The translations under genes were made by a program, and so were the position numbers. Below, piece after piece: positions 1 through 64,000 of a stretch of 64,000 nucleotides of DNA. The number at the start of each line of letters is the position of its first letter. Within the stretch, counting starts at the first letter, position 1. Source of the DNA: Bdellovibrionota bacterium (GTDB taxonomy: Bacteria > Bdellovibrionota_C > UBA2361 > CALJRW01); NCBI GenBank assembly GCA_041740355.1, contig JBGSMD010000046.1, positions 64,001-128,000 on the forward strand, read 5' to 3'. The notes below the pieces were generated by a model. That model was not told the DNA's origin and did no database searches. It was given only the letters and a program-made list of their open reading frames with translations.

Positions 1-114
1 GATCCAATTCTGTTATTTTATAATCCATCTCTTGCTTGGATAATATCATTATTATTTCTATTGTTAGTAACATTTTTGTTACAACAATTCATGAGACATT
101 TTAGATAAAGATAG

Positions 115-2169
115 ATGTTCCCAATCAATCTCTCAGTAAAAAATAAGCCAATCCGACTGGGATTAATTTCCTTGATCCTCACATTTCTAATTAGTAACGT
201 TTTTTTTTCGGAATATTGGAGTAGTCCAGCAAAATTTTTTTTTAATGCTCAAGGAGATGGATTAAAAAATTATTTTACTGTGATTTATCATAGTAAATAT
301 GGCCAAGGTTGGAGTAGTCAAGGGTTGCATTATCCATATAGTGAAAGTATTTTTTTTATAGATGGGCTTCCCCTAATATCCTTTCCATTAAGTGTGCTGA
401 ATGATTTTTTTGATCCAACTACTAGTGCCATTTTTATAATCAATTTTCTACTATTAATTTCTACGCCCCTAGCTGCTTTTTTTCTATCACGAATTTTATC
501 TTTGCTACATGTGGGCTCTTGGATTAATCCTCTAGGCGCAAGTTTAATTGCGTTAATGAGCCCACAAATTTACAAACTTACGGGACATTATGGGCTAGGC
601 ATCAGTGTTTTAATTCCAGCTGCAATCTATCTTTTACTCCGAACCAGTAAAGTTAATGATAGTTTATTATTGATACTTTTGCTGAGCATTGCAGGTTTGG
701 TTCATCCTTATTTGCTTGGAATTATCTTATTATTAGCAACTAGCTATCTAATTTTTGCTAGCATTTACCAACTATTAAATTGGAAAGTTGCTACTGGAAT
801 TTTCATATTACTAGTAATTTTCAGCATTGTTTATGCTTTTTTATTAAAGTTAATTGATCCGTTTGTCAGTAGGGAGCAGTACCAAGTTGCTACTCAATTT
901 TTTTTAGCAAACTGGAAGACTCTCTTAGTTCCGTATGATTTGAGAAAATGGGGCGGCATAGCAGAAGGAGAAATTTATTTAGGTATAGTTCCAGTTTGTT
1001 TAGCCCTGCTAAGAATATCTCGTTCTAGTAATCAAGAAAAAGTTTTGATCTGGACTGGGTCAGTCATGATTATACTTAGTTTGGGATTGATTCCAATCTT
1101 GAATTCCATATTATCTGATTTACGTGCCTTGGCTCGGCTGTCTTGGGGGGCATATTATATTTTAGGACTACTCGCCGTAGTTCAGCTTATTCACTGGGCA
1201 AAGCAAGATCGAGTATGCCAAGGATTAATGTTATTTTGTATCTTATTGTGGGGGTTTGACGTCACTCGGTACTTGCAACACGTACAGCAAGTAATTTATG
1301 TGGGAAGAGCTAAGGTTGCTGACTTTAATCTGCAATTACCAAATGACTGGCATCAGAAATATCAAGGAATTATACCAATTCCCTACTATTCGATTGGGGC
1401 TAATTCAGTCTTTATTGCCCCACCATCCTTAAAATCTTTTTGGGATTCAATGCGTGTTTCAATAGCAATCGGACCAGGTTTAATGTCCCCTTTTTCTGCT
1501 AAAGGTGCCGATAAGGAATTTGCTGAGTTGGCAGGGATTGTTGCACATCCATTAAGTCAACGAAAAATTCTAGATAAATTAGATTCTCGTCCACTGTTGA
1601 TTGTCCAAAGTTCAGCTGCTGTTAATGAATCAGAAAATATTTTAATCAATTCTGCCAAAAAAATTGAGTTTGCGGATCCTACCTTGCAATTATTTGAGAT
1701 TACTCCAGCAGAACTTAGGCAACAGAGCGCCTCATTTACATTTAATGATTGTCAGTATGATGATGTAGTTTACCAAAACTTTGATCAAAGTAATGCTATA
1801 GGTTTTATTGGAGTAGGTGGACTCTTTATGCCAGCAAGAAATGTAGTTTTATTTCAGGGTTTAATCCGGAAAGATTTTCCATTAGAGATTTCGCTCTGGG
1901 TTAAAAATTCATATCGTAATGATCTCAAGCTAGTTGTCGAAGCTGGAGGACTCCTTAAAGAGCAGCTAATCCCAAATAGTGTTGAGCGAGTAGGAGATTG
2001 GGTGCGATTAACAGTTAATTTGCCGGCTCCAAAGCAGGAGCAAAATTTACGAGTATGGTTAACAGGTGAACCTACTGTCATTGATGAATTTCTAATCAGA
2101 CGTATTGGCACAACAATTTGTCGAGAGGATCACCTCAGCTTAAATAATTATCCCCTAAACCTTAAATAG
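115..2169 (+). CDS. Polytopic membrane protein, probable GT-C-fold (YfhO-like) glycosyltransferase with C-terminal soluble domain
   Basis: 684 aa; about ten hydrophobic segments in the N-terminal 380 aa, first loop with GDGLKNYF / YPYSESIFFIDG, soluble C-terminal part. Confidence 0.55.
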   Translation: MFPINLSVKNKPIRLGLISLILTFLISNVFFSEYWSSPAKFFFNAQGDGLKNYFTVIYHSKYGQGWSSQGLHYPYSESIFFIDGLPLISFPLSVLNDFFDPTTSAIFIINFLLLISTPLAAFFLSRILSLLHVGSWINPLGASLIALMSPQIYKLTGHYGLGISVLIPAAIYLLLRTSKVNDSLLLILLLSIAGLVHPYLLGIILLLATSYLIFASIYQLLNWKVATGIFILLVIFSIVYAFLLKLIDPFVSREQYQVATQFFLANWKTLLVPYDLRKWGGIAEGEIYLGIVPVCLALLRISRSSNQEKVLIWTGSVMIILSLGLIPILNSILSDLRALARLSWGAYYILGLLAVVQLIHWAKQDRVCQGLMLFCILLWGFDVTRYLQHVQQVIYVGRAKVADFNLQLPNDWHQKYQGIIPIPYYSIGANSVFIAPPSLKSFWDSMRVSIAIGPGLMSPFSAKGADKEFAELAGIVAHPLSQRKILDKLDSRPLLIVQSSAAVNESENILINSAKKIEFADPTLQLFEITPAELRQQSASFTFNDCQYDDVVYQNFDQSNAIGFIGVGGLFMPARNVVLFQGLIRKDFPLEISLWVKNSYRNDLKLVVEAGGLLKEQLIPNSVERVGDWVRLTVNLPAPKQEQNLRVWLTGEPTVIDEFLIRRIGTTICREDHLSLNNYPLNLK

Positions 2170-2385
2170 TACAGTGGCTTATCAATAACTTTAACCTTAC
2201 TTTCTAAGGTTAAATACCGCTGCGAATCCCTTGGGGCGCACTAAGCACTTCTTGCTTGATGTCCTTGGCAAATAAACGAAACGCTATTTTCAGTCTCATT
2301 ATGTATATTTAAGTCTATATACTTAAATTTTCTTTAAAAAGGGCATTTATTTTGCTTAAGGATTGGATTTTAATATAATTCTAGA

Positions 2386-3459
2386 ATGTTATCTCCAATC
2401 GTGTCTGAGCAAAATAGTGTCTTAGGTTGTCAACTATCTCCTAGTTCCGTGTCATTTGTAATAGAAGGGCAGCAGTTTCAATTTTGTTCTGTGGAATCAG
2501 ACCTTATTATCAAGGCACGTTCGATCATCAATAAACCAAATACTCTAGAGGTTGATTCCTATTTTCATTCACTACTAAAATTTGAACGATTAATTGATCT
2601 TGTAGCTTCTAAGCAAACTCTTACTAAAGGGCAATTATATGTGAATGGGCTCCAATTAAATCATGAAAACGCTGAGTATTTTGATCATGTTATTTGTCAG
2701 GTGACTGATTCCTTAGTTCCAAAAATTCTTCCTAGTAGTTATGAAAAGATTTTTACATTTAAAGAAGATCTACAGGGAGTTTTTAAAGTTACGATAGCAT
2801 CTGAGTTGTTGCTGAGTTATGTTTTTTTAAGATTTCAGGAACACTATGAGTCACCTGAATTTAAAAATCAGGTTTTTAGTAGGAAGGAATTTGTAGATTG
2901 GTATACGGCGGATCAAGGTGCCGGGCTTAGTTTTACCTACTATCGTGATTGGGCTGGTTTTAATTTGCCATCAGAATCGCTGCGATCATTTTTAAATTGT
3001 AACTTTAACGATATTTTGCCGGGAGAAGAATTTTTGATTAAGGGTTTCGAAAGTGTCTTTGCTGAGCAGCGCGATCGATTTTACGTAATTGGCTTGGCGG
3101 AAACAAGTTTAGACTGGACGTATGAGCATGAACAAGCACATGCTTTGTATTCCCTAAATGCTAATTACCGAACAGAGGTAAATATAATTTTAGATTCGCT
3201 ACCTGAGAATTTAAAAGAAATCTATCAAACTCGATTATTAGAGATTGGTTATGATGATGCTGTGATTAAAGATGAAAGCCAAGCTTACTTAATCCATCTC
3301 AATCAAAACCACTATGTGTTTAATTTGCAAAAAGACTCCACTGAGTATCAATTACTTACTCCATTTCACAAAGCCTTAGCTGGGGTTTTTACTAAATACA
3401 AACAACAACTTAGTACTAGTATGGAATTAAACTCGGCCGATCTTCCTGCATTAAATTAG
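2386..3459 (+). CDS. Hypothetical protein with HExxH motif (possible zincin-like metalloprotein)
   Basis: 357 aa ORF; YEHEQAHALY plus downstream DESQAY. Confidence 0.45.
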   Translation: MLSPIVSEQNSVLGCQLSPSSVSFVIEGQQFQFCSVESDLIIKARSIINKPNTLEVDSYFHSLLKFERLIDLVASKQTLTKGQLYVNGLQLNHENAEYFDHVICQVTDSLVPKILPSSYEKIFTFKEDLQGVFKVTIASELLLSYVFLRFQEHYESPEFKNQVFSRKEFVDWYTADQGAGLSFTYYRDWAGFNLPSESLRSFLNCNFNDILPGEEFLIKGFESVFAEQRDRFYVIGLAETSLDWTYEHEQAHALYSLNANYRTEVNIILDSLPENLKEIYQTRLLEIGYDDAVIKDESQAYLIHLNQNHYVFNLQKDSTEYQLLTPFHKALAGVFTKYKQQLSTSMELNSADLPALN

Positions 3460-4291
3460 TACATTTAATCAAACTGTTTTTAACTTCGGCTTTTGTCCAA
3501 AAATAGATATCATTATGCCCCGAACTTTCTGAGCTTATAAAGAAGGATTGTTGGGGATTTGGATGGGCACTAGCAACATTTAGCCCTTGGTTGTGCGGGA
3601 TGACATTATCTTTTTCGCCATGTACTACAATTAAACAAGTTTGGTCCATTTTTTGAATAAGCGTTTTGACTGGAAAATCATAAATCAAAAATGGATGCAG
3701 AAATCCTAGAACAGGATTACTCTTAAGTGCAGCTTTTAAAGATTCAAATGGAGCATAAAGTAGTAGTGTTCCAACGGTATATTTATCGGCGATATAAGTT
3801 GCGGGGCCGGAGCCAAGGGAATTCCCAACAATAATTAATTGTCGGGCTGTTATCTGCTCTTTCTTTAAGATGTAATCAATAATTGCTTCGCCATCTAAGT
3901 AGAGTCCCGTATCCGTTGGCCAGCCAGTGCTTTTCCCATAACCACGATAATCAAATCCGTAGCTTGTAATTCCTAATTCTTGAAAATATTCCTGATAAGG
4001 GTAAAAGTTTGCTACATCTCCGCCATTACCATGAAAGATTACCGCAACTTGTTTGGAATTTGGAATTGGCAATCTCCAAGTCTCAAGATTTTTTTGATCA
4101 GAGGTTTTTATAAAGTAACTTTCAACGCCGTTTGGTAAAGTTTTTGGATCTCTACTTTTAGAATTAAAAATTGAGATTACTGCCCCAGGGAATACTTGAG
4201 GATTTTGTAGGGCGATGACAATCACTAGAATCACAAGGATGGATATTAACATTCGAAGAAAAATAGGTAGTGCCAAGAAGATTTTATTCAT
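3416..4291 (-). CDS. Alpha/beta hydrolase (ABHD17/BEM46-like), N-terminal membrane anchor
   Basis: FHGNGG, FDYRGYGKS, GNSLGSG nucleophile elbow, HGEKD, GHND. Confidence 0.85.
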   Translation of the reverse strand: MNKIFLALPIFLRMLISILVILVIVIALQNPQVFPGAVISIFNSKSRDPKTLPNGVESYFIKTSDQKNLETWRLPIPNSKQVAVIFHGNGGDVANFYPYQEYFQELGITSYGFDYRGYGKSTGWPTDTGLYLDGEAIIDYILKKEQITARQLIIVGNSLGSGPATYIADKYTVGTLLLYAPFESLKAALKSNPVLGFLHPFLIYDFPVKTLIQKMDQTCLIVVHGEKDNVIPHNQGLNVASAHPNPQQSFFISSESSGHNDIYFWTKAEVKNSLIKCTNLMQEDRPSLIPY

Positions 4292-4384
4292 ATTTAACGT
4301 AGAATACTAAATGATCTTGAAAGTAGGAACGAGCATTAATCTGAAGATTTGCGGCATGCCTTTCAAACTAAATATAGCAATCAA

Positions 4385-4481
4385 GTTACAACGTAACAAT
4401 TTATAATACTAAATATTTCTTTATAACTAACTAAAAATTCATTATAAATATTGTCTTCATCACCGTTTATTACAATGTAAC
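4385..4481. promoter_or_regulatory. Two copies of a palindromic operator-like site GTTAC-N3-GTAAC
   Basis: GTTACAACGTAAC at 4385-4397 and ATTACAATGTAAC at 4469-4481, both followed by AA, in a divergent intergenic region. Confidence 0.45.
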
Positions 4482-4653
4482 AAGCAAATGTGAGATTAAG
4501 CTTAGGAACTATTCAATAATAATTATATAGCGCAACCAAAAGTATTTTTCATTTTGGCTTTGTTATCAAACTTGGGGAATCTAGATGAGCGAAGACGGAA
4601 GTCTTGCATAACTTCAGAAGATCCAAGAACTATTTATATTATTAGAGGAATGT

Positions 4654-5937
4654 ATGAGTACAAATGAATCCAATTTAGAAGTTTCTGAGAATGGAGGTTT
4701 TCTTACAAAACTACCAGCGATGCTTAGGATAGCTGGTGCTGGGGCAGTCGTCCTAGCAACTGTAACATTTTTAGTGCAAAGTTTAGATTTTGAATCACCA
4801 CTAAATCGAATCTTAAATTTTGCATATCTGTTACTAGCTGTCTTTGGATTAGGTATTGTCTGTAAGCTAATAATCCAAGAAATTAAAAGTACAAAAGTCA
4901 GTATGAGTCTGGGACTAGGAATGGTCCCAGTAATTGCTCTTCAATTAGGAGCTGTAATTTATACTACTGTAACTGATTTAACAAAAGTTTACCCAAAATA
5001 TTTAGCATACGATGGATTTGAAAATAATTTTCAAATATTTTTAGCAAGTGCTGGGATTTTGATTTTTGCAGGATTGACCATTGCTGCGATTAAAAGCTTA
5101 AGTAGCTTTAATGAAAAACCTTTTAGTAAATACTATTTACTTGGCTTGCTTACTTTAATGTTGCCACTGCGAGGGAATTTATTCACATTAATTCTTGCGG
5201 GTATTATATTACTAATTTGTACGTGGCAAGAAAGGGCCTATTTTCAAAAAGATTTGGCATATCAATCAAAAGAAGCGGCCTATCTAAGATTTTTACTTTT
5301 CGTGCCGGCTTTAATTATCTTGTTAAGAAACGTTGTGCTTTATGCAGAAGGTAATCTTAGCTTGAGTTTAGTTTTTGCAGGCTTTGCAGTAATTTTTGGT
5401 TTAGTTACAAGTCATCTAAAGCCAGAATATTTTGTTAAATCAAAATTAGTAGCAATCTCATGTGTGCTGACTTCTTGGATACTTTTAGTATCGGAATTAG
5501 ATCAAACAATTTTTGTTGATTATCGCTTTTATGTTGGATACTTACCAGCAATTTTGTACTGCTTAAATTTACAAGAACGTTTTCCTAGTGGAAAAAGTTT
5601 TCTAAATTTTTTAGCTAATGTTGGATTTGTGCTGATGATTGCTTCTCAACAAACAATAAATGGGGGAATGTTAGATACGTCAATTGCCTTAGCTCTTTGT
5701 ATCTTAGGAGCTGGATATGCTTGGACAGTTAAAGATAAATTAACATTATTTATTAGTTCAGCTACGTTTGTCTGCTTATTAACAAGCTATTGGGATTTAG
5801 TATTAAGTTTGTATAAATTAAATCCTTGGATGTTTATGGGAATAGCTGGAGTAAGCACTATCCTGGTGGCTTCCTATTTGGAAAAAAATCTCGATAAAGT
5901 TAAAGCTGTAGTAGGAGTGTTTAAGGTTAATAAATAG
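4654..5937 (+). CDS. Uncharacterised polytopic membrane protein
   Basis: 427 aa, hydrophobic throughout; AGAGG RBS upstream. Confidence 0.7.
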   Translation: MSTNESNLEVSENGGFLTKLPAMLRIAGAGAVVLATVTFLVQSLDFESPLNRILNFAYLLLAVFGLGIVCKLIIQEIKSTKVSMSLGLGMVPVIALQLGAVIYTTVTDLTKVYPKYLAYDGFENNFQIFLASAGILIFAGLTIAAIKSLSSFNEKPFSKYYLLGLLTLMLPLRGNLFTLILAGIILLICTWQERAYFQKDLAYQSKEAAYLRFLLFVPALIILLRNVVLYAEGNLSLSLVFAGFAVIFGLVTSHLKPEYFVKSKLVAISCVLTSWILLVSELDQTIFVDYRFYVGYLPAILYCLNLQERFPSGKSFLNFLANVGFVLMIASQQTINGGMLDTSIALALCILGAGYAWTVKDKLTLFISSATFVCLLTSYWDLVLSLYKLNPWMFMGIAGVSTILVASYLEKNLDKVKAVVGVFKVNK

Positions 5938-5955
5938 TTATTATTGTAAGCACCA

Positions 5956-5976
5956 GCCCCCTCTCGGGGGCATTTT
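5956..5976 (+). terminator. Intrinsic terminator-like hairpin
   Basis: GCCCCC-TCTC-GGGGGC followed by ATTTT, between convergent genes. Confidence 0.6.
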
Positions 5977-5996
5977 ACTCAAACAAATTATTTCCA

Positions 5997-6779
5997 TTAA
6001 AGGAGCGACTTTAATTGTTTTAGCATGCTAGCATAACTTTCTGTTTGCTTTTGCCAGATGAAAGTTTCCCTATTTTTTGAACCGCTTGTAAGTTCTGTAA
6101 TTCTTAAATCGGCTGGTATCTCGGAAATTAATTTGGTTAAAGGTTTTTGACTATTTAAATTGTAGGGATGCTGCTTCTCCAGAATCTGAGTGATTTGGTC
6201 AGCGTCTTTTTTCTCTCTGATTAGCTTTTCAGCTAATAAAATTGCCTTTTGATTTGATACAATTTTATCTTTTAGTAATTCCAAATGCTTCTCTAATTTT
6301 TGAATTTGTCTTTTGACTAAAGCTTGATAATTTAAAAGTCGATTTATCTCTAATTGCATGCCCGGGGGAAATTCTAAGCCTTCGGCTTTAATTAAATCAA
6401 TTATCTTATTGGAATAATTGGCAATAAAATAACAAATGAACAGTAGTTCATCATGCTGATAAGGATGTTTTTGCTCTGTTAACAAACGAATACTTTCAAT
6501 CAGCCCAACTCGGGTCAACTTGTAGCGAGGTTGTTTCTGGCGTGTTGATTTTTTAATATTTCCTTCAGTTTCTAAGAATTCAAGAAATCGTAGAATTTGT
6601 GTGTTGTGGATCAACTCTAGCCCATCAGTAAATGGTGAATTCATCCAGTCTAGAAAAAGATCAAGATAAAACTTTAAATCTCGTTGACGGAAACCTTCAT
6701 TAGCATAACAGGCGTGAGCTGTAATTGTTGCTGCTAGTAGATAAGTTTTAAGTCTTAAGGGTAGTGATTCTCCGCGCAT
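5997..6779 (-). CDS. Putative winged-helix (PadR-like) regulator with C-terminal helical region
   Basis: LRFLEFLETEGNIKKSTRQKQPRYKLTRVG fits the PadR-type recognition helix + wing pattern (L..LE..G.I...Y.LT..G). Confidence 0.5.
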   Translation of the reverse strand: MRGESLPLRLKTYLLAATITAHACYANEGFRQRDLKFYLDLFLDWMNSPFTDGLELIHNTQILRFLEFLETEGNIKKSTRQKQPRYKLTRVGLIESIRLLTEQKHPYQHDELLFICYFIANYSNKIIDLIKAEGLEFPPGMQLEINRLLNYQALVKRQIQKLEKHLELLKDKIVSNQKAILLAEKLIREKKDADQITQILEKQHPYNLNSQKPLTKLISEIPADLRITELTSGSKNRETFIWQKQTESYASMLKQLKSLL

Positions 6780-6901
6780 GCTGATTATTAATAAAGAGAG
6801 ATTGAAAGCTTGTTCTCTTACTAGTATTGTCTATTGTAGCTTCGGTGGAAACAGTAATTTTTCCTATCGCCGGATGTTTACTTGTAATTTTATCTCTGCA
6901 A

Positions 6902-7555
6902 ATGATTAAAAATTTAGGGACTTCAGCTTCGCTAGTTAGTGAATATATTTCTGAACTTAGAAATATTGAAATTCAAAATGATCGCTTAAGATTTCGCAGG
7001 AACCTGGAACGACTGGGATCGATTTTTGCCTATGAAATTAGCAAAGAGCTTTCTTATCGTAAGAAAAAAATTACTACACCACTCGCTGTTGCCGAGTGTC
7101 AGTGTTTAATCGAGCAACCAGTATTAGCAACAATTTTGAGAGCAGGTATTCCATTTTATCAAGGAATGCTGAATTTCTTCGATCAGGCTGATAGTGCTTT
7201 TATTTCTTCGCACCGAGTCTATAGCGAAGATCACTTAAAATTTCAGATTAAACTTGAATCTTTGTCCTGTCCAAAACTAGCAGATCGAGTCTTTATTATT
7301 GTTGATCCAATGTTAGCGACTGGGTCATCTTTGATTGATTCCTTGGAGGAGGTTTTTAAAATTGGAAAACCTAAAGAAGTACATATCGCTGCTATTATTG
7401 CGTCGGAGCAAGGAATCAAAAATTTAATTGCGAAGTATCCTGATTTTACTATTTGGGTTGGAGCGATTGATCCTGAGCTAAATGCCAGTTCCTACATCGT
7501 CCCAGGACTAGGGGATGTGGGAGATTTAGCTTTTGGAGCTAAGCTGCAAAACTAG
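6902..7555 (+). CDS. upp: Uracil phosphoribosyltransferase
   Basis: ILRAG, IVDPMLATGSS PRPP loop, YIVPGLGDVGD; likely start is ATG 6902 rather than TTG 6827. Confidence 0.93.
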   Translation: MIKNLGTSASLVSEYISELRNIEIQNDRLRFRRNLERLGSIFAYEISKELSYRKKKITTPLAVAECQCLIEQPVLATILRAGIPFYQGMLNFFDQADSAFISSHRVYSEDHLKFQIKLESLSCPKLADRVFIIVDPMLATGSSLIDSLEEVFKIGKPKEVHIAAIIASEQGIKNLIAKYPDFTIWVGAIDPELNASSYIVPGLGDVGDLAFGAKLQN

Positions 7556-7700
7556 TTAATCTTCCGCCCTAAAATCCCAAATCTTTTTACTATATTCATT
7601 AGAACTTAAATAAATAGCTCAAGGAAGTGAGTCTAATCACCGATTATCAAAGAGCATTACTAATAATTTTAGTTAGTAAGGTCTTTTAAATGATTTTATT

Positions 7701-8069
7701 ATGAACAGTCCGCAGCAAGATCGAGGCAAATCATTAGTTGCAAAGCTGGCCGATATACCTCCGGTTGGTGAGTTCGTTCCAGATGTTTCTCAGCCCTTTG
7801 TGATTTTTGAGATTAAAGATCAAATTTATCTACGATTTGGAAATAGCTCCCATGCGGGGGTAATGCTGGCCTTTCAGGCCGAAATTGCAGAAAAAGGATT
7901 GAAGTATACTGCCTTTGATCAGGCAATGGGACAAGGTTTTACTCATGGGGAAAAAGATGTTTTGGTGCTAAAGATTAAAGTAGCTTCCGGATTATTAGAT
8001 CTAGATGAGGTAAATAGGATGTTAATTACTAACCTCCCTGCCGGATCGTTTTTATTAAAAGAGGATTAA
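7701..8069 (+). CDS. Hypothetical protein
   Basis: 122 aa ATG ORF filling the gap; no motif recognised. Confidence 0.55.
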   Translation: MNSPQQDRGKSLVAKLADIPPVGEFVPDVSQPFVIFEIKDQIYLRFGNSSHAGVMLAFQAEIAEKGLKYTAFDQAMGQGFTHGEKDVLVLKIKVASGLLDLDEVNRMLITNLPAGSFLLKED

Positions 8070-8070
8070 T

Positions 8071-8488
8071 TTAATCACTTCTAGCTCCACGTAAGATTAG
8101 TGTAGTAGGAGGATTAGCTTTCTCACAATTGCTCACACATTGTGTCGTCTCAACAACAGTTCCACCACAAGCAACATAGCAAGTATTATAGAAAGCCCCA
8201 AAAAGTAGTTTCCTTTCGTAAATTACTTTTTGAACTTTCTATATATGAATACTGCTTATTTGCTTCGCAGATATCGTAATTCCTTAAGGCGCAATCCTCA
8301 CAATTTTGATAGCGCTGTTCTTCATTCCACTCTCATTGTTGTTGATTACTTTGACATTGATTAAGGCAAGAGTTGCCCTTAATATCACTTGGCGGCGAAT
8401 ATTAATGACTAGTTTGTTAAACAGGTCCACAAGCAAGGATTGTGATAACAGCTAGTAATAGGAATGAATTAAGCCTTAAGTTTAGCAT
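8071..8488 (-). pseudogene. Pseudogene of a Cys-rich lipoprotein (three in-frame stops plus a 55-nt palindromic insertion)
   Basis: Manual translation: MLNLRLNSFLLLAVITILACGPV*QTSH*YSPPSDIKGNSCLNQCQSNQQQ*EWNEEQRYQNCEDCALRNYDICEANKQYSY[insert]NTCYVACGGTVVETTQCVSNCEKANPPTTLILRGARSD*; lipobox-like ILAC. Confidence 0.75.
8188..8242. mobile_element. Miniature palindromic element (MITE-like), copy A
   Basis: 55 nt, termini ATAGAAAG/CTTTCTAT, internal stem AAAAAGTA/TACTTTTT; 49/55 identical to 58059-58113. Confidence 0.75.
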
Positions 8489-8490
8489 AT

Positions 8491-8637
8491 ATAGTAAACC
8501 CAAAAATGGATTTCCGATAAATAGATTAACTAAGACTTTTGCTGACCCTGATATTTTTTACCCTGAAGTAATTTAAGGATCTAAGTTTATAGATAAACCT
8601 ATGGTTTAACTCTGTTTTTTAAAGTTGGGTTTACTAT
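8491..8637. mobile_element. MITE-like element with 13-bp terminal inverted repeat
   Basis: ATAGTAAACCCAA at 8491 and TTGGGTTTACTAT ending at 8637; extra internal left end ATAGATAAACC at 8589. Confidence 0.6.
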
Positions 8638-8666
8638 TCGTCTTTTGGCTCCCACTGGTCGCTTCT

Positions 8667-8722
8667 ATAGTCATGATCTGTTTTATAATTTCCTAACGGA
8701 AATTATTTATTGGGATGACTAT
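8667..8722. mobile_element. MITE-like palindromic element
   Basis: CTATAGTCAT...ATGACTATAG ends and inner stem ATAATTTCC-TAAC-GGAAATTAT. Confidence 0.55.
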
Positions 8723-8821
8723 AGTAAACCTAGCAATTTTTAAGTGAAAAATCAGTAGCTATTTTCAAATCATTACTAACGGCTTAAACTAATTGTTAGA
8801 AAGTTTATTTTGAGAAAATCC

Positions 8822-9325
8822 ATGCGCATCTATATACCAATATTATTGTTACTTTTAAGCAATTCTTTATTTGCTGAGACTTCTTCGGCTGTTTCTGAGC
8901 TTAAAGGTTTGGGGAATGAAATTACAGGCACGGTTAGTTTTACTAAAGCTGTTCCAACAGGCGTTGATGTGAAAATTGATATTTCTGGTGTTACTCCTGG
9001 AGAACATGGTTTTCATATTCATCAATTTGGTGACTGTTCTGCCCTTGATGGTACGTCTGCTGGAGGACATTTTTCAGTTGGAGATCATCAGCATTCACAC
9101 CGCGAAGCTGCAAGTCGTCATGTTGGAGATTTAGGTAATCTCCTTGCAGATAAAGATGGAAATATTAAAGTTACATTTAACGATCCGCAGATTGAGCTAA
9201 ATGGAGAAAAAAGTATTGTTGGGCGGGGCCTAATATTACATGCTGACGCGGATGATTTTAAAACACAACCGACTGGTAATTCTGGTGCAAGGATTGCTTG
9301 TGGTGTAATTGGAATTAAGAACTAA
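8822..9325 (+). CDS. sodC: Periplasmic Cu/Zn superoxide dismutase
   Basis: Signal peptide, HGFHIH, SAGGHF, HVGDLGN, GNSGARIACGVI. Confidence 0.95.
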   Translation: MRIYIPILLLLLSNSLFAETSSAVSELKGLGNEITGTVSFTKAVPTGVDVKIDISGVTPGEHGFHIHQFGDCSALDGTSAGGHFSVGDHQHSHREAASRHVGDLGNLLADKDGNIKVTFNDPQIELNGEKSIVGRGLILHADADDFKTQPTGNSGARIACGVIGIKN

Positions 9326-9351
9326 GCATAATTCTTGATTCCATGTGATCG

Positions 9352-9415
9352 ATAGTAAAGCCTAGAATGAATTTCCGAAAAACTAATTCGGAAATTCCTT
9401 TCTAGGACTATCTAT
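9352..9415. mobile_element. MITE-like palindromic element between convergent genes
   Basis: ATAGTAAAGCCTAGAA...TTCTAGGACTATCTAT with inner stem GAATTTCCGAA/TTCGGAAATTC. Confidence 0.6.
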
Positions 9416-9440
9416 TGCTAGCGGAGTAGTTCTAAGTGGC

Positions 9441-10499
9441 TCACTTGGAATCTGTTTTTTTATATCCAACAAGTTCAACATAAGCCTGTCCGGTGACTTG
9501 ATTGCTTTGATAGACAAGACTTCTTCCTTCCCAGTATGTTACACTTAAATCTTTACTGGTAAATTCTTGATTGGCTAAAGTAGGCTTAATTGTTAGATCG
9601 AGATTAAACTTGGGTACCTTTATCTTCCAGAGTGCCGGATAAGAAATCTGCGTTTCGCTACTTTTCCAATAATCTAAGACCTCAATTTGATAATCATTAA
9701 GATCTAAATTTTCTTTAATACCAGAATGATTGATGAATGACCCTTTAGAATAATTCGTAACATTTCCAGCAGCGTCTTTTAAATAGTACAACATGAGTTC
9801 AGTATTATTATCTAACTGAATTGCAAACCAATCCCAGCCGGCTTCTTGTCGATTAACAGTTTTGCCCATTACCTCATGGTCCATCCAGACCTTAGCAGTG
9901 ATCGGATAATTTTGATGATTTAAAATTAACTCGCCTTCGCCTTGAAGGTTACTAAAGCTCGTGTACAACGAGGCACTCCCGTTCTCTTTACTTTTAGCAC
10001 TGAATCCATCTGCCCCTTGGAGAATCACCGGTTTCTTTGGTTGGAGGACTAGGTTAAGTTGATAATTTGGTAAGTTAATAGAAAGACTTAGTTGATCCTT
10101 AATCAGCTTGATTCGATGATTTAAAGCAGAGATATCTAGAGTTTCCGACGAGCTTTTAACTAAATCAAAATTTTCTCTAATTAATTCTTCTTGATGATAA
10201 TATTTATTATCCTGATCGTCTGTTAACGCTGTATGTACGATGAAGACATTCTTTGATTTCCAAGGCGAATCACTAACTCTAAAATCATCAAGACCTACTC
10301 TAAAAACTGTTATCTCGAAGCCAAAAGTTCTGTTTTCATTAGCAGTTAAATGTCCAGTAAAATACCACCACTCCATCGGATAGTTGTCATGACTACCGTG
10401 GTCTTTTGGAAAACTGAATTGATAGTCAGGTTTCACAGTTTGATATTCAGCAAGACAATTGCTTGATAATAATATTATAAATAATATACGTAATAACAT
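9441..10499 (-). CDS. AttH/CrtC-like lipocalin-fold secreted protein
   Basis: Signal peptide, FPKDHGSH, EWWYFTG, WMDHE, GWDWF, YWEG, YVELVGY. Confidence 0.88.
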   Translation of the reverse strand: MLLRILFIILLSSNCLAEYQTVKPDYQFSFPKDHGSHDNYPMEWWYFTGHLTANENRTFGFEITVFRVGLDDFRVSDSPWKSKNVFIVHTALTDDQDNKYYHQEELIRENFDLVKSSSETLDISALNHRIKLIKDQLSLSINLPNYQLNLVLQPKKPVILQGADGFSAKSKENGSASLYTSFSNLQGEGELILNHQNYPITAKVWMDHEVMGKTVNRQEAGWDWFAIQLDNNTELMLYYLKDAAGNVTNYSKGSFINHSGIKENLDLNDYQIEVLDYWKSSETQISYPALWKIKVPKFNLDLTIKPTLANQEFTSKDLSVTYWEGRSLVYQSNQVTGQAYVELVGYKKTDSK

Positions 10500-10500
10500 C

Positions 10501-12903
10501 TTATTCGAATTTAAGTTGAGTAGAATCAGTTTTAAATTTTAAAAATCTAATTGCATAAGCAAGAAGCAAGGGAATCGTAATAATTCCAGTAATTAGTTTA
10601 AGTGAGGTTTGAAATTTAATACTCCAGCCAAAATAATTAGGATTAACAATAAATACTAAATAGTAAGCAAATAATAAGCCCAGAGTAACGCCAAGTAAGA
10701 TGCTTAAACCGACAATCAACAATGATTCAAAACTAATAATTTTAGAAATCTGTTTGGAATTAGCACCGATCGCTTTTAAAGCAGCAAAGTTTCTTGCTTG
10801 ATCAATGAGTAGTAATTTAAGATTTGTAATTAGATTGAGTAAAGAAATAATTAAGCTAATTAGTAGAATATTATAAGTTAAACTGAAAGTACTATCAAAA
10901 ATTTCTAAAATTTCCTGCTTTATTTTTTGATTATTAGTAACTAAAAACTTCATCTCCGACTTAGCTAATTGATTGATAAATTGATTAACTTTCTCTGGGC
11001 TTTTTGAAGACTTATTAAGAAAAATTGAAACAACATTAGGTTGTTGCTGCTTAGTAATATCACTAAACTTTTGAAAGTTAATAGTGACTGTTCCGAACTC
11101 TGATTTGTAGTCAATGTAGCTTCCCAGGATTTTAAATTTGACTAGTTTATTTTGAAAACTAAAACTAATTTGATCGTTAACATGCAACTTATGTTTTCTT
11201 AGAAAATTTTCAGAGACAAAAGCTCCATTAGGATTAATCTTTTTGGGTAGCTTTTCTTTGAAAACGTATTTTTCTGTTAGGTTTATAAAGGGAGTACCAA
11301 TTAATGTTACAGGTTGATTGTTATATTCCAGATCAAGAAACGTAGCATAATCGATACTCTCAATCTCAGGATTTTTTAATAGTTCTTCTAGGAAACTATT
11401 GGGAAAATATGCTTGATCCTGAGTCATGAAGTTTTTGGACATTGTTAGATAAACATCGGCATTAATAACTTTGTTAATCCACTGGTCTACTGTCACACGA
11501 AAGCTGAAAATCATTGTGCCAATTCCTACAATCATCGCAACAGAAATACTAATTGCAGCAATCGTGGCGGATTGTCGTTTTAAATTTGAGCTAAAATGAT
11601 CAAAAACATAGGCAGTCGTTAAATTCCAACTTTTAGCAGGTAAGAGCTTAATAAGACTTGGAAGGATTAGAATTAAACTCAGAATAATTAAACTAGGCGG
11701 AACAAATAACCATAAGTCTTTTAACTCGAAGATAATTGGTATTGCCGCAATAAACAATAAAACTAAGCCTAAATAAAAATATCCTGGTACCTTATTACTA
11801 AATATTTGTTCTGAATTTTCTTTGGAGAGACTATACTTTATTGATAATTTTAAGGCCTCTCGGCTTGGTAAATAGCAGGCAACCAAGCCAGTAAAGAAAG
11901 TTGCCAAGCTAGTTAGTACGACTGTTTTCCAAGAAGGGAATAGCAATTGATCATTTTGATATTTATACAAAGTTTCTAAAGAACGTTGAAAGTAGATTTG
12001 TGAAAAATTTGCTAAGCAGATACTAAAAATAATTCCTGTGAGAATTGCTGTCGTGATTATTAGGATCGCTTCGAGGTAGATGATCAATTGGATCTGTCTT
12101 GGTCTGGCACCTAGCGTTCTAAGAATTCCAAAATCTGGACCTCGAATATTTGTGAGGTATGAAAAAATATTATAAATGATCAAAACACTTAAACCGATGG
12201 CAATTGCTGCCATGAAATTCAAATTCGCCCGCAGTGCTCTAGTTAAATCTGCTGCGGCTGATTTCATTTGAAAGTTATTCTTAACTGAGTAGTCATTGCC
12301 AAGAAAGCTGACTAGCTCTGCTTCCGAACATTCTCTGACAATTAAGTAGTCCACAGTTTCGTAATTTTTTGTGACATCTTGGAAGGTTGCGATGTCCGTA
12401 ATAAAGTTGTTACTTTTAAGGAGATGACTAAAGTTCTTCTTGATCCGGAGGGGGCGGACATTTGCGCGTTGTTTATTGCCATCAATCTCCAAAAGCTCTT
12501 CTGTTGGATTAGGACTTAAGCTGTAGAATATTGGTAGATTGCTGAAATTCTCTTGCTGGGTGCTTAGGTTTAATAGAAAAAGATCCGTTCCAATTAAAGT
12601 TTTTGCAATTCGATTCTCAGTATAAATCGTTCTAGTACTAATAGGAGTGATTAAGGAACTAGGAAATCTTCTTTTAATTTGAGAGTAGAGTTCATTTGCT
12701 ACCGGTGCACCAGATAATGACCTAACTACTAACTGCTCATTTGTAAAAAGTAGGTTGGTTTCATTCTTATAGTTCTGAATAATATTTTCATTAATTGTTA
12801 ATACTGTAGCTAAGATTGCGACCCCTAGCGTTAAGCTGATAATAGTTAGAAAATACTTAAAAATATTATGTCTGATATAGGAAAGGGCATAGAGTAATGG
12901 CAT
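10501..12903 (-). CDS. ABC transporter permease, duplicated MacB/FtsX type (AttFG-like)
   Basis: 800 aa; two FtsX repeats (LRTLGA, LKAIGA) with periplasmic domains. Confidence 0.88.
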   Translation of the reverse strand: MPLLYALSYIRHNIFKYFLTIISLTLGVAILATVLTINENIIQNYKNETNLLFTNEQLVVRSLSGAPVANELYSQIKRRFPSSLITPISTRTIYTENRIAKTLIGTDLFLLNLSTQQENFSNLPIFYSLSPNPTEELLEIDGNKQRANVRPLRIKKNFSHLLKSNNFITDIATFQDVTKNYETVDYLIVRECSEAELVSFLGNDYSVKNNFQMKSAAADLTRALRANLNFMAAIAIGLSVLIIYNIFSYLTNIRGPDFGILRTLGARPRQIQLIIYLEAILIITTAILTGIIFSICLANFSQIYFQRSLETLYKYQNDQLLFPSWKTVVLTSLATFFTGLVACYLPSREALKLSIKYSLSKENSEQIFSNKVPGYFYLGLVLLFIAAIPIIFELKDLWLFVPPSLIILSLILILPSLIKLLPAKSWNLTTAYVFDHFSSNLKRQSATIAAISISVAMIVGIGTMIFSFRVTVDQWINKVINADVYLTMSKNFMTQDQAYFPNSFLEELLKNPEIESIDYATFLDLEYNNQPVTLIGTPFINLTEKYVFKEKLPKKINPNGAFVSENFLRKHKLHVNDQISFSFQNKLVKFKILGSYIDYKSEFGTVTINFQKFSDITKQQQPNVVSIFLNKSSKSPEKVNQFINQLAKSEMKFLVTNNQKIKQEILEIFDSTFSLTYNILLISLIISLLNLITNLKLLLIDQARNFAALKAIGANSKQISKIISFESLLIVGLSILLGVTLGLLFAYYLVFIVNPNYFGWSIKFQTSLKLITGIITIPLLLAYAIRFLKFKTDSTQLKFE

Positions 12904-13547
12904 TAGGCTTGGAGTTGATAATCCTTTAAATGCACAATCTGATCTGCAAAGGATATTAATTCTTGGTTATGGGTGACAACAATTACAGTCTTCTTTTCTT
13001 CAACTGCTAGCTTTTTAAGAATTGTCATTACTTGATATGAGTTCTCCGTATCTAAATTGCCTGTTGGCTCATCGGCTATAATAATATCTGGGTTGTTTAT
13101 TAATGCTCGGGCAATAGCAGCTCTTTGAAGTTCGCCTCCTGAAACTTGATGAGGAAAAGAATCAGCAAGCTGATCAATACCGAGGGTCTTCATTAACTTA
13201 AGGGCGTTATCAGTATTTGCAGGACCAACTAAATAACTTGGAAGTAGAATATTTTTTTTAATACTTAAAGAGTTCAAGAAATTAAAAAATTGAAAAACAA
13301 TTCCAAAATTATTAGCACGAATTACAGCCAACTTATCTTCAGATAATTGGTTAATATTTTCTGATTTAAATGAAACTTCACCTTTGTCCGGCAGATCTAA
13401 TCCTGTAACCAAATTTAATAAGGTGCTTTTTCCAGAACCACTAGGACCAAAAATTAAATACAATTTTTGCGCCTCAAAAGTAAACGTCAGATTATTAAGT
13501 ACCTGACGTTTACCATAAGACTTAGAAACAGCTATGAGTTGCAACAT
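12903..13547 (-). CDS. ABC transporter ATP-binding protein (LolD/MacB type)
   Basis: GPSGSGKST, VSGGELQR, IIADEPTGNLD, VTH. Confidence 0.95.
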   Translation of the reverse strand: MLQLIAVSKSYGKRQVLNNLTFTFEAQKLYLIFGPSGSGKSTLLNLVTGLDLPDKGEVSFKSENINQLSEDKLAVIRANNFGIVFQFFNFLNSLSIKKNILLPSYLVGPANTDNALKLMKTLGIDQLADSFPHQVSGGELQRAAIARALINNPDIIIADEPTGNLDTENSYQVMTILKKLAVEEKKTVIVVTHNQELISFADQIVHLKDYQLQA

Positions 13548-13771
13548 CCTGTTTTCTTTTCAGTTGAACAAGCTCCGCAACCTTTAGTGAAGTTTGCTAA
13601 ACCCATAAAAGTCGGAGCCCAGAGTCCGACAAAAATTCCGAATCTTTCGGCATGCGCGATACTCTCAGCATCAGTACCTTTGCTAAGATACCAAATAGAA
13701 ATCGAACCAATAATTGAAGCCATCGCTAAAATAACACAAAGTAGACTAAATCTTTTACAACATGCTGACAT
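13532..13771 (-). CDS. Small two-helix membrane protein with Cys-rich termini
   Basis: AGGAG RBS; ERFGIFVGLWAPTF; MSACC... and ...GCGACSTEKKTGCCNS; overlaps the ABC ATPase start. Confidence 0.7.
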   Translation of the reverse strand: MSACCKRFSLLCVILAMASIIGSISIWYLSKGTDAESIAHAERFGIFVGLWAPTFMGLANFTKGCGACSTEKKTGCCNS

Positions 13772-13950
13772 AAATTTTCTCCTAATAGTAAAGATCTTTG
13801 AACTAAGACGTCTTAATCTTAATTTAATTACTAATAACTTGATACCAGCAAAGATTTGTCAAAATTGTGGTCGATCATTTGATTTCCGCTCCAAGTGGAA
13901 GAATTGCTGGGAAGAGGTAAGATATTGTTCGGAAAAGTGTCGACAAGTAT

Positions 13951-14036
13951 ATAGTAATGACAAAAAATAATTTACTGCCTGCCTAGCCGAAGCTTCAGCG
14001 AAGGCTGGTTAGTAAATTAAACAGAGTCATTACGGC
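13951..14036. mobile_element. MITE-like element with a REP-like hairpin nested in its loop
   Basis: Left end ATAGTAATGACAAAAAATAATTTAC is 23/25 identical to 57968-57992; stems GTAATGAC/GTCATTAC and TAATTTACT/AGTAAATTA enclose 13980-14010. Confidence 0.65.
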
Positions 14037-14085
14037 TAATGCAAATCTTGAATTCTTGTCGCGCCAAAGCAAAAGCTACGGCGGA
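13983..14085. repeat. Inverted pair of GC-rich REP-like hairpins
   Basis: CTAGCCGAAGCTTCAGCGAAGGCTGG (13983-14008, +) and TCCGCCGTAGCTTTTGCTTTGGCGC (14061-14085, -). Confidence 0.55.
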
Positions 14086-14117
14086 TATCCAAGTTTACAT
14101 AGCTAAATGCAACATAA

Positions 14118-14177
14118 ATAGTGAGTCCAAGCGAAATCCTTAGCTTTTTAAAGTAATTTATTATTTGGACTCACTAT
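14118..14177. mobile_element. MITE-like palindromic element
   Basis: Perfect 13-bp terminal inverted repeat ATAGTGAGTCCAA / TTGGACTCACTAT, 60 nt. Confidence 0.65.
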
Positions 14178-14418
14178 AAAGAGTCCAGAGTCAATTTTTG
14201 GAAGCAAGAGATATTAATAAGTTGTAACTCTAATACTTCAATTTGTCCCTCGCAAATTGCAAGAAAGGCTCTACCCGAGGCTTGAAAAGAGCACATGGAA
14301 TTTTTGGGACAAGCTGCCCGTTTGCTTGTACACGAAGGAGATATCGTAATACTTCAAGGTAATAAAATTGTGAATCCTAGCGAGTTTAAGGCACCAATAC
14401 GATTAAAGTTAAAATAGT

Positions 14419-15549
14419 ATGCTTAGATCAACAAGTACTTTATTATCAGATTTAAATCTTAGTGGACTGGCCGACATTCTTAGTAGACTGAACTTAGCGA
14501 GCTATCACCAAACAAGAAATTATTTAGATGGCGCTGTTTCTGGGTTATCACCGCTAATTACTCACGGGGCTATTACAATACCTGATATCATAGATAACTT
14601 AGAAAAGTTTCCTCTTAAAGATCGTGCTGGATTCATCTTTCAACTTGGATGGCGAGAGTATTTTCAAAAGATATGGCAAGATTATAATCCACTTGAAGAA
14701 TTAAGAGATAACTATAAAAAGAAATTATTTTCTGGTGTTCCGATCCCGATTATAGAGCGAAATACAGGTCTGGAAATAATTGATCAAGAATTATCAACGT
14801 TAATCAGTACTGGCTATATTCATAACCATTCACGTTTATGGATTGCTAGTTTGACCACTCATATCTATCAGGGAAATTGGAAGGACTCGGCTACTTGGAT
14901 GTATTATCATTTACTTGATGGTTGCCCCGCCAGTAATTTTCTTTCCTGGCAATGGGTTTACGGAAGCTTTAGCAGTAAGCCATATTTGTTTAATCAAGAT
15001 AACTTAAATAAATATTCCAAATCTAATCAGATGAGAACATTTATTGATTGTGATTACTCGGTAATTCCAAATTTGAAATTATCGGTTCCGATGAAACCAT
15101 TTGTGACTGAAAGTTTAATCGACGAGTGTCAACTTGCATTAATGAGTCTTTCGACAATAAAAAAGGAGCAAATTGTTAAGTCATCTGAGATTCTATTGTA
15201 CTCAATTTTTACTCTTGATGCTAATTGGAGGTCTGAATCTTCCGGATTAAGAGTCTTGTGGTTAGATCCAAAGTTTTTTTATGAGTATCCGATTAGTCCA
15301 AAGAGAGTAGAATTTATCCAAAGTTTAATAAACAGAATTCCAAATCTATCTGTTTATTATGGGGAACTGTTAGAAGATGACTTAACTCACCAAAAAGTAT
15401 TTTTAAAAGATCATCCGATATTTAAAGAATGGAAGATTAAAAAGGATACCGATAGTTACATTCTTCCGGATGTCACTGTTAGCAAAGATCGCAGTTATTT
15501 TTGGTATTGGAAAAGAATTGCCAAGCAATTAGGAATTAATTACCCTTAG
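14419..15549 (+). CDS. Short photolyase with N-terminal FAD-binding domain (inverted-topology, NewPHL-like)
   Basis: SGLSPLITHG, QLGWREYF, GYIHNHSRLW, LLDGCPASNFLSWQW within the first 180 aa; 376 aa total. Confidence 0.8.
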   Translation: MLRSTSTLLSDLNLSGLADILSRLNLASYHQTRNYLDGAVSGLSPLITHGAITIPDIIDNLEKFPLKDRAGFIFQLGWREYFQKIWQDYNPLEELRDNYKKKLFSGVPIPIIERNTGLEIIDQELSTLISTGYIHNHSRLWIASLTTHIYQGNWKDSATWMYYHLLDGCPASNFLSWQWVYGSFSSKPYLFNQDNLNKYSKSNQMRTFIDCDYSVIPNLKLSVPMKPFVTESLIDECQLALMSLSTIKKEQIVKSSEILLYSIFTLDANWRSESSGLRVLWLDPKFFYEYPISPKRVEFIQSLINRIPNLSVYYGELLEDDLTHQKVFLKDHPIFKEWKIKKDTDSYILPDVTVSKDRSYFWYWKRIAKQLGINYP

Positions 15550-16329
15550 TAGTTGGTCATGAACTAGGCCATTACTAATCAGGCCTGGTTTGGTAGAATT
15601 TCTTAAGACAAATGGACTTCCATCAAAGCTACTACATTTTCCACCGGCTTCTTCTACGATTAATACCATGGCAGCAATGTCATAGGCATTATAACCCATG
15701 ATGGTGTAAGCTACGGCATTGCCTAAGGCGACAGTAGCAGCTTCACAAACAGCGGCACCAAAGTTTCTAGTTCGCCCTACTTCCGGCATTAGTTTTTTAA
15801 CCATAGCAAACCAATTTTTATTATACTCATCTTGAGCAGTTAGGGTTTTGCCTAAGTTTAATCCATTATTGATCACCATTGCTGTTTTTAAGTCAGAGTA
15901 TTTGCTGACCGCAAGTTTTTGATCATTACAAAATGCGCCATGGCCTTTTAATGCTGAAAAAAACTGGTTCATCATGGGGCAATCTACAACTCCTAGTTGC
16001 AGCACACCTTCGTATTCCATCGCGATAGAAACTCCCCAAAGTGGCAGCCCCGCAGCATAATTGGCAGTACCGTCAATTGGATCAACGTGCCATTGATAAG
16101 GGCTGGAGGTATTGAAGTCGACTCCTTCCTCAGTTACTAGTCCATGAGTTGGAAAGTGTTTTAGGATTTCTTCGCGAATTAAAATATCGCAAGCTAGATC
16201 AGCCTCTGTTACTAAGTCCTTGGGATTTTTTTCAATAATTTGATTGAGCTTTGGACGCATTGAAACAGCAAGTTTACCTGCAACCTGAGCAATATTTTTT
16301 GCAACAATAAATTCTTGGTTGAAATCCAT
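15529..16329 (-). CDS. suhB: Inositol monophosphatase family protein
   Basis: DLVTEAD, TEE, VDPIDGTANY, AYDIAA..LIVEEAGG. Confidence 0.85.
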   Translation of the reverse strand: MDFNQEFIVAKNIAQVAGKLAVSMRPKLNQIIEKNPKDLVTEADLACDILIREEILKHFPTHGLVTEEGVDFNTSSPYQWHVDPIDGTANYAAGLPLWGVSIAMEYEGVLQLGVVDCPMMNQFFSALKGHGAFCNDQKLAVSKYSDLKTAMVINNGLNLGKTLTAQDEYNKNWFAMVKKLMPEVGRTRNFGAAVCEAATVALGNAVAYTIMGYNAYDIAAMVLIVEEAGGKCSSFDGSPFVLRNSTKPGLISNGLVHDQLLRVINS

Positions 16330-16361
16330 AAGCTTTTCCAGATAAATGATTAGAGTTGATA

Positions 16362-17372
16362 CTAGTTTACTAGTTTCGTTTTTTTCTTAGCAGTATATTT
16401 AAGTTTTTCAGTATAAACCAATTTATAATTTTTGATTGTGGCTTTCATGATCTGTTCAAATGCTTTCATCTCACCATTCGGACGATAAAGTACTTTCCCC
16501 GGTTTAGAGTTCATTTCAATCATATAGGCTCTACCATTTGGATCTAACATAAAATCAGCAGTTAGCATGCTATAAGGATATTTATTGATTACTTTCTCAA
16601 CGAGAATCCAAGCTTTCAGTACTGCCTGGGGAACTTCTGATTTTTTAAGAATCATCATTTTTGCACCACGAGAAAAATTAGAGAACAAGCTACCGTTAGT
16701 GGCTACCCGAGTATAATAATGAAGCACTTCTCCATTTGCATAGACTACACGATAGTCCTGAACTGGGTGTTTAGTAGTGATAAATTCTTGAAGTAAGTAA
16801 TTTGGTTTAATATCTAATTTTAAGGCATCCTTCTTTAAAAGGATCTCAACGTTTTTAGCACTGCTTCCTTCTCGGGGCTTAATTACTACTTTCTCTGAGT
16901 TGATTAAATTTATTTTTGCTTTTAGTTCCTCATTTGAATTGATTAAAATAGTCTTTGGGTAGAGTGCTTTAAATTTCAAATAGTTTTTGTACTTATCAAC
17001 TAGTAACATTTCCAAGTCGAAAGGATTGGCGGCAAACATTTTCTTCTTGGCGAAGAATTTTTTAAAGGGCATCAGTTTTGGTTTGTTTACTGATAAGTCA
17101 TGAATAATATCAGCTTTGATATCAGAGACACGAATCCAACCCATCAGTGGATCAAGATACCACGCCTTAGTGAATAGTCCTGTTTTCGTATCATACCAGC
17201 GATAGTCAGCGCGTATAATGCTGATGTTTTCTTTTTTGGCAAAAGGAATAAATTGTTGATAGTAAAACTCTGATTCTTTTTTGTAGATTCCCATTCTAGC
17301 GAAGATTGGATTGGTCCACTTCATAACAACGCAATTTGCTACAGTAAATGGTGGTAATTTATTCTGGTTCAT
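16362..17372 (-). CDS. ATP-grasp ligase (RimK/YheC-like)
   Basis: VVIKPREGS, LLQEFI, DYRV, SNFSRGA, ADFM, IEMNSKPG. Confidence 0.8.
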   Translation of the reverse strand: MNQNKLPPFTVANCVVMKWTNPIFARMGIYKKESEFYYQQFIPFAKKENISIIRADYRWYDTKTGLFTKAWYLDPLMGWIRVSDIKADIIHDLSVNKPKLMPFKKFFAKKKMFAANPFDLEMLLVDKYKNYLKFKALYPKTILINSNEELKAKINLINSEKVVIKPREGSSAKNVEILLKKDALKLDIKPNYLLQEFITTKHPVQDYRVVYANGEVLHYYTRVATNGSLFSNFSRGAKMMILKKSEVPQAVLKAWILVEKVINKYPYSMLTADFMLDPNGRAYMIEMNSKPGKVLYRPNGEMKAFEQIMKATIKNYKLVYTEKLKYTAKKKTKLVN

Positions 17373-17533
17373 TGATTTAGAGTTTTAACTTTTGTTACTT
17401 CTGGAAGACTATAATCGAGCGCTCCTCTAGTACCTATTACTAGATTATTTAGCTCCGCTTGCAAGATGCTAATTCGCTTTTGGTATTTAAGGTCTGTAAG
17501 GCCATTTGTTATTTGGTAGGGGTCGGCTAACAT
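17369..17533 (-). CDS. Small ORF or gene remnant translationally coupled to the ATP-grasp gene
   Basis: Stop overlaps the ATP-grasp start (ATGA); no recognised motif; start uncertain. Confidence 0.3.
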   Translation of the reverse strand: MLADPYQITNGLTDLKYQKRISILQAELNNLVIGTRGALDYSLPEVTKVKTLNQ

Positions 17534-17646
17534 ATTATAATACTCTAAAATCAAAGCCTAGATCCTCAGAAATCAATAAAAGTACGTTCGGTAACTTTTC
17601 TGCTAAGGTAACATTGGCAATAAAAAGTATGAGAATAGCTAAATAT

Positions 17647-18465
17647 TTAAACAATATGACTACTATTATTAAAATCTAACTCCTGGACTAATTTAATATT
17701 CTGTAGCAGATGTTCGGGATTTATGGTGCCAGCAACAAGGCTTTTCACTCCTTGATGTTGAAGGGCTGCTTGAAAACATTTTCTTAAGCTTGTCTGGGGA
17801 CTCTTAGAATCTAAATGTCCTGATAATAACCCCTTTTTAACAGTGATAGATTTTCCTAAAAACTCAGCATTCTCGATTACGGATAGGTGCTCTTGGTAAT
17901 CAGGATTGAATGGAATCATTGCTATATCCGAATTTTCTAAAGCGAAAAGTCCACCAGCAACAGAGTGAGTGGATGCTCCATAAGATCTAATTAGGCCTTT
18001 CTTTTTAAGTTCTGCTAAGGTTTCTAAAGCAGCACTTGTTTGCATTGTTTCTAAATCATTCCGTGGCAAGTGTAGTAATACTGTATCTAGGTAGTCAGTC
18101 TTTAAGCGCTTAAGACTGCGCTCAATGCTAAAGATTAAATGTTCTTTAGAAAAATTATAAGTAGAATTTTCACCATCAAATTCTTCGCCAACTTTTGTAG
18201 AAAGTATAAACTCTGTGCGTTTTCCGACAAGGAGTTTGCCAATTCTTTCTTCGGCAATTCCATAAGCGGGAGCTAGATCGATTAAATTAATTCCATGTTC
18301 TAAGCAGATGGTGATTAACTTTAAAACTGTAGCATCGTCAGGTAAAGGAAAACCATCTGGTGTTTTGTTTTTCACCATGAAATTTCTACCAACCTTTACT
18401 GTGCCCCAGCTTAGTACCGACACTTCGATTCCAGTATTGCCTAGTTGACGCTTTGCTATTGCCAT
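17647..18465 (-). CDS. Aldo/keto reductase
   Basis: RQLGNTGIEVS, GINLIDLAPAYG, STKVG, SLKRLKTDYLD; GGAGG RBS before ATG 18465. Confidence 0.92.
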   Translation of the reverse strand: MAIAKRQLGNTGIEVSVLSWGTVKVGRNFMVKNKTPDGFPLPDDATVLKLITICLEHGINLIDLAPAYGIAEERIGKLLVGKRTEFILSTKVGEEFDGENSTYNFSKEHLIFSIERSLKRLKTDYLDTVLLHLPRNDLETMQTSAALETLAELKKKGLIRSYGASTHSVAGGLFALENSDIAMIPFNPDYQEHLSVIENAEFLGKSITVKKGLLSGHLDSKSPQTSLRKCFQAALQHQGVKSLVAGTINPEHLLQNIKLVQELDFNNSSHIV

Positions 18466-19640
18466 TTCGTGTCCTCCCAAGGGTAATTACCAATCTGTGG
18501 CGAGTTTAACTTTAAATTCTCAGAGGAGTTACTGCTTGTAAGTTTTTGTTTTTCTAAGGCACTTAATAGTTTGTGAGTAATGGCAGGAGCAAAGGTTAGT
18601 TTGGTTGGCCAGGCAAGCATGGTGTTACTTTTTTCCATAATAGCCGGACCTTCGGGGAGGAATCCATTACTGGTATAAGGCTCGGCCCGATCAATTAATA
18701 ATGTTGACCATTTCTTGCTATCCCAATTAATAAATGGAAATAAAGTTTTCAATTCTTGTTTTGCAAAATCGATAGCGACTTCATCACTGTCTTCAATATG
18801 TTTTACTGCAACTAGACCACCTAAATACCAAGTGAATTTTCCATTTGCTTTAGGGTGCGCTGACACAGTGACTCTGGGCCTTGGATCAATAGTAATGCAG
18901 TGGGCGTATAGTGGATATTCAATATCATCAACCAGAATTTGCTTTAATGGACGTCTTTGAGTTGTTTTTTTGTTAGGCCAAAGCTTAGCAGCTATTTCTT
19001 CGTTACCCAGGCCAGCTGTAAAAATAAACTGATCGGCAGTGAGTTCTAACGTCTGCACGCCTTGTGTAATAACTAGTGATTCTAATTTTTCGTTTTTTAC
19101 ATTTAATTCTAAATGATCAATCTTGAGGATCTGTTCTAAGTAGTTTCTACTAAGAGCTTCAGCAACACTTTGAATATCCAAAACTACTTCATCTAACTGA
19201 TAGATCTTACCTTTAAATTTTTTATGTGCTTGGAAAATTTCTGGCCAATGCTCTTTTGGTAAACTATCAACTCGGGAGTTCATTGCTTTAGAAGCAAAAA
19301 AAGAAGTTACGTTTGCGGTTAATCCGCCGGGTGACCACATGTATTGTTTAGAACTTAAAATTTTGGCTGAACTTAAATCGGGAGTAATTTCACCTTTTAG
19401 TGCTTGATCCCAAATTCCGGGCATAGCAGAAATAGATTCTGAATGGCTACTTAGTGCGCCTTGCAAGGCGTAACGTTGTCCACCGTGAATCATTCCTTGG
19501 GAGGCTAGGCTTTGAAGTCCACCAATAGCATTTTTTTCTAGAAGAATTACATCGTACCCCTTAGTTTTTAGAACATTAAAGCTCCAAAGCCCGGCAATGC
19601 CTGCTCCAACGATAATAATTTGATGGTGAGATGAATTCAT
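18456..19640 (-). CDS. FAD-dependent oxidoreductase
   Basis: IVGAGIAG, SQGMIHGG, WPTKLTFAP; overlaps the AKR start. Confidence 0.85.
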   Translation of the reverse strand: MNSSHHQIIIVGAGIAGLWSFNVLKTKGYDVILLEKNAIGGLQSLASQGMIHGGQRYALQGALSSHSESISAMPGIWDQALKGEITPDLSSAKILSSKQYMWSPGGLTANVTSFFASKAMNSRVDSLPKEHWPEIFQAHKKFKGKIYQLDEVVLDIQSVAEALSRNYLEQILKIDHLELNVKNEKLESLVITQGVQTLELTADQFIFTAGLGNEEIAAKLWPNKKTTQRRPLKQILVDDIEYPLYAHCITIDPRPRVTVSAHPKANGKFTWYLGGLVAVKHIEDSDEVAIDFAKQELKTLFPFINWDSKKWSTLLIDRAEPYTSNGFLPEGPAIMEKSNTMLAWPTKLTFAPAITHKLLSALEKQKLTSSNSSENLKLNSPQIGNYPWEDTKWQ

Positions 19641-19716
19641 GTTTCTAGTTAGGAAATTACTTGGTTAGTTCTTATAGTACTACAATATTTTGATAAATTA
19701 TGCGATTCTCTGACTT

Positions 19717-20202
19717 ATGTCTAAGTTGCGAATTACGGAATCTCTCAGTCAGGAATTAATGGAAGCTGCCTTGATCGAAGCCAGGAAGGCGGCCCTTGTG
19801 GAGGAAGTGCCAGTAGGTGCTGTTGTCTATTATCAAGATCGGATTATCGCGCGCGCTCACAATTTAGTAGAAATACAAAAGGATAGCTCGGCTCATGCCG
19901 AAATCTTAGCAATTAAAATGGCCGCCGAAGTTTTAGGAGATTGGCGCTTGAATCAATGCATTTTAGCTGTCACCTTAGAACCCTGCACAATGTGTTTAGG
20001 CGCAATTAAATTAGCTCGAATTCCTAATCTAATTATTGGATTAATGGATCCAGTTCGTGGTGCTTGTGGTTCATTGTTCGATTTAAGTAAGGACACTCGG
20101 TTAGGACCCGAAATTGAATTAATTACTAATATTTATGCTGGTAAGTCGGAAGATATTTTAAAGAGATTTTTTCAGAGTAAAAGATCTCAATCTAAAAACT
20201 AA
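19717..20202 (+). CDS. tadA: tRNA adenosine(34) deaminase
   Basis: EVPVGAV, AHAE, TLEPCTMC, C-terminal FF..KR. Confidence 0.9.
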   Translation: MSKLRITESLSQELMEAALIEARKAALVEEVPVGAVVYYQDRIIARAHNLVEIQKDSSAHAEILAIKMAAEVLGDWRLNQCILAVTLEPCTMCLGAIKLARIPNLIIGLMDPVRGACGSLFDLSKDTRLGPEIELITNIYAGKSEDILKRFFQSKRSQSKN

Positions 20203-20576
20203 AGGCTCTTTTGAGACCATTTTTTAGTTAAACGATCTTTAGCGCCACCAAATTCTTGATCAACATGATTAACGATTTCCGACAAGGTTTGCTTGCCGTC
20301 TTGATCAAATGTATCAGGATGGGGAAGAGAACTGAGAATATAAAAAGCAATTTCCTTGGGATTTACTTTACCCTTACAGGCTTTCGAATAATTAAAAGCT
20401 ATATCGACTAAGTTAAATCTGTAGTTTTGTTGTATCGCAATTTCAAAAACGCTAGAAATCTCCTTGATCACGTTATGTAGCTCTTGTGAGTTAATTAATT
20501 TGTGATTTGCTTCGATTCCTCTCCTCCAACCATCGATTTCTAATTCAAAAAGTTCGGGGAAGTTTAAAGCACTCAT
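20199..20576 (-). CDS. Hypothetical protein
   Basis: 125 aa ATG ORF, tightly packed. Confidence 0.6.
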   Translation of the reverse strand: MSALNFPELFELEIDGWRRGIEANHKLINSQELHNVIKEISSVFEIAIQQNYRFNLVDIAFNYSKACKGKVNPKEIAFYILSSLPHPDTFDQDGKQTLSEIVNHVDQEFGGAKDRLTKKWSQKSL

Positions 20577-20594
20577 TGGAGTTTAGATTAAATT

Positions 20595-20837
20595 TTATGC
20601 TGCAAGTTTCACATAGGGGGTAAAATCATGGATCAAGTGTGTGTGTGATGGTACCTCTGTTGGTCCTTTTGTTGCAATCCTAAAAACCGCTATGTTAAAA
20701 TCAGAAGGTCTTTGTGCATCAGGCGCTTGATTAAAAGCTTTTCTGGCTGCAAAATTATTGCCACCAAGCCCATCACACTCTTTGATTTCGGTCTGTTTAT
20801 GATCTTTTAAAGTTACTTTTAAGTCTTGGTTAGTCAT
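20595..20837 (-). CDS. Small hypothetical protein
   Basis: 80 aa ATG ORF with GTGGA upstream; ends in LAA. Confidence 0.5.
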   Translation of the reverse strand: MTNQDLKVTLKDHKQTEIKECDGLGGNNFAARKAFNQAPDAQRPSDFNIAVFRIATKGPTEVPSHTHLIHDFTPYVKLAA

Positions 20838-21008
20838 AGTTTATATCCACAAAGGTAGTATTTTTAACTATCAAACATCCTCTTAAAACTGCTTCTAAAA
20901 TAAATAAAAAATCTTAACTAATTGATATTGTTAAGGATATTATCTATCTTAAATGACCATTCTGTACTATATATAAGCCTAAAGAATTCACTTAAAGGAG
21001 TCGATACT

Positions 21009-21446
21009 ATGTTCAGCTGTTGTTTGGTAACATTTTTCAAGGAAGATATGTTTACACTCTTTAAATTCATATTCAAAATCGTGCTGACGGTTCAAGTTTT
21101 TCATTGGATGCTTGCAGAAGCGGATGTTTTTCTGCCAGGTGTTAAACAGTTTGCTCTCGAACAAATGCAAACTTATCAAATTCCAACACACCAAGCGATC
21201 TTAACAGATGGAGTTCTTAATTTCGGAGAAATGGGTGAAAAGGTTGATCGGATGTTAGCTCATGTTGCCGAGAGTCCGATTAAAATGGAAATTCCAAGAG
21301 GCTTAATTAGTTCAGGTCAAACAAAACTTCAAGAGCTAAAGTATGTTGCCTTAAATCAGTTGCCTGTTAATCCAGTAGAAGTTTTTGAAAATCAAAAACT
21401 TAAAGATGTTTTTAATGCGACGACTAATTCTTGGCAAGAATTTTAA
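21009..21446 (+). CDS. Hypothetical protein
   Basis: AAGGAG RBS before ATG 21009 (alternative ATG 21048); N-terminal hydrophobic stretch. Confidence 0.5.
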   Translation: MFSCCLVTFFKEDMFTLFKFIFKIVLTVQVFHWMLAEADVFLPGVKQFALEQMQTYQIPTHQAILTDGVLNFGEMGEKVDRMLAHVAESPIKMEIPRGLISSGQTKLQELKYVALNQLPVNPVEVFENQKLKDVFNATTNSWQEF

Positions 21447-23364
21447 TTCCCAAATTACGATTATCGGACGATAGTCCTAATTCTTGTGGTGAATTTATCT
21501 GATCTATCACCAAATAAAGTTTGCCTAAATTTAATTCTTTTTTCCCTAATTCGATTTCCAAATAATCTTCTTGCTGGGTAATAGGAAAGTTAACTTTAAA
21601 TTCTTCTGGAATTACTAAGCTAAGTTTTTGTGGTATCCAAGGTGAGAAGTATTTAAAGCTAAGTTTTACTCTGTTCTGTTCCGCACTTAAACAAAGATGT
21701 AAGTCTAAGTAGTAAATCTTTTGATCTAACCAAAACTCATTGAATTTATCGGCCTCTAAATAACAAAGATTATCTTTAAATTGAAATTCCAAGGCAGCAA
21801 TATCTAATTGATCTAGGTTTCTAAAGATTTCATTCTGATTGAATGTTAAAAGTTGGATTTCAGGATTATTAACTACTCGTTTTTTTTCTAAATCTCCAGG
21901 AAAGAACATTTTAGTGCTAACGATGTTTTTCTCTACATTGCTTAATTGTAAATAGCCAGGAACTAGAACTTCTTGATAGCCCTGAAGAAAAAGCTCAATT
22001 AACTTCTCTTTCTTTAAGTTAACACGATTAGTTCCAGGTCTGGTTAGGATTTCCTTTCCTTGTTCTTGCTTGGTAAATTTCGGTAGCCATAAATTTCCAT
22101 CAACAGCCAAACGCGAGTTCGGATTACCTGTAGAATGCAGATAGTTAAAGGCCTCAGTACGACTGTCAACAGTTTTTGATTTTTGAATCTGATAGATGCT
22201 GAGCACTAAGGGTTGTATTAAGACTAAGACGATTAAGCAAACACGCGTAGCTTTTGCTTTTAAGGATAGAAATAAATACTGCAAACCTATTACTGTGAGG
22301 ACTGGAATTAATGGCAAGATTAATAGTAAGTTGCGATTGAAGTTTGCTTTTTGAGAGATCATTAAAGCTAAGTATCCAAATAGAAATACCACTAATGGAA
22401 TAAGATCGTGATTTTTTTTCTGGAGGCCATAGGCTATTCCGACAAAGGCAATGGTTAGAGGAATAATACCCAGATCGTAGATACTAAGGCGGCTAAGATA
22501 ATAAAGTAACTGTGATAATCCCGGTTCCGCCTGATGATTGATGTGTCCAGCAACTCCATAATGCCAAACTTCAAAGGCCAGATGATCAAGAAACAGGGGT
22601 AGTTCTTTCAGGATATACGGCGACGCTGCGATAAAAGCGATCCAAGGGGCAATTGTTGCTATGAAAATCTTCCAAAGACTTGGTTTGACCAGGATGCAAC
22701 TTACTAGTGGTACTAGAATAATTGGTAGGGCATTATATTTAGTCGAGATTGCTAGGCCGGCAAAGATTGCCGACAAACAAATCGTTCTGATTCGTGGATT
22801 GCGATAGTATAAGGTTGCCGCCAATATAGTTAAGAGGCAAAACAATGCTGTCGGTTGATTTACCCCAATACTTGCTGAGTATTCTAGTGAAAGAGGTGCC
22901 AGTGATGTTAGTAGTGAGCTTAGAACTGAAAGTATCGGACTACGAGTTAAAAGCAAGGTCAAGTAATAAACGGCAACAATAATTAACAAGCCGATCCCAA
23001 TCGAAAATAAGCGATTAGCTTTTAGCGTTGCCGGATGCGAGCTAGTAAAATTATAGCCAGAAATTCCGTAAGTATCTTTTGTTCTAATATCCTTAATAGA
23101 TCTTGCTTGTTCTTTTTTTACAGACCATAAAAATCCAGCAGAGATTGCTGGTAAGCGAAGATAGAAATTTAGGCTTGGTTTTAAGAAATACTTCGGATTT
23201 AATTCTCCAGTTTGGAGCATCTGAACTTGACGATTAAAGTGGTGTGCTTCGTCTTCGTCATAAAAATATGGTAATCCACTCCCCACAAAAGGTAGCCTGA
23301 TTAACAAGCTAAAAATAAGGATTAAGGTAACGGAAATATAGTGGTTTTTGGTCAGTTTATGCAC
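21424..23364 (-). CDS. ArnT/PMT-like (GT-C) glycosyltransferase
   Basis: First TM then YDEDEAHH acidic loop, GLAISTKY, many TM helices, soluble C-terminal domain. Confidence 0.8.
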   Translation of the reverse strand: MHKLTKNHYISVTLILIFSLLIRLPFVGSGLPYFYDEDEAHHFNRQVQMLQTGELNPKYFLKPSLNFYLRLPAISAGFLWSVKKEQARSIKDIRTKDTYGISGYNFTSSHPATLKANRLFSIGIGLLIIVAVYYLTLLLTRSPILSVLSSLLTSLAPLSLEYSASIGVNQPTALFCLLTILAATLYYRNPRIRTICLSAIFAGLAISTKYNALPIILVPLVSCILVKPSLWKIFIATIAPWIAFIAASPYILKELPLFLDHLAFEVWHYGVAGHINHQAEPGLSQLLYYLSRLSIYDLGIIPLTIAFVGIAYGLQKKNHDLIPLVVFLFGYLALMISQKANFNRNLLLILPLIPVLTVIGLQYLFLSLKAKATRVCLIVLVLIQPLVLSIYQIQKSKTVDSRTEAFNYLHSTGNPNSRLAVDGNLWLPKFTKQEQGKEILTRPGTNRVNLKKEKLIELFLQGYQEVLVPGYLQLSNVEKNIVSTKMFFPGDLEKKRVVNNPEIQLLTFNQNEIFRNLDQLDIAALEFQFKDNLCYLEADKFNEFWLDQKIYYLDLHLCLSAEQNRVKLSFKYFSPWIPQKLSLVIPEEFKVNFPITQQEDYLEIELGKKELNLGKLYLVIDQINSPQELGLSSDNRNLGIKILAKN

Positions 23365-23604
23365 CCGCTTAATATAGCAAGGGCTACCTGCTTTTGCAAA
23401 ACCAAAGTAATCATCTTGCCTTTGGCGGATCTCGAAAGGATTCTACCCTTTTGGAGAGCAAAAAACATAGTTTCTATTGATCAAGATTTTCGGTGTTTCA
23501 AAAGGAGAGAATTATTTAACCTTCACTAAAACTTGAATCAGTAATAAGAAGATTAAACAATTATGAGGATTCTTTTTGCCTAGAATCCATGTAGAGTAGG
23601 GCAG

Positions 23605-24102
23605 TTATTTCTGGACAGTACGAGCCATTAATTTCTCATCTAACATGAAAAGTCCAACCCCGGAGGTTCCCAATTTATCGATATCATCGATCACTGCTCG
23701 AGTACTGGCTAATTCCTCAACCTGCTCCTGCAAGAACCATTGCAAGAAGTTGTAGGTTAATTGATCTTTTTCAGATAAGGATAGATTAGACAGATCGACT
23801 AGATTTTTAGTGATATCTTGTTCGGCCTGCATAGCCGCTTCAAAGACTTCTTTGATATTTTTAAAATTTTGCTTTGGAGTATCAATCGCTGAAATCTCCA
23901 CCTGCTCACCAAGTTCCGTCAGGTAATGATAAATTTTCATTCCGTGATTATGTTCCTCTGAAGACTGTAGTTTTAACCACGTAGCACAGCCAGGTAATTT
24001 ATTATTGTCACAATATACCGCCATCCCTAAGTATTTATAAGCAGATTGTAATTCGCGATTTAATTGTTTATTAAGACTAGTAATGATTTTAGCTTTTAAC
24101 AT
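23605..24102 (-). CDS. ftnA: Non-heme ferritin
   Basis: QLNRELQSAYKY, EEHNH, FLQWFLQEQVEE; AAGGAG RBS. Confidence 0.92.
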   Translation of the reverse strand: MLKAKIITSLNKQLNRELQSAYKYLGMAVYCDNNKLPGCATWLKLQSSEEHNHGMKIYHYLTELGEQVEISAIDTPKQNFKNIKEVFEAAMQAEQDITKNLVDLSNLSLSEKDQLTYNFLQWFLQEQVEELASTRAVIDDIDKLGTSGVGLFMLDEKLMARTVQK

Positions 24103-24199
24103 TTAATTTTGCTCCTTAAAGAATTAAATTTCCTCGAGTTCACGATATAGGAAAGTTTTTGAATCGACTATATTATACTGTTAATCATACATAACTACA

Positions 24200-24724
24200 A
24201 TGAAAATCAAACTTATTAAAACAGAGATCATTACTGAAGAGTTTCGTTTTCCAGTAAAGAAACAATTCTTTGAACACCCCGATGGATCTATTCATCGTCG
24301 TGATTTAATTGAGCATCCGGGTGCTGTTTTGATAATTCCTAAATTAACTAGTGATACCTATGTAATGATTAAGCAGTACCGACATGCAATTCAACAGGAG
24401 ATTTATGAGTTTCCCGCAGGAACAATTGAACCCGGGGAAGATTTGGTTGAATGTGCTCAAAGGGAGTTACAAGAAGAAATTGGATACAAAGCGAATACCT
24501 TAAAAAGTCTGGGACATATTTACCCAACACCGGGGTTTTGTAATGAGATTATTCACTGTTACTTGGCTGAGGATCTCATTCCCAGTCAGTTGGAACTCGA
24601 CGACGGAGAAGTAATTGAAAAAATTATTTTAAGTAAATCAGAAATAAAAGACTTAGTCATTCAAAATAAACTGATTGATTCCAAAAGCTTAGCAATTATG
24701 ACGAAAGCGGGACTGTTTGACTAA
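24200..24724 (+). CDS. Nudix hydrolase (ADP-ribose pyrophosphatase-like)
   Basis: HPGAV, KQYRH, EFPAG..EPGE....AQRELQEEIG Nudix box, TPGFCNE. Confidence 0.9.
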   Translation: MKIKLIKTEIITEEFRFPVKKQFFEHPDGSIHRRDLIEHPGAVLIIPKLTSDTYVMIKQYRHAIQQEIYEFPAGTIEPGEDLVECAQRELQEEIGYKANTLKSLGHIYPTPGFCNEIIHCYLAEDLIPSQLELDDGEVIEKIILSKSEIKDLVIQNKLIDSKSLAIMTKAGLFD

Positions 24725-24774
24725 AGTTATAGATCTGCGACTATTCTAATTGAAAACTAGATTTAAGGCTGTAA

Positions 24775-27042
24775 ATGAATCATTTCGCACATCATGCTCA
24801 TATTTCTTCACATGAGCCAACAGAAGTTTATGAACGACCTAGCAGAGAAGTCTCGGCTGCTACTCAAAAATATTCAGACTTAGTAATAGAAGATATATTT
24901 AAAAGACTTGGAGGTGTCGATCTTCTCGATGCTGACTTCGTTCGCAAGGCAGTTCGTGATTGTGGAGAATATTTAAACTTTTCTTCGATGGCTTCGCCGC
25001 ACCTCAAAAGTGGGGAGCAGGGTTGTGTTGCCGTCTTCGGATCCTCTCGTTCAATGGAGTTTGATTATAAAGGTCTAGTGCAAGTTGAGGATATTCTCTC
25101 TTTGCTTGTAGAGCAGGAAGCTGAAGGAGGAGCTCGCATTGCTGTTCATGGAGTGCGCCCCAAGAAAATTGTTTCCATCTTGAAGCAACTTAAGGAAATA
25201 AATTACCGACCGCAGAATCTCGCCGTTGAAAAGCTTGAATCGCTTAGCGAAATTTTGACAGAAATTAGCGCACTAAATGATCCCAAGTTACTAGAGCTTA
25301 TTAATCAAACCCCAGAATCTTTGGCAAATCTAACTCAACGCATAACTCTTGCACAAAATAGTGGAAAATCTCCTAGTAATAAACTCTTTGATTTGAAAGC
25401 TTTGTTGCAGATTGAGACAATATTCAAGGGTATTTGCGATGAAGACAATTATAAAATTCATCTAACTAATTTAAAAATAGATTTAGCTGAATTGCATATC
25501 TTGCAGAAGGATATTTCAAAATGTCTTGCTAAGCCGGGAAAATTATCAATACCACTTACCGAAGAGATCGAAGATATCTTAACTAAAATATACAACGATC
25601 GTAATCCACAACTTCGACGCATCGTTCGACAAACTCCTGAATCCATTTCGCAGTTACGAACAAAGCTTAATATGCACTGGGGCTATCAAAAATCTATGCA
25701 AATGGGAGCATCTTTGGATGAGGCAGGATTTATGGTGATGAGTGGTGGTGGACCTGGTTCAATGGAAGGTTCTTGCCGAGGTGCCAATCCAAATCAGAAG
25801 CTTGATGCCAATGTAATTGCCGTGGCAATTAATATTCCGGGTGAGCCAGGCAATCCGTATATTCCTGGCCATGGCCCCGGACATCACGAGCTAGTAAAAG
25901 GGGATTCAAGTTTGGATCGGCGCTCTGAGCATGACAAATTTACAATGCGTAAGTGGGGCCTTGTACACGAAAGTAATGGCTTAATCGTCATGCCGGGGGG
26001 ATTCGGAACTATGGAAGAATTTCTTGAAGTACTCAGTTTGATCTCTGGGGGTAATATCGATCAACCAGTTTGTTTTGTAGGCAAGCGCTTCTGGTCACCG
26101 ATCATTAGAGCTTTAAAAGAAACAGGATTTATTACTAAAGATTTGGCTTCCAGAATTTCAATTGTTGACGATACGAAGCAGGCAGCAGATAAAATCAAGG
26201 ATTACTATGTCCGTAATCATTCCGTAGATGGTAAAATTGTTTGGCCAAAACGATGGCAGAATTTAGATGACGATCTGGATCGTGATTTTTTGGTTAAGCG
26301 TAAAGTGCTACCAGACGGCAGCACCGCAGAGCTATTTTCATTCCCGCAGCATGAGTTTGAGAAACTAGCTCCGGAGAGGCGTGAGGTGATTTCAGAATTA
26401 TTAGCAATCGCAAAAGATGAAATGGCGAAAGTTCTTGGCAGTTGTCCGCATGCGGATTTGATGACCCCTAAAATGATTACGGGATTTGCTAAATTCTTGG
26501 TTGATAGTTTGAACATCGGCTCCAAGATGGCCGAATTAAAAGTTGATCACCCAGTTTTACTAATGGGCAGTCAGAATCAAACACACTTTACAGAAATGAA
26601 ATCGATCTTGCTTCAGAATGGCGTCTCCGTCGTTCAAAAAATTGGAGATACTGAAACTGGCGGAATCGGGATCACGGTCAGCGTTCCTAATATTAATGCA
26701 GATTCAGATAATGTTAGTTTTGACATTGATATTCCGGCGAGGATCCGAGCAATGGCTTTAGATATAGCCGCAGGACAGTGTAATAAGATTTTTGTCGCCA
26801 ACGGTGGAATTAAAGCATTGCATCGTACTTTTCAGTACTTATGTTGGATACAAACTGGTAAATTAAAAGATACTCAGTTAGTGGTAATCGATCCTCATAA
26901 ACGTTTTATGAAAGCCTTCAAGGCAATTTGTGAACAATCAGAAAACTTTGGCTGTACAAAACGTTCCGAGCGAGGTTTTATACAAATCTTTCAGTCTAGA
27001 GAAGAAGCCGTCGCTGCCGGTCACATAGAGTTAGCGGCTTAA
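24775..27042 (+). CDS. LOG/SLOG-family nucleotide phosphoribohydrolase with large insertion and second degenerate LOG-like domain
   Basis: VAVFGSSR, MSGGGPGSME, RKWGL, MPGGFGTMEE; C-terminal ANGGIKALHRTFQYLCWIQTGK. Confidence 0.75.
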   Translation: MNHFAHHAHISSHEPTEVYERPSREVSAATQKYSDLVIEDIFKRLGGVDLLDADFVRKAVRDCGEYLNFSSMASPHLKSGEQGCVAVFGSSRSMEFDYKGLVQVEDILSLLVEQEAEGGARIAVHGVRPKKIVSILKQLKEINYRPQNLAVEKLESLSEILTEISALNDPKLLELINQTPESLANLTQRITLAQNSGKSPSNKLFDLKALLQIETIFKGICDEDNYKIHLTNLKIDLAELHILQKDISKCLAKPGKLSIPLTEEIEDILTKIYNDRNPQLRRIVRQTPESISQLRTKLNMHWGYQKSMQMGASLDEAGFMVMSGGGPGSMEGSCRGANPNQKLDANVIAVAINIPGEPGNPYIPGHGPGHHELVKGDSSLDRRSEHDKFTMRKWGLVHESNGLIVMPGGFGTMEEFLEVLSLISGGNIDQPVCFVGKRFWSPIIRALKETGFITKDLASRISIVDDTKQAADKIKDYYVRNHSVDGKIVWPKRWQNLDDDLDRDFLVKRKVLPDGSTAELFSFPQHEFEKLAPERREVISELLAIAKDEMAKVLGSCPHADLMTPKMITGFAKFLVDSLNIGSKMAELKVDHPVLLMGSQNQTHFTEMKSILLQNGVSVVQKIGDTETGGIGITVSVPNINADSDNVSFDIDIPARIRAMALDIAAGQCNKIFVANGGIKALHRTFQYLCWIQTGKLKDTQLVVIDPHKRFMKAFKAICEQSENFGCTKRSERGFIQIFQSREEAVAAGHIELAA

Positions 27043-27054
27043 GAAATCTTTTGC

Positions 27055-28026
27055 TTAAAGCTGTTTCTTTAATTTCTTCAAATGATCACGACAAATTGAC
27101 TTCAAGTCAATGTTAGTCCCGAAAAGCTGTCGGTCAATTCTTTCTTGAACATATTGTAATAAGGAGGTTTTTTCGGAAATCTTTTCAACTTGTTCCCAAT
27201 ATTCAATTACATCTTCTAAGTATTCAGTAATATTGTAAGCACGGCTACCAGCATCATAAATAGTGCACCGCTCCAGTGGGTATAAAGGATTTTCTTTTTG
27301 AGACTCAATGAACTCTGGAGCCATTGTTGCCCCCAGGCGAATTAAATCTGTCCCATCAAATTTAATTTGGTATGGAGTATCTTTATCCGCTACTGCAAAA
27401 ATTCCTTCCAAGAAAATAATATTAATTTTCTTAATTTTTAAAGTGAGGTGATATTTCTGGAAAAGATCTTCGCAGATCTCAATTGTTCTTGGTCCACCAA
27501 TTGTAAAGAAAGTAACTTCGGAGATTTGATGTTGTTTGCTGGCAGCATAATTAAAAACTACATCGAGCCCATGGTAAAGACTAGTTCCCGTTGCTACCAC
27601 ATCACCAAAAACTAATTGGTTAATAGGGTGTAAATCAATTTTCTTGTAACTATCTTCGGTAATAATCCAACTGTTGTCTTTAGCTTGTTGTCTTTGGGCA
27701 CTGATAAAAATAGAGGAATGTTTATTAAAGCCTAAGGACTCATGGAGCGCATCGCGCAAACCAAAATTTAATCCACCACGAAGTATATTTAAAACTACAG
27801 TTTGACCTTCTTGGTAATTAGCTAATTTTAAATCAGTAAGCGTTTTAAAAGTCTTGGCGCAAGCTTTCTTTAACTTGTCAGTATATTCCATTCCAAAAAC
27901 TAAGGGATTATTGCAAATCGCCTGACTCTCGGGAGTTGAGAAAATGTAAGTATTCAGAAAATCTTTAGAGTGCTCTAGAGATTGGTAGAGGCTAGCTTCG
28001 GGGGAAATAAATAGTTTCTTTAACAT
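27055..28026 (-). CDS. Type I phosphoribosyltransferase-fold protein (divergent UPRTase-like)
   Basis: LNILRGGLNF and LVFGDVVATGTSL PRPP-loop motif. Confidence 0.7.
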   Translation of the reverse strand: MLKKLFISPEASLYQSLEHSKDFLNTYIFSTPESQAICNNPLVFGMEYTDKLKKACAKTFKTLTDLKLANYQEGQTVVLNILRGGLNFGLRDALHESLGFNKHSSIFISAQRQQAKDNSWIITEDSYKKIDLHPINQLVFGDVVATGTSLYHGLDVVFNYAASKQHQISEVTFFTIGGPRTIEICEDLFQKYHLTLKIKKINIIFLEGIFAVADKDTPYQIKFDGTDLIRLGATMAPEFIESQKENPLYPLERCTIYDAGSRAYNITEYLEDVIEYWEQVEKISEKTSLLQYVQERIDRQLFGTNIDLKSICRDHLKKLKKQL

Positions 28027-28340
28027 GTAGAATTTTTTAAACGAATTATATTCTTTAGAACTTTGCGTAATGCTTAATTACTATATGAAAAAATTTACAA
28101 TTAGGAAACTTATCCAAAATAAAATCGTAGGTTAGGCATATATACTAGGCGATATTATTATCATTATAATTTAGCCGCCTAGCATCTTAAGCACATTGTG
28201 CTTGAAGCGACCCCATGGGGGTAGAAAGGTTAATTACTTGAGAAACTAAATATACTAAAACCAGCGTAAACTTAAAATGCAGTTTGCCAAGCAGTACACT
28301 AAGGCCCTAATTGGTTTTAATAGAACCGAGAAAATTGCTT

Positions 28341-29717
28341 ATGCTAAATGTCATAATTATTGATTCTTCCGCCACAGAAAGACACTTTTGGCACCAAAAG
28401 GTCTCGACAAGTTTGCAAGATGTTGAACTTGTAAATTCTCGGGAGAGCTTGATGATTCCAAATGTTAGTTTAAATACCTTAGCTCCCGAGGAGATAAATT
28501 ACCATCAGCCAGCAAACTTATATCTGATAGGGGAGGAGTTAATCACACAACAGCCTGGATTGTTACACTGCCTTAAGGATAAAAATCCAAAGGCAGCAAT
28601 TATTGTGGTAGTTGGCGCAAGTAAAATAACATCATTGCCTCAACTGGAAAACCTAATAAGAAATGGAGTGGATGATTTAATATCCCCGGAAATCAGATCG
28701 CTCGAGCTTGTTATAAAATTGATTGTACAATCGCAAAAAATTGATAGTGGATCTATTGGAAAAATAATTTTAATTGAAAGTGCTAAAGGTGGACAAGGTG
28801 CCACTACAATCTGTGGTGCTATTGGGGAAGCTTTGGCCTTAACTAATCAAAGAATACTCTTAATCGACTTAGATTGTGATAGTCAGGATCTCAGTCGTTA
28901 CTTACAAGCGAGGCCATATTTTAATGAAAACTTAAGTGAAGTCTTAAGAGGTGATAAATTGCTGACAAAAGAAAGTTTTGCTGATTGCATAACAAGTATT
29001 AACCAGAACATCGCAGTGTCAGTATTGACTCCCGCAAACTTTGAAGATTATCAGAATCAGAAGATATTAACGCAGTTGATAAGCTTTGCAAGTCAGGAGT
29101 TTGATTATATCCTGATCGACGCTTCTTCCCAAAGAGTAAATGATTTAAATGTCTGGTATCGACTTTGTCGTGATCTAATTTTAATCGTTACCAATGACCC
29201 AGCTAGTTGCTTCTCTTCCATAATTAAACTGAAACAAATTTGTACAAAATTAACAAAAAAACAGCGAGTGCTATTACTAGAGAATCGACTAAATTCAAAA
29301 GGACTTAGTTCTAAGTCAGTTCGGCAACAAATCAGCTCTCAGATTATGTTAGAAGCTGACTGTTGGATTCAAAAAAATATTTCTTGGAGTTCAAGCGGCT
29401 ATTGTTGGCCGGCCTCTGGTAAAACATTTTATGGATTAAGTGGCAGTCATAATCAGCAAGCGCTAAAGAACTGTGTTGAATTATTAATGTATCAAGCTGA
29501 ACCGATCAGACTATTTAGTCGAGCTCCTTTAGTCTTTCCATTAGTATGGAATTACTTCAAGAATATTATTAATTCTTGTCAAAAACAGATTGTAGGGAAA
29601 AAAGTACTACTCGTTGAGCGGGGCCTTATTGAATTGCCACGAATTACTGATACGCCATGGGATGAGTCCTTACTAGATGACTCTCCTAGTGTGGGCATTA
29701 AAAATTTTAATTCTTAG
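28341..29717 (+). CDS. CpaE/TadZ-like pilus assembly protein (pseudo-receiver + MinD/ParA-like domain)
   Basis: VIIIDSS receiver-like N-terminus, deviant Walker A SAKGGQGATT, LLIDLD, FDYILID; directly upstream of flp. Confidence 0.75.
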   Translation: MLNVIIIDSSATERHFWHQKVSTSLQDVELVNSRESLMIPNVSLNTLAPEEINYHQPANLYLIGEELITQQPGLLHCLKDKNPKAAIIVVVGASKITSLPQLENLIRNGVDDLISPEIRSLELVIKLIVQSQKIDSGSIGKIILIESAKGGQGATTICGAIGEALALTNQRILLIDLDCDSQDLSRYLQARPYFNENLSEVLRGDKLLTKESFADCITSINQNIAVSVLTPANFEDYQNQKILTQLISFASQEFDYILIDASSQRVNDLNVWYRLCRDLILIVTNDPASCFSSIIKLKQICTKLTKKQRVLLLENRLNSKGLSSKSVRQQISSQIMLEADCWIQKNISWSSSGYCWPASGKTFYGLSGSHNQQALKNCVELLMYQAEPIRLFSRAPLVFPLVWNYFKNIINSCQKQIVGKKVLLVERGLIELPRITDTPWDESLLDDSPSVGIKNFNS

Positions 29718-29749
29718 AAATAAACTAGGAAAATTTATTGGAGAGAAAA

Positions 29750-29944
29750 ATGAAATTAAAATTAAAAGACACGAAAGGTTATGCATTGTTAGAATATAGT
29801 GCCGGAGCTGCAATTGTAGCAACAGTTCTATGGATAGCGATGGGTAATTTAGGAAGCGGGGTAGGTGGAATGTTAAATAGTATTGGGACATGGGCTCAGG
29901 GGCAAGCAGTAATTATTGATGATCAATTAAATCCAGTAGAATAG
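29750..29944 (+). CDS. flp: Flp (type IVc/Tad) prepilin
   Basis: KG|YALLEY cleavage motif with E+5/Y+6, hydrophobic helix; GGAGAG RBS before ATG 29750. Confidence 0.85.
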   Translation: MKLKLKDTKGYALLEYSAGAAIVATVLWIAMGNLGSGVGGMLNSIGTWAQGQAVIIDDQLNPVE

Positions 29945-29946
29945 TC

Positions 29947-30828
29947 ATGCAAAGAATAAGTCAAATACCCAGAAAAAATAAAAGTAATCTTTTGCTAATA
30001 TTGGGAATGTTGTTCCCATTGCTAGCGATCTTTGCAACTTTTATTCTTTACCAAAAGCAGCTGTTTCGCCCAGAAGTTATTACTCCGATATATGTCGCTG
30101 AGTATGACACAATTGAAGTCCCAGTTCCCGCTCAAATGGTTGCTGCGGGAACCCCTTTTCAAAAAATTATCTTAGAAAAAATTAAATATCCTAAACATCA
30201 ACTTCCAAGGATGGCGGTTTTAAATTCGGTTGAACTTCAAGGATTAGAAACGCTTGTTAGTCTTCCCGCGAAGATGCCACTTTTTAAAGAAAACTTTACG
30301 ACGGCTGGAAATAGTTTGAATCCAGTTATTGAAAGTATTCCAGCAGGAATGCGTGCAATGACAATCAAGGTGGATGCGACAAGCGCAGTCGAAGGTTGGG
30401 CTGGTTCTGGTTCCGTTGTCGATGTTCTATTGGTAGATAAAACACAGACTATTGTTATCGCAGAACATGTAAAAATTCTTTCTTCGGAAAGATCTGTTGC
30501 TCCCGTAGAAGGGCAAGTCGCTCCAAACGTTCCAAGTACTGTCACTTTGCTAGTTACGCAGGAACAATGTCTTAAAATTAACACTGCTATTCCTCGTGGT
30601 AAGATTGCTTTTGCACTACGAAGTTTTAGTGATCAAGATAGTTGGCAGGATCCAGTACTTACGGCTGCAAATTTAATGCAAATAAAAGGTGATGATTCTG
30701 AAGCTTCAGACGTTCAAGGTTATTTGGAAGTTGGTGACTCTGACGATCAAGATAAATACGTCTTTGTTAATGGAAAGTGGTTGAAAACTCCAGAGCGACC
30801 AAAGGGATTTTTTGTTGGAGGATCCTAA
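29947..30828 (+). CDS. cpaB: Flp pilus assembly protein CpaB/RcpC
   Basis: N-terminal TM, SAF-like region, IPAGMRAMTIKVD, GSVVDVLL, TVTLLVT, IAFALR. Confidence 0.88.
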   Translation: MQRISQIPRKNKSNLLLILGMLFPLLAIFATFILYQKQLFRPEVITPIYVAEYDTIEVPVPAQMVAAGTPFQKIILEKIKYPKHQLPRMAVLNSVELQGLETLVSLPAKMPLFKENFTTAGNSLNPVIESIPAGMRAMTIKVDATSAVEGWAGSGSVVDVLLVDKTQTIVIAEHVKILSSERSVAPVEGQVAPNVPSTVTLLVTQEQCLKINTAIPRGKIAFALRSFSDQDSWQDPVLTAANLMQIKGDDSEASDVQGYLEVGDSDDQDKYVFVNGKWLKTPERPKGFFVGGS

Positions 30829-32144
30829 TGAAATTTGAGCATGGTGTAGAACAGGCCAGACTAGCAAATAAAATTTTTGCTCCCGCTTTGATTCAAGTCT
30901 TACAAAGTGTTCAAAGAGATATCTCCATTGCGTCAAATTCTGAATCACTTGGATTTAAAGAACTAAAGGTATTTATTGAATCTGCCGCAATGCAAAATGG
31001 CCTTAGTTTAAGCAGTTTTGAACAGGATCAATTATTAGCCTATTTAGAGAATAATAACCGCCCCTTTGGGATTCTGCAAGAGTTGATTGAAGATTCAGAG
31101 ATTAATGATCTGATCATTTCATCTTATGATAAAATTGAGATACAAAAAGGTAGGAAGAATTACAAAACAAATTTAAGTTTCCCTAGTCCAGAAAGCTATC
31201 ATGCCTTTGTGGAAAAAATTCTTAATAAATGTGGCACAAGCTATTCTCATAAATTACCAATCGTCGATGCCATGTTTTCATCTTGGGTTAGAATACATGC
31301 TGTCCATTCTAGTCTTGCCGAACATGGCCCCTATTTAACAATTCGAATCAATCGCCATGCTCAAATTCTGGTGGAAGATTTAATCGATATGTCTTTAGCT
31401 CCAATCGAAGTCTTTGATTACCTAAAGTTGATGATTCGTTCTGGGCAGACAATAATGGTTGCTGGAGAAGTCGGAAGTGGTAAAACTACTTTGGCTCGGG
31501 CTTTAGCTGCAAGTATTCCTAGTGAAGAATCAATTTTAGTTATTGAAGATACCCCCGAAATTCAATTAGCTCACCCCCATGCTAGGTATATCAGAACGCG
31601 AACAATTAATGCTGAAGGAGAAGGTCGAATTACTCCTTCAGAATGCATCCGTGCAGGAATGCGAATGGCCATGAATCGAATTGTTTTTGGCGAAATTCGA
31701 GATGCCGAATCTGCTGAAGCTTTTGTGGATGTCTGTGCCTCAGGTCATCCAGGTTTATCAACGGTCCACGCAAAAAGTGCAGGAGATGCTTTAGCACGTT
31801 TAGAATTATTTTTAGGTCGAGTTCAAAGGGGAGCAACTAAAGAAGTAATTGCCAAGCAATTAGCTAATTCTATTCAAGCTATTGTTTATTTGAGCGTTTG
31901 TAAGTTTAGCGGAAAGCGCAGAATTGTTGAGGTTCGTGAAATCTGTGGTCATGCGGATCAAGCTATTCGTCAAACCACAATTTTCAAGTATCAAAACATT
32001 GCAAGTCGAGCAGTTTGGAAGGTTCAAAATCGAATTAGTAAGTATCAAGAACAAATTAGCGAAATTCTACCAACTTATAACTTAATAAATCTTCCGCAAG
32101 AAATCAGCCTTGGATCAGGATATAATTTAACGGGGGGTAATTGA
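30828..32144 (+). CDS. cpaF: Tad pilus assembly ATPase CpaF
   Basis: GEVGSGKTT, VIEDTPE, RIVFGEIR, SGHPGLSTVHA; TAATG coupling at 30826-30830 with GGAGG RBS. Confidence 0.92.
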   Translation: MKFEHGVEQARLANKIFAPALIQVLQSVQRDISIASNSESLGFKELKVFIESAAMQNGLSLSSFEQDQLLAYLENNNRPFGILQELIEDSEINDLIISSYDKIEIQKGRKNYKTNLSFPSPESYHAFVEKILNKCGTSYSHKLPIVDAMFSSWVRIHAVHSSLAEHGPYLTIRINRHAQILVEDLIDMSLAPIEVFDYLKLMIRSGQTIMVAGEVGSGKTTLARALAASIPSEESILVIEDTPEIQLAHPHARYIRTRTINAEGEGRITPSECIRAGMRMAMNRIVFGEIRDAESAEAFVDVCASGHPGLSTVHAKSAGDALARLELFLGRVQRGATKEVIAKQLANSIQAIVYLSVCKFSGKRRIVEVREICGHADQAIRQTTIFKYQNIASRAVWKVQNRISKYQEQISEILPTYNLINLPQEISLGSGYNLTGGN

Positions 32145-32935
32145 TGAGATTTTCAAATCTTGCAGCAGAGCATCGATGCCGCGTTCTATTAAATGCACAA
32201 TCGACGATATCTTTCAGCAAAATAGCTAAGATTAATCGGGTTAATGATTTCAGCTTAATAAGTCTCGTCGTAGCTAGCATCATACTGGCATTAGTTCTTC
32301 AGCAGTTTATAATTTTATCTTTGCCAGTAATTTATTATTTATTTAAAAAGCAAATTAAATATTTTGCAAGACGCTCTAACGATTCTCTGTTCGAAAGAGA
32401 TTATCCAATATTCTTAATTTCATTATCCTCCAGTATTAAATGTGGACTAGATCCACTGACAGCAATGATTCAAAGTAAAGACTTATTTGAAAGGAATACT
32501 CCAATTTTTAAGGAAATTGAAAAAGTTCATCAACAGCTCAGTACGGGGGTTAGTGAAAGTGAGGCAGTGTTAGACTTTGGCTCGGAGCTAAAAATTCCCG
32601 ACTTAGCCTTATTTAAAGATGCATTTCTTTTATCTAGGCAGCAAGGCGCGTCGCTCTCACATTGCCTACATCGGATTGCAAGAGTAGTTAGAACACGGCA
32701 ATCTTTTCGACGAAAAACTAAGGCGGCAATTGCTATGCAAAAACTATCAGGTGTTGGGATTGTGATAGCGGTTGGAGTTATATTTATAATCCAAACAACT
32801 ACTGCTTATCAAACACTATTGAATGCCTGGCAAGACCCAATTGGAATGAAATTATTATTTTTAGCAGCTACTTTTGTAATTAGCGGCATGGTAGGAATGC
32901 TTAGGATCGGTAGTTCTGAATCATGGAGGACTTAA
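32141..32935 (+). CDS. tadB: TadB-like inner-membrane platform protein
   Basis: GspF-like pattern (LSSSIKCG, QGASL), TM helices, position after the ATPase. Confidence 0.75.
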   Translation: MMRFSNLAAEHRCRVLLNAQSTISFSKIAKINRVNDFSLISLVVASIILALVLQQFIILSLPVIYYLFKKQIKYFARRSNDSLFERDYPIFLISLSSSIKCGLDPLTAMIQSKDLFERNTPIFKEIEKVHQQLSTGVSESEAVLDFGSELKIPDLALFKDAFLLSRQQGASLSHCLHRIARVVRTRQSFRRKTKAAIAMQKLSGVGIVIAVGVIFIIQTTTAYQTLLNAWQDPIGMKLLFLAATFVISGMVGMLRIGSSESWRT

Positions 32936-32936
32936 G

Positions 32937-33737
32937 ATGTTGGCAATTTATTTGATCTTAATATTATTGGTGTTGTCGTTAATTTCCTCATTCCTTTTCA
33001 TTTTACAACATAGAAGGAATTCGCAAGAGGTTTATCAAACTTTAATAGAAGATTTTAAATTTCAAACCCCTGAAACCAATAAACTAATCAAAAATAACTT
33101 TTTATATCTTAAGATAGGGACTGGAGTAGTTTTTATTGGCATGGCATTAATTCTCAGTATCTCGCTCCAGAATAAATTTATAGCTTTAGGGGTGCTTTTT
33201 TGCAGCGCGATAATTCTTCTAGGCAGAAAATATTATAACGCTATTCAGCAAGAGAGAATAAACTTAAGTTTCCAACAAAGTCTTCCGTTATTATTGGAAC
33301 GCTTGGTGATGACGATTGAATCAGGGCATGACGTTGTTTCTGGATTAAAGTTAATTGTAAGTAACGAAAGTTCTAGAAAATCATCGAATTGCCCTTTAAT
33401 TAAAATCTTTGGAAGAGCCATTGATTATACGGAGCAAGGTTTTACCTTTACTGAAAGTTTGCGTGAAATCAGTAAAAACTGTCCCGTAATCTCTGTTAAG
33501 CACGTATTAATTCACCTAGCCTTAGCTTATGAACAAGGAGGTGAACTGATTATACCCCTAAGAGAACTCTCAGATGCAACCCAAATACAATATCAGGAAC
33601 TTGTAGATGAACGAATCGCTAAGCTTCCAGTTAAAGCAACCTTTCCACTATTACTATTATTTGCTGGATTGATCATTCTCTTTGTTACACCACCCATATT
33701 AGAAGTTTTAAAGCTAACTACAGGTGGCAAACTATGA
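32937..33737 (+). CDS. tadC: TadC-like inner-membrane platform protein
   Basis: LPLLLERLVMTIESG, EQGG, AKLPVKATFPL. Confidence 0.8.
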   Translation: MLAIYLILILLVLSLISSFLFILQHRRNSQEVYQTLIEDFKFQTPETNKLIKNNFLYLKIGTGVVFIGMALILSISLQNKFIALGVLFCSAIILLGRKYYNAIQQERINLSFQQSLPLLLERLVMTIESGHDVVSGLKLIVSNESSRKSSNCPLIKIFGRAIDYTEQGFTFTESLREISKNCPVISVKHVLIHLALAYEQGGELIIPLRELSDATQIQYQELVDERIAKLPVKATFPLLLLFAGLIILFVTPPILEVLKLTTGGKL

Positions 33738-34969
33738 ATTCAGAACGAGGAAGCTTTAGTCTAGTATTAGTGACTCTCGTAACACCAATTATTATACTTG
33801 TTTCTTTGGTAACAATTGGGCTCTCACAGTTTTATTATCAGCAACAAATTGTACAGTCTCATTTGGATCAAGCATCTATTTTAGCAGTAAAAAGTTTACC
33901 AAATGTAGTCCAGGCTAAAGATGTCGTCGACCAATATTTAGAATCAAAAAATATTAAAGCTAGTCAAAGAATCACGCGCATCAATTCGAATCAGGTTAGT
34001 CTTAGTTATGAATCTGATTATCAATTAAAATTCTCAGATTATTTTAGTAACCTAAAAATTCCGCTAAAAGTATTTAGCTCTGCAGAGCCTAGTAGGCAGA
34101 AGATCCATTTAATTATTGATACTAGTAGTCAGGTTCCATTAATAAATGACGAATACTGGCCTACTGCCCAATTTATAGATGATAATTTTGACAATTATCA
34201 ATGGGATAGATATGCGGTAAATCCCAACGAGCTTACCAGTAAATGTTTTAACCAAGAAATAAACTTAATAAAACTTGTTGCCCTGGAGTTGGTAGATTAC
34301 TTTTATGTTCAGCAACAGGGGCACCTAACTGCTTGGACGCAAGATGACAAGAGTAAAGTCCCGATACAACTAAATCAAGGTATAGAAATTAATCACCTTG
34401 GAGTTGCTGATTACTGTTTAGCAGCAGCCTGGAATGAGACTTTTTTTATACCTTATCAATTCCCAGCTGAGAGCAACGCTTTTGATCAGCGAATTGACTT
34501 AAGTAATGGGGAAATAAAACCTGAATATCTTCAGCTGTTATCATTACAAGAAAGAATTTGGGGATTGTCGCAGATGCCTTTAGAATCATTTGATCTGAAT
34601 AATCATTTAGAAGCAGTTTTGGCGAGCTTAGTTAATAATTCTTTTGTAGAGAAAAATCTGAAAATTATTATTCTGGCGAATCATGCCCCTCGGGGATTTA
34701 AGGAAAATAGTTTTCAAACTAAATTAGCGCAAATGCTTGGTCGATTTGCTAGTTTTTTTGATGAAAAAAAGGTTAGCTTTTATTATTTATTAATAAGCAA
34801 TCAACACAGTCTTGATCATAAAAAGTGGCAGGAACAATTAGAAAATCTTGCTAGTGAGTTTGCCAACAGCCTCGCGGTAAAATTTATATTGACGGGAGAC
34901 GAGAAGGAATTAAGTAGTTATGTAAATAGTTTGATTAACGATCAGCAAAGTTATGTCTTATTACGATAA
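33734..34969 (+). CDS. TadG-like pilus protein
   Basis: ERG|SF pilin-like start, TM, QSHLDQASILA, vWA-like IHLIIDTSS. Confidence 0.65.
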   Translation: MNSERGSFSLVLVTLVTPIIILVSLVTIGLSQFYYQQQIVQSHLDQASILAVKSLPNVVQAKDVVDQYLESKNIKASQRITRINSNQVSLSYESDYQLKFSDYFSNLKIPLKVFSSAEPSRQKIHLIIDTSSQVPLINDEYWPTAQFIDDNFDNYQWDRYAVNPNELTSKCFNQEINLIKLVALELVDYFYVQQQGHLTAWTQDDKSKVPIQLNQGIEINHLGVADYCLAAAWNETFFIPYQFPAESNAFDQRIDLSNGEIKPEYLQLLSLQERIWGLSQMPLESFDLNNHLEAVLASLVNNSFVEKNLKIIILANHAPRGFKENSFQTKLAQMLGRFASFFDEKKVSFYYLLISNQHSLDHKKWQEQLENLASEFANSLAVKFILTGDEKELSSYVNSLINDQQSYVLLR

Positions 34970-35531
34970 AGGACTTGCGCTATTTGAGTTAGTTTTAGGA
35001 ATCTCATTTCTTGTTGTTCTGGTTGGAGGGATAATTGGAACAGTTCATAAACTTAATCTATTTCATGAAATAGACAGTCGAATTGAAAGCAATCTGATAG
35101 ATTTTCAAGCTGATTATCAGACATTAACATCCTCAGAATGTCTATCAAGGTTTATAAAAAACATTACAAGCCCTCTGGCGAAAACAATCAGAGGTCAGCA
35201 TACAATCGGATTAAATTTAGTTGGGTATCAAGGTAGTGTTCGTTCTAATCAAGAACTAATTGTTGGCCAGATAAGTGATTTAGCCGATTCTCCCGCAAAT
35301 AGCATTGAAAGTTTGATTGTTAGTCAGATTGTAAATACCAACCATATATTTAATGAGTTGGGCTATCAACAAAATAAATATCTAAATACCGGTCAGAATA
35401 ATGTAATGGAAACAAAGTTTATGATCGTTCGATTATTAGTACAACCAGACAAAGGATTGATTAAAATCTTAGAAGCTTTAGGTCTTACGTCGAAGCTTTA
35501 CTTTGAAAAAATAATAAAGATTTCCAAGTGA
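34953..35531 (+). CDS. TadE/TadF-like pseudopilin
   Basis: KG|LALFE motif followed by a hydrophobic helix. Confidence 0.65.
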   Translation: MSYYDKGLALFELVLGISFLVVLVGGIIGTVHKLNLFHEIDSRIESNLIDFQADYQTLTSSECLSRFIKNITSPLAKTIRGQHTIGLNLVGYQGSVRSNQELIVGQISDLADSPANSIESLIVSQIVNTNHIFNELGYQQNKYLNTGQNNVMETKFMIVRLLVQPDKGLIKILEALGLTSKLYFEKIIKISK

Positions 35532-36730
35532 ATAAATTTTTGAATTTCTTTTTTAGAGAATTAATAACAAAAAGCACCACTGATGTTCTTCCGTTAATGT
35601 TAAAAAAAAATGATTTAAAAGAATTAGCTAGCTCTTGCTGTGATCCGCGAGCTCTGGTTGATCGAGCAATTGAAATAACTAGACAGCAGCCGCAACAATT
35701 TCTTAAGCGACTATCAAATGAAGTTAGATTCCCGCTACTCATGCATCCGGAGTTGGAATTTTCAGAAAGTATAATGAAAGAACTTCCACTATCTAGATTA
35801 GAAAAGCTTGGTGCTTTTCCATTATTAAAAGATAAACAAATTAAGGCTCTATGGGCGGTGGATCCATTTGTTATTCAGCAGAGTCTTAGTGTAACTAAAG
35901 GTTTTCCAATCTACCTAGGTCTTTGGTCAGAGATTGGCAATTCTTGGGATAGATATGCAAACTATCTTTTGGATCAGGAAAAATCAGAGCGAATTTTGCA
36001 GAATGGATTTGAAGCACTGATGCTAAAAATCGCCGAGAGTTTTGAGCAAGGGGAAAATAGTTTTCTGACTATTCAAATTGAACAAATTAAACATTATTTA
36101 ACTGAAGCTGAGCTTAAAATTGATGAAAATATTATTCATTATTATTGGAAAAGACTCTTAGCGATCGTAGCTAAGGAACCAGTAACGATCAGTTATTTCC
36201 TTGATCCAGTAGGGCAAGTAGATCTTTTTTATTCTTATCAACCCAGATCGGAGACTATTTTAGTTGAGCAAAGGAATAAAACAGAAATAATGATTGTTCC
36301 TGAGCAAGATAAAGGTATCAACCAAAAAATACGACCAAAAAATATTATCTTAATAGATGACAGCACTGTCTTCACTTCAGTATTAAAAAAATATTTAGAA
36401 AAAAGCGATTTTTGTTTTAGAGACTTTGTTTTGCCAAGTGAAGCAATTCGATATTTAAAACGGGTGAAAAAACCATTAGATTTAATTATTTGCGATTTGC
36501 ACATGCCTGACATATCTGGCTCCCAAGTTCTACAAACTATTCGCCAGAATGATAAGTTATCAATGGTGCCATTTGTACTCTTAACTTCAGAGAAGTGTGT
36601 CGAGGAAAAAATTAAACTATTTGAACTTGGGGTAGATGCCTATATTGGAAAAGATGAAGATCCTCGTTTAATCGCCAGTCAGCTTCAGGCGCTTCTTGCA
36701 AGAAGAACACAATTTAATTCATGTTCCTAA
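35528..36730 (+). CDS. Response regulator: PilB/GspE N-terminal-like domain fused to a C-terminal receiver
   Basis: ELPLSRLEKLGAFPL...WAVDPF; receiver LIDDS, DLIICDLHMP, LLTS, GVDAYIGK; no Walker A seen. Confidence 0.7.
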   Translation: MNKFLNFFFRELITKSTTDVLPLMLKKNDLKELASSCCDPRALVDRAIEITRQQPQQFLKRLSNEVRFPLLMHPELEFSESIMKELPLSRLEKLGAFPLLKDKQIKALWAVDPFVIQQSLSVTKGFPIYLGLWSEIGNSWDRYANYLLDQEKSERILQNGFEALMLKIAESFEQGENSFLTIQIEQIKHYLTEAELKIDENIIHYYWKRLLAIVAKEPVTISYFLDPVGQVDLFYSYQPRSETILVEQRNKTEIMIVPEQDKGINQKIRPKNIILIDDSTVFTSVLKKYLEKSDFCFRDFVLPSEAIRYLKRVKKPLDLIICDLHMPDISGSQVLQTIRQNDKLSMVPFVLLTSEKCVEEKIKLFELGVDAYIGKDEDPRLIASQLQALLARRTQFNSCS

Positions 36731-38115
36731 TTATGACCCAAGCACTGCTTATTCAACCTCTCCTAAATTACATGTTAATCTTTTTTATGATAATACTTTG
36801 TTTGTTGTATTATGTTAATCTGCAATATTATAGTTTGCTAAGAGAGCTTCAGTCCTGCTTGCGATATTTAGATCCAAAATCTAAAAGTAGTTATCTTAAT
36901 ATTAAAAATGGACAATTTTTTATTAGTTTAATTAATAAGTTATCTATATACATAGATTCCGAATTTGATAATGCGGCAAAAAATTCATTTCCTAAGAAGG
37001 TATTAAAAGGCAAATTAGAAGATATTGGTAATAATATTTCAGCACTAATAATAATTACAAAGCGGAATGGAAATCTTTTAGAATTAGTTAATTCTTTCGG
37101 ATCTGCAAATCAAGCAGCAGTTAAAGTTTTATTACCTGAGCTAACTTTACTAGATCAGCATGGTCTTAATGATCATTGTCGATCATTAGAAAGTACTATT
37201 TATTCATGTTTTCATGAACATCAAGTCCGCTATCTGCTTAAGGAATCCTTTGATAAATATACCCACGAAGAAATCTTAAATTCTTATGCCTTGTGGTTTT
37301 GTTTTCCGAGCGCTGATTCCATTTCACTACAAGTACTTATGAAAATTAAAAAGTTTTCCAAAGAGTATATCTCAAGTTATTTTCAGAAACAGCAGATTAA
37401 GGGTTTAAATGGAAAGATTGCTAAAAGCCGTCATGATAATATTTTAAAAGGTAAGCTGATCTCCGGTTTGTCTCATGATCTCCGCTCGCCAATTAACAAT
37501 CTCCAAGCGATTAATTCTTGTCTCCTAGATCATCAGCTGGTTAGTGAAGGTGGAAGCGATCTGCTTGACATGGCGAATGCTAACCTTCGAGTTTTAAATG
37601 AGCTAATTGAAGACTTTTTAAGTCTGGCCAAGTTTAGGGCGGGAAATCTCTTAGCTCAAACAGAGGATCTTAAATTGTTTGATTTATTTGAAGACTTGCA
37701 TCAAATTTATCAGTTCGATGCTAAATTTAAAAATCTTAATTTGCAATTTGATTATCCAAGCATTGATTTTTTTATCCATGCGGATCGCTTACACTTCAAA
37801 AGAATTATTGGAAATCTATTAAGTAATGCAATCAAGTATACTCCGAAAGGAAAGGTTCGACTAAGTTGTACTTTTCAGGAGCAAGTTTGTCAGATTAGTG
37901 TTTTTGATACTGGTGTTGGATTATCCCCAGAGCAAATTAGTAGAATTTGTAGACCTTTTGTTAGATTTTCAGATCATGAGATTGAAGGAGTTGGACTTGG
38001 TCTTGCTATAACTAAGCTTTTAATTGAACTTAATTCAGGCAAGTTAGAGATAGTATCAGAAACTGGCAAGGGGAGTGAATTTAGGGTAATACTTCCAACG
38101 AACCAACTTCACTAA
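36721..38115 (+). CDS. Sensor histidine kinase
   Basis: LSHDLRSP H-box, NLLSNAIKYT, DTGVG, GVGLGL, GKGSEF; one N-terminal TM. Confidence 0.92.
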   Translation: MFLIMTQALLIQPLLNYMLIFFMIILCLLYYVNLQYYSLLRELQSCLRYLDPKSKSSYLNIKNGQFFISLINKLSIYIDSEFDNAAKNSFPKKVLKGKLEDIGNNISALIIITKRNGNLLELVNSFGSANQAAVKVLLPELTLLDQHGLNDHCRSLESTIYSCFHEHQVRYLLKESFDKYTHEEILNSYALWFCFPSADSISLQVLMKIKKFSKEYISSYFQKQQIKGLNGKIAKSRHDNILKGKLISGLSHDLRSPINNLQAINSCLLDHQLVSEGGSDLLDMANANLRVLNELIEDFLSLAKFRAGNLLAQTEDLKLFDLFEDLHQIYQFDAKFKNLNLQFDYPSIDFFIHADRLHFKRIIGNLLSNAIKYTPKGKVRLSCTFQEQVCQISVFDTGVGLSPEQISRICRPFVRFSDHEIEGVGLGLAITKLLIELNSGKLEIVSETGKGSEFRVILPTNQLH

Positions 38116-38120
38116 ATACC

Positions 38121-39275
38121 TTGTTCTCAATCTATATCCACATTCCTTTTTGCAGTTATAAGTGTCCTTACTGTGACTTTAACACCTATGCACTCAGTCG
38201 TGTGCCAGAGCAGGAGTATCTGCAAGCCTTATTAAAAGAAATGGATCAGGGGTTAAGGTCAGAAAAACTTAAAGGTAAAAAGGTAACGAGTATTTATTTT
38301 GGTGGTGGAACTCCGGGCATCTTTTCAGGAGAGTCAATCACCTCAGTTCTTAGTCTGATTAGAAAATATTTTCCAATTGAATCAAATCTTGAAATTACAA
38401 TTGAGGCTAATCCTAAAGAAATTCAACAGGAAAAGTTACAAGATTATTTCAAAGCTGGTATTAACCGTTTAAGCCTTGGCGCACAGTCATTAAATAATCA
38501 GACCCTAATTGCCTTAGGCCGAAAGCATCAAACAAGTGACATCTTACAAGCCCTGGAATTTGCGAAGCAGGCAGGCTTTCAAAATTATAGTTTAGATTTA
38601 ATGTTTGCTGCGCCAAATCAAAGCTGTAATGATTTAGAAAAAGATCTGAGTGATTATTTAGAACTAAATCTTCCCCATATTTCATGTTACGAATTAACAA
38701 TTGAAAAGGGCACTCCGTTTTTTACTGCTAATGAACGTGGAAACCTAAAGATCGTGGACGAGGATCAGAAGTTGCAAATGTTTCAATTAATTAGAGAGCG
38801 ATTTAAAGAAGCTGGTTACCATCACTATGAGATTAGTAATTTTGGAAAACCTGGAATGGAATCTGTGCATAATCAAAACTATTGGCAGAATAATTCCTAT
38901 TTAGGGTTTGGTGCTGGGGCACATGGCTGTTGGAGGGGTGGCGAAACTTCTGTTCGGTATTCTAACCTTGCTGATTATCAGAGTTATATTGATGCTGTAA
39001 AAAATGACAAGCCAGTTATTGCTTGGCAGGAGGAGCACGACGCCAAAGCTGTAGCCTTTGATTATATTATGCTAGGTTTAAGAACGAGTAGGGGGGTCGA
39101 ATTCTCAAAACTTGCAGAATTAGGTATACTCCGTTCGGAAATTAACTTTCAAAGTTGGCTGAGCAGTTTAATCCAAGATGATTTATTAGAGCTGACTGAA
39201 ATTGGATTTAGATTGACACTTCGAGGTCAAGAAATTGCGGATAGCGTTACTCAGAGTTTTTCCAAATTATTTTAA
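38121..39275 (+). CDS. hemW: Radical SAM heme chaperone HemW
   Basis: YIHIPFC..KCPYCDF, GGGTP, YEISNF, HNQNYW. Confidence 0.92.
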   Translation: MFSIYIHIPFCSYKCPYCDFNTYALSRVPEQEYLQALLKEMDQGLRSEKLKGKKVTSIYFGGGTPGIFSGESITSVLSLIRKYFPIESNLEITIEANPKEIQQEKLQDYFKAGINRLSLGAQSLNNQTLIALGRKHQTSDILQALEFAKQAGFQNYSLDLMFAAPNQSCNDLEKDLSDYLELNLPHISCYELTIEKGTPFFTANERGNLKIVDEDQKLQMFQLIRERFKEAGYHHYEISNFGKPGMESVHNQNYWQNNSYLGFGAGAHGCWRGGETSVRYSNLADYQSYIDAVKNDKPVIAWQEEHDAKAVAFDYIMLGLRTSRGVEFSKLAELGILRSEINFQSWLSSLIQDDLLELTEIGFRLTLRGQEIADSVTQSFSKLF

Positions 39276-39286
39276 ATAGAGCTGAT

Positions 39287-40222
39287 ATGTTTCCAAAGAA
39301 GATCTTATTAATTATCCCTGTATTAATAATTGCGGGCGGCGCTTATTATCTAGCACCGAAGTTTATCGGTAAGCCCCCAACCAAAGAATTCGTTCCAAAA
39401 CATTCACCGGAAGTGAACCATAATTTTCCTGAATTAACAGATTTACGCGGAAAGGTAGAAACAAACCCAGAGGATGTGGTTGTTTTAGAGCAGTTAGCAC
39501 AAACCCTAAAAGGGAAAGTAATAGCTACCCGCGATCGTAATTTAGTTTTTGAATTAATTGATACACTAACAAAGATTTTGAAAGTTGATTCTAAGAATAA
39601 ATTTGCCCTGCTTGAGCTCGCAAATGTTTCCTTTGAAAGCAAGGTCTTTGAGAAAGCAGCGGATTATTACCAGCAGTACTTAAATCTTGCCCCCGATGAT
39701 TTAGAAGTTAGAAGTCGTTATGCCAGTTGCATGATCTTTTTAGACAAGCATGATCTGGGCTTACAAGAATTAGAAACTGTTTTACAAAAAGATCCTAATA
39801 ATTTTTCAGCATTAGCATATAAAGCAATCGCTTTCGCACAAACAAATAAAGTTGCCGAGGCGAAGGAAGTAGGAGCTCTGGCTCTTAAAAATGTTCCGGA
39901 CGAAGAAGGACGAGAGCGTTTTATGGTTTTTTTAAATTCTTTAGATCGTCCAATTTCAGATAATGCTTTACTTGATTATTTACAAACCAACGAAATTACC
40001 GCAAGTAAGTTTCAAACTTTAAAGAAAGATGGCACTAATTTAGTTATTACTTTTAAAGACTTCCCAATGGAGATGATGCCTGAATTTGCTAAGCAAAAAT
40101 TTATTGGAAGCCTGCGGGAGCAAACTGCTAGAGTTGCTGATTATCAGGATGTGGAAACAATTGAGATTTTAGACCAGGCGACTAGTAAGAGTATGCTAAA
40201 AATTGAGCAGCAGGAAAAATAG
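39287..40222 (+). CDS. Membrane-anchored TPR protein
   Basis: N-terminal TM and several TPR-like repeats (AADYYQQYLNLAPDD, LETVLQKDPNN). Confidence 0.75.
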   Translation: MFPKKILLIIPVLIIAGGAYYLAPKFIGKPPTKEFVPKHSPEVNHNFPELTDLRGKVETNPEDVVVLEQLAQTLKGKVIATRDRNLVFELIDTLTKILKVDSKNKFALLELANVSFESKVFEKAADYYQQYLNLAPDDLEVRSRYASCMIFLDKHDLGLQELETVLQKDPNNFSALAYKAIAFAQTNKVAEAKEVGALALKNVPDEEGRERFMVFLNSLDRPISDNALLDYLQTNEITASKFQTLKKDGTNLVITFKDFPMEMMPEFAKQKFIGSLREQTARVADYQDVETIEILDQATSKSMLKIEQQEK

Positions 40223-40409
40223 AGTAGTTCTCTAGTCTAGATATCCACTTTCGGCTTAACTGTATGAAATGCTTGGATAATTATCTCTCTAGGAACTTTC
40301 AAGCTAGTTTCTTATCCTATCAACAGAGGTTACTTTACAGAATTTTCGCTATGCTGCCGATTGTTTAGCAACGGCAAAGATCTTGTAAGAAGTGACTTTA
40401 GTATACTGA

Positions 40410-42896
40410 ATGAAGAAATATCTCTTATTTCTCCTCCTTATCCCCCAACTGCTTTTTGCAGCACCTAATGCTGATATAGTTTTTGTTACTCAAGTTCCTA
40501 ACCCGGATGATTTTGTTACTGTGAATTCGACATTCGGAAATCACATGGCGGGGATTGATCAGATCCGTCGTGGAGGGGATTTGTATATTAGGTATAAAGA
40601 CGGAACATTAAAAAATCTGACTGCGGCTGCTGGGTTCGGAAATGTTGGTTTTCAAGGAGCGAACTCAATCGCGGTTCGAGATCCTGCCGTGCACTGGAAT
40701 GGAGACAAAGTTATTTTTAGTATGGTAATTGGATCGGCTGCTAGCCAGTACCAAGTGAATAGTTACTATTGGCAGATTTATGAAATAACAGGACTTGGGA
40801 AAAACCAAACTCCAGTTGTTACTAAAGTTTCCAATCAGCCAAATGATTTTAACAATGTAATGCCGATTTACGGCAGTGATGATCAGATAATTTTTGTTTC
40901 TGATCGACCAAGAAATGGAGAGCGACATCTTTATCCACAACGTGATGAATACGAATCGGCTCCAACCAATACTGGGATTTGGAAGTTAAATCCAGCTACG
41001 GGCAGTTTATTTATAATGGATCATGCACCTTCCGGAGATTTTCATCCGACCTTAGATAGTTTTGGAAGAATTCTTTTCACACGCTGGGATCACTTGCAAA
41101 GAGATCAGCAAGCAGGTGGCTTAACTGATTATGGCGCCTTTAATTATTCTTCCGAGGCAAGTAATGCCACTAGGATTAATTCGCAGCATGAATTTTTCCC
41201 GGAAGCTAGAAATGAAGCGGAGCGAAATGCTGATGGAACTAGCAATCTAAACCTACATCGATTTAATCATTTTTTCCCGTGGATGATCAATCAAGATGGA
41301 TCGGAGATGGAAACAATTAATCATCTGGGGCGACATGAACTCCATGATTATTTCCCCGAGTCCTTTAATGACGATCCGGAGTTAGAAGATTTTTCGGGAC
41401 AGTCGGAAAGTAGATTTAATTTAAGTCCGATTGAAAACTTTTTTCAGATTAAAGAAGATCCAACTCAACCAGGAAGGTACTATGGAGTTGATTGTCCAGA
41501 GTTCAGTACCCATGCCAGTGGACAAATCGTTAGCTTTGAAGCACCTCCTAGTAAAAATCCAGATTTAATAAGTGTTAATTATGTTACGCATCGTAGCACG
41601 GCGAGTTATACGGATACTCCCTCTGTGGATCATTCTGGGTTATATCGTGATCCTGCTAAACTAACTGACGGAAGTCTAGTTAGTGCACATACCTCCGAAA
41701 CTAGAGAAGACGATAATATTGGTACAGGAAATGCACCAGCATCACGCTATGATTATCGAATTAAATCTTTAGCACTTAGTGGGGGATATTTTAAGCCAGC
41801 AGAAGTTTTAACCGCAGGAATAGCAAAAAATATTTCTTGGTACAGTCCTGATGTGATGACAACTTTTAGCGGTAATCTTTGGGAATTACAGCCAGTAGAA
41901 TTAGTTGCCAGAGCCAAGCCTCCAATGACGCAAACGATTTTGCCTGCTATTGAAGGGCAAGTTTTTGCAGATGAAAATGTTGCCCTAGAAGAATTTCGTA
42001 ACTACCTAATTGATCAAGAGCTGGCATTAATTATTGTTCGTAATGTGACAACTAGAGATAAAGGAGATGAGCAACAGCCGTATAATTTAAAAGTTCCAAA
42101 TGGTGTGCAGACAGTTGCTAATAGTGGTAAGTCCTATGAAGTTAGTGAGATGCAAATTTTTCAGGGTGACCAAATTAGAGGTTATGCCAATAATGACGAA
42201 CCAACTGCAGGTCGACGGGTACTGGCACAACCAATGCGGGATTCAAATTTAGCTAATTTGATTGGGGAGCAAACTGGCAGTGTTAAAATTTCTGCTGATG
42301 GATCCGTCGCGGCAATAGTTCCAGCAAGTCGAGCACTCAGCTGGCATTTAACAGATCAAGATAACAAATCAGTAATTAAAGAACGCTACTGGTTAACTTT
42401 TCGAGCCGGAGAAATTAGAGTTTGTGGTTCATGCCATGGGGTTAATCAATTAGATCAGCAAGGTAATCCACCACCGGAGAATTCACCTGAGGCATTAAGG
42501 GAATTGTTAAGTCGTTGGAAGGGGATTCCTTATACCCCACTTGCAAGATATCAAGTATCAGCACACTCAAAAAGTAAAAAGAAAATTATTGGTAATAAGT
42601 TTCGTGCCGGCCACAGAGCTTTTTTAAATATTCTACCGTTAAACTCTAGTAGTCATAACACTGAGCTAAGTTATCGAGTTACGAGTGGAGAAAAACCTTG
42701 TGCTAAGACACGAAATATTAATGTTGCCGAAGAAGTAAAAAGTTTTGGTAAGTTGATACCAGAAATTACTGGACGATATCCAATAAAATATCAGTTCTTT
42801 CTAGGCGAGCGAAAAGTTGGGGAGATTGACCTTGTACTTAAAGGGCTACGCGGAGCAAAAGAATCTCATCGCCGGATTTGTAAAATCTTGCCTTAA
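40410..42896 (+). CDS. Secreted HzsA-like beta-propeller protein with one c-type heme motif
   Basis: Signal peptide, TolB-like blades (RDPAVHWNGDKVIFS, GRILFTRWDH), DGS..A.VPA...L.W, GEIRVCGSCHG. Confidence 0.7.
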   Translation: MKKYLLFLLLIPQLLFAAPNADIVFVTQVPNPDDFVTVNSTFGNHMAGIDQIRRGGDLYIRYKDGTLKNLTAAAGFGNVGFQGANSIAVRDPAVHWNGDKVIFSMVIGSAASQYQVNSYYWQIYEITGLGKNQTPVVTKVSNQPNDFNNVMPIYGSDDQIIFVSDRPRNGERHLYPQRDEYESAPTNTGIWKLNPATGSLFIMDHAPSGDFHPTLDSFGRILFTRWDHLQRDQQAGGLTDYGAFNYSSEASNATRINSQHEFFPEARNEAERNADGTSNLNLHRFNHFFPWMINQDGSEMETINHLGRHELHDYFPESFNDDPELEDFSGQSESRFNLSPIENFFQIKEDPTQPGRYYGVDCPEFSTHASGQIVSFEAPPSKNPDLISVNYVTHRSTASYTDTPSVDHSGLYRDPAKLTDGSLVSAHTSETREDDNIGTGNAPASRYDYRIKSLALSGGYFKPAEVLTAGIAKNISWYSPDVMTTFSGNLWELQPVELVARAKPPMTQTILPAIEGQVFADENVALEEFRNYLIDQELALIIVRNVTTRDKGDEQQPYNLKVPNGVQTVANSGKSYEVSEMQIFQGDQIRGYANNDEPTAGRRVLAQPMRDSNLANLIGEQTGSVKISADGSVAAIVPASRALSWHLTDQDNKSVIKERYWLTFRAGEIRVCGSCHGVNQLDQQGNPPPENSPEALRELLSRWKGIPYTPLARYQVSAHSKSKKKIIGNKFRAGHRAFLNILPLNSSSHNTELSYRVTSGEKPCAKTRNINVAEEVKSFGKLIPEITGRYPIKYQFFLGERKVGEIDLVLKGLRGAKESHRRICKILP

Positions 42897-42897
42897 A

Positions 42898-44019
42898 TTA
42901 CTTTTTTAAACTTAGGAATTGAATTTCATTTTGCTCATAAAGTTCATGTAGACTTCCGTGCTCTTTTAGAAAATTGATCGTGCTATTCAAGCGCTTTAAG
43001 AAATCTGGCCAGTCCGGGCGGACAGCAATTGAAAGGTCATAACCGGAGGGAAGAGTCTTCTCGGCAAATAATAATTTTACCGAAGCTGGAAAATCACTTT
43101 TAATTGAACTAGCAGTAAGCAAATCACAGAAGGCGAAGTGGGCTGATCTTTTTAAGCCATTGAGCGTTACTCTTTCCACGATTTCCTCAGTATTGTCGCA
43201 GATAATAATATTTTCTGGAAGAATACTCAGAATGTTACGCACAAAATCATGGCTGCAACTCTCCGCAAGTACAGCAATCTTGTAGGGATTTTTTTTAATA
43301 TCCTTTAGGTTTAAAGGTTCGGGTAGTTCTTCGATAAATTTACTTGGTGCTGTTCTCCAGAAAACACTCATAGGTGAATATCCTAATGGTTCTGAGAAAA
43401 CGTACTCTCCAATTCTTGTTGCAGTAATATATAAAGGTCCATAAATATCTATTCTTCCTGCCTTTAACATCTCTAGTGCTTGCCGGTGATCTACTGGTAC
43501 GAACTCTAAGTTGGCGTGCATGCTAATTGTGATTAGCTTGAATAAATCCTGAAAAACAGGCTCCTTAGCTTTATTCTGAAAACCACTTTGAAGGGAGTTA
43601 ATCCCAATTCGTAAAGGCATGTTGGGATTAAATTCTGGTAATCCTTGTGGGCGAATTTCGTCGCGAACAATTTCTCTAATTGCGCCTTGAAAACCACTCA
43701 TGTCAATTTTGAAATTTATAAAACCGGGAGCTTCATCTTGGCTATCTTTAAGTTTAATATTTGGACGGTAAGGCCAGGGGGAGGGCATCTCCGCTAGTTT
43801 TAAAATCTCGGCTGGCTTTGATAACTTAAAATTAAAAGCGAGAAGGAGTAGTACCGGGAGTCCTGGGATGCGGCCATAGTTTTTAACTTGCCCAAGATAG
43901 GAAGAAGTCACTCCACAACGGTCTGCTAAATCCCGAAGATTTAGGTTATTTTCCATTGACCAGAGTTCAAACTGTTCGTTAAAGAAGGATTTAAAGGCCT
44001 TAGAGCGTTTTTCTGCCAT
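42898..44019 (-). CDS. XRE-type HTH regulator fused to a solute-binding-protein-like (family 3) domain
   Basis: LRDLADRCGVTSSYLGQV HTH; C-terminal LRIG, LKAGRIDI, FSEP, LNSTINFLKEHGSLHELY; no signal peptide. Confidence 0.75.
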   Translation of the reverse strand: MAEKRSKAFKSFFNEQFELWSMENNLNLRDLADRCGVTSSYLGQVKNYGRIPGLPVLLLLAFNFKLSKPAEILKLAEMPSPWPYRPNIKLKDSQDEAPGFINFKIDMSGFQGAIREIVRDEIRPQGLPEFNPNMPLRIGINSLQSGFQNKAKEPVFQDLFKLITISMHANLEFVPVDHRQALEMLKAGRIDIYGPLYITATRIGEYVFSEPLGYSPMSVFWRTAPSKFIEELPEPLNLKDIKKNPYKIAVLAESCSHDFVRNILSILPENIIICDNTEEIVERVTLNGLKRSAHFAFCDLLTASSIKSDFPASVKLLFAEKTLPSGYDLSIAVRPDWPDFLKRLNSTINFLKEHGSLHELYEQNEIQFLSLKK

Positions 44020-44085
44020 AAACTTTGTAATAAAAATTGCAACTAAGATTCACATTTAATGAAAATGTAGTCCATAAATATTCAC

Positions 44086-44175
44086 AAAGTCATACTTTAT
44101 CATAGAAATTCAAATTATATAAGTATTTATTAGCATTTGGATTGATAAAGTTCATTTTTGATAAAAAGTGACATT
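44086..44175. promoter_or_regulatory. Three related TGATAAA-containing operator-like sites
   Basis: TGATAAAGTATGACTTT (44086-44102, -), TGATAAAGTTCATTTTT (44143-44159, +), TGATAAAAAGTGACATT (44159-44175, +). Confidence 0.4.
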
Positions 44176-44240
44176 ACACATAGTTAGGATTAGCGACCAT
44201 ATCTCTTTGTAGCAGATAATCATTTTTACATGGAGTCGAT

Positions 44241-45026
44241 ATGGAAGTAATAGAAGTAAAAGAAGAAAAGCAAACAAAAGTAGTCAGGGAAGTAGCAAGC
44301 TTAGACTTTCAGTCTAGTAAGCTAATTGCTATGGGTTTAAGAGAGGCCTTTTTCGCCAAGCATTCGATCGAGTTACAACCAGCACTGGAATTACTAAGAA
44401 GTTTACCGGAAACTAAGACATTTCATAATTTGGATCATACCCACACGGTAGTTGAATCAATCATGATTCTTTGGGCCAAGGAGCACAATGTAGCCTTAAA
44501 GGATATTTTAAAAACTGAAAATAAGACTCTTTGTGAGTTATTACTCGCCGGTGTTTATCATGATACTGGACACTTAGAAGGTGCTAAAGATCACGAGTTA
44601 CGAGGTGTAACTTTTATGAAAGCAAACCTTGCTAAGTTTTATGATGATTCAACTCTAGAAAATATTGCGGGAAGAATCATGGCAACTCGGATGGAATTAA
44701 CTCCGGAAGGGAAGTTTTGCCAAGTCCCAGCTAGAGATAAATATGACGCAATCATTCAGGATGCGGATTTGTCTAATCTTGGGGGGGTCAATTTTAAAAA
44801 ACAATACGAGGTAAGTTCTGGGTTGTTCCAAGAGATTATTGGGACCATTGATGGTGTTAAGTACTATAACTCCGCCGCGTTTATCGATGAACAGATAAAA
44901 TTTTTCGCTGATCATGAGTATCGCACGGAATCTGGGAAAAAACTTTTAAATGATGGTAAGGCCAAAAATTTGGCAGGTTTAGAATTAGTAAGCTTAAGAA
45001 ACATGCTAACGCTAGCTACGATCTAA
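44241..45026 (+). CDS. HD-domain phosphohydrolase
   Basis: FHNLDHT, YHDTGH, HE, DADL; GGAG RBS. Confidence 0.8.
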   Translation: MEVIEVKEEKQTKVVREVASLDFQSSKLIAMGLREAFFAKHSIELQPALELLRSLPETKTFHNLDHTHTVVESIMILWAKEHNVALKDILKTENKTLCELLLAGVYHDTGHLEGAKDHELRGVTFMKANLAKFYDDSTLENIAGRIMATRMELTPEGKFCQVPARDKYDAIIQDADLSNLGGVNFKKQYEVSSGLFQEIIGTIDGVKYYNSAAFIDEQIKFFADHEYRTESGKKLLNDGKAKNLAGLELVSLRNMLTLATI

Positions 45027-45312
45027 AAAATTTTCAGCTGAGGAGTTAAGGTTGATAGTTAATTAGACCTAGTGGGCGATTTTGAATACTTTGCTAAGAA
45101 CTCAATTAAAAAAAGGTATTTGGAATAGCTTGAGTCGTCTTCACAGTTAATGATCAACAAGCTAAGCATTACTTATCTAGTTTTAACGGCTCAAATCTGA
45201 AAGATTAGAATTTGTGCTCGTCGTAAATGCGGTATTCTTTTGAAATACTTATTCAAATTTACTATATCATCATGAACTGCTAGAAGTTGAGCACTCTTTT
45301 AGTTAGCCAATC

Positions 45313-46893
45313 ATGAAAATAAGTGAACAAATTGCCCGGCGCAGAACCTTTGCGATTATTTCGCACCCTGATGCTGGTAAGACAACACTAACAGAAAAAT
45401 TTCTACTATATGGCGGAGCCGTGCAGCTTGCTGGATCCGTTTCAGCAAAAAAGAATCAACGAGCTACAGCTTCTGACTGGATGGAGTTAGAAAAGAAACG
45501 TGGTATTTCGATTAGCTCTACGGTCTTGCAATTTGAGTATCGTGGATATGCCGTAAATTTATTAGATACTCCGGGACACAAAGATTTCTCTGAAGATACT
45601 TATCGCGTGCTAACAGCAGTGGATGCTGTAATCATGGTGATTGATGCCGGTAAGGGGATTGAAAATCAAACTCGTAAATTATTTGAAATATGTCGTCGGC
45701 GACAAATTCCGATTTTCACTTTTATGAATAAGTTAGATCGTCCCGCTAAAGATCCATTGGAATTGATGGATGAGTTAGAAAGCGTTTTAGGTATTAGTGC
45801 CTACGCTGTTAATTGGCCATTAGGAACAGGGAATGATTTTCGCGGAGTTTATGATCGGATGCGCGGGCAATTTCATTTATTTGAAAGAGTTGCAGGTGGG
45901 TCATACCGAGCACCAGAAGCAGTCGCGGATATTAGCGATCCGATAGTTCGCAAGCATTTAGCTCCAGATGTTTACGAAAGAGTAGTAGAAGAGTTAGAAG
46001 TGTTAGAAGGTGCTGGAGCCAGCTTTGATCATCAAGAAGTCTTAACAGGAAAACTTACTCCAGTATTTTTTGGAAGTGCCATTAATAATTTTGGGATTCA
46101 GTTTTTATTAGATCAGTTTCTTGATTATGCTGCCGAACCAAGAGCGAGAGAAGGTATTAATGGATTAGTACCAACAGATCATTCAAGTTTTTCAGGATTT
46201 GTTTTTAAAATTCAGGCAAACATGGATCCAAAGCATCGCGACCGAATTGCATTTATACGTGTTTGTTCAGGTGAGTTTTCTAGAGATATGAGTGTAACTC
46301 ATACCAGAACTGGTAAAAGTTTAAGGCTTTCCAGTTCTCATAAACTCTTTGGTCAAGACCGAGAAACTGTAGAAGAAGCTTTTGCCGGAGATATCATTGG
46401 TGTAATTGGCCATTCTGACTTAAGAATTGGAGATACTGTTACACAAGATCCGACAATTTCCTATCAGGAAATTCCTAGATTTGCCCCTGAGTATTTTGCC
46501 TATCTGCATAATAACCAAACTGCTCAGTTTAAAAGATTTCATTTAGGCTTTGAACAATTACTACAGGAGGGTGTAGTGCAAGCACTCTATCTTCATGGTG
46601 GACAGCGGGAACCGATCCTTGCGGCGGTAGGACCACTGCAGTTTGAAGTTGTGCAGTATCGTTTGGAAAGTGAGTATGGCGCCGTCACTAGAATTGAAAT
46701 GACTAACTGGAATAGTATTCGTTGGTTACCGAAAGAGTATGCTGATAAAATTAGTACTTTGAAAATTCCAATGGAAAGTGTTTTAGCAAAAGATGTTGAC
46801 GGAAATAATGTAATTCTTTTTCCAGGCGATTGGGCGGAGAGATTATTTACATCGCAAAATGTTGATGTCGTTTTATCTAAAGATCCACTCTAA
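45313..46893 (+). CDS. prfC: Peptide chain release factor 3
   Basis: RRRTFAIISHPDAGKTT, SDWM..EK.RGIS, DTPGH, NKLD, FKIQANMDPKHRDR. Confidence 0.97.
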   Translation: MKISEQIARRRTFAIISHPDAGKTTLTEKFLLYGGAVQLAGSVSAKKNQRATASDWMELEKKRGISISSTVLQFEYRGYAVNLLDTPGHKDFSEDTYRVLTAVDAVIMVIDAGKGIENQTRKLFEICRRRQIPIFTFMNKLDRPAKDPLELMDELESVLGISAYAVNWPLGTGNDFRGVYDRMRGQFHLFERVAGGSYRAPEAVADISDPIVRKHLAPDVYERVVEELEVLEGAGASFDHQEVLTGKLTPVFFGSAINNFGIQFLLDQFLDYAAEPRAREGINGLVPTDHSSFSGFVFKIQANMDPKHRDRIAFIRVCSGEFSRDMSVTHTRTGKSLRLSSSHKLFGQDRETVEEAFAGDIIGVIGHSDLRIGDTVTQDPTISYQEIPRFAPEYFAYLHNNQTAQFKRFHLGFEQLLQEGVVQALYLHGGQREPILAAVGPLQFEVVQYRLESEYGAVTRIEMTNWNSIRWLPKEYADKISTLKIPMESVLAKDVDGNNVILFPGDWAERLFTSQNVDVVLSKDPL

Positions 46894-47264
46894 CTCAAAA
46901 TTTTTGCCTCAATAGCGGCATATAACACGGAAACAATTGCAAAACTTTTTATCTCATGTCCTTTCTTAAGTATTTTAGCAGTCAGGCAATAGTTTGCTAG
47001 TGATTCTTGATTTCTAGTTAAGGTGAATTGGGCATCACGTTTGTTCAGTACAAAGCCTTCTAACTGATTGCTATCTGGAAATGCTTCATTCTCTTCATTA
47101 GGAATTACTCTCCACCTCAAATCTTTTCGTGGAAGTGAGTTTAATACTTCTTGCACTATATGTTTTTGATCTCTGGTTAAACCGACAGCGAAATCAGAGC
47201 TTGCTTTAAACCGACTAATTGCTTCTGGATGTCGAAAAAGATTTTTGGTTTCTTGTGCTTCCAT
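46890..47264 (-). CDS. Hypothetical protein
   Basis: 124 aa ATG ORF convergent on prfC. Confidence 0.55.
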   Translation of the reverse strand: MEAQETKNLFRHPEAISRFKASSDFAVGLTRDQKHIVQEVLNSLPRKDLRWRVIPNEENEAFPDSNQLEGFVLNKRDAQFTLTRNQESLANYCLTAKILKKGHEIKSFAIVSVLYAAIEAKILS

Positions 47265-47500
47265 TACTATGTAATTTCTAAAAGTCCCCTCAGGTAACTT
47301 ATAAGTTATGAAGTTTAATGGAGTAATGTGACTAGGCTAATCTTTAACTAGTTGAATATACAGAAAATTATTGTAATACTTAGTAATGAAAAATATTCAC
47401 TTTAAAAGTGAAACCTGCAATTTGTAGTTAATTAAAAGTAGCAAAATATTAGATGAGGAGAAGTAGTTGTTTAGCCTAAAAAATCTGTTACTTTTAATTT

Positions 47501-49498
47501 GTGTCGTTCTCATTAACAGAAAACCTTCCAGTTCTTACCAATGCTCTTCAGTATAAAGACGCCTTGCCCGCAGCACTACAGCGAGATTTAAATCTCGCCT
47601 GTTTTGCAATCGTCTCAATTTTATTTGATGTAGATTTAAAAGCTAATCCAGATGAAGCTATTCGTGTTGTTAAGCAGCTAGATTTTAGTAAAGCAAAATT
47701 ACCAACAATCACCGATCATACATCTCTCGAAATCGTACTTAGTTCCCTAACAAAGCTTCGCGTAAATCAAGGAACATTTTTGCCCGCTAGTGAAATCATT
47801 GCAGAGTTAGTTAATTGTTCTATAGTTCAACGCAAGTTAGATAAGATCGAAATACTAGGCGAAAGTTATGGGGTTCTTGAATATTATGGCAGTCAGTTTC
47901 CGCTGTTAAATAGAAGTCTGATCATTGATACTCCACTTGGTCGAATTAAAAATGTGCTGGAGATTAATTCTAGGTTTAATAAGGCGATTGTAGAAATTAT
48001 TGAGAGTAGTCCAAATATTAAAGGAAAAGATCGCTTGTGTGTTATTGTTGGAGGTCGACCTGTATTATCTGTTGGGACAGTGATTCCTAATGAATTTAAA
48101 TATATCACCTTTAACTCAGCAGGAATTACAGAAGGGATCTATCAATTGGGAGGAGAGGCTTATCTTTTTCAATCAAATAAAACATTAGATCTAGATTTAG
48201 AAGGTGATTTTGTTAAAGCTGAGTTTGTAAAAAACACCAGTAGACCAACCGGAATTATTGCCACCTCAAAATTTATCTATTTAGTGAATCACGGAGAGTT
48301 GCATGACAAAATCTCCATTCAGCATTACTCTGATTTTCAACTTAATGTCGCTTTAGTGGAAAGTGAAAAATCACGGCAGGTTGTATTTTGGGGCGTCGTA
48401 AAAGCAAAAGAATGGGAGATTCCTTTTTTGAATTACGATCTTAGTCGTCCTAATTTGAAAGATTTACCACGGGAACCATTAGAAGAAGGTATTCCCAAGG
48501 AAGAGAGCGTAGTAATGACGCTGAGTTCAGAACCTGTTTTCTATCGAGGACAACTATATTTTCAGGCTGAGATAGCAGATAGAGGTACTGCTTTCTGTAT
48601 TGTCTCACTGGATTCAAATGGAACACCTAGTGTTAATTCAATCTTTTCTGTAAACAGTTGTGCCGTCGAATCATTTGAGCCGATGGATGATTTTAGTAGA
48701 TTAGGAAATGCATTGGTTCGAGCTGCAGGAGAAACTTTTTGTTTGCTCAATGGTAATTTTTACCATCAGTCAAAAGATCTACAGTTTTTAAATGACTTAC
48801 CTTGTCAGGTGTTGGGCGACTCAAAAGAAGTATTTTCCAAACTATTGTTTACCGAGACTGGTTGGAAAATTATTATTGATTCTGAAAATTCCTTTAATCT
48901 AAATTCAGTTATTTTTCCTTCAGCTACTGAATCCCCGATTGGCATCCATGTTAACTCTAATAATGAGTTGACCTGCTTGACGCAGCCTACTTTGGGAGAC
49001 GCACTAGTATTATATTGTTCTAATCATCCAATCGGTTTGCTGGAAGTTGATGATTTTCAAAGCCTGCTTGGTGTTCATTATTATGATAACAAGCACATTT
49101 GCTGTTTGTTTAAAGCTAAAGATGCTTATGTCAGTCTGACCTTTGAGGAGATTGGAGATGATTTATTTCCAAGGAGTTCATTAACCTTAACGGATGCGCA
49201 GATAACACCAATGGGATTGATAGGTAACTTGGAATCGAAGGACCCAATAATGATTATTAATGATCAGACCCTTTCTGGATATCAGTATCAAAGTTACAAT
49301 ACGGTAAGACTGATATCCGGTGGTCGGTTGCACTGTATTCAAACAGATCGAGGAGTTGTTATCATGACCGATGATCAGCAAGAGAATGAGATTTATCATG
49401 ATTATCAAATTACTAGGGACCTACAAGCCAATTTAATAATTGCAAAAAGTGATCCAACCGTTCAAATTAGTTTTCGATTTAATCAGATTCAAAATTAA
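47501..49498 (+). CDS. Large hypothetical protein (beta-rich)
   Basis: 665 aa open frame in AT-rich DNA; no motif recognised. Confidence 0.65.
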   Translation: MSFSLTENLPVLTNALQYKDALPAALQRDLNLACFAIVSILFDVDLKANPDEAIRVVKQLDFSKAKLPTITDHTSLEIVLSSLTKLRVNQGTFLPASEIIAELVNCSIVQRKLDKIEILGESYGVLEYYGSQFPLLNRSLIIDTPLGRIKNVLEINSRFNKAIVEIIESSPNIKGKDRLCVIVGGRPVLSVGTVIPNEFKYITFNSAGITEGIYQLGGEAYLFQSNKTLDLDLEGDFVKAEFVKNTSRPTGIIATSKFIYLVNHGELHDKISIQHYSDFQLNVALVESEKSRQVVFWGVVKAKEWEIPFLNYDLSRPNLKDLPREPLEEGIPKEESVVMTLSSEPVFYRGQLYFQAEIADRGTAFCIVSLDSNGTPSVNSIFSVNSCAVESFEPMDDFSRLGNALVRAAGETFCLLNGNFYHQSKDLQFLNDLPCQVLGDSKEVFSKLLFTETGWKIIIDSENSFNLNSVIFPSATESPIGIHVNSNNELTCLTQPTLGDALVLYCSNHPIGLLEVDDFQSLLGVHYYDNKHICCLFKAKDAYVSLTFEEIGDDLFPRSSLTLTDAQITPMGLIGNLESKDPIMIINDQTLSGYQYQSYNTVRLISGGRLHCIQTDRGVVIMTDDQQENEIYHDYQITRDLQANLIIAKSDPTVQISFRFNQIQN

Positions 49499-49727
49499 AA
49501 AAATTCTCAATATTGTTTTATAATTTACCTCATTAGCAAAAATTTTATTTTTAGCAGGCAAAAAACTGAGTAACTTAGTTTTTTTATAGTTATATCTATA
49601 GTTTAGGTGTTTTATGAAAGTTTAATTGTTGTAATTAATTATAAAATTCTTTCTAATCCATTGTGTAAGAAATTTACCTCCTCTATAAGGTAGCATTCAA
49701 AAGGCTGAGAGTTTTTAACTTAGTCTT

Positions 49728-49779
49728 AAAGATAAACTCAGATCTACTCTTTTCAGAAGTTAGATCTTGAGCTTACTAT
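49728..49779. mobile_element. Degenerate MITE-like palindrome
   Basis: AGATAAACTCAGATCTA...TAGATCTTGAGCTTACTAT; ends resemble 8589-8637. Confidence 0.4.
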
Positions 49780-49828
49780 AGTTCTTATCATAAGCCTTTG
49801 CTTGTTAATAAAACTCAGTTTGCATTTA

Positions 49829-50155
49829 ATGCCTTCTATGTGTGGTTTGTTTCTACGGAAACTTTTTCTGGTACTTCTAGTCTTCTCTGGCTTTGTTCAG
49901 GTAGTCAGCGATATTCACAATTCATGTGATAGCTCAATCAATAAAACTTTAGAAATTAAAAAGTTAGAATCAAGAGACGATCTTGATGGTTTTCAATCAT
50001 TGGACTTGCTGAAGTATCTAGCACGTGGCTCCAATTTTGAATTTGAAATTCAGCAAGTTTTAATTACTACTCTTACAGAACAGCAATATCATCCAATCTT
50101 TTCTCAAGAAATAAAGTTTACTTACTCTGGTCGAGCCCCTCCGGTAGTTGCTTAA
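49829..50155 (+). CDS. Putative leader/arrest peptide: export signal and C-terminal RAPP motif
   Basis: LRKLFLVLLVFSGFVQVVS signal-like segment; ends YSGRAPPVVA* (RAPP codons 50132-50143); start uncertain (49802, 49829 or 49838). Confidence 0.7.
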   Translation: MPSMCGLFLRKLFLVLLVFSGFVQVVSDIHNSCDSSINKTLEIKKLESRDDLDGFQSLDLLKYLARGSNFEFEIQQVLITTLTEQQYHPIFSQEIKFTYSGRAPPVVA

Positions 50156-50165
50156 TCTCTCATCG

Positions 50166-50200
50166 AAAAGACTACTTACTTACAAACGGCAGTAGTTTTT
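50166..50200 (+). terminator. Hairpin/attenuator candidate between leader ORF and sulP
   Basis: AAAAGACTACT...AGTAGTTTTT stem ending in a T-run. Confidence 0.45.
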
Positions 50201-50251
50201 AGTTTGACCCAATCGTTCCACAATAAGCAACTTTAACAAACATTCTGCTAT

Positions 50252-51787
50252 ATGCATTTCCCAAATTTGACCAAGTGTTGCTCACGCGACATGGTGAAAG
50301 ATCTGAATTCAGGTTTTCTTGTATTTTTAATAACTCTACCATTATGTATGGCCATTGCTGTGGCTAGTGGTTGCCCACCAATCTCTGGGATTATCACTTC
50401 GATTCTTGGAGGCTTGCTTACAGGCTTAATTGGCGGAGCAAAGTTATCCATCAAAGGTGCTCCCGCTGGTTTAATTGTAATTGTTTTAGCAGCCGTTACT
50501 GAGCTAGGTGTTAATGGAGATCCACTATCTGGATATCGAGCGGCATTAGCAGTGGGTGTAATTGCTGGATTCTTCCAGATTTTACTAGGATACTTTAAGC
50601 TTGGAAAGTTTATTGATTATATTCCAGCTGCAGTTGTCCATGGAATGATTTCTGCTATTGGACTGATAGTGATGGCCAAACAGATTTATTTCTTGTTGGG
50701 GATGAAGGCTGTTGGTAAGTCACCAGTAGAGCTACTCAGTCATCTTTTTCAAAGTTTACATTTAGCAAATCCCTTGATTGCCATGATTGGACTCGTTAGT
50801 TTGGTAATCATGGTTTGTTCCCTACATCCAAAACTTAAAAGATATTTCAAATTGCCTGGGGCATTAGTTGTCCTGTTATTTGCAATCGGAGTAAGTTTTG
50901 TTTTTCAACTCGGAACTAGTACCTCCTACCAATTCATGGGTACTAATTACAAACTAGATGATTCATTTTTAATCCATCTTCCAAATTCACTAATTCAAGG
51001 ATTAGTTATTCCTGATTGGAGCACTTTAGGAACTTTAACAGCTTGGAAGTTTATTTTTCTATTTGCTGTCATTGGTTGTATCGAGTCTTTGCTAACAGTT
51101 AAAGCTATTAATCAGACTCAAGGTCCAGACGAGCAAGCTAACTTAAATAAAGATTTGATCTCGATTGGAGTGGTAAATAGTCTCGCTGGAATGATTGGGG
51201 GAATTCCGATGATCTCGGAGATCGGTCGTAGTAAAGCAAATATTGATTTTGGTGCCACTAGTGCACGGAGTAACCTAATACACGGAGCATTGTTAGTTGT
51301 AGCAGTTGTATTTTTTGCAAGCCTTTTAAATCATGTTCCGATCGCGGCACTAGCAGCAATTTTAATCTTTATTGGATACCGACTTTTCTCGATTACGGAA
51401 TGGAAGCATTCTTGGCAACAAGGTAAGGCGATATTCGCGGTGTTCTTTGTAACATTTGCCGTGACAGTTGCTGTTGATTTATTGGCCGGTGTGCTTATAG
51501 GTTTTATACTTTATTTAATTTGTGAAAGTTTTAAATGTCATTCTTTAAAAAGAGTTTTTTCTCCCAAATTTATAATTGAAGTTGAATCTGAGCAGGCAAG
51601 GATATCATTTACAGAGGGTTTGATTTTCACCAACTTTCCAAAGGTAAAAAAAGTAACGGAAAATGCTCTTACTCTTCATCAAACAGTATTAATTGACTGC
51701 CAGCAATGTTCGTTTATTGACGACGAATTTATGCAGGAACTTAATAATTATGTTGCCGCCACTACTAGAGTGCAAAAATTAAGTTAA
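50252..51787 (+). CDS. SulP/SLC26 anion (probably bicarbonate) transporter with short STAS-like tail
   Basis: FLITLPLCMAIAVASG, IKGAPAG, ESLL, GGIPMISEIGRS..N. Confidence 0.9.
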   Translation: MHFPNLTKCCSRDMVKDLNSGFLVFLITLPLCMAIAVASGCPPISGIITSILGGLLTGLIGGAKLSIKGAPAGLIVIVLAAVTELGVNGDPLSGYRAALAVGVIAGFFQILLGYFKLGKFIDYIPAAVVHGMISAIGLIVMAKQIYFLLGMKAVGKSPVELLSHLFQSLHLANPLIAMIGLVSLVIMVCSLHPKLKRYFKLPGALVVLLFAIGVSFVFQLGTSTSYQFMGTNYKLDDSFLIHLPNSLIQGLVIPDWSTLGTLTAWKFIFLFAVIGCIESLLTVKAINQTQGPDEQANLNKDLISIGVVNSLAGMIGGIPMISEIGRSKANIDFGATSARSNLIHGALLVVAVVFFASLLNHVPIAALAAILIFIGYRLFSITEWKHSWQQGKAIFAVFFVTFAVTVAVDLLAGVLIGFILYLICESFKCHSLKRVFSPKFIIEVESEQARISFTEGLIFTNFPKVKKVTENALTLHQTVLIDCQQCSFIDDEFMQELNNYVAATTRVQKLS

Positions 51788-51869
51788 GGTTATAGCTGGC
51801 GATCGCGTTTAACAAAATTGCTAAGTTCAGGCGTGGTCGCTAGCAGAGTGAATTGAAAGAGAGTATCTT

Positions 51870-54800
51870 ATGTTAATGCCAATTAACGACGAAATAAAAG
51901 TTATTGATTCTGATTCAATTCACTTGATTTTGGAAGAGTTAGCGGAATTACTTCCGAGTCAAGGACCGATTGATGTCTTTATTCATCATAATACTTTACA
52001 TGGCCTAGAACATTTAAGTTTTTTTGAAGCAATAGAAACTGGCGCAAAGATTTTTGATGCTAGGTCGTATCTTGAGGAGAATCAATATCTCGAATTTTAT
52101 CATGAAAATCGAATTCAATCAGTAGATTTAGATTACATTTTAGAGAAATTAGAGATTGACTCAAAAAAATTTCCAATCATAAAACGAATCTTACTTAATG
52201 TTCCTTTTGCTAAAACCTTTCAGCAAATTAAATGGTTATTAAGGGAAAGTTTTTTAGAATTACCAGAGGATTCAGAAACATTAGCGGCGGCAGTCAGCTG
52301 GATTCAATCTAGCAAGTTGCAGGAGGAAATAAAATTCTTAGAAAAGATTAATCGTCAATCTGCAACAGGTTTAAGGTCCTTGTTACAGGCTACGATTAGT
52401 GAAGGCCAGCGACATGAAATCATTAAAGAAGCGCTTTGGTCTCGATGTTTACTTGCCGTTGTAGCTGAGAATATTCTTCCTGACCAAAATGTGGTTGAAA
52501 AAAATTCATTAATTATTGAAAAGGTTAATCCCTTTCTAATTAGATTTTGTGAGGAGTACTTAGATCTGGGACAAGCAACAGTTGCTATGCCGAATAGAGC
52601 CACCGGACTGCTAAACTCTTTTTACAACTTAGTTAAGAGCTCTGAGATTTATTTACCTGATTGGCTTAGTAGCGTCAGCTGCAGTATTGAGAAATACCAA
52701 TCACAAAAGCCTGAGGATATTTTATTAGAGATTATCACAAAAAAAGGTTTAAATTCAGTTGAAGCTAAAGAATTAATTTTCAGTGAAGTCTTAGCACTAA
52801 AAGGATGGGCTGGTTTTATTAGTTCAGCGGAACAGAATCCACATTACTTGCACCACCTAGCAGGTGAAATAAAACCTAGCTTGATGGAGTTTGTTACACT
52901 AAGAATAATATTAGCAGATCTAGCGGAAGTGTTCTGTAGAAAAGAGTTATCCTTACAGCGCGAAATAGTGGATCGATCAACATTAAATAAATTCGATCAC
53001 CTTTATCAGCTAGCATATCATTTATATTTAGTAGTGGTTGATGCCAGAGAAGTTAAAAAATCATTAACAGATTCTTTATATTTAGATCAGATTCTCGCCC
53101 AGCTTAATCTAGTTCCCCAATTAAAAAGGCAGAAAATTTGGCATTTGGCATACGAAGAAAATATTTACCGACGTGCTTTACAAGCGATTCAGTCTTGTGA
53201 GCCAGGTGATTCTTCTTCGCCTGAAATTATTGCTCAAATGGTTTTTTGTTTAGATGATCGGGAAGAGTCAATTAGAAGACATATTGAGAAGCAAAGCTCT
53301 AGTATTCAGACATTTGGAACGGCGGGTTTTTTTGGGGTTGATGCAATTTATCAGTCAATTAGTGGTGAGCAAGCGCCTTTTTGTCCGATTGTTATTAAGC
53401 CAACTCACATAATTCGTCAGAAACCAAAAGAGAGCTCTAATCAGCGACTGGTTAATCTGCAAAAAAGACAACAAGTAAATCTCCATTTTAATAATTACTT
53501 AAGTCGTTTTTCGGGATCTATTTTTCATGGTTGGTTAATGACAATCATTGGAATTTTCTCACTTTTCCCAATGCTCTTTAGTATTCTTTTTCCAAGACTG
53601 CGTAAGCCTTTTAGTAAGTTCTTTGATTTAGATGGAATGCTAACTACTGAATTATCAGATTTGGAAATGGTAATTCCTGTTACTTCCGAGGATCCTTCCG
53701 AAATTGCAGGGTATACTGAATTAGAGATGGCTGATCGAGTAGCTAATCTTTTGCAAACAATTGGCTTAACAAAAGAGTTTGGTAAATTAATCATTTTTTA
53801 TGGACATGGTTCTTCTAGTCGTAATAATCCACTTAAGTCGGCATATGACTGTGGAGCATGCGGCGGCCGGCCAGGGCGAATGAATGCACGGGCGATTGCC
53901 ATGATGGTTAATCGGGTTGGCGTGCGAGAACTTTTAAAAAATTATCATTCGATCGTGTTGCCGGAAGATACCTTTTGTATTGGTGCTTATCATAATACGT
54001 GTAACGATCAGGTACAGTATTACGATCTAGATTTATTGCCTGAGTCACACATAGTTTTTTTCGCTGGAATAAAAGAGTTAATGAATAAGGCCTGTAAAAG
54101 TAATTCTTTGGAGCGATGCCGTCGTTTTGGTCAAGTATCGGTGCAAACTCCGCTGGCAGCATATCGTGAAGTAAACTCAAGATCACAAACCTTAGCAGAA
54201 CCTAGACCAGAATACGGGCATGCCGGGAATGCTCTATGTTTTGTTGGAAAAAGATCGGAGACTAAAAATCTATTTTTTGATCGACGAGCTTTTTTAGTTT
54301 CTTATGATTTTCAGGAAGATCCCAAGGCTCAGATATTAACAAACATTTTAAAAGCGATTGTTCCTGTTTGTGGAGGAATAAATTTAGAATATTTTTTCTC
54401 AGCGCTAGATAATGAAGTTTATGGGGCAGGCTCTAAACTCCCTCATAATATTGTTTCTATGTTGGGACTAATGAATGGAACTTGTAGTGATTTAAGAACT
54501 GGATTGCCACAGCAAATGATTGAAATCCACGAGCCAGTAAGATTATTAATGGTTGTAAGTTGCGAACTTTCACAATTACAGGAGGCAATCCTACAAGATC
54601 CTACTGTTACTAGGATGATACATGGGCAATGGATAAGATTAATTTGCTGGGATCAATCACAGAAACTATTTTTTGATTATGATAGCGACGGGCTTTTTAA
54701 AGTAAAATCAGTCGAGCAGATAGCTCTGCCAGTAACAGAGAACTATTTAACTAAGATTATTAAGCGCTCTGATAATTTAGACTTTCTTCGAATTAGATAA
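51870..54800 (+). CDS. dabA: DabA/MpsB (DUF2309) beta-carbonic-anhydrase-like subunit of inorganic carbon transporter
   Basis: LPSQGPIDVFIHHNTL, Zn-ligand motifs FCLDDREES, GHGS, YDCGACGG; RPEYG, INLEYFFS, GSKLPHN, HEPVRL. Confidence 0.92.
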   Translation: MLMPINDEIKVIDSDSIHLILEELAELLPSQGPIDVFIHHNTLHGLEHLSFFEAIETGAKIFDARSYLEENQYLEFYHENRIQSVDLDYILEKLEIDSKKFPIIKRILLNVPFAKTFQQIKWLLRESFLELPEDSETLAAAVSWIQSSKLQEEIKFLEKINRQSATGLRSLLQATISEGQRHEIIKEALWSRCLLAVVAENILPDQNVVEKNSLIIEKVNPFLIRFCEEYLDLGQATVAMPNRATGLLNSFYNLVKSSEIYLPDWLSSVSCSIEKYQSQKPEDILLEIITKKGLNSVEAKELIFSEVLALKGWAGFISSAEQNPHYLHHLAGEIKPSLMEFVTLRIILADLAEVFCRKELSLQREIVDRSTLNKFDHLYQLAYHLYLVVVDAREVKKSLTDSLYLDQILAQLNLVPQLKRQKIWHLAYEENIYRRALQAIQSCEPGDSSSPEIIAQMVFCLDDREESIRRHIEKQSSSIQTFGTAGFFGVDAIYQSISGEQAPFCPIVIKPTHIIRQKPKESSNQRLVNLQKRQQVNLHFNNYLSRFSGSIFHGWLMTIIGIFSLFPMLFSILFPRLRKPFSKFFDLDGMLTTELSDLEMVIPVTSEDPSEIAGYTELEMADRVANLLQTIGLTKEFGKLIIFYGHGSSSRNNPLKSAYDCGACGGRPGRMNARAIAMMVNRVGVRELLKNYHSIVLPEDTFCIGAYHNTCNDQVQYYDLDLLPESHIVFFAGIKELMNKACKSNSLERCRRFGQVSVQTPLAAYREVNSRSQTLAEPRPEYGHAGNALCFVGKRSETKNLFFDRRAFLVSYDFQEDPKAQILTNILKAIVPVCGGINLEYFFSALDNEVYGAGSKLPHNIVSMLGLMNGTCSDLRTGLPQQMIEIHEPVRLLMVVSCELSQLQEAILQDPTVTRMIHGQWIRLICWDQSQKLFFDYDSDGLFKVKSVEQIALPVTENYLTKIIKRSDNLDFLRIR

Positions 54801-54806
54801 TAACAA

Positions 54807-56132
54807 ATGATTAAGTTACTCTCCCAACTAGCAGCTCAAATAATTTTCATTCTACCTGTAATATCTTTAATAATAATTATTGTAGATCGCCTAGTTCGGC
54901 GCAAGGTAAATGAAAAACTAGTCGTTAGCACAATTCTTTACTCACAGGCAATGTCTTTTATTGCCTTAAGCTTTATTTGGTTTTATTTTTTAATTGATGG
55001 AAGCTCTCCAATAAATTTTTTCAAAGTTGAATTATTAAACTTTGGAGAGCAATCAATTACTATTAGGTTTTTAATTGATCACTTGTCGTTGCCATTCATC
55101 AGCATCAATGTTCTTTTGGGTGCGATTGTTGGAATTTTTGCCTCACGATATTTGCATCGAGACTCTGGTTATTTTCGCTTCTTTGTTTTGTATCATTTCT
55201 TTCTATTTGGAATGAACTTAATTGTATTGGCAGGAAATTTAACGGGGGTTTTTATCGGTTGGGAAATTGTAGGATTAACTTCAGCCTTGCTAATTGCCTT
55301 CTTTGCCTTTCGTAAACAAACGGTAACAAATTCTCTGCGAGCATTCTGGGCTTATCGCGTAACTGATACTGGACTGCTGTTAGCTTCCTTAATTGTTTTG
55401 AACCTTGGGGCATTAAGTTTTTCTGAACTAAAACTTATTCAACAGCCAATGATGATTAATTTAATTTTAATCCTTTGTTTGGTTTCAGCGATGGGTAAAT
55501 CCGCGCAATTCCCTTTTGGTCATTGGTTACCTAAGGCGATGGAAGGACCTACACCTTCAAGTGCAATTTTCTATGGTGGGTTATCAGTTCATGCTGGAGT
55601 TTATTTAATTTTAAGAATTACAGATAGCATTGGACAGCCATTATGGTTCTCTGTTTTGTTAGTTTTAGTGGGATTAACCACGGTTCTCTATGGTTCGATT
55701 TTAGCGAAAATTCAGAGTGATGCCAAAAGCTCGCTGGCTTTTTCAGCTATGACTCAAGTCGGGATTATCTTTATTGAGCTTGGATTCGGTTGGACGATGA
55801 TTGTCATTGTCCACTTTGTTGGGCACGCACTTCTGCGAACGTATCAATTGTTAAATGCCGCATCGTTACTCCACGATCATCAAGCATTTCAACATTCGAT
55901 TGGTCAATATCAGCCAAAGAAAAACTCTCCTGGAAATACTATTTGGACAAAGATCTATCCTTATGTTTTCTGGGAAAATTACTCTAGCTTCTCTGACAAA
56001 TGGAGTGTCTTGAATTTATTAGAAAAGGCTTCTAGTGCACTCAGATTTTTTGATTACAAGTGTCACGATATATTGTTTCAATTGTTTGAGAAGACTTATC
56101 ACTATTTTCTAAGATTTAAAATTAACCGCTAG
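54807..56132 (+). CDS. dabB: DabB/MpsA NuoL-like proton-conducting membrane subunit
   Basis: GWEIVG, KSAQFPF..WLPKAMEGPTPSSA, HAG, HFVGHA; follows dabA. Confidence 0.88.
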   Translation: MIKLLSQLAAQIIFILPVISLIIIIVDRLVRRKVNEKLVVSTILYSQAMSFIALSFIWFYFLIDGSSPINFFKVELLNFGEQSITIRFLIDHLSLPFISINVLLGAIVGIFASRYLHRDSGYFRFFVLYHFFLFGMNLIVLAGNLTGVFIGWEIVGLTSALLIAFFAFRKQTVTNSLRAFWAYRVTDTGLLLASLIVLNLGALSFSELKLIQQPMMINLILILCLVSAMGKSAQFPFGHWLPKAMEGPTPSSAIFYGGLSVHAGVYLILRITDSIGQPLWFSVLLVLVGLTTVLYGSILAKIQSDAKSSLAFSAMTQVGIIFIELGFGWTMIVIVHFVGHALLRTYQLLNAASLLHDHQAFQHSIGQYQPKKNSPGNTIWTKIYPYVFWENYSSFSDKWSVLNLLEKASSALRFFDYKCHDILFQLFEKTYHYFLRFKINR

Positions 56133-56133
56133 C

Positions 56134-57426
56134 ATGAAAACCAAGAATTTATATTTTATAGCAAGTGTTCTCTTCTTAGGGTTATTTCTTTTACTAATTA
56201 CCGGATCCAGTACTCGACTTGCTAGCTATCTAGATTCTTCCGTTTTGCAAGTTTCGACATTGTTCTGTGGGGTGATCTTTAATTTAATGATGACACTTGT
56301 TTATTCTGCTTTCGGCCGACGGGTCTTTAAATTTTCATTTTCTGCTCTTTGGTTTTATTTACAAGTTATAATTAATTTTAGCTTACTAACTAATAGTATG
56401 CCGATATTTTTTATTTTAATTGCCTTAGCTTTGGTCGTCCATATTCGTGTTAGTAAACTTGACGTATTTCAAACAATAAAACATAGCCATCACTTTTTAG
56501 TATTTAGTGGTTTCTCTACAATTGCCCTAGTCTTGCTAGCAATCTTTGCCGGTAATGTCTTTTTTCTTAATGGCATTTATACAATTAGTCAGCTACAGGC
56601 CCAAACAGCCGAACTTAATCAATTCACTGTTTTATTAGGTGTTATTATTCTAGCATTAATGGTGGGAATCTTTCCTTTCCACTTTTGGGTTAAGCCGATT
56701 TTTTTAGCACCGACACGATATGGATTAGCAGCAATCATTCGTTTAAATATAGGTTTTGTTTTTTGGTGTAAGTTTGGATTCCTAATGAATGCTGCTTTCC
56801 AACAATATCCCAAACTTATCTTGCTGATGCTAACTTCAAACTTAGTATACTCTGCTCTAATACTATTTGGAGAAAGAAAGCTGAGCGGAATTGCGGCCTC
56901 ACTCTATCAATGGCATGTGCCATTGTTTATTTTAAATGGTGTACTGGTACAACATGGGGCTGCTATTCATTCGGTGATGGATTTTTTTAATACGTCCATT
57001 TGTATCTCAAGCTTAGTGATAATAATTGCCATGCTCCGCGATCGAATTGGTCCCGAAAACTTAGATTCAGCTACAGGCCTAGCTATTTCCTTTCCGATAT
57101 TTGGGCTTTCCTTCTTGTTTTGTGTCTTATCTTTGATCGGCTTCCCCGGAACTTTAGGGTTTATGAGTATCGAAATTTTATTACACAATCTAAGTCAAGA
57201 TTATTGGCCAGTTGCTGGTTGCTTTGTACTGGCCTTAGCTTTAAATGGTTATTCGTGTTTTAGAATATTTGGAGACTCCTTTTATGGGAATCCGCTACAA
57301 ATTTATAATAAAATTTTTCAACCAAAACCAAGAGAAAAAATTGCCTTACTGATCTTGATATTAATTGTATTGGTTAATGGACTTGGACCAGACTTACTGG
57401 TTAGAATCTATAATTATGTTATTTAA
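56134..57426 (+). CDS. Second antiporter-like (NuoM-like) membrane subunit
   Basis: GIFPFHFW, LSLIGFPGTLGF..E, RE.........G..P C-terminal helix; 1 nt after dabB. Confidence 0.75.
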   Translation: MKTKNLYFIASVLFLGLFLLLITGSSTRLASYLDSSVLQVSTLFCGVIFNLMMTLVYSAFGRRVFKFSFSALWFYLQVIINFSLLTNSMPIFFILIALALVVHIRVSKLDVFQTIKHSHHFLVFSGFSTIALVLLAIFAGNVFFLNGIYTISQLQAQTAELNQFTVLLGVIILALMVGIFPFHFWVKPIFLAPTRYGLAAIIRLNIGFVFWCKFGFLMNAAFQQYPKLILLMLTSNLVYSALILFGERKLSGIAASLYQWHVPLFILNGVLVQHGAAIHSVMDFFNTSICISSLVIIIAMLRDRIGPENLDSATGLAISFPIFGLSFLFCVLSLIGFPGTLGFMSIEILLHNLSQDYWPVAGCFVLALALNGYSCFRIFGDSFYGNPLQIYNKIFQPKPREKIALLILILIVLVNGLGPDLLVRIYNYVI

Positions 57427-57462
57427 ACTTTTTAATAGTTATCAAAGTCTAATTAATTTCTC

Positions 57463-57927
57463 CTAGAACATCAGACTAGAATAAAGTGCCCCAATTACAA
57501 AACCAAAGATCAGGTGTGCTACTAAGTAAATAATACTGATCGCGGGACTGTGATCTCGTACTTCCGAATTGGAAGCTTTTTCGTTAAGGCTATTAAAGAT
57601 TAAAAACGAAACAACAAAACCATGACCAAAACCAATTGCCGTCGAAGCTAAAATCGACTGTAATGGTGGTAGCCCTAATTTAGATAGAAGTGCAAAGTAA
57701 ATAACTCCCAGAAAACTACCAATTAATAGATGAACTGCGAGACTAGCTAAACCTGAATTGCGATAGCCTTTATCGCTTAGGGCATCACCAATTGCTCGAA
57801 CTGGAGAAATGTTAAATCCGGAATTTTTCCAAATTAAATGAAAAGCATAGGTTACTATGCAAGTTATTATTAAACCAGAAACTGTTCCTGCTAACAAAAT
57901 TTCTGTAAATGGCTTGACTGGATCCAT
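57463..57927 (-). CDS. Four-helix membrane protein of unknown function
   Basis: Four hydrophobic helices with intramembrane His (VHLLIG, GHG, AHLIFG). Confidence 0.7.
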   Translation of the reverse strand: MDPVKPFTEILLAGTVSGLIITCIVTYAFHLIWKNSGFNISPVRAIGDALSDKGYRNSGLASLAVHLLIGSFLGVIYFALLSKLGLPPLQSILASTAIGFGHGFVVSFLIFNSLNEKASNSEVRDHSPAISIIYLVAHLIFGFVIGALYSSLMF

Positions 57928-57967
57928 AGTCTTATTAAAAACTTAAAATTACTCCTGGGGAGATTCT

Positions 57968-58034
57968 ATAGTGATGACAAAAAATAAATTACGTAAAAAG
58001 TATATAGATTAATTTGCTTTCTTGTCATAACTAT
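57968..58034. mobile_element. MITE-like palindromic element
   Basis: ATAGTGATGACAA...TTGTCATAACTAT, T before and A after; left end matches 13951. Confidence 0.6.
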
Positions 58035-58058
58035 ATAATTTTATTATCCCTCCGGGGG

Positions 58059-58113
58059 ATAGAACGCCACAAAAAGTAATTTTCTTACGTAAATTACTTT
58101 TTGGACTTTCTAT
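58059..58113. mobile_element. Miniature palindromic element (MITE-like), copy B
   Basis: 55 nt, 49/55 identical to 8188-8242 without gaps. Confidence 0.75.
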
Positions 58114-58281
58114 ATGTAAAACCTTAGCAAAATACTGTTCAATCCTGAGAGTACTCGACATAGACTAAAGAGAATACAGAAAGATTACATTTTGCAGGCT
58201 ATATATCGATATGATCTTGATCATGATCGAAGTTATAAGAAGAGACAAGATTGGTCTAACTACTTTGGAATGACTAGAATG

Positions 58282-59151
58282 CTATTGGATTTTGGAGTTT
58301 TTATTACAAAAACTTATGACATCACTTAATAATTTTGTTTTAGATCTAAGCGGGATGGAAAATGCGGCAATTGTTCCTATGTGGTTTAGGGAGTCGTAAA
58401 ATTTTACTTCTAAGTTAAGCTTATGGAGCGTAGCTTGGGCTTGCATGCTGGTAATATTACTAAGTTCGATTACTTCATCATTTCTGCTGTGGATTAGTAA
58501 GACCGGAAGGTTGGGATTTTTAAAATACGATGCCGGCATGGCACTAGAAAGATTTTTTGCAACTGGCGAAAAGACTTCCACATAACTTTGCTTTACAGGG
58601 ATAAAATCGTAGGCTCCAGATATTCCCACAAAGCCGCGAATTGATTCCGTTGGTACGGCAAGTTGCCTCAAATAATCTTCATTTGTTGCTAAAAGGCCAG
58701 CAAGGTGAGCTCCTGCCGAATGGCCGATTAGGATAATTCTTTCTGGGTCACCACCAAATTCCTTGATGTTTTTGAAAACCCAGGAAGTTGCCTGAGCTCC
58801 ATCTTCTACGAAAGTTGGATATTTAAACTTGGGATATTTTGCATAGTCTGGAATCACGACCAAGTAATCACTAGAAATAAATGGTTCCGCTACAAATCTG
58901 TAGTCATCCTTTGATCCTGTTTCCCAACCACCGCCATAAAAAAATATGATTACTGGTTTTAAATCTTTAGACTTATTTTTAGGTGTGTAAATATTAAGTT
59001 TTTGTCGATCTAATTCGGAATAATGGATATCTTTATATACTGTTTGGCCCTGAGAATAAGCTAAAGCATTGACCGTTAACACTTTAGCTCGAGAGCAAGA
59101 GCTAGAAAGAATCAGTAATAAGGTAAGAGCAATTTTTACAGTTCGCTGCAT
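58282..59151 (-). CDS. Alpha/beta hydrolase (carboxylesterase-like), probably exported
   Basis: FFYGGGW, PDY, GHSAGAHL, N-terminal signal with Cys. Confidence 0.88.
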   Translation of the reverse strand: MQRTVKIALTLLLILSSSCSRAKVLTVNALAYSQGQTVYKDIHYSELDRQKLNIYTPKNKSKDLKPVIIFFYGGGWETGSKDDYRFVAEPFISSDYLVVIPDYAKYPKFKYPTFVEDGAQATSWVFKNIKEFGGDPERIILIGHSAGAHLAGLLATNEDYLRQLAVPTESIRGFVGISGAYDFIPVKQSYVEVFSPVAKNLSSAMPASYFKNPNLPVLLIHSRNDEVIELSNITSMQAQATLHKLNLEVKFYDSLNHIGTIAAFSIPLRSKTKLLSDVISFCNKNSKIQ

Positions 59152-59169
59152 TACAGAGTTAAGAACAAA

Positions 59170-59754
59170 CTAAGGTTGAAGACCAAGTAAACGATCTCGA
59201 ATCATTTTAATTTGGCGTAAGTGAACTTGAAGGTGCATTACGGCAAAAGTATTCCAGTCTTTTTGATTTAGTTCGCCGACCCAGGGATGAAGATGCTTCT
59301 TAGCAACATTTTTTTTAAAATCATTCTGAGCTATTGTGGTTTGATAGTTTTGAATATGATCGGTAAACATTTTCAGGGGATCCGCAATTTCGCCCTTAGG
59401 TTTAACTCGCGCCGGATCCGCTACAATCTCTGATTTACCATAATCATTTAATTGTTTGATGATCGCTAGAAAGCCTTCACCCACAATTGCCAGATGTTCT
59501 AGGGTCATTCCCAGTGACCAATTAGTAGAGACTTCTTCTAGTCCAAAAATTCTTTTGATTTTAACTTTTTGGTTTATTTTATCGGCATCAACAGAATTTA
59601 CCAAGCGAATAATTATCTTTGTAAGTTTATCGTAGTCATTTCTAGCAAAAACCAAATCATACTTACTTAAGTAATAAGGTGTAACCAAGTATCTTAGAAT
59701 AAAATTTTCAGGAAAAGGTAATTGGGCAATCGAGGCAGTATTATTAATGTTCAT
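59170..59754 (-). CDS. DinB-superfamily protein
   Basis: WSLGMTLEHL, HPWVGEL, MHLQVHLRQI. Confidence 0.8.
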   Translation of the reverse strand: MNINNTASIAQLPFPENFILRYLVTPYYLSKYDLVFARNDYDKLTKIIIRLVNSVDADKINQKVKIKRIFGLEEVSTNWSLGMTLEHLAIVGEGFLAIIKQLNDYGKSEIVADPARVKPKGEIADPLKMFTDHIQNYQTTIAQNDFKKNVAKKHLHPWVGELNQKDWNTFAVMHLQVHLRQIKMIRDRLLGLQP

Positions 59755-59864
59755 GAAGCATTCGTTAAAAAGATTGAAAAGTCAAAAAGACGTTTTTCTC
59801 AAAAATTAGTCTAGCAAATAACTACTCTGCTGACAAAATCTCTGTTTGATGAGAGAATTAAGAA

Positions 59865-60353
59865 ATGCCATGTCCATTTGCCCCGCTATTATCTATTATT
59901 CCAGCACTGCCCTTTCTGCCCTGGATTATTGGGAAGTCAATGGAGCGGCTTGGGAAAAAAAATAAAATAAAGTTTTTGGTTGGTGAGTCAGCAAGTCAAT
60001 CTAAAAATCTTGTACAGTTAGAGAATGATCAAGCTTTTTCCTTAGAGAATCCGCAATCCTGCATTAAGACCCTAGAGTTTTATCAGTCAGGTGCACCATA
60101 TTTTCGCAAAACTAAAGCGCACCTAGTCCTTCTAGCTAGTGATTCTAGGAGTGAAACTTTATTGTTCACGAAATTAGAAGATTCTGAAATTGCTAAAAGT
60201 CTAACCGCTGTTTTTCTTAAACATCCACTTTCTCGGGTAGTGTTTAAGGATAACCGTATCATAGTAAAGTTGATTAATCCCGAATGTTACACTCCCGAGG
60301 CTCTTGATTTGCTGATTGGCAATCTGAGCTTAGATATTAAAGCTGTGCTTTGA
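59865..60353 (+). CDS. Hypothetical protein with N-terminal hydrophobic segment
   Basis: 162 aa ATG ORF; no motif. Confidence 0.5.
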   Translation: MPCPFAPLLSIIPALPFLPWIIGKSMERLGKKNKIKFLVGESASQSKNLVQLENDQAFSLENPQSCIKTLEFYQSGAPYFRKTKAHLVLLASDSRSETLLFTKLEDSEIAKSLTAVFLKHPLSRVVFKDNRIIVKLINPECYTPEALDLLIGNLSLDIKAVL

Positions 60354-62010
60354 TTTTATCAGCGACTCGAAAGGAATTGGCATAGATTGTCCAAGTATAT
60401 GGAACGCTACCACCTGTTGGCATAAAGCTAGCATCGGACACGAATAAATTACTGGCACTGTAGGCTCGACAATCGGGATCAAGAACATGTTGATCGGGAT
60501 TATTTCCAAAGCGACATCCGCCAGCTACAAGATTCGGAGGTGGAGCACCACTAACACTGGAGGAAATATTTTTAAGTTTCATTTCTTCAAGTACCAGTTT
60601 TGCTTTGTCTCCCAGATATTTAGCAATTTTTAGATCATGTTGGTGATACCCGAGCCGTACTTTTGCAACAGGCGTATTCCACTGATCCTTATTTTGAGTA
60701 TCGAGGCTAACAAAACAATTATCTGTGGGTAACCAATCATTGAAAACTTCAAAGTTTAGTTGTCTCTCGCTAGCAAAACCCTTTTTTAGTCTTTCCTGAA
60801 GTGACTGTCCCCAGATTAACTTTTCACCATCCCATTTTAAACTATTTGCCCGACGAATTGGGTTGGCATGATCAAACAGAAAATCAATTAATCCACCTTT
60901 GACTCGCCCTCCTAATGATTGTTCATTAAAAATATACCAATCTTGTAGTGAGCGGTTAACAAATAGTCCCGGAGCTTTGAGACGATATGCAATTTCTTCT
61001 GGATAATCAGAGTAGTCTATCGTTCCATTGCCAGTTGCGCCGGCGGAGAAGATTAAGTTCTTACCAACTTGGCCATTATGATTAGCCAAACCATTTGGAT
61101 GCTTGCTACCTGTCGACATTAATAATATGCGACTAGTTTCAATTGCTTGGCAAGCAACGACAAATATTTTGGCAGTTACTTCTTGGGATAAACCTTCGCG
61201 GTTGTAATATTTAACTTTAGTAACATTGCCTTGCGGGTTACTTTCTAAATGATAAACAAAAGAGTGGGGACGAATTTCACAGCTTCCAGTTTTGAGAGCT
61301 AAATCTAGCAGTGCGGCCCTAGCACTTCCTTTCGCTCCACTATTACAACCATAGCTCCCACAAAAATTTGAGTAGTAACAACTGCTACGTTCGTTATGAG
61401 GAGTAGAGAGAATTGCCCGAGCCACTGGAATTGAATGGAAATTTAAATTTTTGCAGGCAGCATCAATTAATTCTACTACTTGATTTTCTTGTAGTGGTGG
61501 AAAAGGAAAATCTTTAGTTGATCTTGGTTCTTGAAAGGGATGATTAATAACTCGACCAGAAATGCCAACTATTTGTTCCACCTTAGTGTAATATGGTTCT
61601 AAGTCTTGATAAGTAATTGGCCAGTCTGAGATATTTGCGCCTTCGATTGGTCCAAATTCAGAAAGCAAATGAAAATCTTCTGGCTTTAGCCGATGGAAGT
61701 ACCCACTCATAAAATTAGATGATCCGCCAACACAGTTTCCATTCCAGAAATTTCGACCAGATTCTGTTGTACTTTCTGATTCCCAAGAATTAACTTTGCC
61801 AGTTTCAAGTACATGATACTCCTTCTTTAAACTTGGAGTGTAAACATCTCTACGAACAGCAACTAGTTCATCTTTAGAAAAATCTTTTTCTTTAAACCAA
61901 GGACCTTTTTCTAGAACTAGTACAGAATGTCCAGCGCTTGCTAGTTCTAAAGCAATGGGAGAGCCACCGGCACCAGAGCCGATGATACATACATCATAAT
62001 CAGTAATCAT
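60337..62010 (-). CDS. GMC-family flavoprotein oxidoreductase (atypical active site)
   Basis: IIGSGAGG, VLEKG, VGGSS, WPITY, Cys cluster CYYSNFCGSYGC, GGCRFG, NLFVSDASFMPT. Confidence 0.88.
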   Translation of the reverse strand: MITDYDVCIIGSGAGGSPIALELASAGHSVLVLEKGPWFKEKDFSKDELVAVRRDVYTPSLKKEYHVLETGKVNSWESESTTESGRNFWNGNCVGGSSNFMSGYFHRLKPEDFHLLSEFGPIEGANISDWPITYQDLEPYYTKVEQIVGISGRVINHPFQEPRSTKDFPFPPLQENQVVELIDAACKNLNFHSIPVARAILSTPHNERSSCYYSNFCGSYGCNSGAKGSARAALLDLALKTGSCEIRPHSFVYHLESNPQGNVTKVKYYNREGLSQEVTAKIFVVACQAIETSRILLMSTGSKHPNGLANHNGQVGKNLIFSAGATGNGTIDYSDYPEEIAYRLKAPGLFVNRSLQDWYIFNEQSLGGRVKGGLIDFLFDHANPIRRANSLKWDGEKLIWGQSLQERLKKGFASERQLNFEVFNDWLPTDNCFVSLDTQNKDQWNTPVAKVRLGYHQHDLKIAKYLGDKAKLVLEEMKLKNISSSVSGAPPPNLVAGGCRFGNNPDQHVLDPDCRAYSASNLFVSDASFMPTGGSVPYTWTIYANSFRVADKIKAQL

Positions 62011-62597
62011 ACTTTCAAGATTTTAGGGTAGGCATTAAGCTCGTTGGGACGGGGATATCCTGGTTGGATTCCTAACCACTCCCAGCCAATTGAGTTGGGA
62101 TTACCACCATAGAGGGGATCGCTAAGTAAGGCCTCAAAAATATATTTTAACATTGCCGACAACCAATTTTCACCCCAGCTTTTTTGAGTAATAATTTGAA
62201 ATATTTCTTCACGCTTTTCTTGATCTAGTTGATAGAAATTAAGCTGAAAATTTTCTTGACTTGTGTCGTTGATCCAATTAGCTCCTTTAATTAGGAATTC
62301 ACGGTCATCCAAGTCAATTTGTTGATCATGTAAAACAAATTGTAAAAATTCCAAGGCATTAATTTGTTCAGCATCAAGATTATTTTTTGTCTCTGGAAAA
62401 AGGTGATTTTGCGTAGCACGAAGATTCCTAAGTTGTAGATCATTAACGGGAGATGATAACCCCGTCTCTTGGTAGAAATATGTTAAACAGCCACTCAAAC
62501 TGAGGCATCCGGTAGTCGCAAGTAAGCCTTTTAAAAAGGAGCGACGATCGATTAGGCCTTCGGCAAAATTTACCAAGAGAGTCTTTTTATCTGTCAC
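62007..62597 (-). CDS. Gluconate-2-dehydrogenase subunit 3-like partner, Tat (lipo)protein
   Basis: DRRSFLKG twin-arginine motif, LSGC lipobox, DPLYGGN....GWEWLG...GYP; ATGA coupling to the GMC gene; GTG 62597 is the likely start. Confidence 0.85.
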   Translation of the reverse strand: MTDKKTLLVNFAEGLIDRRSFLKGLLATTGCLSLSGCLTYFYQETGLSSPVNDLQLRNLRATQNHLFPETKNNLDAEQINALEFLQFVLHDQQIDLDDREFLIKGANWINDTSQENFQLNFYQLDQEKREEIFQIITQKSWGENWLSAMLKYIFEALLSDPLYGGNPNSIGWEWLGIQPGYPRPNELNAYPKILKV

Positions 62598-63027
62598 TTT
62601 CTTTGGAATTAAATTTTTTAAATATGAAATAATCGAGGCTAAATTTTCCTGGACCACTAATTATTAAGCTAACTAGCATGATTATATAATATAAGGGGAT
62701 TTCGAAGCCATTTTTGCCCGCTTCGAATCCATGCTCTAAGTGTACTGTAAAAATGGCGACTAGCATTACAAAAATTAATGGAAATGAGATTAGGCGTGTT
62801 GCTAAGCCTAAAGTTAAAAGGATTACACCAGTTATTTCAGTAATCGTTGCTAAGTAGGCATTCAGTAGTGGCAAGGGAATATTCATACTACTAAACCATT
62901 CAGCAATCGCGGAAATGTTTTTTACTTTAGCTAGTGCTGGGGAAAAAAATCCATAAGCTAGAATTAATCGAAAGAATAGCGGTGGTAGATCTTTTAATTT
63001 TGTTAGAAGGTTTAAGATCAAAGACAT
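62587..63027 (-). CDS. DoxX-family membrane protein (HvfX-like)
   Basis: RLILAYGF...A..K, EWF...IPLP..NAYLA...E..G..LL.LGL.TR, VAIFTVH, NGFEIPLYY. Confidence 0.88.
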   Translation of the reverse strand: MSLILNLLTKLKDLPPLFFRLILAYGFFSPALAKVKNISAIAEWFSSMNIPLPLLNAYLATITEITGVILLTLGLATRLISFPLIFVMLVAIFTVHLEHGFEAGKNGFEIPLYYIIMLVSLIISGPGKFSLDYFIFKKFNSKESDR

Positions 63028-63055
63028 AGATTGTTTATTGGTAAGTATAAAGAAA

Positions 63056-63101
63056 GACGACATTCATTCGTTCTTTTAATCGAAGCATTCTGAATGTCGT
63101 C
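63056..63101 (-). terminator. Stem-loop between peptide gene and doxX
   Basis: Perfect 11-bp inverted repeat GACGACATTCA / TGAATGTCGTC followed on the - strand by TTTCTTT. Confidence 0.6.
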
Positions 63102-63132
63102 GGGTGTTGAATTAAAAAATTAACTCAATCTT

Positions 63133-63375
63133 TTATCCACATTTGCCAGTACCACATTTAGCTTCTTTATCTTTTCCATCATCACATTTTTTTGTTTCTT
63201 CTTCTTTACCACCATCGCATTTTCCAGTTTCTTCTTCTTTCCCACCATCGCATTTCGTTGTGTCATCAGCTTGAGTAGTTTGAAGATCGTTTGATGGTGT
63301 TAATGGAGCAGCACTTAATGAGCTGATACTTATAAATGTTGCGATCAAAGCAAGTAATAGTGTTTTCTTAATCAT
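63133..63375 (-). CDS. Secreted low-complexity Cys-repeat peptide (HvfA/bufferin-like precursor)
   Basis: Sec signal, then KCDGGKEEETG-KCDGGKEEETK-KCDDGKDKEA-KCGTGKCG; GGAG RBS; 33-nt tandem repeat. Confidence 0.82.
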   Translation of the reverse strand: MIKKTLLLALIATFISISSLSAAPLTPSNDLQTTQADDTTKCDGGKEEETGKCDGGKEEETKKCDDGKDKEAKCGTGKCG

Positions 63376-63601
63376 TATATTTCTCCGAGAATATTATATA
63401 TATAGTTGTTAAAGTTTTAAGGAGTTAGAATGAAAATGCCATTCAATAATCCTTAGTGCATAAGTTAGTGATAGCATATTACAATTTATTACAGATTTTT
63501 TTAATAATTTAGATTGATTCTCGCATCTTGCCCTAAAGCTATAGAGTAACTATAGTTACTTTTGTTAACTCATTGTTTTTAATCAATATTAATATTCTGC
63601 T

Positions 63602-64000
63602 GTGAGCAAAAAATTAAATCAGATACCTCTAAATTCTTTATCAGAGGCGATAGCTAATAAAGAAACAGAGGTAATCGAACTGCTAGTACAAGAGTACACG
63701 CTTTGCCTGATGAAAGCTGGATTGGGGTTAGGCTTTTCAGTGGATCAGGCGGAAGACTTAGTGCAAAGTGTTTGGATAGTTTTCTTTGGGCAGCCTGAGA
63801 AATTCGAACAAAGATCGCAGCTTAAGACTTATCTCTTTGGTATTTTATATAATAAAGCTCGAGAGTTACGCCGGGCTAATCAAAAAAATATTCCCGAAGA
63901 TCGGATTGAAGACTTGCTAAATGAATGTTTTAATTCCAAAGGGCATTGGTCTACTCATTTAGTCAGTCCTGATAAGATGCTCGAGTCTGTCGAGACTATT
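63602..64000 (+). CDS. ECF sigma factor, runs off the window end (not in ORF track)
   Basis: Manual translation from GTG 63602: ...DQAEDLVQSVW...FEQRSQLKTYLFGILYNKARE...FNSKGHW...; region-2 motifs. Confidence 0.85.
   Translation, partial: MSKKLNQIPLNSLSEAIANKETEVIELLVQEYTLCLMKAGLGLGFSVDQAEDLVQSVWIVFFGQPEKFEQRSQLKTYLFGILYNKARELRRANQKNIPEDRIEDLLNECFNSKGHWSTHLVSPDKMLESVETI

Follow-up and report, generated by a model that had tools for sequence, protein, structure and literature searches.

Nascent peptides that end in or near RAPP or RGPP form a class of ribosome-arresting sequences that includes the ApdA/ApdP-type peptides (Fujiwara et al., EMBO J 2025, PMC12992588). According to the sections of that study on which we draw, RAPP and RGPP are the two most robustly arresting variants, they arrest in varied N-terminal contexts and in the face of EF-P, and they are strongly selected against in ordinary proteins, while they are enriched towards the C-terminal end of small proteins, secretory or membrane-bound, whose genes lie upstream of co-oriented genes of diverse function. 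All seven such Streptomyces lividans proteins that were tested showed Arg-dependent arrest. With E. coli ribosomes, arrest was poor for most of the RAPP/RGPP peptides of S. lividans (PMC12992588), so that arrest depends on the ribosome, a point that bears on the ribosome of the lineage studied here as well. The downstream genes named in the same sections are sec genes and genes for TonB receptors, YcnI, PCuAC, PepSY, DsbA/thioredoxin and ECF sigma factors; the named targets thereby cover secretion, metal homeostasis, redox folding and sigma factors, and recent work proposes that leaders of this class control many processes besides protein secretion (PMC12992588). The main text of the study mentions no SulP, DabA, bicarbonate or carbon; its source-data gene lists (Fig. 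4) may include SulP or DabA.

Further points of reference are provided by CruR (Bp2923) of Bordetella pertussis (Roy et al., mBio 2022, PMC9426467), whose family carries a CXXC motif and a conserved distance of 45 residues from Cys to the Arg of RAPP, by CutF of Rhodobacter capsulatus (Ozturk et al., mBio 2023, PMC9973294), and by SecM and other substrates that monitor the Sec/YidC pathways (PMC7897499, PMC10987492, PMC10951299). CutF combines a cleavable Sec signal with a CxxxC motif and copper, affects the gene that follows it, and only in cis, and has CutF-like relatives in a DUF2946-like group (PMC9973294). An earlier note on the DNA analysed here, made from its letters, knew of no described arrest-peptide control of DAB operons, and our literature search likewise found no paper that links an arrest peptide to DAB, SulP or bicarbonate genes.

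The window, by which we mean the whole 64,000-nucleotide stretch of DNA analysed, belongs to genome G000, and a homologous locus is present in a second genome of the same genus, G001. In the window a leader ORF on the + strand can be opened at 49802 (TTG) or 49829 (ATG) in the ORF listing and runs up to 50155. Neither of these upstream starts is conserved between G000 and the homologues; protein-database gene calls (P0001) also begin the leader at the ATG at 49838, which we use throughout. Its parts are as follows.

49838..50155, + strand: leader ORF, 105 codons plus stop, beginning at the ATG common to the homologues.
49838..49909, + strand: predicted export signal, codons 1-24, with R7 and K8, a 15-residue hydrophobic core and small residues at -3/-1.
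49910..50014, + strand: conserved exported segment, codons 25-59 (DIHNSCDSS...DLLK), a candidate sensor or pulling-force segment.
50015..50128, + strand: variable linker, codons 60-97, which would fill the exit tunnel and the translocon gap at arrest.
50129..50143, + strand: G-R-A-P-P, the predicted arrest point, at which the P site would hold P101 (50138-50140) and the A site P102 (50141-50143).
50144..50155, + strand: tail V-V-A and stop codon, of which 50146-50154 is predicted to form the upstream strand of a 9-bp stem.

Everything that the earlier note had picked out in this small ORF is present, namely an export-like N-terminus, the sequence IHNSCD (residues 26-31, just past the hydrophobic stretch) and GRAPP three codons ahead of the stop; the protein ends in YSGRAPPVVA, with the RAPP codons at 50132-50143 and the stop codon at 50153-50155. 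Kyte-Doolittle means over 11 residues lie between 2.2 and 2.8 across residues 5-23, and AF2 predicts a helix over residues 1-20 (pLDDT 73-77). The -3/-1 region reads VVS in G000 and AVA in G001, and by the -3/-1 rule the signal would be cleaved after residue 24. The region is conserved in the three-way alignment. As a cleaved signal or an anchor alike, this predicted N-terminus is the signal sequence or transmembrane segment that characterises the RAPP/RGPP class, and the leader also has the motif (RAPP/RGPP) near the C-terminus and the size of a small protein (<300 aa). The AF2 model as a whole is poor (mean pLDDT 52.4, pTM 0.21), with pLDDT < 50 for codons 60-97.

No Pfam or NCBIfam family covers the leader, a Pfam search at E up to 0.1 having returned only DUF1846 (E 0.097, under the cut-off), and neither a profile scan nor the alignment revealed a ligand-binding motif of known type. 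Pfam, protein word and HMM searches found no sequence homology to any described RAPP/RGPP member. Among named language-model clusters the nearest to the leader are SecM_small (0.93), a DUF2946-named cluster (0.92) and CzcI (0.92), similarities that serve as a lead only.

The leader family comprises three proteins, those of G000 (105 aa) and G001 (105 aa) and a third homologue, P0003 (104 aa), which carry RAPP, RAPP and RGPP at 3, 3 and 2 residues ahead of the stop, respectively. At 61% protein identity the G000 and G001 leaders are equal in length, with the frame intact and no indel, and P0003 (68% identity) keeps the frame as well; genomic context is covered for G000 and G001, and P0003 is known as a protein alone. 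Across 41 related genomes the only credible matches were those in G000 and G001, the rest having E values of 0.03 or worse. A word search of 5.8 billion proteins returned the three family members and no more, and an HMM search of 1.84 billion representatives returned only the family's own cluster plus P0005, a 1194-aa repeat protein matched over 31 residues, which we regard as spurious. None of 150 pattern matches in JGI metagenome contigs was confirmed, and GTDB genome contigs yielded the G001 record only. All of the family belongs to a single uncultured genus found in hot-spring metagenomes, and with three members in one genus its conservation is shallow. The sequencing runs listed with the locus are three DNA runs from one study, labelled hot springs metagenome, and no RNA run; all three match the stretch without difference, so that no third allele was seen.

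Pfam confirmed the earlier note's assignment of sulP, dabA, dabB and a nuoM-like gene, in this order and on the same strand, after the leader.

50252..51787, + strand: sulP, SulP-family anion transporter (PF00916, E 6.7e-57).
51870..54800, + strand: dabA, beta-carbonic-anhydrase-like DAB subunit (PF10070, E 4.4e-200, model positions 2-747 of 747).
54807..56132, + strand: dabB, NuoL-like proton-translocating subunit (PF00361 plus PF00662; the best NCBIfam matches are NuoL models, below their cut-offs).
56134..57426, + strand: second, diverged NuoM-like membrane gene (PF00361, E 5e-07; NDH_I_M, E 1.2e-13, below cut-off), which closes the same-strand run.

A PF10070 DabA followed 6 nt on by a protein with both PF00361 and PF00662 has the make-up of a DAB pump, for which Ci uptake is a prediction only. 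The SulP protein scores under the NCBIfam cut-offs for DauA, sulP and BicA, and its linkage to dabA suggests that its substrate would be bicarbonate. From the leader stop to the sulP start there are 96 nt in G000 and 54 nt in G001, always on one strand, so that both loci show the co-oriented downstream gene typical of the RAPP/RGPP class. A sigma-70 scan found no promoter-like site between the leader stop and sulP, and none of the 17 neighbouring proteins scanned is encoded by a regulator or metal gene.

We then compared the upstream regions of 28 other dabA loci, in 18 of which sulP lies directly ahead of dabA. The earlier note had made conservation of RAPP upstream of homologous operons a test of its proposal; such conservation holds within the genus (two loci, plus the P0003 protein) and fails at the 18 other sulP-dabA loci of the phylum, where no canonical R[AG]PP leader adjoins sulP. 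Two of the 18 have an ORF that ends in RSPP (L047) or LSPP (L073) plus 3-4 residues. Neither ORF has a homologue in the related genomes compared (29 for the RSPP ORF, 30 for the LSPP ORF), nor does the RSPP ORF have one in the protein database, and as singletons they cannot be validated as genes; these unrelated ORFs of other lineages hint that proline-stall leaders perhaps arose more than once on this type of operon. Three other ORFs hit by the pattern scan were discarded as unlike leaders: a 44-aa ORF that overlaps the sulP 3' end in a fetched stretch of 60% G+C (L057), a 92-aa ORF whose end lies 2 kb upstream of sulP (L060), and a motif internal to a 240-aa porin-like ORF (L066). Nor is the operon of G086 closely related to this one, its DabA and SulP being 33% and 41% identical.

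Three noncoding elements surround the leader.

49657..49689, + strand: conserved upstream box, made up of 16 nt (49657-49672) and 14 nt (49676-49689) identical between G000 and G001.
50222..50240, + strand: A-rich box of 19 nt, 12-30 nt ahead of the sulP ATG, with 18 of 19 nt the same in G000 and G001.
50167..50200, + strand: hairpin, -9.3 kcal/mol, z -2.16 (6 of 200 shuffles as good), 11 nt past the leader stop.

Both boxes are unique in the genome and stand out from diverged surroundings, the upstream box from flanking intergenic DNA and the A-rich box from the spacer. The upstream box is a candidate promoter or operator of a leader-sulP-dab transcript; the sigma-70 scan did not call it, its sole same-strand call being at 49495-49524. 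The A-rich box is a candidate site for ribosome loading or for regulation. No Shine-Dalgarno sequence lies ahead of sulP, and SD-like 4-mers precede only 361 of the 2283 long ORFs in the genome.

As for the hairpin with a T-run that the earlier note had placed after the leader, the structure is real though weak, and it is neither conserved nor terminator-like. Its stem has 2 G-C pairs, the U-run forms part of the 3' arm, a terminator scan of 49400-50400 gave no site, and the hairpin sits in an insertion found only in G000, missing at the G001 locus, which is not a repeated element. An intrinsic-terminator attenuator was rejected on these counts (no terminator site, 2 G-C pairs, the U-run inside the stem, no hairpin in G001). 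Folding of G000 also predicted a 9-bp stem between 50146-50154 and 50224-50232 (101-nt fold, -18.7 kcal/mol, z -2.57, 4 of 200 shuffles as good), which would join the footprint of a stalled ribosome to the conserved box ahead of sulP; this stem has no counterpart at the homologous G001 positions, where the fold gave z -0.19. In constrained folds a stalled ribosome did not open the sulP start, the mean unpaired probability from -20 to +12 going from 0.79 to 0.66 in G000 and staying at 0.66 in G001. A fold of the whole region was no better than shuffles (z -0.51), and the only Rfam match was to a snoRNA (E 0.045, under the gathering score). A run with C in excess of G extends across 50000-50310 and the equivalent stretch of G001; it ranks in the top 8.7% of genome windows only and is unremarkable. 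The genome does contain rho.

Between G000 and G001 the five GRAPP codons comprise 1 identical, 4 synonymous and 0 nonsynonymous, whereas codons 60-97, immediately ahead of them, comprise 5 identical, 2 synonymous and 31 nonsynonymous (38 codons). That GRAPP differs only synonymously while 31 of the preceding 38 codons change residue shows selection on the peptide, and the sole substitution seen within the motif, A to G, gives the other strong arrest variant. The leader is the only G000 ORF of at least 40 aa with such a motif within its last 12 residues. Composition predicts about 1.4 C-terminal R[AG]PP/RAGP motifs by chance among 10,826 ORFs of at least 40 aa, against 1 observed, the leader, and a single C-terminal motif per genome is therefore not improbable by itself; what exceeds chance is its conservation in three of three homologues, by way of synonymous codon changes and within a C-terminal half that has otherwise diverged. 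In G000 ORFs of at least 150 aa, RAPP was observed 0 times with 3.9 expected, which leaves the RAPP of the leader as the only one in these ORFs and the leader together, and RGPP once with 3.3 expected, in a proteome too small to show RAPP-specific avoidance, as AAPP (4 vs 7.0 expected) and AGPP (1 vs 6.0) also fall under expectation in the same ORFs. The gene is real, GRAPP is under selection at the level of the peptide, the N-terminus is of export type, and the ORF lies near the operon in the same orientation. We infer that translation would arrest at GRAPP, that pulling would release it, and that the leader would act in cis on sulP in response to a sensed signal, for which the earlier note had proposed secretion or proton-motive force, Zn or carbon status. 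Overall, we consider it rather probable that the ORF is a real arrest-type leader, a nascent-chain regulator of the RAPP/RGPP class, small and exported by Sec, at the head of the sulP-dabA-dabB operon.

The best-conserved part of the protein is, however, the exported segment, codons 25-59, which holds most of the invariant columns of the three-way alignment and comprises 23 identical, 9 synonymous and 3 nonsynonymous codons between G000 and G001. Proteins that have their own function typically show such a pattern, and it would suit an ordinary small secreted or membrane-anchored accessory or periplasmic factor of SulP/DAB, in which RAPP is structural or a harmless pause and has no role in cis. 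DAB1 systems do have a small essential third subunit, DabC, in the account given by PMC13684180; moreover, RNA folding yielded no clear coupling device, and other sulP-dabA operons function without such a leader. We nevertheless regard this explanation as unlikely. GRAPP excepted, the C-terminal half shows little conservation and is predicted as disordered, the cited sections of PMC12992588 report strong selection against RAPP/RGPP in ordinary proteins and arrest in many different contexts, and the motif's one substitution leads to another strong arrest sequence. The leader also has one hydrophobic segment and precedes sulP instead of lying beside dabAB, and both features set it apart from DabC as described in PMC13684180, so that it was rejected as a DabC.

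A further explanation accepts the arrest and gives it another purpose, in that signal and stall would together hold the polycistronic mRNA at the membrane for co-translational insertion of SulP, DabB and the NuoM-like protein. Large polytopic membrane proteins are the products of three of the four downstream genes, the leader joins an export signal to a late arrest point, and it carries no ligand-binding motif of known type, all of which would fit. No direct result favours it, however, simple tethering would not need the conserved segment 25-59, and the portions of the RAPP, CruR and CutF literature used here offered no bacterial precedent; we consider it decidedly improbable. The view that the ORF arose by chance in a long 5' leader, its RAPP being an accident and any conserved signal residing in the DNA or RNA, would accord with the roughly one C-terminal motif per genome expected from composition and with the want of a family annotation, but is scarcely credible given a frame kept without indel or change of length between G000 and G001 at their level of divergence and kept again in the third homologue, synonymous changes that outnumber nonsynonymous ones both in codons 25-59 (9 vs 3) and in GRAPP (4 vs 0), and no Rfam match of note.

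If the ORF is an arrest-type leader, its working can be proposed as follows. As the ribosome translates the leader, residues 1-24 would engage the translocon and the conserved segment 25-59 would emerge next. With R99-A100-P101 in the P site and the Pro102 codon in the A site, a placement predicted by analogy with the CruR toeprint presented in PMC12992588, peptide-bond formation would be blocked, as described for RAPP peptides. The variable linker 60-97 would span the exit tunnel at arrest and, by filling it, would place segment 25-59 where export, folding or ligand binding could pull and so release the arrest. The dwell time of the ribosome on 50138-50143 would then set the level of sulP-dabAB expression, and might do so by either of two routes: a stalled ribosome could shield the G-poor end of the leader and the spacer from Rho, in the manner of CruR, or could melt pairing between the end of the ORF and the conserved box ahead of sulP, as in SecM or CutF. 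Against the arrest model we count the shallow conservation of a family of three, a number of C-terminal motifs that composition would predict, a proteome too small to show RAPP-specific avoidance, the want of a canonical leader at the 18 other sulP-dabA loci, the dependence of arrest on the ribosome, the ordinary character of the C>G run, the lack of a G001 counterpart to the G000 stem, the failure of the folds to release the sulP start, and targets that are neither secretion nor metal genes.

A more specific proposal is that the leader serves as a periplasm-facing nascent-chain sensor tying the expression of CO2/bicarbonate uptake to extracytoplasmic conditions, which we put forward tentatively, as possible but on the doubtful side. 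In one form, the speed at which residues 25-59 are exported would report membrane energisation or external pH through the duration of arrest, and the operon would rise as proton-motive force or CO2 availability falls, for example at alkaline pH. In a second form, cleavage after residue 24 would leave His at mature position 3, followed by Cys-Asp. Such a mature N-terminus would resemble an amino-terminal Cu/Ni-binding arrangement, so that a metal could be the ligand, as for CutF and CruR.

Should the arrest-type reading prove true, the RAPP/RGPP class would, with a leader on a SulP/DAB operon, come to include the acquisition of inorganic carbon, and DAB systems would gain a candidate post-transcriptional control; the passages of DAB literature that we consulted were not found to address regulation. 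The sensor reading, if true, would make this the first carbon-concentrating or DIC-uptake operon under post-transcriptional control by a nascent peptide. In either event a short peptide with a separable signal, an exported segment, a tunnel spacer and GRAPP would offer a compact system in which to ask whether sensing outside the Sec/YidC pathways makes use of arrest that is released by force.

Set beside the described systems, the leader shares with SecM and the other Sec/YidC monitoring substrates, as portrayed in the cited parts of those papers, an export signal, a late R-A-x-P-type motif near the stop and an arrest presumed to be released by translocation force; in contrast to SecM, MifM, VemP and ApdA/ApdP, its downstream gene is sulP and not secA, secDF or yidC, and it has no SecM Pfam match. 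With CruR it has in common a predicted exported uORF product, a C-terminal RAPP at the head of an operon and a C>G-biased ORF end and spacer, and with rho present a stalled ribosome could likewise block Rho-dependent termination. It differs in having no DUF2946 match, a single Cys (C30, in H-x-x-C-D) and 68 residues from C30 to R99, in that its target is not a TonB-dependent, copper-related transporter, and in that the C>G bias is not unusual for this genome. The comparison with DUF2946 leaders of the CruR type drawn in the earlier note was accordingly dropped, since the DUF2946 match, the CXXC, the spacing and downstream metal genes are all wanting. Like CutF, the leader pairs a predicted Sec signal and a candidate exported sensor motif with a C-terminal, proline-rich, stalling-like motif, and the logic of CutF is that of the model proposed for segment 25-59; it differs from CutF in lacking CxxxC, and in a sulP that has no SD and whose start was not shown by folding to be sequestered. 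The closest likeness is to the RAPP/RGPP class at large, in a leader of 105 aa with an N-terminal localisation signal, a late RAPP/RGPP, a variable preceding sequence and a close, co-oriented gene. The difference lies downstream, in a SulP transporter and a DAB CO2-hydration pump, and the leader looks like a member of this known class whose SulP/DAB target is of a new kind.

The leader in the window is, in our best explanation, an arrest leader of the RAPP/RGPP class that controls sulP-dabAB in cis, a reading that we hold to be probable in its entirety. Within it, arrest by the leader is the likelier part, and regulation, should arrest occur, follows with slightly less assurance. The locus belongs to a 3.27-Mb draft genome (G000; 36.3% G+C), and the window DNA is present in three runs of a single study labelled hot springs metagenome. 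The features, all on the forward strand, are as follows.

45313-46893, +, prfC, peptide chain release factor 3 (GTP_EFTU plus RF3_C)
47501-49498, +, gene for a 665-aa protein without a Pfam or NCBIfam family, immediately before the leader region
49657-49689, +, two blocks of 16 and 14 nt, identical in G000 and the same-genus genome G001, and unique in the genome
49802-50155, +, leader ORF as listed, between the 665-aa gene and sulP
50167-50200, +, hairpin (-9.3 kcal/mol, z -2.16) with two G-C pairs and a U-run within the stem
50222-50240, +, 19-nt A-rich box whose G000 and G001 copies agree at 18 of 19 nt, 12-30 nt before the sulP ATG
50252-51787, +, sulP (PF00916, E 6.7e-57)
51870-54800, +, dabA (PF10070, E 4.4e-200)
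54807-56132, +, dabB, NuoL-like
56134-57426, +, second, strongly diverged, NuoM-like membrane gene, starting 1 nt after dabB

Comparison of homologues places their common start at the ATG at 49838, giving 105 codons, and the product ends in YSGRAPPVVA*, with the RAPP codons at 50132-50143. This confirms what the earlier note had observed, a RAPP-ending ORF before the sulP-dab genes, and the position that it had given for the motif. The sulP product does not reach the NCBIfam cut-offs of the DauA, sulP and BicA models, so its substrate is not assignable. Counting the NuoM-like gene, the DAB locus here has three genes, the third of which may parallel DabC, the third subunit that PMC13684180 describes for DAB1 systems. 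The gene that follows is on the opposite strand, and ten further neighbours scanned include no regulator or metal-related gene. On the other side of the leader, the 665-aa protein has a C-terminal part that G001 conserves in the matching position (L002 2652-3314, on the minus strand), while prfC lies 3 kb upstream, a closeness that is probably coincidental. The two short identical blocks precede the leader ATG by about 150 nt in G000 and about 70 nt in G001; the second holds an anti-Shine-Dalgarno-like CCUCC run, and the pair may serve as promoter, operator or 5'-UTR element.

Across all databases searched, the leader family has three members, from G000, from G001 (61% identity) and a third homologue, P0003 (68% identity). 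Their lengths are 104-105 aa, and they end in GRAPPVVA*, GRAPPATA* and ERGPPVA*, the sole change in the motif being A to G, which gives RGPP.

Codon differences between the G000 and G001 leaders (ungapped codon comparison)
Codons 1-24, signal: 15 identical, 4 synonymous, 5 nonsynonymous
Codons 25-59, conserved exported segment: 23 identical, 9 synonymous, 3 nonsynonymous
Codons 60-97, variable linker: 5 identical, 2 synonymous, 31 nonsynonymous
Codons 98-102, GRAPP: 1 identical, 4 synonymous, 0 nonsynonymous

This pattern shows that the frame is translated and that selection acts on two separate stretches of the peptide, its first 59 residues and GRAPP, with the linker between them nearly free to vary. 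The weight of the motif comes from this comparison across homologues and not from its occurrence in a single genome. Taken alone, it is not improbable in G000, where residue frequencies from 2283 long ORFs predict that about 1.4 of the 10,826 ORFs of at least 40 aa have R[AG]PP or RAGP within the final 12 residues, and one does, the leader. Nor can specific avoidance of the motifs be demonstrated: RAPP (0 observed against 3.9 expected) and RGPP (1 against 3.3) are scarce in the long ORFs, but AAPP (4 against 7.0) and AGPP (1 against 6.0) also fall below expectation, and the proteome is small.

Near the start of the leader, R7 and K8 lead into a hydrophobic core of 15 residues, and D25 is preceded by small residues at -3/-1 (VVS; AVA in G001); by the classical -3/-1 rule this N-terminus reads as a cleavable Sec signal. 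The main rival explanation, that the leader is an ordinary accessory exported protein, would draw on the conserved segment behind this signal; the poorly conserved C-terminal half, GRAPP excepted, speaks against it, and we consider it unlikely. An AF2 model is of low confidence (mean pLDDT 52.4); it places a helix over residues 2-48, and its pLDDT stays under 50 for residues 60-105. For an arrest leader, a ribosome at P101/P102 would already have made 101 residues; the 38-residue linker plus GRAPP would be roughly long enough to occupy the exit tunnel and bridge to the translocon, and segment 25-59 would be the portion just emerged. Its export, folding or ligand binding would then pull on the chain and release the arrest. 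We infer that this geometry is what release by pulling would predict, a mechanism published for SecM-type peptides (PMC12992588) and proposed for CutF (PMC9973294).

The weakest link of the arrest-leader reading is the coupling of the leader to sulP. The hairpin that the earlier note had seen exists, but it lies within an insertion absent from G001 (the spacer measures 96 nt in G000 versus 54 nt in G001) and is not part of a conserved device; as a terminator it fails, since the terminator scan found none and the U-run belongs to the stem. It was also considered as a repeat element and rejected, no repeats being found. What the spacer conserves is the A-rich box. In G000, positions 50146-50154, within the footprint of a ribosome if stalled on RAPP, pair with 50224-50232 of the box (101-nt fold, z -2.57, matched by 4 of 200 shuffles). 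G001 has a local fold between the F-G-R-A codons and spacer bases immediately 5' of the box, which does no better than shuffled sequence (z -0.19). Constrained folding did not make the sulP start more accessible in G000 (mean unpaired probability 0.79 to 0.66) or in G001 (0.66 to 0.66). Neither sulP nor the leader is preceded by a Shine-Dalgarno sequence, and SD-like 4-mers at -18 to -4 occur before just 361 of 2283 G000 ORFs of at least 150 aa (longest-start calls). Shine-Dalgarno pairing thus seems to be used sparingly in this lineage, and a classical stem shielding such a site is not expected. As an alternative to stem melting, a ribosome stalled on the leader could act as in CruR, where it shields an unstructured C>G stretch from Rho (PMC9426467). 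A rho gene is present in G000, and the stretch from about 50000 to 50310 is richer in C than in G, as is its G001 equivalent, a bias that 8.7% of windows across G000 match.

At E up to 1e-10, 36 of the order's 91 genomes have DabA, and at E up to 1e-50 so do 40 of the phylum's 124. Among 28 upstream regions of dabA fetched, all from genomes outside the genus, 18 have sulP directly before dabA, and none of these 18 has an R[AG]PP ORF abutting sulP, so that conservation of the motif before homologous operons, a check that the earlier note had proposed, is not borne out there. Two loci have small ORFs, unrelated to the leader, that end with RSPP or LSPP close to the stop:

L047 (G086:C73) 315-665, +, 117-aa ORF P0004, ending in HSGRSPPRISE*, 242 nt before sulP-dabA
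L073 (G100:C6) 2902-3294, +, 130-aa ORF P0006, ending in STDLSPPLRA*, 46 nt before sulP

Each has two hydrophobic segments, and P0004 is labelled 'hypothetical protein [Bdellovibrionales bacterium]' in the database. P0004 aligns with the leader over its last 17 residues only (E 0.002 pairwise); neither 29 related genomes nor the protein database contains a homologue, and its operon is not especially close to that of the window. P0006 has none in 30 related genomes; the sulP of its genome is the most similar to the window's outside the genus (45% identity). These unrelated singletons, putative genes, are suggestive of a recurrence of such leaders. Elsewhere in the order, a dabA match with one in-frame TAG (G004:C25:11289-14099; L020, L050) has no sulP-sized ORF in the 5 kb upstream, in contrast to most other loci. 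In genus g10 (L049, L053, L054, L059 and others), many genomes have 0.6-1.8 kb free of ORFs of at least 120 aa before sulP-dabA; close species share some of the short ORFs in these gaps (e.g. L049 2650-2868, L053 2767-2934), which may harbour another kind of leader or an RNA element.

Consistent with the earlier note, which knew of no arrest-peptide control of DAB operons, none is described among the literature matches listed for DabA/DabB, bicarbonate or SulP. SulP, DabA and bicarbonate are likewise absent from the main texts of PMC12992588 and PMC9973294, whose supplementary gene lists may hold such cases.

The comparison with DUF2946 leaders that the earlier note had drawn does not extend to membership, as the leader matches no Pfam or NCBIfam profile of the DUF2946/CruR/CutF group. 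CruR has CXXC and CutF CxxxC, whereas the leader has one Cys, in H-x-x-C-D, separated from the Arg by 68 residues as against a conserved 45 in CruR (PMC9426467); unlike in that group, no copper genes occur among the neighbours scanned. The nearest named language-model Atlas clusters are SecM_small (0.93), a DUF2946-named cluster (0.92) and CzcI (0.92), a lead only, because Atlas matches often arise by chance. Fujiwara et al. 2025 (PMC12992588) report that arrest is most robust with RAPP and RGPP, occurs there in varied N-terminal contexts and resists EF-P, that RSPP and RDPP are partly permissive, that CruR stalls with one Pro codon in the P site and the other in the A site, and that the seven S. 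lividans RAPP/RGPP proteins tested all arrested in an Arg-dependent manner, most of them giving predominantly full-length product on E. coli ribosomes. The leader fits this class at every sequence-level point: size, motif, motif position, N-terminal hydrophobic signal and co-oriented downstream gene. The interpretation of the earlier note is supported in part, in this class assignment and not in a DUF2946 membership or the hairpin; the element is of a kind already known, and the leader forms a new family whose class of target had not previously been named.

Follow-up and report, generated by a model that had tools for sequence, protein, structure and literature searches.

The window analysed here, a stretch of 64,000 nucleotides from a Bdellovibrionota bacterium, ends in a stress-controlled module (ECF sigma/anti-sigma) of the bufferin/oxazolin kind, in which MNIO (DUF692) and DUF2063, the usual cytoplasmic maturase pair, are displaced by a non-homologous pair made up of a GMC-family flavoprotein and a small subunit. 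The exchange of MNIO for the flavoenzyme recurs across several bacterial phyla, and no published account of such an MNIO-to-GMC swap was found in the literature. Our preferred reading, held tentatively and at slightly less than even confidence, is that the pair constitutes a periplasmic dehydrogenase that works on the cysteines of the accompanying peptide, replacing MNIO.

The unit lies entirely on the minus strand and comprises, from its 3' to its 5' end along the plus axis, the genes for the GMC flavoprotein, the small subunit and a DoxX membrane protein, a hairpin, and the gene for a KC(D/G)-repeat peptide, from which the ECF sigma and anti-sigma genes diverge. Every part named in a preliminary description of the locus lies where that description puts it. 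The same description had reported DUF692 and DUF2063 as missing from the unit, and the genome-wide search that it proposed likewise found neither in the assembly (74 contigs, 97.27% complete). Inspection of the ORF list and Pfam matches revealed no sugar transport or catabolic genes in the unit.

The precursor peptide gene (63133–63375, minus strand) encodes 80 residues. Its translation displays a signal-like N-terminus, with cleavage predicted after LSA at residue 22, followed by five KC[D/G] motifs and the C-terminus KCGTGKCG, as expected from its earlier portrayal as a secreted KC-repeat peptide. The sequence is atypical in consisting mainly of KCDGGK and does not pass the NCBIfam HvfA models, including NF050137 (HvfA KCGExKCG), which is passed by the similar peptides of two other loci, L030 and L037. 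A relative, L002, encodes an 82-residue orthologue. A box resembling LGSGxEVR follows the signal peptide in 33 of 37 KC peptides from MNIO-type loci, and was found in none of two sets of KC peptides from GMC-type genomes (0/11 and 0/22).

The DoxX protein (62587–63063, minus strand; Pfam DoxX, 4.2e-18) is of the HvfX type, scoring 127.7 bits with NCBIfam NF050144 against a cut-off of 80, and also matches Pfam DoxD at 2.4e-07. Its true start is probably at 63027, judging from the resulting length of 146 residues, which is that of L002; the alternative start at 63063 would fall within the hairpin. DoxX proteins of this type occur with MNIO too, and most GMC loci have no DoxX nearby. In Caulobacter, DoxX is dispensable for both modification and copper protection (PMC11626156), and it therefore need not be an electron partner. 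The window's genome encodes a second HvfX DoxX, which is accompanied by a paralogous sigma/anti-sigma pair, an AhpC/TSA redoxin, a thioredoxin and a DsbD_2 protein.

The small subunit (62007–62657, minus strand) is a "hitchhiker" protein of the Gluconate_2-dh3 family (PF13618, 6.3e-14) with a Pfam TAT_signal match, the twin-arginine motif IDRRSFLKG and, on reading by eye, a lipobox-like LSGC. The RR motif is near-invariant among 26 homologues, and 77 of 80 loci have a small-subunit homologue beside the GMC gene. The last three genes of the unit had been presented as overlapping; this holds for the small subunit and GMC genes, which share 4 nt, and the 71-nt overlap between DoxX and the small subunit hinges on the choice of start codon, the candidates for the small subunit being 62657, 62597 (GTG) and 62579 (TTG), the last two equally possible.

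The GMC gene (60337–62010, minus strand) encodes an FAD flavoprotein of 557 residues with GMC_oxred_N and GMC_oxred_C domains (Pfam), a GxGxxG motif from residue 11 and no signal peptide. Its nearest solved relatives are 6a2u_B (1.8e-42) and 7w2j_A. Residues Cys211, Cys217 and Cys222 constitute a triad of the 3Fe-4S type that is kept in 79/79 sequences of the subfamily. At the positions of the sugar-dehydrogenase catalytic His and Asn, whose roles are taken from PMC6719666, the window's enzyme has Leu494 and Pro537; across the subfamily, His476 of Burkholderia cepacia glucose dehydrogenase is replaced by Leu in 79/79 sequences and Asn519 by Pro or Thr in 77/79. A further cysteine near the flavin site, Cys499, is gained with respect to sugar dehydrogenases and conserved in 75/79. 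The enzyme retains the FAD and 3Fe-4S motifs, its active site is remodelled, and the prospect raised in the preliminary description that it might be a plain sugar dehydrogenase is not borne out.

The distribution of the two systems was compared in 80 genomes holding a close HvfX DoxX, whose DoxX loci were the top scorers for a profile derived from DoxX sequences linked to GMC. MNIO alone was found in 48, the GMC pair alone in 25 (a share that is not a prevalence, because the profile came from GMC-linked DoxX), both in 1 and neither in 6. The pair is thus present in 25 of 31 HvfX genomes lacking MNIO versus 1 of 49 with it, absences that are soft because most of the genomes are incomplete MAGs. 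Fisher's exact test for this complementarity gives p = 4.7e-14, an uncorrected value that ignores relatedness. DUF2063 was found in none of the 25 GMC-type genomes and in 5/5 MNIO-type controls, and as background a sample of 200 other Bacteroidota yielded the GMC subfamily once. Around the close HvfX DoxX genes themselves, MNIO lies in 40/80 loci, the combination of DoxX, small subunit and GMC in 5/80, and both in 0/80. Of those 40 MNIO loci, 33 show a run of KC peptide, MNIO, DUF2063-like protein and DoxX, in many cases preceded by sigma and anti-sigma genes. Whereas the canonical order is sigma, anti-sigma, KC peptide, MNIO, DUF2063 and DoxX, in the variant loci sigma, anti-sigma and KC peptide are followed by DoxX, small subunit and GMC, a comparison that upholds the earlier proposal that the GMC protein stands in the place of MNIO.

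The DoxX tree requires at least 11 switches between the MNIO and GMC states, at least 5 of them on well-supported branches, and its GMC-type members belong to Bacteroidota, Calditrichota, Campylobacterota, Fidelibacterota and the window's own lineage. An independent-pairs test, which is underpowered with 4–6 pairs on supported branches, finds MNIO changing opposite to GMC in 3 pairs and in the same way in 0–0.2 (sign test, p = 0.25).

KC peptides are found within about 6 kb of the GMC pair, in varied orientations, in 16 of the first 80 related loci, where about 0.8 would be expected by chance, and directly upstream of it in 6 of 21 further loci. DUF2282 bufferins adjoin the pair in 4 more of the 80, two of them checked with Pfam. 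Together with the distribution among MNIO-less HvfX genomes, these counts answer in the affirmative the question of co-occurrence raised in the preliminary description; neither a KC nor a DUF2282 gene lies within 6 kb in about 60 of the first 80 GMC loci. The commonest neighbours are periplasmic CxxC proteins of the thioredoxin fold, which flank the pair in 24/80 loci: directly upstream there is a Thioredoxin_7 protein in 20 loci and a TlpA/ResA-like protein in 4, and directly downstream, in 7 loci, a DsbA-like protein with a ScsC N-domain. The same three kinds of neighbour (20, 4 and 7 loci) characterize the genomes in which MNIO and the GMC pair coexist; among 50 other genomes with the GMC pair that were searched, 22 are of this kind, all of them Gammaproteobacteria by name or tree position. 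Since the two coexist there, MNIO does not render the pair's role superfluous, and that role may lie in thiol/disulfide chemistry rather than in the formation of heterocycles.

For the module of the window, we infer the substrate, chemistry, electron path and physiological role of the GMC pair as follows. The small, lipoprotein-like subunit would carry the GMC protein, with its FAD and 3Fe-4S cluster, to the periplasm through the Tat pathway, and the peptide would be exported by Sec. Once the peptide is outside, the flavoprotein would abstract a hydride from the C-beta of its cysteines; the neighbouring lysines would favour cysteine thiolates, and we propose that the lost catalytic His would therefore not be needed. 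Removal of the hydride would yield a cysteine thioaldehyde, which the backbone could trap as a heterocycle of the 5-thiooxazole or thiazole type. The 3Fe-4S cluster would pass the electrons on to an acceptor in the membrane, which may be DoxX and quinone, and this route, unlike that of MNIO, would not need O2. The product would buffer periplasmic copper or another thiophilic stressor. There is chemical precedent: PMC13083261 describes the GMC oxidoreductases ThaO and TheO as forming thiazoles from Gly-flanked cysteines in ribosomal peptides, PMC13638132 has GMC oxidases converting thiols to thioaldehydes and cysteine thioaldehydes cyclising onto a backbone carbonyl, and a cysteine thioaldehyde is the intermediate proposed for 5-thiooxazole formation by MNIO in PMC13097082. 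The preliminary reading of a GMC and DoxX system acting on the cysteine peptide is partly supported; the refutation tests set beforehand did not refute it, and its chemistry and the electron link between GMC and DoxX are putative.

Among the alternatives, it is possible, if doubtful, that the pair is a redox partner and not a maturase, oxidising or redox-cycling thiols, disulfides or bound copper in unmodified KC peptides, DUF2282 proteins and periplasmic CxxC thioredoxins; an unmodified cysteine peptide in MNIO-less lineages would need such a partner to stay functional. The prominence of thioredoxin-fold proteins beside the pair, the additional Cys499 near the flavin and the gammaproteobacterial coexistence with MNIO all point in this direction, as do the redoxin, thioredoxin and DsbD_2 genes around the second HvfX DoxX of the window's genome and, on reading by eye, the thioredoxin/redoxin genes beside close HvfX DoxX elsewhere (clusters d7 and d11). 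However, the pair itself has no CxxC, reduction of a disulfide by quinol would be uphill, and GMC enzymes are not known to act as disulfide oxidoreductases. Nor does this role alone explain why the pair is so rare among MNIO-bearing HvfX genomes (1/49) or why it occupies the operon slot of MNIO. It is unlikely that the pair is merely a co-regulated neighbour, a periplasmic small-molecule dehydrogenase of the same envelope-stress regulon, with the peptide serving as an unmodified thiolate sponge for metals or oxidants. The many GMC loci with no cysteine peptide within 6 kb (about 60/80) fit this reading, as does the sigma gene in 9 GMC loci, including one (L067) with ECF sigma and anti-sigma beside the pair and no peptide. 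A survey of the MNIO landscape counts Buf_EGKCG precursors without MNIO in 67 of 2583 complete genomes and allows that they may be unmodified (PMC12452194), which is also in its favour. Membership of a regulon, however, does not predict the mutual exclusion with MNIO and DUF2063, the tight and repeatedly re-invented adjacency to three kinds of cysteine-rich periplasmic proteins, or the loss of the His/Asn pair that oxidises alcohols.

It is highly improbable that the locus encodes a conventional three-part membrane dehydrogenase for sugars or polyols, of the gluconate 2-dehydrogenase or fructose dehydrogenase type, with DoxX in place of the cytochrome c subunit and an unrelated peptide. Among solved structures, the nearest are those of B. 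cepacia glucose dehydrogenase alpha (1.8e-42) and fructose dehydrogenase (about 1e-32), the hitchhiker family and the Cys triad are shared, and the DoxD match (2.4e-07) ties DoxX to a subunit of a quinone oxidoreductase; yet the His476/Asn519 pair is replaced across the subfamily, sugar genes are absent from the unit, and DoxX is of a type otherwise found in MNIO peptide clusters and is missing from most GMC loci. We give the least credence of all to an MNIO/DUF2063 pair that, encoded in sequence missing from the assembly, matures the peptide in trans and leaves the GMC pair irrelevant. With 74 contigs and 97.27% completeness about 3% may be missing, and trans-acting MNIOs for orphan precursors are considered in PMC12452194. 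Against this stand the absence of both MNIO and DUF2063 from the window's own genome and from 25/25 independent GMC-type genomes, and that of the MNIO-type precursor box from all 33 peptides of GMC-type genomes.

Two stem-loops followed by a U-run (UUUCUUU) lie between the peptide gene and doxX (about 63049–63128, minus strand), with a folding energy of −24.8 kcal/mol (z = −6.3) equalled by 0 of 200 shuffles, and L002 has a hairpin and T-run at the same position. A consensus terminator scan did not list the element, which resembles a terminator or attenuator and would keep transcripts of the peptide more abundant than those of the enzyme genes. Just upstream of the peptide gene, a sigma-70-like promoter match (TTAAAA-16 nt-TATAAT; 63393–63420, minus strand; 10/12 matches) is weak, because such sites are no commoner in the region than in shuffles. 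The divergent ECF sigma gene (plus strand, ORF and Pfam) encodes 196 residues, runs from 63602 to the end of the window at 64000 and extends 192 bases beyond it; it is followed, just outside, by a gene for a 76-residue zinc-finger anti-sigma. The sigma is homologous to a cluster of 34 sigmas, with 29–35% identity among the best 12 matches listed, and this cluster includes sigmas that head canonical KC peptide, MNIO, DUF2063 and DoxX clusters. Sigma and anti-sigma are homologous between the MNIO and GMC variants.

Four consecutive genes on the minus strand make up the locus, running from 63375 to 60337 in the ORF list and encoding a peptide, a DoxX protein, a small subunit and a GMC flavoprotein. 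The first gene (63133–63375, minus strand) specifies an 80-residue KC peptide with a hydrophobic, signal-like N-terminus, five KC[D/G] motifs and the C-terminus KCGTGKCG; its mature part reads ...TKCDGGKEEETGKCDGGKEEETKKCDDGKDKEAKCGTGKCG. The DoxX protein (62587–63063, minus strand) matches the Pfam DoxX family (4.2e-18) and NF050144, the NCBIfam equivalog 'HvfX family Cu-binding RiPP maturation protein', with 127.7 bits at a cut-off of 80, and the HvfX/BufD-type feature is therefore present. The small subunit (62007–62657, minus strand) is a Gluconate_2-dh3 protein (PF13618, 6.3e-14) that carries a twin-arginine motif and a lipobox-like LSGC, and its gene shares 4 nt with that of the flavoprotein. 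The latter (60337–62010, minus strand; 557 amino acids) is composed of GMC_oxred_N and GMC_oxred_C domains, displays the FAD-binding GxGxxG motif at its very start and has no signal peptide.

Two stem-loops with a U-run occupy the gap between the peptide gene and doxX; their fold has an energy of −24.8 kcal/mol (z = −6.3), which none of 200 shuffled sequences equals. A hairpin and a T-run are found at the matching place in L002, the only close relative. Because the annotated DoxX start at 63063 falls inside the hairpin, the ATG at 63027 is the more likely start. A complete ECF sigma factor of 196 amino acids is encoded divergently on the plus strand from 63602 past the window end, and is followed there by a 76-residue zinc-finger anti-sigma factor and then by unrelated genes. 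The sigma and anti-sigma genes of bufferin/oxazolin-type control are thus present, the regulation itself being predicted from the genes. DinB-like, esterase and DUF6789-like genes and a 162-residue ORF were rejected as members of the unit, as they are kept solely in L002. The ORF (59865–60353, plus strand) is convergent to the GMC gene and belongs to no known family; it shares 41% identity with its counterpart in L002 and has no homologue in any other fetched locus.

Periplasmic copper-binding peptides of the bufferin and oxazolin kind make up a very large family that has been recognised recently and in which, to our knowledge, every member studied requires an MNIO iron enzyme. The locus resembles the corresponding HvfA-HvfB-HvfC-HvfX/BufABCD clusters (PMC11626156, PMC11252979, PMC12452194, PMC13097082) in that its operon begins with a Cys-rich precursor, with a probable Sec signal and K-C-G-like repeats, and shares with them an HvfX-type DoxX above the cut-off and homologous ECF sigma and anti-sigma factors. 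Unlike these clusters, both the locus and its genome lack MNIO and DUF2063, and a Tat-exported GMC flavoprotein with its small subunit is found instead, so that any modification of the peptide would follow export rather than precede it.

The preliminary description had noted a unit devoid of DUF692 (MNIO) and DUF2063 and had proposed a search of the rest of the genome. This observation extends to the whole assembly (3.27 Mb in 74 contigs, 97.27% complete), in which six-frame searches revealed neither MNIO (PF05114) nor DUF2063 (PF09836), and no MNIO was detected within a 20-kb region spanning the end of the window. DUF2063 was found in none of 25 genomes that carry the GMC pair and no MNIO (GMC-type genomes), as opposed to five of five MNIO-type controls, by a model that divergent 'PME-type 2' partners escape according to the available text of PMC12452194. 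The same source (section 20) reports Buf_EGKCG precursors without MNIO in 67 of 2583 complete genomes, cases that are left unexplained in the text available.

A scan of one genome per species confirmed 353 relatives of the GMC protein, and the best 80 of the 353, with 53–83% identity, were analysed. The small subunit adjoins the GMC gene in 77 of these 80 loci. KC peptides are encoded in the flanks of about 6 kb at 16 of the 80 loci (14 recovered by the motif screen and two, with KCEEGKCEEG repeats, by reading cluster c54), as compared with about 0.8 expected in 867 kb of flanks (Poisson probability of at least 16, about 6e-16). The expectation is based on the density of KC ORFs in the source genome, three in 3.27 Mb. 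The co-occurrence of this GMC subfamily with KC peptides, which had been suggested as a check, is thus borne out. The position of the peptide genes varies: some lie upstream, in the same or in divergent orientation, others downstream in convergent orientation or beyond a downstream DoxX. Of 21 further GMC loci with 1.5-kb flanks, six place a KC peptide gene immediately before that of the small subunit. Four more of the 80 loci have a gene for DUF2282 (Buf1 bufferin) beside the pair (two of the four Pfam-checked), as in L045, where the order is DUF2282, small subunit, GMC.

Other neighbours of the pair are redox proteins. Twenty of the 80 loci encode a secreted Thioredoxin_7 protein with a CxxC motif directly upstream, four a TlpA/ResA-like protein upstream, and seven a DsbA-like protein with a ScsC N-terminal domain directly downstream. 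ECF sigma genes occur in nine of the loci and DUF3379 genes in six, and strong DoxX homologues in seven, all five tested exceeding the HvfX cut-off. In Sedimenticola MAGs (L040, L041, L047, L050, L056, L061 and L073) the order Thioredoxin_7, small subunit, GMC, DsbA-like protein with ScsC N-domain is fixed, often with two more genes close by, one of the DUF3379 family and one for a weaker DoxX that scores 54.5 bits and stays under the HvfX cut-off.

The reverse approach started from a profile of HvfX DoxX proteins linked to GMC pairs and examined the 80 loci that matched it best. MNIO is found in 40 of these loci, 33 of which consist of a KC peptide, MNIO, a DUF2063-like protein and DoxX, often with sigma and anti-sigma factors first. 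Five of the 80 show DoxX followed by the small subunit and GMC, and no locus contains both MNIO and the GMC pair. The separation extends to whole genomes. Where the locus lacks MNIO (n = 36), the genome carries GMC in 23 cases (54–63% identity), MNIO in seven, neither in six and both in none. Where the locus is of the MNIO type (n = 42, two of them inferred from a DUF2063-like gene adjacent at a contig edge), all 42 genomes carry MNIO and one of them GMC as well. The two genomes of loci L103 and L144 carry GMC and no MNIO. In total, the 80 HvfX genomes comprise 48 with MNIO only, 25 with GMC only, one with both and six with neither, an exclusivity with a Fisher p value of 4.7e-14 when relatedness is ignored. 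As background, the GMC subfamily was found in at least one of 200 other evenly drawn Bacteroidota, at most seven candidates per genome being scored.

On the DoxX tree, the MNIO and GMC states require at least 11 switches, at least five of them on well-supported branches. The GMC-type members belong to Bacteroidota, Calditrichota, Campylobacterota, Fidelibacterota, a MAG labelled Chlorobiota and the lineage of the window. In a TopA scan, this lineage was matched by its own MAGs alone, at 94% identity, and no other sequence exceeded 50% over the full length. An independent-pairs test on this tree yielded 4–6 supported pairs, with MNIO opposite in three and the same way in 0–0.2 (p = 0.25); with so few pairs and this p value, relatedness may contribute to the pattern. 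A degraded MNIO was observed in L058 (3925–4701) as three frame-shifted pieces with internal stops, directly upstream of genes for a TlpA-like protein, the small subunit and GMC and with a DUF2282 gene nearby; it may be the relic of a swap in progress.

The closest solved relatives of the GMC protein are the catalytic subunits of B. cepacia glucose dehydrogenase (BcGDH; 6a2u_B, 1.8e-42) and fructose dehydrogenase (FDH; 7w2j_A, about 1e-32). BcGDH carries a 3Fe-4S cluster on Cys212, Cys218 and Cys222, and its His476 and Asn519 are described as the likely catalytic pair (PMC6719666). Cys211, Cys217 and Cys222 of the window protein align to the three cysteines, are invariant in 79 of 79 subfamily members and probably hold a 3Fe-4S cluster. 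By contrast, the position of His476 is occupied by Leu494 in 79 of 79 members and that of Asn519 (537 here) by Pro or Thr in 77 of 79, and an additional cysteine, Cys499, is located within GGCRFG in 75 of 79. The sites of the FDH mutants H1147A and N1146A correspond to Leu494 and Asn493, as judged from the entry names and the alignment. The electron-transfer apparatus of the dehydrogenases thus appears to be retained, with the acid-base pair for alcohol oxidation lost. A plain sugar dehydrogenase, which the preliminary description had named as the outcome that would count against its proposal, is difficult to reconcile with these replacements.

The small Tat-subunit family and the 3Fe-4S cysteine triad are shared with two FAD-dependent dehydrogenase complexes of the hitchhiker-subunit type, BcGDH gamma-alpha (6a2u; PMC6719666) and the FDH of Gluconobacter (7w2j), as far as these are described in the sources available. 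The window protein differs from BcGDH in the catalytic residues and in the absence of Cys213, which forms an inter-subunit disulfide in BcGDH. Unlike in the BcGDH and FDH complexes, the unit contains no gene for a multihaem cytochrome c, DoxX standing beside the pair instead, and the neighbours of GMC pairs are Cys-rich periplasmic proteins rather than genes of sugar metabolism. AceDH (GmcAB) of Methylacidiphilum is likewise composed of a GMC alpha subunit and a Tat-signal beta subunit, with an Fe-S cluster near the subunit interface; in the available part of its description it is an acetol dehydrogenase with a [Cu-4Fe-4S] cluster, encoded in a C3-catabolic cluster (bioRxiv 10.64898/2026.06.11.731722). 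A Cu-Fe-S cluster of this type was rejected for the present subfamily, which has three cysteines in the pattern C-x5-C-x4-C versus four (CxxCxxCxxxC) in AceDH as described there. Prediction of a complex of GMC, small subunit, mature peptide and FAD scored 0.02 at a mark of 0.32, the peptide's own fold being uncertain, and speaks neither for nor against such a complex.

The regulators and the precursors were also compared with those of MNIO clusters. The window sigma factor matches 34 sigma factors of one cluster, with 29–35% identity among the twelve best matches listed; this cluster includes sigma factors that head canonical MNIO clusters, and the anti-sigma factor matches seven of their partners. 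A comparison of the window peptide with NCBIfam at E = 10 yielded hits at chance level alone, none of them to an HvfA model. Two peptides encoded beside GMC pairs, in L030 and L037, pass the HvfA repeat model NF050137 with 29.2 and 28.0 bits, respectively, at a cut-off of 19.5.

A box of approximate consensus LGSGxE(V/L)RxxLL follows the signal peptide in 33 of 37 KC peptides of MNIO-type loci (L105–L182; examples are the genes L121:3908–4330 and L166:3845–4231). Unlike these precursors, the window peptide lacks the box, which is also absent from all 11 KC peptides in DoxX loci of GMC-type genomes and from all 22 beside GMC pairs (33 GMC-type peptides in all). Its distribution makes the box a candidate recognition element for MNIO/DUF2063 that would be dispensable where the GMC pair is the partner; no mention of it was found in the accessible MNIO literature. 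Some KC peptides of GMC-type genomes are long and enclose a calcium-binding segment that resembles an EF-hand (L164:6172–6864, L179:5269–5931, L201:3923–4660 and L115:4933–5553). KC|EF-hand chimaeras are described solely in MNIO clusters in the available text of the MNIO landscape paper (PMC12452194). L070 (4969–5340) and L081 (4952–5338) encode lipoprotein-like precursors with 8–10 KCEEG repeats (HKCEEGKCEEGKC...), whose genes immediately precede those of the small subunit and GMC and for which no Pfam or NCBIfam match was found.

The system is a variant of the known bufferin/oxazolin system that carries an uncharacterised enzyme subfamily. The reading best supported by these data, to which we give a serious but tentative place, is a non-orthologous displacement in which the GMC pair would oxidatively modify the peptide cysteines in the stead of MNIO and DUF2063. 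Such chemistry is plausible on published grounds. The MNIO route to 5-thiooxazole has been proposed to proceed via a Cys thioaldehyde (PMC13097082), and GMC oxidases are described that turn thiols into thioaldehydes, Cys thioaldehydes being trapped by the neighbouring backbone carbonyl to give 5-thio-oxazolines (PMC13638132). ThaO and TheO are GMC enzymes that make thiazoles from Gly-flanked cysteines in RiPP precursors (Nature 2026, PMC13083261). They resemble the window system in that a GMC flavoenzyme is encoded with a ribosomal Cys-rich peptide, a likeness of superfamily and Gly-flanked Cys pattern drawn from description rather than sequence, and differ in belonging to lanthipeptide-type clusters of Acidobacteriota, with no Tat subunit, FeS cluster, DoxX or ECF control in the description available (PMC13083261).

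The loss of the histidine from the GMC protein is in keeping with a Lys-adjacent thiolate, for which no catalytic base would be required, and electrons would leave via the putative 3Fe-4S cluster. DoxX is a candidate electron acceptor, though the data do not require it: bufferins of Caulobacter mature in its absence (PMC11626156), and in many GMC pairs no DoxX gene lies in the vicinity. The replacement of an O2-dependent iron enzyme by an O2-independent dehydrogenase would offer an attractive rationale. In its most far-reaching form, which we judge rather doubtful, displacement would amount to a third route to Cys-derived metal-binding heterocycles, flavin-based, O2-independent and periplasmic after export, in which GMC generates thioaldehydes that cyclise, electrons pass to the respiratory chain, and MNIO/DUF2063 have been displaced repeatedly in bacteria of low-oxygen and sulfidic habitats. 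If true, this route would have a parallel in other pairs of an aerobic and an anaerobic enzyme, FGE and anSME among them.

Among 50 other GMC-carrying genomes searched, 22 combine the GMC pair with MNIO. All 22 are Gammaproteobacteria by label or tree position, and the pair adjoins thioredoxins and a ScsC-like protein there. The source genome itself contains a second HvfX-type DoxX (131.5 bits) in the region C64:89063–92856 (L211:3063–6856). Its gene diverges from a paralogous ECF sigma/anti-sigma pair and has that of a secreted AhpC/TSA redoxin behind it; the upstream genes encode a thioredoxin, a DUF2784 protein and a membrane protein of the DsbD_2 family, and no KC peptide, GMC or MNIO was found at this locus. 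The thiol-redox company of the pair in the gammaproteobacterial genomes, and that of DoxX at the second locus, would fit a broader role of the GMC pair in periplasmic thiol or copper redox reactions, which we consider unlikely. An analogy for such redox cycling is offered by MftG (PMC11778925), a GMC enzyme that co-occurs with a RiPP cluster; this dehydrogenase reoxidises mycofactocin, a cofactor derived from the RiPP, and connects the cluster with the respiratory chain, which it feeds. The window protein scores 51.6 bits against the NCBIfam MftG cut-off of 387, and peptide, compartment and partners differ from those described. The coexistence with MNIO and the paralogous sigma/anti-sigma genes at the second DoxX locus would also fit a GMC pair that is merely a co-regulated neighbour of the peptide, an explanation to which we assign a still lower probability.

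No link of a GMC enzyme or Gluconate_2-dh3 subunit to bufferin, oxazolin, HvfA, HvfX or DoxX was found in the top-ranked titles and abstracts or in main-text passages of the open literature. The GMC pair is a specific and widespread candidate for the replacement of MNIO in precursor-bearing, MNIO-less genomes, and it defines a subfamily of exported flavoproteins with a remodelled active site, encoded beside Cys-rich peptides, DUF2282 bufferins or thioredoxins. If GMC modifies the peptide, it would represent a new enzyme class in RiPP cysteine chemistry, with maturation after export, and would suggest how anaerobes make such metallophores. If it does not, the pair would represent a new module for thiol redox reactions in the periplasm.

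The source genome specifies two further secreted proteins that are small and rich in cysteine (C39:85831–86151 and C63:123685–123942, both minus strand), with no DoxX or GMC gene near either. One is lipoprotein-like and has FeoB and a gene for an outer-membrane beta-barrel as neighbours; the other lies by an M42 peptidase and an ABC-2 transporter. In a Helicobacteraceae MAG (L016:3197–4945), a 582-residue protein with a glutamate-synthase (FMN) domain is encoded between an HvfX DoxX and the KC peptide, small subunit and GMC genes.
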